A stretch of DNA of 11,350 bases from Candidatus Hydrogenedentota bacterium (GTDB lineage Bacteria; Hydrogenedentota; Hydrogenedentia; Hydrogenedentales; SLHB01): NCBI GenBank assembly GCA_034408725.1, contig JAWXCN010000150.1, forward strand, positions 1-11,350, read 5' to 3'. Numbering within the stretch: position 1 is the stretch's first letter; every line of letters starts with the position of its first letter. The translations under genes were made by a program, and so were the position numbers. Positions 1-11,350 of this stretch are shown in pieces. The notes under the pieces were generated by a model. That model had not been told where the DNA came from. It saw only the letters and a program-made list of their open reading frames with translations, and ran no database searches.

Positions 1-1293
1 GACTGGCTGCCGAGCCTCGACCTCTACGTGTCGGAAATATTCTACAACCTGCACCAGTCCGATCTGACCATGCGCTGGCACCGGGCCATAGGCAAACCTT
101 CGTGCGAATTGCTGACGTCGACCTCTCCGGACCACGTTCATCTGTCTGTACCGCCCACGGCTTGGCAAGTCAGCGCTGCAAGTGCCAAGGCCAACGGATG
201 CAATGTGCTTGGCCCATGCGGCGTTGGCGCATACCCCGACACCACCAGTTCTAAACGCCTCTTAGAGACTGTGCGGAAAGGTCTTGATTTCTACATGGAG
301 GACTCGGACCTTCACGACGGGGCCACGCCGATGGCCAAGGTCGCGCTAGTATTCTCCTGGGCCACCCGCAAATATTTTCGCGAGGGCCGCATGGACTGGT
401 CGCAGGAACTCGACGGCTGGTCGCGCGTACTCATTGAGGAGCACATCCCATTTGAACTGGTCGTGGCAGAGAACGTTTATTCCGCCGGGGACCTCGCCCG
501 CTATGAGCTTGTCATTCTGCCAAACATAGCTCACATGAGTGATGACTTTTGTGACGTATTGGATGAATACACCAGTGCGGGCGGGCATGTGTTGGCGACA
601 GGCGAAACATCGTTGGGCGATGAGCGTGGATTCGGACGCGACGACTTTGCGCTGGGCGACCTCTTCGGCATAGTGCGCAAGGGCACAATAGAGGGGCCTT
701 TTGCGATGGAGGGCGCCTCCGAGCCCGAGCCCGCCAATGGTGTGTTTCAGCAAGTGTCGGCGTCCGGTGAGGTGCTTGCACGGCACGTAGCAACCGATCC
801 CGCCGGTTCCGTCGCCGGGGGCTTAGATCCATTTCCCCTGAAGCCCACGCAGTGGCCGCTGGCCGTGACTCAGGCGGCAGGCGCGGGACAAGTCCTGTAC
901 GTGGCGTTTGGACTCGGTCGCTACTACGCCAGCCACAACTTAATCCATGCCCGAAACCGCATGACCCAATTCATTGACAGGCTCCTGCCCAAACGCCAGC
1001 TCGTGGTAAAGGCGCCGCGTTGCCTCGAAGTGACCGTGTGGCGCCAGGAGATGCCCGAGCGGACCATTGTTCACCTGGCAAACCGGACCCCGCTGGCCCA
1101 CGACTTGCCGCGCATCCATGAGATCACGCCGTTGCGGGACATTGAACTCGAGTTCGAGGTCCCCTACTCGTCTTCACGTGTGACGGGCCGTGGCGCCGAG
1201 GTGACTTGGCGCGTTGACCACGGAAAAATGCGCGTTCACATAGACAGTTTGGATATCTACGCCGCTCTAGTGATCGAACCGGCGCAACAGTAG
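1..1293 (+). CDS. Glycoside hydrolase-like protein, 5'-truncated: C-terminal part with a beta-galactosidase (GH42) trimerisation/class I GATase-like domain, GHL6-type architecture
   Basis: Frame +1 is open from base 1 (DWLPSLDLYVSEIFY...), so the gene starts upstream of the window. The motifs VALVFS, HIPFELV, LARYELVILPN, GGHVLATGETSL and DFALGDLFG are typical of the GH42 middle domain. The C-terminus IVHLAN...ITPL is beta-rich. Stop TAG at 1291-1293. Confidence 0.75.
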   Translation, partial: DWLPSLDLYVSEIFYNLHQSDLTMRWHRAIGKPSCELLTSTSPDHVHLSVPPTAWQVSAASAKANGCNVLGPCGVGAYPDTTSSKRLLETVRKGLDFYMEDSDLHDGATPMAKVALVFSWATRKYFREGRMDWSQELDGWSRVLIEEHIPFELVVAENVYSAGDLARYELVILPNIAHMSDDFCDVLDEYTSAGGHVLATGETSLGDERGFGRDDFALGDLFGIVRKGTIEGPFAMEGASEPEPANGVFQQVSASGEVLARHVATDPAGSVAGGLDPFPLKPTQWPLAVTQAAGAGQVLYVAFGLGRYYASHNLIHARNRMTQFIDRLLPKRQLVVKAPRCLEVTVWRQEMPERTIVHLANRTPLAHDLPRIHEITPLRDIELEFEVPYSSSRVTGRGAEVTWRVDHGKMRVHIDSLDIYAALVIEPAQQ

Positions 1294-1442
1294 GGTTGGC
1301 GAGACTCCCAGCGCACGGTGGTTCCCGAAATGGTGGATTCGTATCGAGATTTGTTTTCGAGGAAATACCCTCGCATTACGAAGTCCTCTGTGGTGATCGT
1401 ACTCGTGTGGTTGCACGGGTTCTCTTCCGCCATGTGCCTATC

Positions 1443-1577
1443 TGGACTGGGGCGGCCCCCAAGTCGCCGCTTTGGCTGTTCATCACAGATGGTCTACCAT
1501 TACCGTGCGCGCACGAAGTCGTCGCCCATGAACAGCCAAAGCGGTGTCTGCGCTGCCCGCTTCGCCACCGCAGTCCG
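1443..1577. repeat. Long inverted-repeat element (REP pair/REPIN- or MITE-like) between convergent genes
   Basis: Perfect 17-bp IR ccgctttggctgttcat (1467-1483) / atgaacagccaaagcgg (1528-1544). Outer imperfect IR tggactggggcggc (1443-1456) / gccaccgcagtccg (1564-1577). Two internal palindromes at 1489-1500 and 1504-1515. Confidence 0.8.
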
Positions 1578-1658
1578 AATAATCCTCCATCCAAAACCAC
1601 GCCTTAACAGGAAGCCTTCCTTGCGGCGGGGACGCGGTGCAGGGAGATGAGCCGGGGA

Positions 1659-2711
1659 TCAGGCGGGACCCGCGCCGCAGGGATACGACGGCACAGACTC
1701 CGCGATCCGCACGCCCTCCTGTTCGGACAGGTATCGGAGCAACTCTTCCGTGCTCCCTTTCAAGATGACGGTTTCTGAGGGCAAGGTGCTCACTGCAACG
1801 CGTCCTTCGATCACGCGCATGGCGCCCACGGTCTCAAGCTCGAAGAATCCCAAGTCGCCTCCGTTGAAGATGCTGTAGAGGTCGGCGGCCGAAAAAGGCC
1901 CGGTTGCCTGATCGTTGTCGGCGATGTTGAAGTATAGACCTTCCTGGGGCTGAGTCTTGCGAAGGAATAGCATGGAGCGCGGCAAGTCGAGTGCACCGAT
2001 AAGCCGGGGGCGGCTGCTTACTCTTACGCCGATCTGTTGCCGCTGATCTCCGCCGAGCCGGAACGTGAATTGCCCTTGCGCCAACGCGATTCGGTCCCCT
2101 GGTTGGCCATAGAAATCACAGTTTAAGGCGTCGCTCTCCTCGCCCACCTTTCCGAAAGCCAATATCCCCTCGGCGCCGGGAAACTGTTCGAGCGACCAGG
2201 GCGCTAGGAGCACGTCCTCGGTATTGTAGTCACCCAAAGGCTCGAAGATATCTTCAGTCCGATAGGACAACCCGTTCAAATCGTACCCCTGGGGTACGCA
2301 GTTGCCGTCCGGGACCGACACCAGCCTCCGATATCCCAGGTGGATAACGAAACCTTTCCGATTCGTTATCGTGATGTGCTTCTCCACCAGGGCAGTGATC
2401 CCGTCGTCGCACGACACGCTGGGAATGGCCTTTCCAATACCGTCCTGAACAGTCCATGCGTCGCCGCCGGGAAGATAATTGAATGCGAAGGGTCCGCCTT
2501 CGGGGGCGGGCCACAACGAGTTTCCGCCGAAGTTGTCGTATTGGTCGGGGGATGGATTAAGAAGAGCCGCCGCGTCGAGCCGGTGAATCAGTTCCCCGTC
2601 GAACTGGCAGAATATCCGGCCGTGAAGTTTTGGAGGAATTAGTACGCTCCCCCGTCCGCAAGTCAGTTCCACTAGCTCGGAGTCGAAATTCCTCAGTAAA
2701 TTCAACGCCAT
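1659..2711 (-). CDS. DUF6786-like protein (predicted beta-supersandwich/galactose mutarotase-like fold), 350 aa
   Basis: The motifs P.LHGRI, NFGGNSLWPAPEGGPFAF and GFFELET resemble the DUF6786 family (GG.DR.W.GPEGG) as I recall it. ATG at 2711. Confidence 0.6.
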   Translation of the reverse strand: MALNLLRNFDSELVELTCGRGSVLIPPKLHGRIFCQFDGELIHRLDAAALLNPSPDQYDNFGGNSLWPAPEGGPFAFNYLPGGDAWTVQDGIGKAIPSVSCDDGITALVEKHITITNRKGFVIHLGYRRLVSVPDGNCVPQGYDLNGLSYRTEDIFEPLGDYNTEDVLLAPWSLEQFPGAEGILAFGKVGEESDALNCDFYGQPGDRIALAQGQFTFRLGGDQRQQIGVRVSSRPRLIGALDLPRSMLFLRKTQPQEGLYFNIADNDQATGPFSAADLYSIFNGGDLGFFELETVGAMRVIEGRVAVSTLPSETVILKGSTEELLRYLSEQEGVRIAESVPSYPCGAGPA

Positions 2712-2838
2712 GCTCTAATGTCCCGCTGGATTCAGATTCTGGTGAATCCCGTGATGACTACGAGAAAATACGAAATCATCACGAAGGCGCCAACAAATGT
2801 AAGAGGCTTCGTATTCACCCAATTCTAATGGTATGTAT

Positions 2839-3267
2839 TTATTGGCCTGGTGTTTTCGCCTGCAAGAGGTCCCTGATTTCGGTGAGCAATTCCTGATCCT
2901 TCGTGGGGATGAGCGGAGCGGCGGCTTCTTCCACTTTTTTGGCGCGGAGAAGGTAGCCGAGGAACTTTACAGTGAATATCCAAAGGGCCAGGGCTACGAT
3001 TACGAAGTTGACGACTTCTCCAAGGAATTTGCCGTAAGGAATGACTTTGTTGCCCACGGTATAGGCCCATTCGGTGTAAGATTGGTCGGCGGGCATTACC
3101 AGGCTAATCGCCGGCATGATGATGTCTTTCACGAGCGAATCGATGATTTTGCCGAATGCCGCCCCGATGATGACAGCTACAGCGAGGTCAACGACATTGC
3201 CCTTGAGCGCGAACGCCTTGAACTCCGACAATAACGAAGACGCCCCTTTTACAGCTTGAATGGCCAT
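2839..3267 (-). CDS. mscL: Large-conductance mechanosensitive channel MscL
   Basis: Signatures EFKAFALKGNVVDLAVAVIIGAAFGKIIDSLVKDIIMP, YGKFLGEVVNFVIVA and ELLTEIRDLL. SD AAGGAG at 3274-3279 on the minus strand. Confidence 0.97.
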   Translation of the reverse strand: MAIQAVKGASSLLSEFKAFALKGNVVDLAVAVIIGAAFGKIIDSLVKDIIMPAISLVMPADQSYTEWAYTVGNKVIPYGKFLGEVVNFVIVALALWIFTVKFLGYLLRAKKVEEAAAPLIPTKDQELLTEIRDLLQAKTPGQ

Positions 3268-3324
3268 GGAATTCTCCTTTCAGCAAGCAGCCCAACCCAC
3301 ACAGCACACACGTTTGACTTCACT

Positions 3325-3355
3325 ATTATACAGGGAATATGAGCGCGCGGATCAA
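3325..3355 (-). promoter_or_regulatory. Putative sigma70-type promoter for mscL
   Basis: Minus-strand perfect -10 TATAAT (3325-3330) and -35-like TTGATC (3350-3355). The 19-nt spacer is longer than optimal. Confidence 0.4.
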
Positions 3356-3366
3356 CAAACGGGTGA

Positions 3367-4668
3367 TTACAGCATGCTGCGGTTGAGCATGGTCTCGTAG
3401 ACCCGCTGGAGGGCGATGTCCGTTGTTGCTTCCGTGAGTGACCGCCCCTTCTTCAGTAGCGGGGCCGTCGCGGCGAGCGTTCCGTCGAATCGCGCGCGAA
3501 TCTCCGCTAGCGTTTGCTCGCGGGTGTATTTCATACCGCCAAGGGCCTGGCGGTACTCGAGGTTGGACGCGATCACGCCGCCTGCATTGGCGTAGATGTC
3601 CGGCAGGATTGAGACTCCCCGGTTTGAGAGCGCCCTCATTCCTTCATAAGTCACGGGCATATTCGCGGCTTCTACGACGCAGGTTGCGCCAATGGATTTC
3701 GCGTTCTTCTCGTCGATGACATGACCGCTGGCGGCGGGGATTAGATAGTCACACTTCAATTTGAACAGCGCGTCATTCGTGAGATTCTCTTTTGTGAATC
3801 CGGCGATGCCACCCTTTTTGATGCAATGCGCGTCCAGCGCGTCGACATCAAGCCCGCCCCGATCGTGCGCGCCACCGGAAATATCGGTAATGCCGAGAAT
3901 GCGCACGCCTTCCTGGAACAGGAATCGCGCCGCGTATGAACCTACCTTGCCGAATCCTTGCAGCGCCACCGTGCATTCTTCGGGCGCGACACCCCGGTGT
4001 TCCATGTCTTTCAATACGGCGTAGTAGACACCGTATCCCGTGGATTCTGCGCGCCCCGGCAACCAGCCCTCAATGCCGTCTGGTTTCCCCGTTACGGATG
4101 CGGGGTCTTGGGTTTGGTTGTATATGCGGACCATTTCCGCGCCACCCGTTCCCATGTCGGGGGCGGGAATATATTTGTGGCTGGCGAAGAGGCCAGCGAA
4201 ACTTCGCGCGAACTCGCTCATGATATCAGCCTTGGCGATGCGCTCGAAATCGCGATAGGTTCCGGAAAAGCGGTTTGCCTTGGTCATATGGGTGAACAGC
4301 GCGCGTAGGTCCACGCTGATTCCGGATTTGCCGCCACCAAGCTCGATGTCCGCGAGCGCAGTCTTCAAGGTCATCAGGCGGGCCAGCTCAGTGGTTTCCC
4401 AGAGGTCTACATCGTGCGCCATGCGAATGCCGCCTTTGTATGGACCGCGAGCGCGATCATGGAGCACGATCCCGGAAATAATATTGATAACTACACCGAG
4501 AATTTGCACGTTGAGCCGTTCAATGCGGACCGCGCGCGGTTTGATGATTTCCTGAATGATATCGGTGGGAATCTTGAGGCGTTTGGCGCTCTCCTGCATG
4601 AGAAGGGCTGAACGGGTTACTGGTTCATTGCTGCGGACGTAATCCTCGAGGGTGTTGCCAATTTTCAT
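3367..4668 (-). CDS. gdhA: Glu/Leu/Phe/Val dehydrogenase, most likely glutamate dehydrogenase, 433 aa
   Basis: Motifs GPYKGGIR, MTLKTA...GGGKSGI (catalytic Lys), PAPDMGT, VTGKP, GR.ESTGYGV, Rossmann QGFGKVG, EAANMP and PDIYANAGGVIAS. The glutamate-specificity Lys (GPYKGG) and Ser (GGVIAS) are retained. Confidence 0.9.
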   Translation of the reverse strand: MKIGNTLEDYVRSNEPVTRSALLMQESAKRLKIPTDIIQEIIKPRAVRIERLNVQILGVVINIISGIVLHDRARGPYKGGIRMAHDVDLWETTELARLMTLKTALADIELGGGKSGISVDLRALFTHMTKANRFSGTYRDFERIAKADIMSEFARSFAGLFASHKYIPAPDMGTGGAEMVRIYNQTQDPASVTGKPDGIEGWLPGRAESTGYGVYYAVLKDMEHRGVAPEECTVALQGFGKVGSYAARFLFQEGVRILGITDISGGAHDRGGLDVDALDAHCIKKGGIAGFTKENLTNDALFKLKCDYLIPAASGHVIDEKNAKSIGATCVVEAANMPVTYEGMRALSNRGVSILPDIYANAGGVIASNLEYRQALGGMKYTREQTLAEIRARFDGTLAATAPLLKKGRSLTEATTDIALQRVYETMLNRSML

Positions 4669-4731
4669 CTGGCATCAGACCTTTCTTGCTTGAGTATGGA
4701 CGCAAAGAAAGCGCATGAACAGCCGTGTCGG

Positions 4732-5508
4732 TTAAGGTGTCGCTGGCGCGGAAGCGGCGGGCCGGGCCGGGTTTGCCGCTTGCGCAGGGGGAGAAGATGG
4801 CGGCGCGCCTTCGGTCCCGAGGATTTCAAGCGCCACCGTTTTGGATGTTAAAAGTAATTTTTCGTCGCGGATGAGCATGGCGAGATCGGGAAACGCCTTG
4901 ACAAATTCTTCCTGCAATAACATGGCGAGGGTCATGCCAGGGCGCGCGGTCAACGTCCATTGCCGGTTCTCAATCGGTAAATCGAGCACCGGTTTGTCCA
5001 CAACGATGACGTTGTTGACGCGCTTGTTCACATCACCGATGATGTCTACGAGGTCCCGTTTGTCGGCAACAATTGGCGGAGCCGAAATATCCGTGTTCAA
5101 CACTTTTTGCAGTTCCGTGCTGACTTTTTGACCGGAAAGCAGTGTAATGCCCGCGGCGGCCGCGGTTTCCTGTGCAAGCTTGGCTTTGGCGCGTTCTTCG
5201 ATTGGATTGATATTGTCGTATTGCACGGAGCGAATTTGACGGCGGGGCACCTTAATAGAGACCTCTTCGGTGACCTCCAAAATTATTTCGCTGGCAGTTG
5301 ACCGAATGACCTGTAGTCCTCTGTATTCATGACCGTTATTGAGTGTTATGACATCGCCCTGCGGCTCTTCCTCCACGGAAATCTCCGCCGGCGCCGCGGT
5401 TGCCTCGGCAGCCTCGTCTGGCGCTGTTGCGGTTTCCGGCGGGTCTTGTGCAATCCCCGCGAAAGGTGCAGCGAACACTAGAATCAGGGACGCAAGGCGT
5501 AAGCTCAT
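4732..5508 (-). CDS. Secreted hypothetical protein, 258 aa: signal peptide, Ala/Glu/Pro linker, small beta domain, possible STN/secretin-N-like domain
   Basis: The start at ATG 5508 gives the Sec-type signal MSLRLASLILVFAAPFAGIA|QD. It is followed by DVITLNNG..YRG...VPRRQIRSVQY and a Pro/Ala-rich tail. The ORF-track extension to 5643 looks non-coding. Confidence 0.7.
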   Translation of the reverse strand: MSLRLASLILVFAAPFAGIAQDPPETATAPDEAAEATAAPAEISVEEEPQGDVITLNNGHEYRGLQVIRSTASEIILEVTEEVSIKVPRRQIRSVQYDNINPIEERAKAKLAQETAAAAGITLLSGQKVSTELQKVLNTDISAPPIVADKRDLVDIIGDVNKRVNNVIVVDKPVLDLPIENRQWTLTARPGMTLAMLLQEEFVKAFPDLAMLIRDEKLLLTSKTVALEILGTEGAPPSSPPAQAANPARPAASAPATP

Positions 5509-5764
5509 GGTAAAAGAATACTCCCGTACCCGCCGCGGCGAAGCGGGAACACCCGTGCGTTTCACATTCAAACCCGGCTCCGGTCTCAATGCCCACGCGC
5601 GCCGCACACGGGCCGTTGATGATTCTAGGTTTCGCTCGGTCATAAATCAATTTGCGTTGGAATTGTTTAAGACCGCATGCGCAAGGTTGTAACAATGTGT
5701 AGAATTCGCTGTGGACTAGGCGAGGATCAACCCGCCCTTCTCGAATAGGCTATGGAGTATATGT

Positions 5765-6127
5765 ATGTCTCGAATCCTGATTGCCGATGACCGACAGGAT
5801 TCCATAGAGCGCCTTGCGCGTGAAATCGCTGCCGAGGGATATGACGTGACCATTGCCGATACCGGCGGCGAAGTGCTAGAGGACGTCTTGCGGCAACCGC
5901 CTCCAGATATCGTGATTCTGGGACCCGGGCTCGCAATGCATGACGGATATGAAACGTGTACCTTGCTTCGAGCAGACCCCGACATTCCCGCTCGGATGCC
6001 GATAATCCTTTTGGCTGATCGCGACGTGGACCACCGCAGAATGGAGCGCGCGGGTTTTACCGCAGTGCTCTCCCGCGAATGCGCCGCGACGGACCTCCGG
6101 GAACTGTTGTCGCAATGGATTGGCTAG
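5765..6127 (+). CDS. Single-domain CheY-like receiver protein, atypical (pseudo-receiver), 120 aa
   Basis: RILIADD, GYDV, PDIVILG, M.DGYETC..LR and PIILLA follow the receiver pattern. SD-like GGAG at 5754-5757. Confidence 0.85.
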   Translation: MSRILIADDRQDSIERLAREIAAEGYDVTIADTGGEVLEDVLRQPPPDIVILGPGLAMHDGYETCTLLRADPDIPARMPIILLADRDVDHRRMERAGFTAVLSRECAATDLRELLSQWIG

Positions 6128-6133
6128 ACGGCT

Positions 6134-7207
6134 TCACACCGACTTGATGCGAATCTCGGCGTTCTTCCGGCTCGATTCGTAGATCGCGTCGATGATCTGT
6201 TGGATGCGAAGCGATTCCGCTGGTTGCACACGCACAGGCCGGTTCCGCTCGATGCACTCGACAAAATGGCGAATTTCCATCCGGTGGCCTTCCTGAACGG
6301 GCAACCAGTCGTAGCGTGTCGTAGTGAGGGAGCGTCCTTCATATCCGAAGAGTCCCAATGGAGATGTGGACACCCCGGCCTTATCTCCGAGGATTGTGAC
6401 ACCGCTACGTTCGGCCTCAATATTCGCGGCCCATGACACTTCAAGGGTCAATGTGATGTCCTTCTCGAAACGGACATAGGCCGAAGCGTAGTCTTCGACG
6501 TCGAACTCTTTTGGATCATAAGGTTCCCCCCACTCCGCGTTGCACAGGTCGGGCCGGTCACCAAACATCCGATACACTTTGCCTGACGCGGCGATGGGTT
6601 TTGGACAACCCATCAGCCAAACCGCGAGATCGAGTACGTGTACGCCGAGATCGATAAGCGGACCACCAAGGGACTCCTTTGCGAGGTGGAATTTCCCCCA
6701 TCCGGGGATGCCACGCCGCCGGAGAAACGTCGCATTTGCGGAATAGATGGTTCCGATACCGCCACCACTGATTACTTCTTTGAGTTTTTCCGCGTCCGCC
6801 TCGAACCGCATGTGCTGCGCAACCATGAGCTGGCGCTTGACGGCATTCGCGGCCTGGATCATGGCGCGGCATTCCGTGCTGTTCATCGCCATCGGCTTTT
6901 CGACGAGGACATGCGCGCCGGCCTTCAGCGCATCGATCGTAATCGGGGCATGGAAACGGTTCTGGGTACACACGTCGATGATGTCATATGCGCCGTCGCG
7001 CAGCATTTTTTTGTAATTCGTATGGACTACGCGCGCGCCGTATTTTGCTCCCATTTGCGCGGCACGGTCGGGGCGGATGTCGCAAACCCCCATGAGCTCG
7101 ACGCGACCCTCCGCTTCCAATTCCTGCCAATTTGGAAGGTGCATCTCGTCGGCGATTGCGCCAACGCCGATTGCTCCGACGCGAAGTTTCGTTTTTGGCA
7201 TGCGCAT
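6134..7207 (-). CDS. Gfo/Idh/MocA family NAD(P)-dependent oxidoreductase
   Basis: Motifs LRVGAIGVGAIA, AGAHVLVEKPMA, RRRGIPGWG.F and GGPLIDLGVHVLD. The start is ATG 7207 or ATG 7201, preceded by AGGGGA. Confidence 0.92.
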   Translation of the reverse strand: MRMPKTKLRVGAIGVGAIADEMHLPNWQELEAEGRVELMGVCDIRPDRAAQMGAKYGARVVHTNYKKMLRDGAYDIIDVCTQNRFHAPITIDALKAGAHVLVEKPMAMNSTECRAMIQAANAVKRQLMVAQHMRFEADAEKLKEVISGGGIGTIYSANATFLRRRGIPGWGKFHLAKESLGGPLIDLGVHVLDLAVWLMGCPKPIAASGKVYRMFGDRPDLCNAEWGEPYDPKEFDVEDYASAYVRFEKDITLTLEVSWAANIEAERSGVTILGDKAGVSTSPLGLFGYEGRSLTTTRYDWLPVQEGHRMEIRHFVECIERNRPVRVQPAESLRIQQIIDAIYESSRKNAEIRIKSV

Positions 7208-7347
7208 GTTTCCCCTAATCCGCGAGACTGTACCGGCTGAGCGTTGAGCACGCAAATCTGCGTGCTTTCGCCGTGATCGCATACTTGCTAATGGGACATC
7301 TCCAATTGCATTCTGAACCATAGTCATCGGTTGGAAGGAATCCAAAA

Positions 7348-8265
7348 GTGAATTCAATAGGGATTGGCTATGCAGCCATCATGCTTTTGTTGTGCTCCGC
7401 CGGACAGGCCAGGGAAGCCGAAGACTATCCGCGGGCGATGCCTATTGAAGGATGTGTAAACGTATTCGCAGCGAACGCGACATTGTTGAGCGGCGGGCAA
7501 CCCGAAGGTACAGCCGCGTTTAAGGCGCTTGCAGCAGCCGGCGTAAAGACGATCATTAGCGTTGATGGTGCGAAACCCGATGTCGAGGCAGCGGCGCAGT
7601 TTGGCATGCGGTATGTGCATCTTCCCATTGGGTACGACGGGGTTGGACGTTCGCGAACAATCGAGCTGTCACGCGCGGTGCGCGATTTGCCGGGGAAAAC
7701 ATACATTCACTGTCATCACGGAAAGCACCGGAGCCCCGCCGCCACGGCAAGTGTCATGGTCTGTTCGCACGGCTGGTCTGGCGAAGAGGGAATCGAATTT
7801 CTAGAACGCGCGGGCACGGCAGAAAGTTATAGTGGCCTTTACAGCGACGTCCGGCGGATGATTGCGGCGTCGAAGGCGGAGTTGGACGCGGCGGACAATA
7901 AATTCCCGGCGGTCGCCATCGTGCCGGGCGGTGTTGAGTTGATGGTCCAGATTGAACACCGGTTTGATGCGTTGGAGAACGCTAAGGCAGCCGGGTGGAA
8001 GGTTTCGCCTGCCCATCCCGACATTGTGCCTGCCCATGAGGCGCTGCAGCTTATGGAGCTGTTTCGTGAGAGCGTCCGAATAGATAGCACGGGCAGGAAA
8101 CCTGGTTATCACAAGTTTATGAAACAGTCCGAGACTGCGGCCGAAAATCTCGAAAAAGCAATAAGGTCGGGTGATATGCTTGCTTCGGACAAGGCCTTTG
8201 GCCTGATCAAAAATACATGTACGGCCTGCCATACCCAGTATCGAAATAAGTTTGGGCGCCGGTAG
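7348..8265 (+). CDS. Exported fusion: CX5R protein-tyrosine-phosphatase/DUF442-like domain plus C-terminal cytochrome c'-like helical domain, 305 aa
   Basis: GTG start preceded by GGAAGGA and a hydrophobic N-terminus. SGGQP, GVKTIISVD, G.RYVHLPI and P-loop YIHCHHGKHRS. C-terminal heme motif CTACHTQYR follows helical segments. Confidence 0.8.
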   Translation: MNSIGIGYAAIMLLLCSAGQAREAEDYPRAMPIEGCVNVFAANATLLSGGQPEGTAAFKALAAAGVKTIISVDGAKPDVEAAAQFGMRYVHLPIGYDGVGRSRTIELSRAVRDLPGKTYIHCHHGKHRSPAATASVMVCSHGWSGEEGIEFLERAGTAESYSGLYSDVRRMIAASKAELDAADNKFPAVAIVPGGVELMVQIEHRFDALENAKAAGWKVSPAHPDIVPAHEALQLMELFRESVRIDSTGRKPGYHKFMKQSETAAENLEKAIRSGDMLASDKAFGLIKNTCTACHTQYRNKFGRR

Positions 8266-8321
8266 GCGATTCCGATACTACGCAAAGTGTAACAATTGGT
8301 CTGAACCAAGGTATCGTCTGA

Positions 8322-8336
8322 TGCCCGGTCCGGGCA
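8322..8336. repeat. Perfect 7-1-7 palindrome downstream of the phosphatase-cytochrome gene (possible weak terminator or operator)
   Basis: tgcccgg-t-ccgggca, followed by gccttt. Confidence 0.35.
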
Positions 8337-8575
8337 GCCTTTCCCCCAGGGGCATGATTGGGGTAGCCGGAAAACACAAGATATTGTATTGAGTTTTCAG
8401 GATGGTTGGTGTATACTCCGTGCGACGCCCAAAGTGTGGGTGCGTCAAGCGGATGAGGAGAAAGGCCAACTCAACCTGTTTTTATCTTGAGACCGGCCGT
8501 ACTTTTACCATTGTAGGAGGCGGTTGCGTCGGCAAGTAGCACGAACAAGTTGCCGCAATGGCCCTATCGAAAACC

Positions 8576-8585
8576 AAGGAGGTGA
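8576..8585 (+). promoter_or_regulatory. Very strong Shine-Dalgarno sequence
   Basis: AAGGAGGTGA, 7 nt before ATG 8593. Confidence 0.85.
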
Positions 8586-8592
8586 ACGCGAC

Positions 8593-8733
8593 ATGAAGCA
8601 CATCAAGGCCCTGAGCAAAATGGATCCGAAGGCTGCCTTCAGCTTACCGTCGAAGCCGGTGAAGACCGCATGCGACACGTTTCTGAAGACGCCGGAAGAG
8701 AAAGACGAGAAGAAGGGCAGCGAAGAGAGCTAG
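8593..8733 (+). CDS. Small 46-aa peptide MKHIKALSKMDPKAAFSLPSKPVKTACDTFLKTPEEKDEKKGSEES, candidate RiPP-like precursor
   Basis: Full-length SD, GC3-rich codons (aag cac atc aag gcc ctg), TAG stop, and a strong hairpin just downstream. Confidence 0.8.
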   Translation: MKHIKALSKMDPKAAFSLPSKPVKTACDTFLKTPEEKDEKKGSEES

Positions 8734-8764
8734 ACCGTCTCTTCGATTTCGTTGCGAAGTTTTT

Positions 8765-8797
8765 CGAGCGCCCTCGGCGAAAGCCAGAGGGCGCTTG
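8765..8797 (+). terminator. GC-rich stem-loop after the peptide gene (leaky intrinsic terminator or mRNA-stabilising hairpin)
   Basis: agcgccctc-ggc-GAAA-gcc-a-gagggcgct: a 12-bp stem with one bulge and a GNRA loop. The downstream U-tract is weak (gtctttat). Confidence 0.7.
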
Positions 8798-8819
8798 GTC
8801 TTTATGCGGGGCGATTTCC

Positions 8820-10292
8820 ATGAATATCTGCATAGCCGGGCAAGCCGCGCCCGTCGCATGGATGCCGCATCTTGTGTCCGCGTTTCAAAAGCGCGGCAAC
8901 GTGATCACCATCGGCCCAGTCCCCTCGATTGTTCCGATAGGAAGCATGCCGGAATCCTGGCCCGCGCCGGGACACATTGATTGTCCGCTGGATCAAATTC
9001 GCAGCCTTCTCGATGTGCTTCCGCCCGGATGGGTACCCGATATTCTGGTAACTGTTTCCGGCGGTGGCGTCCCGTTACTCACTTGCACGCACGATCTCTC
9101 CTGCCCCACCGTTTTTTACAGCGTCGATACGTGGCAGTGCTACATGGATTACCGGGAGGCGCTGCACTACGACATCGTGTTCGCGGGCCAGCGCGCTTTT
9201 GTTCCGCTGCTTCGCGCCGCGGGTTGCCAGCACGTCAGTTGGCTGCCGCTGGCGTGCGAACCGGCAGTCCACAACCCTTTGCGGATGGTGAAAACCAGTG
9301 ACATTGGCTTCGTTGGCGGGACCCGGGAGCCAGTCCACTGGCGGCGCCGCGCTTTACTTGATGCGCTGCGCGCGCGGCATTCCGTGATCGTACATGACGG
9401 ACTTTATGGAGACTCAATGCGGCGCGCGCTCGCCGAATGCAAACTCGTGTTCAACCATTCGGCGGTCGATGACGTAAACATGCGGATTTTTGAAGTGCTC
9501 GCGATGGGCGGTGCGCTGCTCACGAACCGTACCTCGCAAACAAGTGGATTATTCGACCTTTTCACAGAAGGCGAGCACTTGATCGTGTACGACGATGAAA
9601 AGGATTTGCTGGCCAAGGCCTCCCACTTTGTAACGCAAGATGCGGAATGCATGCGCATTGCAATGGCGGGAAAGTCGCTGGTTCATCGCGAGCACACCTA
9701 TGATCACCGGGTGGACACGATATTGAATACGGTTGCGGGACTGTTTCCAGGTTTTCCCGCCGCTGGCGCCCGCGAATCGGACCGTTTTGACTTTCTGCCA
9801 AAGGTACCTGGAAGGTTATTGGATATCGGGATGGCGGTTCCTGCATCGAAACATGGGTTGCTGCGCCGGGGGGTGCGTACGTTTTCCGGATACGCGCGGA
9901 ACGAAGAAGTGCTCACGAAACGCCGTGGCTCGTATCACGACGCCGGAACCGAAATGACGGACAGGTGGCGCGAATCTTTCGATACCGCGGTCATCGGCAT
10001 GCCGCCGTTCGACGGCGAGTTTGACCTCGCATATGGCTGCCTCGCGCCGGGGGGCGCGCTTGTCGCCCGGTATCCGAAGTCGCCAGAGATCGACTCCGAA
10101 CATTCCGAAGAATTCATACAACATGGTTTTCATGTCGTGCGCCGATTTGTTGATTCGGAGCACCGGCGCGTCATTTGGGCGCGGAAACGTACACGGCACC
10201 TGCGCGACATCGCGCGCGAGGTATGTCAAACACTTTGGGTTCCGGGAGTGGATGGCGAACATGTCGCCTCGTTGCTCGATCCGGAATGGTAG
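8820..10292 (+). CDS. GT-B glycosyltransferase (CgeB/DUF3880/Glyco_trans_1_2-like) with a C-terminal degenerate class I SAM-methyltransferase-like domain, 490 aa
   Basis: PTVFYSVDT, YDIVF, WLPLACEPAVH, DIGFVG, KLVFNHS..DDVNMRIFEVLAMGGALLT, LFTEGEHLIVY and EHTYDHRV are hallmark CgeB-family motifs. The C-terminus has RLLDIG, SFDTAVI and LAPGGALV. The start is placed at ATG 8820, after the hairpin. Confidence 0.85.
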   Translation: MNICIAGQAAPVAWMPHLVSAFQKRGNVITIGPVPSIVPIGSMPESWPAPGHIDCPLDQIRSLLDVLPPGWVPDILVTVSGGGVPLLTCTHDLSCPTVFYSVDTWQCYMDYREALHYDIVFAGQRAFVPLLRAAGCQHVSWLPLACEPAVHNPLRMVKTSDIGFVGGTREPVHWRRRALLDALRARHSVIVHDGLYGDSMRRALAECKLVFNHSAVDDVNMRIFEVLAMGGALLTNRTSQTSGLFDLFTEGEHLIVYDDEKDLLAKASHFVTQDAECMRIAMAGKSLVHREHTYDHRVDTILNTVAGLFPGFPAAGARESDRFDFLPKVPGRLLDIGMAVPASKHGLLRRGVRTFSGYARNEEVLTKRRGSYHDAGTEMTDRWRESFDTAVIGMPPFDGEFDLAYGCLAPGGALVARYPKSPEIDSEHSEEFIQHGFHVVRRFVDSEHRRVIWARKRTRHLRDIAREVCQTLWVPGVDGEHVASLLDPEW

Positions 10293-10347
10293 TCCCTGGT
10301 GTAGGTGTCCGGACCAGACTACAATAGTGCCAATAGAGGCGTGATGC

Positions 10348-11076
10348 ATGATCAAAACTATCGGACTTTCCAAGCGTTTCGGTGGAAAACTCGCCGTAAA
10401 CGCACTCGACCTGTCAATTGACCAAGGCGAATTCTTTTGTTTTCTCGGTCCGAATGGGGCTGGCAAAACTACAACCATTAAGATGTTGACGGGGCTGCTG
10501 AAACCCAGCGGTGGACGCGCCGAGCTCGGCGGGATAGACATTCAGAAACATCCTGTGGCCACCAAATCCATCCTCGGATACATACCCGATACGCCCTTCT
10601 TGTACGACAAGTTAACGGGGCGGGAATTCATGCGGTTTGTCGCGGGACTCTACCAATTGCCCAAGGAAGTCTTGAACGGAAAAAGCGAAGAGTTGCTGGA
10701 ATTGTTTGAAGTGCGTCACGTCGGCGATCAACTGATCGAGAATTATAGCCACGGCATGCGCCAGAAGCTGTCTTTCGCCGCCTGCTTCCTGCACGACCCC
10801 AAGATCGTGATCGTTGATGAACCCTGGGTTGGGTTGGACCCGAAGAACATTCGTTTCGTGAAAGAGTACTTGAAGCAGAAGACTCGCGAAGGCCTGACCG
10901 TCTTCATGTCCACGCACACACTGAGCCTGATCGAGGACGTCGCCGATCGTATCGGCATTATTCATCAAGGCGTGTTGCTGCACACTGGCTCGATCAAGGA
11001 CATTCTCACGCTCGCAAGAACGCCGGGCTCCCTCGAAGACGTGTTTCTCGAACTGACGCGGGGCGAGAACGAATGA
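10348..11076 (+). CDS. ABC transporter ATP-binding protein (ABC-2/DrrA-like exporter), 242 aa
   Basis: Walker A GPNGAGKTT, signature YSHGMRQK, Walker B IVIVDEP, H-loop STH. Confidence 0.95.
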   Translation: MIKTIGLSKRFGGKLAVNALDLSIDQGEFFCFLGPNGAGKTTTIKMLTGLLKPSGGRAELGGIDIQKHPVATKSILGYIPDTPFLYDKLTGREFMRFVAGLYQLPKEVLNGKSEELLELFEVRHVGDQLIENYSHGMRQKLSFAACFLHDPKIVIVDEPWVGLDPKNIRFVKEYLKQKTREGLTVFMSTHTLSLIEDVADRIGIIHQGVLLHTGSIKDILTLARTPGSLEDVFLELTRGENE

Positions 11077-11350
11077 CGCGTGCGAAGGCGATCCTCTGGG
11101 CGAAAATACGCATCGGGCGCAACCAGGTCGCGTCGGTCCGGCACGAGTCCAAGCTCAAGGTCGCCGTCGTTTCGGTGTCGGCGGTGCTGTTGTGGATAGC
11201 GGCGTTCGCCGCGTTCTATGGGGCGTTCCAGTGGTTGAAGCAATTTGGCGCGGACAACTCCGATACGACGATGGGTCTCGGTGAAATCATCATGTCGCGC
11301 ATGCTGTCCGTATTTGCGCTCGCGTTATTTTTCATGCTGCTGTTCTCGAA
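11073..11350 (+). CDS. ABC transporter permease subunit, 3'-truncated
   Basis: ATGA overlap with the ATPase stop. Translates MTRAKAILWAKIRIGRNQVASVRHESKLKVAVVSVSAVLLWIAAFAAFYGAFQWLKQF...RMLSVFALALFFMLLFS with two hydrophobic segments, and is open to the window end. It is absent from the ORF track because it has no stop. Confidence 0.85.
   Translation, partial: MTRAKAILWAKIRIGRNQVASVRHESKLKVAVVSVSAVLLWIAAFAAFYGAFQWLKQFGADNSDTTMGLGEIIMSRMLSVFALALFFMLLFS

Follow-up and report, generated by a model that had tools for sequence, protein, structure and literature searches.

A short open reading frame followed on the same strand by a glycosyltransferase and the genes of an ABC transporter raises the question of which machinery, if any, the encoded peptide belongs to: that of its neighbours, or one encoded elsewhere in the genome. 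The window (the whole stretch of DNA analysed) is an entire contig of 11,350 bp, and hence the assembly holds nothing past position 11350. The preliminary description read it as a candidate locus in which a precursor, a read-through hairpin, a tailoring glycosyltransferase and an ABC exporter would work as one functional unit, and proposed a new glycopeptide class should that linkage be real. The features on which an answer depends are as follows.

8389..8417, + strand: promoter-like site TTGAGT-17 nt-TATACT with a conserved block just before it (consensus scan; putative function)
8424..8592, + strand: predicted 5′ leader of the peptide mRNA, ~170 nt, partly conserved (alignments)
8577..8584, + strand: Shine-Dalgarno sequence AGGAGGTG, 8 nt upstream of the ATG
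8593..8733, + strand: 46-aa peptide gene, type A of a set of MKH-headed small peptides (ATG at 8593, stop at 8731-8733)
8593..8637, + strand: N-terminal stretch of 15 residues, leader-like (MKHIKALSKMDPKAA); residues 1-8 hold the MKH motif (motif statistics, PSSM)
8764..8798, + strand: GC-rich hairpin 3′ of the stop codon, with a weak U-tract (folding, shuffles)
8820..10292, + strand: CgeB-like GT-B glycosyltransferase (GT) with a class I methyltransferase-fold domain (Pfam, structure model)
10348..11076, + strand: ABC transporter ATPase, DrrA-like (PF00005, 5.3e-25)
11073..11350, + strand: PF16949-type ABC permease, N-terminal 92 aa, ended by the contig edge (Pfam, orthologues)

The individual elements are present as first described, namely the 46-aa ORF with its Shine-Dalgarno (SD) sequence, the single Cys (C27) and seven Ser/Thr beyond residue 15 (by direct reading of the translation), the hairpin with its weak U-tract (4 U in the 12-nt tail), the GT-B enzyme with a methyltransferase-like tail (both folds by model) and the co-directional ABC ATPase and permease genes.

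The peptide ORF is a real gene. A peptide profile search recovered the family from 14/135 Hydrogenedentota genomes, belonging to 5 genera of one family, as a single copy per genome. Orthologues from the 14 genomes measure 36–48 aa, the variation being in frame, and codon differences between them number 286/124/589 at positions 1/2/3; conservation in 14 genomes, in-frame length variation and codon-position bias thus make the ORF more than a product of chance. An AGGAGG-type SD lies upstream of 14/14 orthologues. Purifying selection acts at either end of the peptide, and its hydrophilic core, CDT[FI]LKTPEEKD.KK, shows strong conservation. The peptide has neither a signal nor a hydrophobic segment, and no GG motif. 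It matched no NCBIfam or Pfam model at E≤10, the SCIFF precursor model included (NCBIfam was run on 7 family members); its profile gave only a chance match to DsbA among PDB chains (E = 0.44), and the ESM Atlas returned no usable match. Four loci emerged from a metagenome scan with the peptide alignment: the window's own sequence, a relative termed L081, and two matches of 18–20 residues.

On the evidence of its flanking sequence, the gene is also a separately transcribed one, with its own promoter-like site, a long leader, a strong SD and a terminator hairpin. The consensus promoter scan found 1 site against 0.5 expected, and the block ahead of it, ACAAGATATTGTATTGAGTTTT...GTGTATACTC, is invariant in G000, G001 and G002 (the three genomes of genus g1 that carry the peptide, G000 being the one from which the window comes) and recognisable in genus g6. 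RNA-library contigs over 8404-8736, from four soil metatranscriptome runs/studies (112–275 nt, 90–96% alike), are a hint that the peptide gene is expressed; no RNA contig covers 8740-9400, a gap that says nothing of read-through or GT expression, because the contigs come from relatives. Rfam models applied to 8200-8900 gave five matches, all far under their gathering scores (best sX6, 22 bits versus 40). The predicted 5′ leader also holds a second AGGAGG (~8515-8520), followed at 8524 by a TTG that is in frame. This TTG was considered as the true start and set aside, the SD being placed for the MKH start in every orthologue; the lengths of the upstream open frame vary too, from 43 to 80 aa.

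Downstream of the stop codon, the 101-nt stretch with the hairpin folds at −43.4 kcal/mol (z = −3.46; 1/200 shuffles folds as well), and a simple terminator scan called no + strand site at this hairpin. A hairpin of −20 to −30 kcal/mol stands 14–44 nt past the stop in 14/14 orthologous genes. The 12 nt that follow it contain 5–9 U in 10/11 genomes outside genus g1 and 4 in the remaining one (G121), against 2–4 within g1. The window hairpin probably acts as an intrinsic terminator, and because its U-tract is weak some read-through into the GT gene may occur in g1.

The enzyme encoded beyond the hairpin comprises a GT domain (residues 1–308) and a methyltransferase-fold domain (~331–456). The former matches Pfam Glyco_trans_1_2 (PF13524; 8.3e-25, 87.9 bits versus a cut-off of 25), while DUF3880, at 25.0 bits, is slightly below its cut-off of 25.2; the predicted structure (pLDDT 83) had as its best PDB matches GT-B/GT4-type enzymes throughout. 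The C-terminal tail (residues 322–490) matched no Pfam model at E≤1, methyltransferase models included. Its model (pLDDT 88) resembles class I SAM methyltransferases among the 35 matches listed by Foldseek (TMq 0.41–0.61), the exceptions being spermidine synthase and a fatty-acid-synthase modifying region; its glycine-rich motif I is degenerate (LLDIGMAV), and it is a putative SAM binder. With 8 matches in G000 alone, the GT is evidently a member of a large paralogous family. The ABC ATPase scores 223 bits with TIGR01188, under the cut-off of 312; it carries no peptidase domain and its permease is separate. The permease fragment reaches 24.1 bits with PF16949, under the cut-off of 25.7, and the full-length G002 orthologue 2.8e-130. 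No C39 peptidase domain was found, and no rSAM gene lies in the window.

The evidence does not support these parts as one unit. A GT gene stands ≤1.5 kb downstream in 3/14 peptide loci, all in genus g1, so that the synteny of peptide and GT postulated at the outset is not conserved; in the other 11/14 genomes the peptide homologues sit in unrelated contexts, with a Gfo/Idh/MocA-like gene, DUF1559/prepilin, TetR, LRAT or a convergent Rce1-like gene as downstream neighbours. Conversely, orthologues of the GT and of the ABC/permease genes occur without the peptide, as the preliminary description had itself cautioned: the 478–600 nt upstream of six GT orthologues (G036, G009, G008, G059, G047 and G040) contained a peptide-like ORF in 0/6 cases. 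The would-be acceptor Cys27 is absent from G020, three g9 genomes, P0018, P0019, P0023 and P0024, and among the Ser/Thr only T29 and T/S33 are well kept; of peptide glycosylation, and of a new glycopeptide class, there is no sign. In the favoured reading the peptide serves as substrate to neither the adjacent GT-methyltransferase nor the ABC genes, and its adjacency to the GT is a rearrangement peculiar to one genus; the GT is a mere chance neighbour, and effort on the proposed glycopeptide class can be spared. A precursor that the adjacent fusion glycosylates and perhaps also methylates, once transcription has run past the hairpin, and that the ABC transporter then exports, would agree with the real GT-B fold and methyltransferase-fold tail, with the co-directional neighbouring genes of G000, G001 and G002 and with the weak U-tracts of these three genomes. 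It is nevertheless very improbable given the lack of conserved synteny, the unconserved acceptor residues, the size of the GT family and the want of a double-Gly leader and C39 peptidase domain, and in metagenome contig L081 the ABC ATPase follows the peptide immediately, no GT intervening. That same contig speaks for a tie to the transporter itself, the peptide being cargo or a modulator of the PF16949-type ABC transporter and the GT a later insertion, as do the peptide's place in the same block in g1 and a permease that shares the peptide's contig, at a distance of 5–14 kb, in G009, G036, G120, G122 and G012. Such a tie is improbable all the same: the transporter genes of g6 and g9 lie several genes away on the other strand (the GT-ABC-permease block of g6 lying 8–13 kb from the peptide), in G020 it is on another contig, G008 has the permease at 53% identity and no peptide was found there, and the peptide lacks a signal or hydrophobic segment. 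A regulatory upstream ORF, whose translation together with the hairpin would attenuate GT-ABC transcription, would suit a short ORF followed by a weak-U-tract hairpin 87 nt before the GT start; it is extremely unlikely, as the amino-acid sequence itself is conserved, beyond a mere ORF, and 11/14 of the genes precede unrelated or convergent genes.

The N-terminus of the peptide points to a different partner. The claim that its basic N-terminal part is leader-like survives in that the first 8 residues (MKHIKALS) match the heads of peptides from a remote operon; the glycosylation and GT linkage attached to that claim do not. The window peptide, as a short SD-preceded ORF, fits the pattern M-[KR]-H-[ILVM]-[KR..]-x-[ILVM]-[ST]. 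Over six frames of G000 the motif occurs 8 times and heads SD-preceded ORFs of 32–64 aa in 8/8 cases, never a long protein, compared with 2/54 occurrences in the same genome when another residue replaces His. Short ORFs that begin M-K-H-[ILV]-[KR]-x-[ILVM]-[ST] number at least 11 in G000 and are spread over 9 contigs. The corresponding DNA pattern has 334 matches in 117/135 genomes, versus 16 for a reversed-pattern control (control summed by hand). A PSSM trained on residues 1-16 of 23 peptides that adjoin the operon in 12 other genomes placed the window peptide 3rd (residues 1-8) and 5th (residues 1-16) of 62,303 candidate ORFs, the former rank being partly circular because the training peptides were chosen by a regular expression for the same MKH motif. 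Residues 9-16 alone ranked 5151, or 1165 with a one-residue shift, of 62,303, a weak likeness.

The operon in question runs in the order peptide(s), GNAT, CPBP/Rce1-type membrane protease, ABC ATPase, ABC-2 permease and CteB-like protein, and the motif heads every peptide found beside it in the 12 genomes inspected. The CteB-like protein consists of an N-terminal RRE domain, a radical-SAM body without CX3CX2C, a SPASM domain and a C-terminal GNAT. Its profile finds CteB itself as best PDB match (5WGG/5WHY, E = 5.7e-54, full length); CNLRCKYC of CteB aligns with AAVKKKGW in the G000 protein, and the SPASM Cys show no variation across 10 sequences. As it has no radical-SAM site, no chemistry can be named for the enzyme. 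The idea that Cys27 has a radical-SAM partner was rejected, the CteB-like protein having no SAM-cluster motif and C235, the sole other SPASM match checked in G000, being an anaerobic sulfatase maturase. The CteB-like protein is present in 113/135 genomes and its cognate Trp-rich peptide in 109/135; 99 genomes have both, and in 65 of these the two share contig and strand, 3.9–4.9 kb apart with the peptide upstream and the operon collinear (both hand tallies). Nine genomes are without both the motif pattern and the CteB-like enzyme (hand tally), although such co-occurrence over related genomes is not independent evidence. The cores of the operon-adjacent peptides are Trp-rich or hydrophobic, unlike the hydrophilic core of the window peptide, and comparison of the operon peptide with the PDB gave chance matches to FliM. 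Window peptide and operon lie on different contigs in G000, G001, G002, G009 and G036, never adjacent there, and no maturase stands beside the peptide in any of the 14 genomes. Co-folding the peptide with the RRE (C124 ORF, residues 56-150), run with no controls on alignments of 10 rows for the RRE and 16 for the peptide, gave scores of 0.15 and 0.11 where 0.32 is the mark, an outcome that counts neither for nor against binding. A search confined to a limited literature collection found no paper on such a Hydrogenedentota CteB-like peptide system.

Since its head matches those of the operon peptides, the window peptide is plausibly a RiPP-like precursor, though for different, remote machinery. 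We put at about even the chance that it is a dispersed, separately transcribed substrate of the CteB-like operon, rather than of the adjacent GT. Docking, modification, cleavage and export are the steps predicted for it. The MKH head would dock on the RRE of the CteB-like protein in the manner of the CteA leader on CteB, which a passage of PMC8326336 describes as binding the RRE as a β-strand; the GNAT domains would then modify the peptide, most likely by acylation, the CPBP protease would trim the head, and the ABC-2 pump would export the product.

Weighed against such a precursor is a plain small cytosolic protein that works in unmodified form, perhaps by binding a partner or serving in a stress response, and whose MKH head, rather than being an RRE tag, would reflect the context of the translation start, the stability of the protein or some other partner. 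Selection at both ends of the peptide, its very hydrophilic core, its single copy per genome, strong SD and presence in RNA libraries would all be expected of such a protein, as would the want of an adjacent maturase in 14/14 genomes and the weak likeness past residue 8. It is harder to reconcile with a motif that heads every operon peptide inspected, that is confined in G000 to short ORFs, and that is missing together with the enzyme from nine genomes. On balance we regard the plain protein as possible, though rather unlikely.

If the window peptide is instead a substrate of the CteB-like operon, a broader arrangement may be imagined, in which one machine serves at least 10 dispersed MKH-tagged peptides per genome and in which the window peptide is acylated, trimmed and exported. 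The machine would be a CteB-derived RRE/SPASM scaffold without radical chemistry, with GNAT domains, CPBP protease and ABC-2 pump, acting on peptides whose cores differ widely (Trp-rich, hydrophobic, two-Cys, Lys-Pro-rich, or hydrophilic as in the window). This is a tentative and somewhat doubtful extension; were it true, it would constitute a phylum-wide system of leader-directed peptide acylation and secretion with no described counterpart. What appears new here is the scatter through the genome, away from the operon, of peptides predicted to bear its leader. The testable link is that a very short N-terminal tag marks scattered small genes in Hydrogenedentota and also heads the operon peptides. 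If the RRE reads this tag, sequence alone would suffice to list the substrates of the machinery across a genome, several natural substrates would be at hand for studying a radical-SAM scaffold that is repurposed and catalytically dead, and there would be a concrete hypothesis for a small gene conserved in an uncultured phylum.

Among known systems, glycocins such as sublancin (SunA/SunS) combine a GT-A/GT2 enzyme, a double-Gly leader and a C39-peptidase ABC transporter. The window resembles them in having a small peptide adjoining a glycosyltransferase and an ABC transporter, and differs in its GT-B enzyme, which is not of the SunS-like GT-A/GT2 kind, in lacking both the double-Gly leader and the C39 peptidase domain, and in that neither the acceptor Cys nor the peptide-GT synteny is conserved. 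A parallel in gene arrangement is offered by the prochlorosins, in which one enzyme, ProcM, serves many dispersed ProcA precursors: here too there are many short genes with a conserved head and unrelated cores, mostly away from the processing genes. The MKH head, however, is ~8–15 residues where the prochlorosin leader is long and of the Nif11 type, the enzymes belong to different classes, and processing of the MKH peptides is a prediction. SCIFF/ranthipeptide precursors (CteA/CteB; 5WGG/5WHY; TIGR03973/TIGR03974) begin with an N-terminal heptapeptide nearly identical to the MKH head, and the remote protein is a full-length CteB homologue with RRE and SPASM cysteines. The window peptide has 1 Cys, where SCIFF precursors have 6 within ~45 residues; it gave no TIGR03973 match at E≤10 and is not encoded beside the CteB-like enzyme. 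The Hydrogenedentota protein has a GNAT domain in addition to lacking CX3CX2C, and genes for a CPBP protease, a GNAT and an ABC-2 exporter are further differences of its operon.

Every element of the preliminary description's observation (ORF, Shine-Dalgarno (SD) sequence, hairpin, glycosyltransferase (GT), ABC ATPase and permease) was found in the window, which is the complete contig C150 of a 5.17-Mb, 92%-complete assembly (G000). The 46-aa ORF lies inside the 555-nt gap separating a phosphatase/cytochrome c'-like gene from the GT, encodes MKHIKALSKMDPKAAFSLPSKPVKTACDTFLKTPEEKDEKKGSEES, and has the SD AGGAGGTG 8 nt 5' of its start. Features outside the GT and ABC genes are as follows.

1-1293, + strand: protein with a beta-galactosidase trimerisation domain; an ordinary carbohydrate-use gene
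1659-2711, - strand: DUF6786 protein; an ordinary carbohydrate-use gene
7348-8265, + strand: periplasmic phosphatase/cytochrome c'-like gene
8389-8417, + strand: promoter-like site, called by a simple consensus scan
8593-8733, + strand: the 46-aa peptide ORF
about 8764-8798, + strand: strong hairpin with a weak U-tract (z = -3.46 versus shuffles)

A simple terminator scan called no + strand site at the 8764-8798 hairpin. The product of 7348-8265 comprises a signal peptide, a dual-specificity phosphatase-like region and, at the C-terminus, a cytochrome c' motif (PF01322 in Pfam, 2.9e-07, with CxxCH close to the end); in genera g6 and g9 an endonuclease/exonuclease/phosphatase-family gene occupies its position.

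The ORF at 8593-8733 is a real gene. By tBLASTn the peptide was present in 7/61 related genomes (E<0.01), and a 16-sequence profile recovered it from 14/135 Hydrogenedentota genomes, all of one family: three in genus g1 (G000 included), six in g6, three in g9 and one each in g17 and g24. Two additional g1 genomes have a GT that begins at a contig edge, where the peptide position is unreadable. Family members are 36 to 48 aa long with in-frame indels, and codon differences among the genes were distributed 286/124/589 over positions 1/2/3. M1, K2, H3, K5, K9, P12, K32, P34, K37, K40 and K41 are invariant in the 16-sequence alignment; Cys27 is gone from G020 (a related genome), from 3/3 g9 genomes and from several metagenome relatives, while other relatives hold 3-5 Cys. 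Public databases contain few members: a word search gave 11 clusters, and among 1.84 billion proteins 17 representatives reached E<=1e-3; one of the 17, a 1594-aa protein with seven short matching stretches, was taken as a false positive.

Comparison of loci contradicted the earlier proposal that peptide, GT and ABC genes form one unit. The GT lies immediately 3' of the peptide gene only in G000, G001 and G002, and so in g1 only, and a peptide-like ORF was found ahead of none of the six further GT orthologues whose upstream region is available (0/6). The peptide gene of g6 has a divergent endonuclease/exonuclease/phosphatase-family gene on one side and a convergent gene on the other, with the GT-ABC-permease block on the opposite strand 8-13 kb away; that of g9 is followed by a DUF1559/prepilin-type or TetR gene, and those of g17 and g24 are flanked, respectively, by YkuD and LRAT genes and by a methyltransferase-TPR gene and a convergent Rce1-like gene. 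An SD precedes 14/14 peptide genes, and after the stop 14/14 have a hairpin (-20 to -30 kcal/mol), its tail holding 5-9 U per 12 nt in 10/11 genomes outside g1; a promoter-like block is unchanged across G000, G001 and G002 and can still be discerned in g6. The peptide gene is probably monocistronic, put before the GT by rearrangement in one genus.

The adjacent GT and ABC enzymes are not partners of the peptide. Glycosylation by the GT fusion followed by export through the ABC pair, as originally put forward, is now very improbable, the only surviving point being that the peptide resembles a precursor with a leader. A functional tie to the ABC pair is improbable too, if marginally less so: on metagenome contig L081 (1606 nt, 922-1605) a peptide relative (66% identity) lies 295 nt before an ABC ATPase orthologue with no intervening GT. 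The permease-to-peptide distance is 5-14 kb in g6 and G012; the two are on separate contigs in G020, and in G008 the permease is present and the peptide was not found. A short ORF and hairpin ahead of the GT might also suggest a regulatory uORF, the least probable reading of all for a gene found in such varied surroundings.

The GT (8820-10292) is CgeB-like (Pfam PF13524 at 8.3e-25, DUF3880 slightly below cut-off) and has a GT-B fold in its predicted structure (pLDDT 83). A Pfam search with its last 170 residues returned no family; the model of this part (pLDDT 88) resembles class I SAM methyltransferases. With eight matches within G000 alone, the GT is a member of a large paralogous family. 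The downstream ATPase (10348-11076) is DrrA-like, and the window ends 92 residues into a PF16949 permease (11073-11350), whose full-length orthologue scores 2.8e-130. The GT4-like, methyltransferase-fold fusion, the DrrA-type ATPase and the PF16949 permease stay together in both g1 and g6, an arrangement that may, tentatively, serve to make and export an envelope glycan or glycolipid, possibly a methylated one.

The peptide begins with an M-K-H-type (MKH) head that recurs on other short ORFs. Through weak matches in the initial search, relatives G009 and G012 were seen to carry tandem short ORFs whose first residues are shared with the peptide and whose Lys-Pro-rich tails are unrelated to it. 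When G000 was searched in six frames for M-[KR]-H-[ILVM]-[KRGT]-x-[ILVMA]-[ST], 8/8 occurrences were SD-preceded ORFs of 32-64 aa, compared with 2/54 when His was swapped for any other residue; as a DNA pattern the motif gave 334 matches in 117/135 genomes, compared with 16, summed by hand, for a reversed-pattern control. Of the eight G000 ORFs, three follow an ECF sigma/anti-sigma pair in tandem and one follows a sigma-54 activator.

SCIFF precursors start with a heptapeptide that we take to be almost identical to the MKH head. A search of G000 for SCIFF-maturase relatives recovered a 695-aa ORF on contig C124, with the RRE domain at about residues 56-150 and its best families (TIGR03974, NF040492, PapB, nif11-type maturases) all far under cut-offs; orthologues of this CteB-like protein occur in 113/135 genomes. 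In 12 other genomes with fetched loci its operon opens with one to four MKH ORFs, followed by GNAT, a CPBP/Rce1-like protease, ABC ATPase, ABC-2 permease and the CteB-like protein. The G000 operon is in pieces, a peptide (at C7:46105) and two GNATs at the end of contig C7 and CPBP, ABC, ABC-2 and CteB-like genes at the start of C124, which probably join, judging from how the genes are ordered in relatives. Among the operon peptides the best kept, Trp-rich and about 39 aa, is found in 109/135 genomes, 99 of which also have the CteB-like protein (hand tally): in 65/99 the two are 3.9-4.9 kb apart on the same strand of one contig, and they are on separate contigs in 34/99, mostly fragmented assemblies except G040 and G059. 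The other 10 peptide-bearing genomes gave no CteB-like match at E<=1e-30; 8/10 are of family f13, whose enzyme is divergent and is in place in its member G055. Nine genomes lack both MKH motif and CteB-like enzyme, a hand tally over related, not independent, genomes that is only supportive of a tie between tag and enzyme.

The CteB-like profile matched CteB (5WGG/5WHY) at full length (5.7e-54), the RRE being the best-aligned part. The CNLRCKYC of CteB stands opposite AAVKKKGW, and radical-SAM chemistry is impossible for the CteB-like protein because this cluster site is gone. Four SPASM cysteines are invariant across 10 CteB-like sequences, and a GNAT domain lies C-terminal to the SPASM part.

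A PSSM from residues 1-16 of 23 operon-adjacent peptides in 12 other genomes ranked the window peptide 5th among 62,303 ATG-started G000 ORFs of 25-100 aa; the top ten were all MKH ORFs, of which 11 were listed in total, on 9 contigs. Nearly all signal lay in residues 1-8, where the peptide ranked third, a rank that is partly circular since the training peptides were chosen with a regular expression of this very motif. Residues 9-16 alone gave rank 5151, or 1165 with a one-residue shift, as a plain small protein might, the main alternative though the less probable one. We give about even chances that the window peptide is a substrate of the remote CteB-like operon, encoded away from it, and reserve a small share for explanations outside those named. 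The CteA leader sits on the CteB RRE as a beta-strand (PMC8326336); from this, and from the alignment of the RRE, the MKH head is proposed to dock on the RRE of the CteB-like protein. MKH-headed peptides, that of the window included, would then pass to the GNAT domains, and the CPBP protease would trim them and the ABC-2 pump export them.

In six genomes (G056:C57, G038:C526, G052:C9, G037:C208, G073:C244 and G043:C24) the CteB-like protein is matched in two pieces, the first 95 or so residues, the RRE, lying apart and immediately 5' of the remainder, which points to an RRE encoded on its own or to a change of frame in these lineages. The convergent Rce1-like/CPBP gene 3' of the g24 peptide gene (G027:C790, locus L007 1721-2641) is of the operon's protease class, a single case that may be chance. 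On L081 the N-terminus of an ABC-exporter-like membrane protein lies 5' of the peptide relative, on the other strand. The roughly 170-nt 5' leader of the window peptide mRNA (8424-8592, + strand) contains blocks kept in g1 and partly in g6, with a second AGGAGG about 75 nt 5' of the real SD, and may be a cis-regulatory RNA; an Rfam search with it returned no fitting family.

MKH ORFs occur in varied settings. At G000:C222:8407-9224 (locus L091, minus strand) an ECF sigma factor and a putative anti-sigma protein of 524 aa are immediately followed by three in tandem (50, 55 and 64 aa, with aromatic or hydrophobic cores), and a 1384-aa LVIVD/BACON/lipase-domain protein is encoded 3' of these. A 56-aa two-Cys ORF (G000:C17:13053; L088 6887-7054, minus strand) lies directly 3' of a GAF/sigma-54 activator gene. 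Tandem 31-32-aa ORFs with Lys-Pro-Val-rich basic tails, in arrays ending in a terminator hairpin, are found at L079 1501-2003 (G009:C1) and L014 (G012:C292), and a lone ORF of the same Lys-Pro-Val-rich type at G000:C99:6342.
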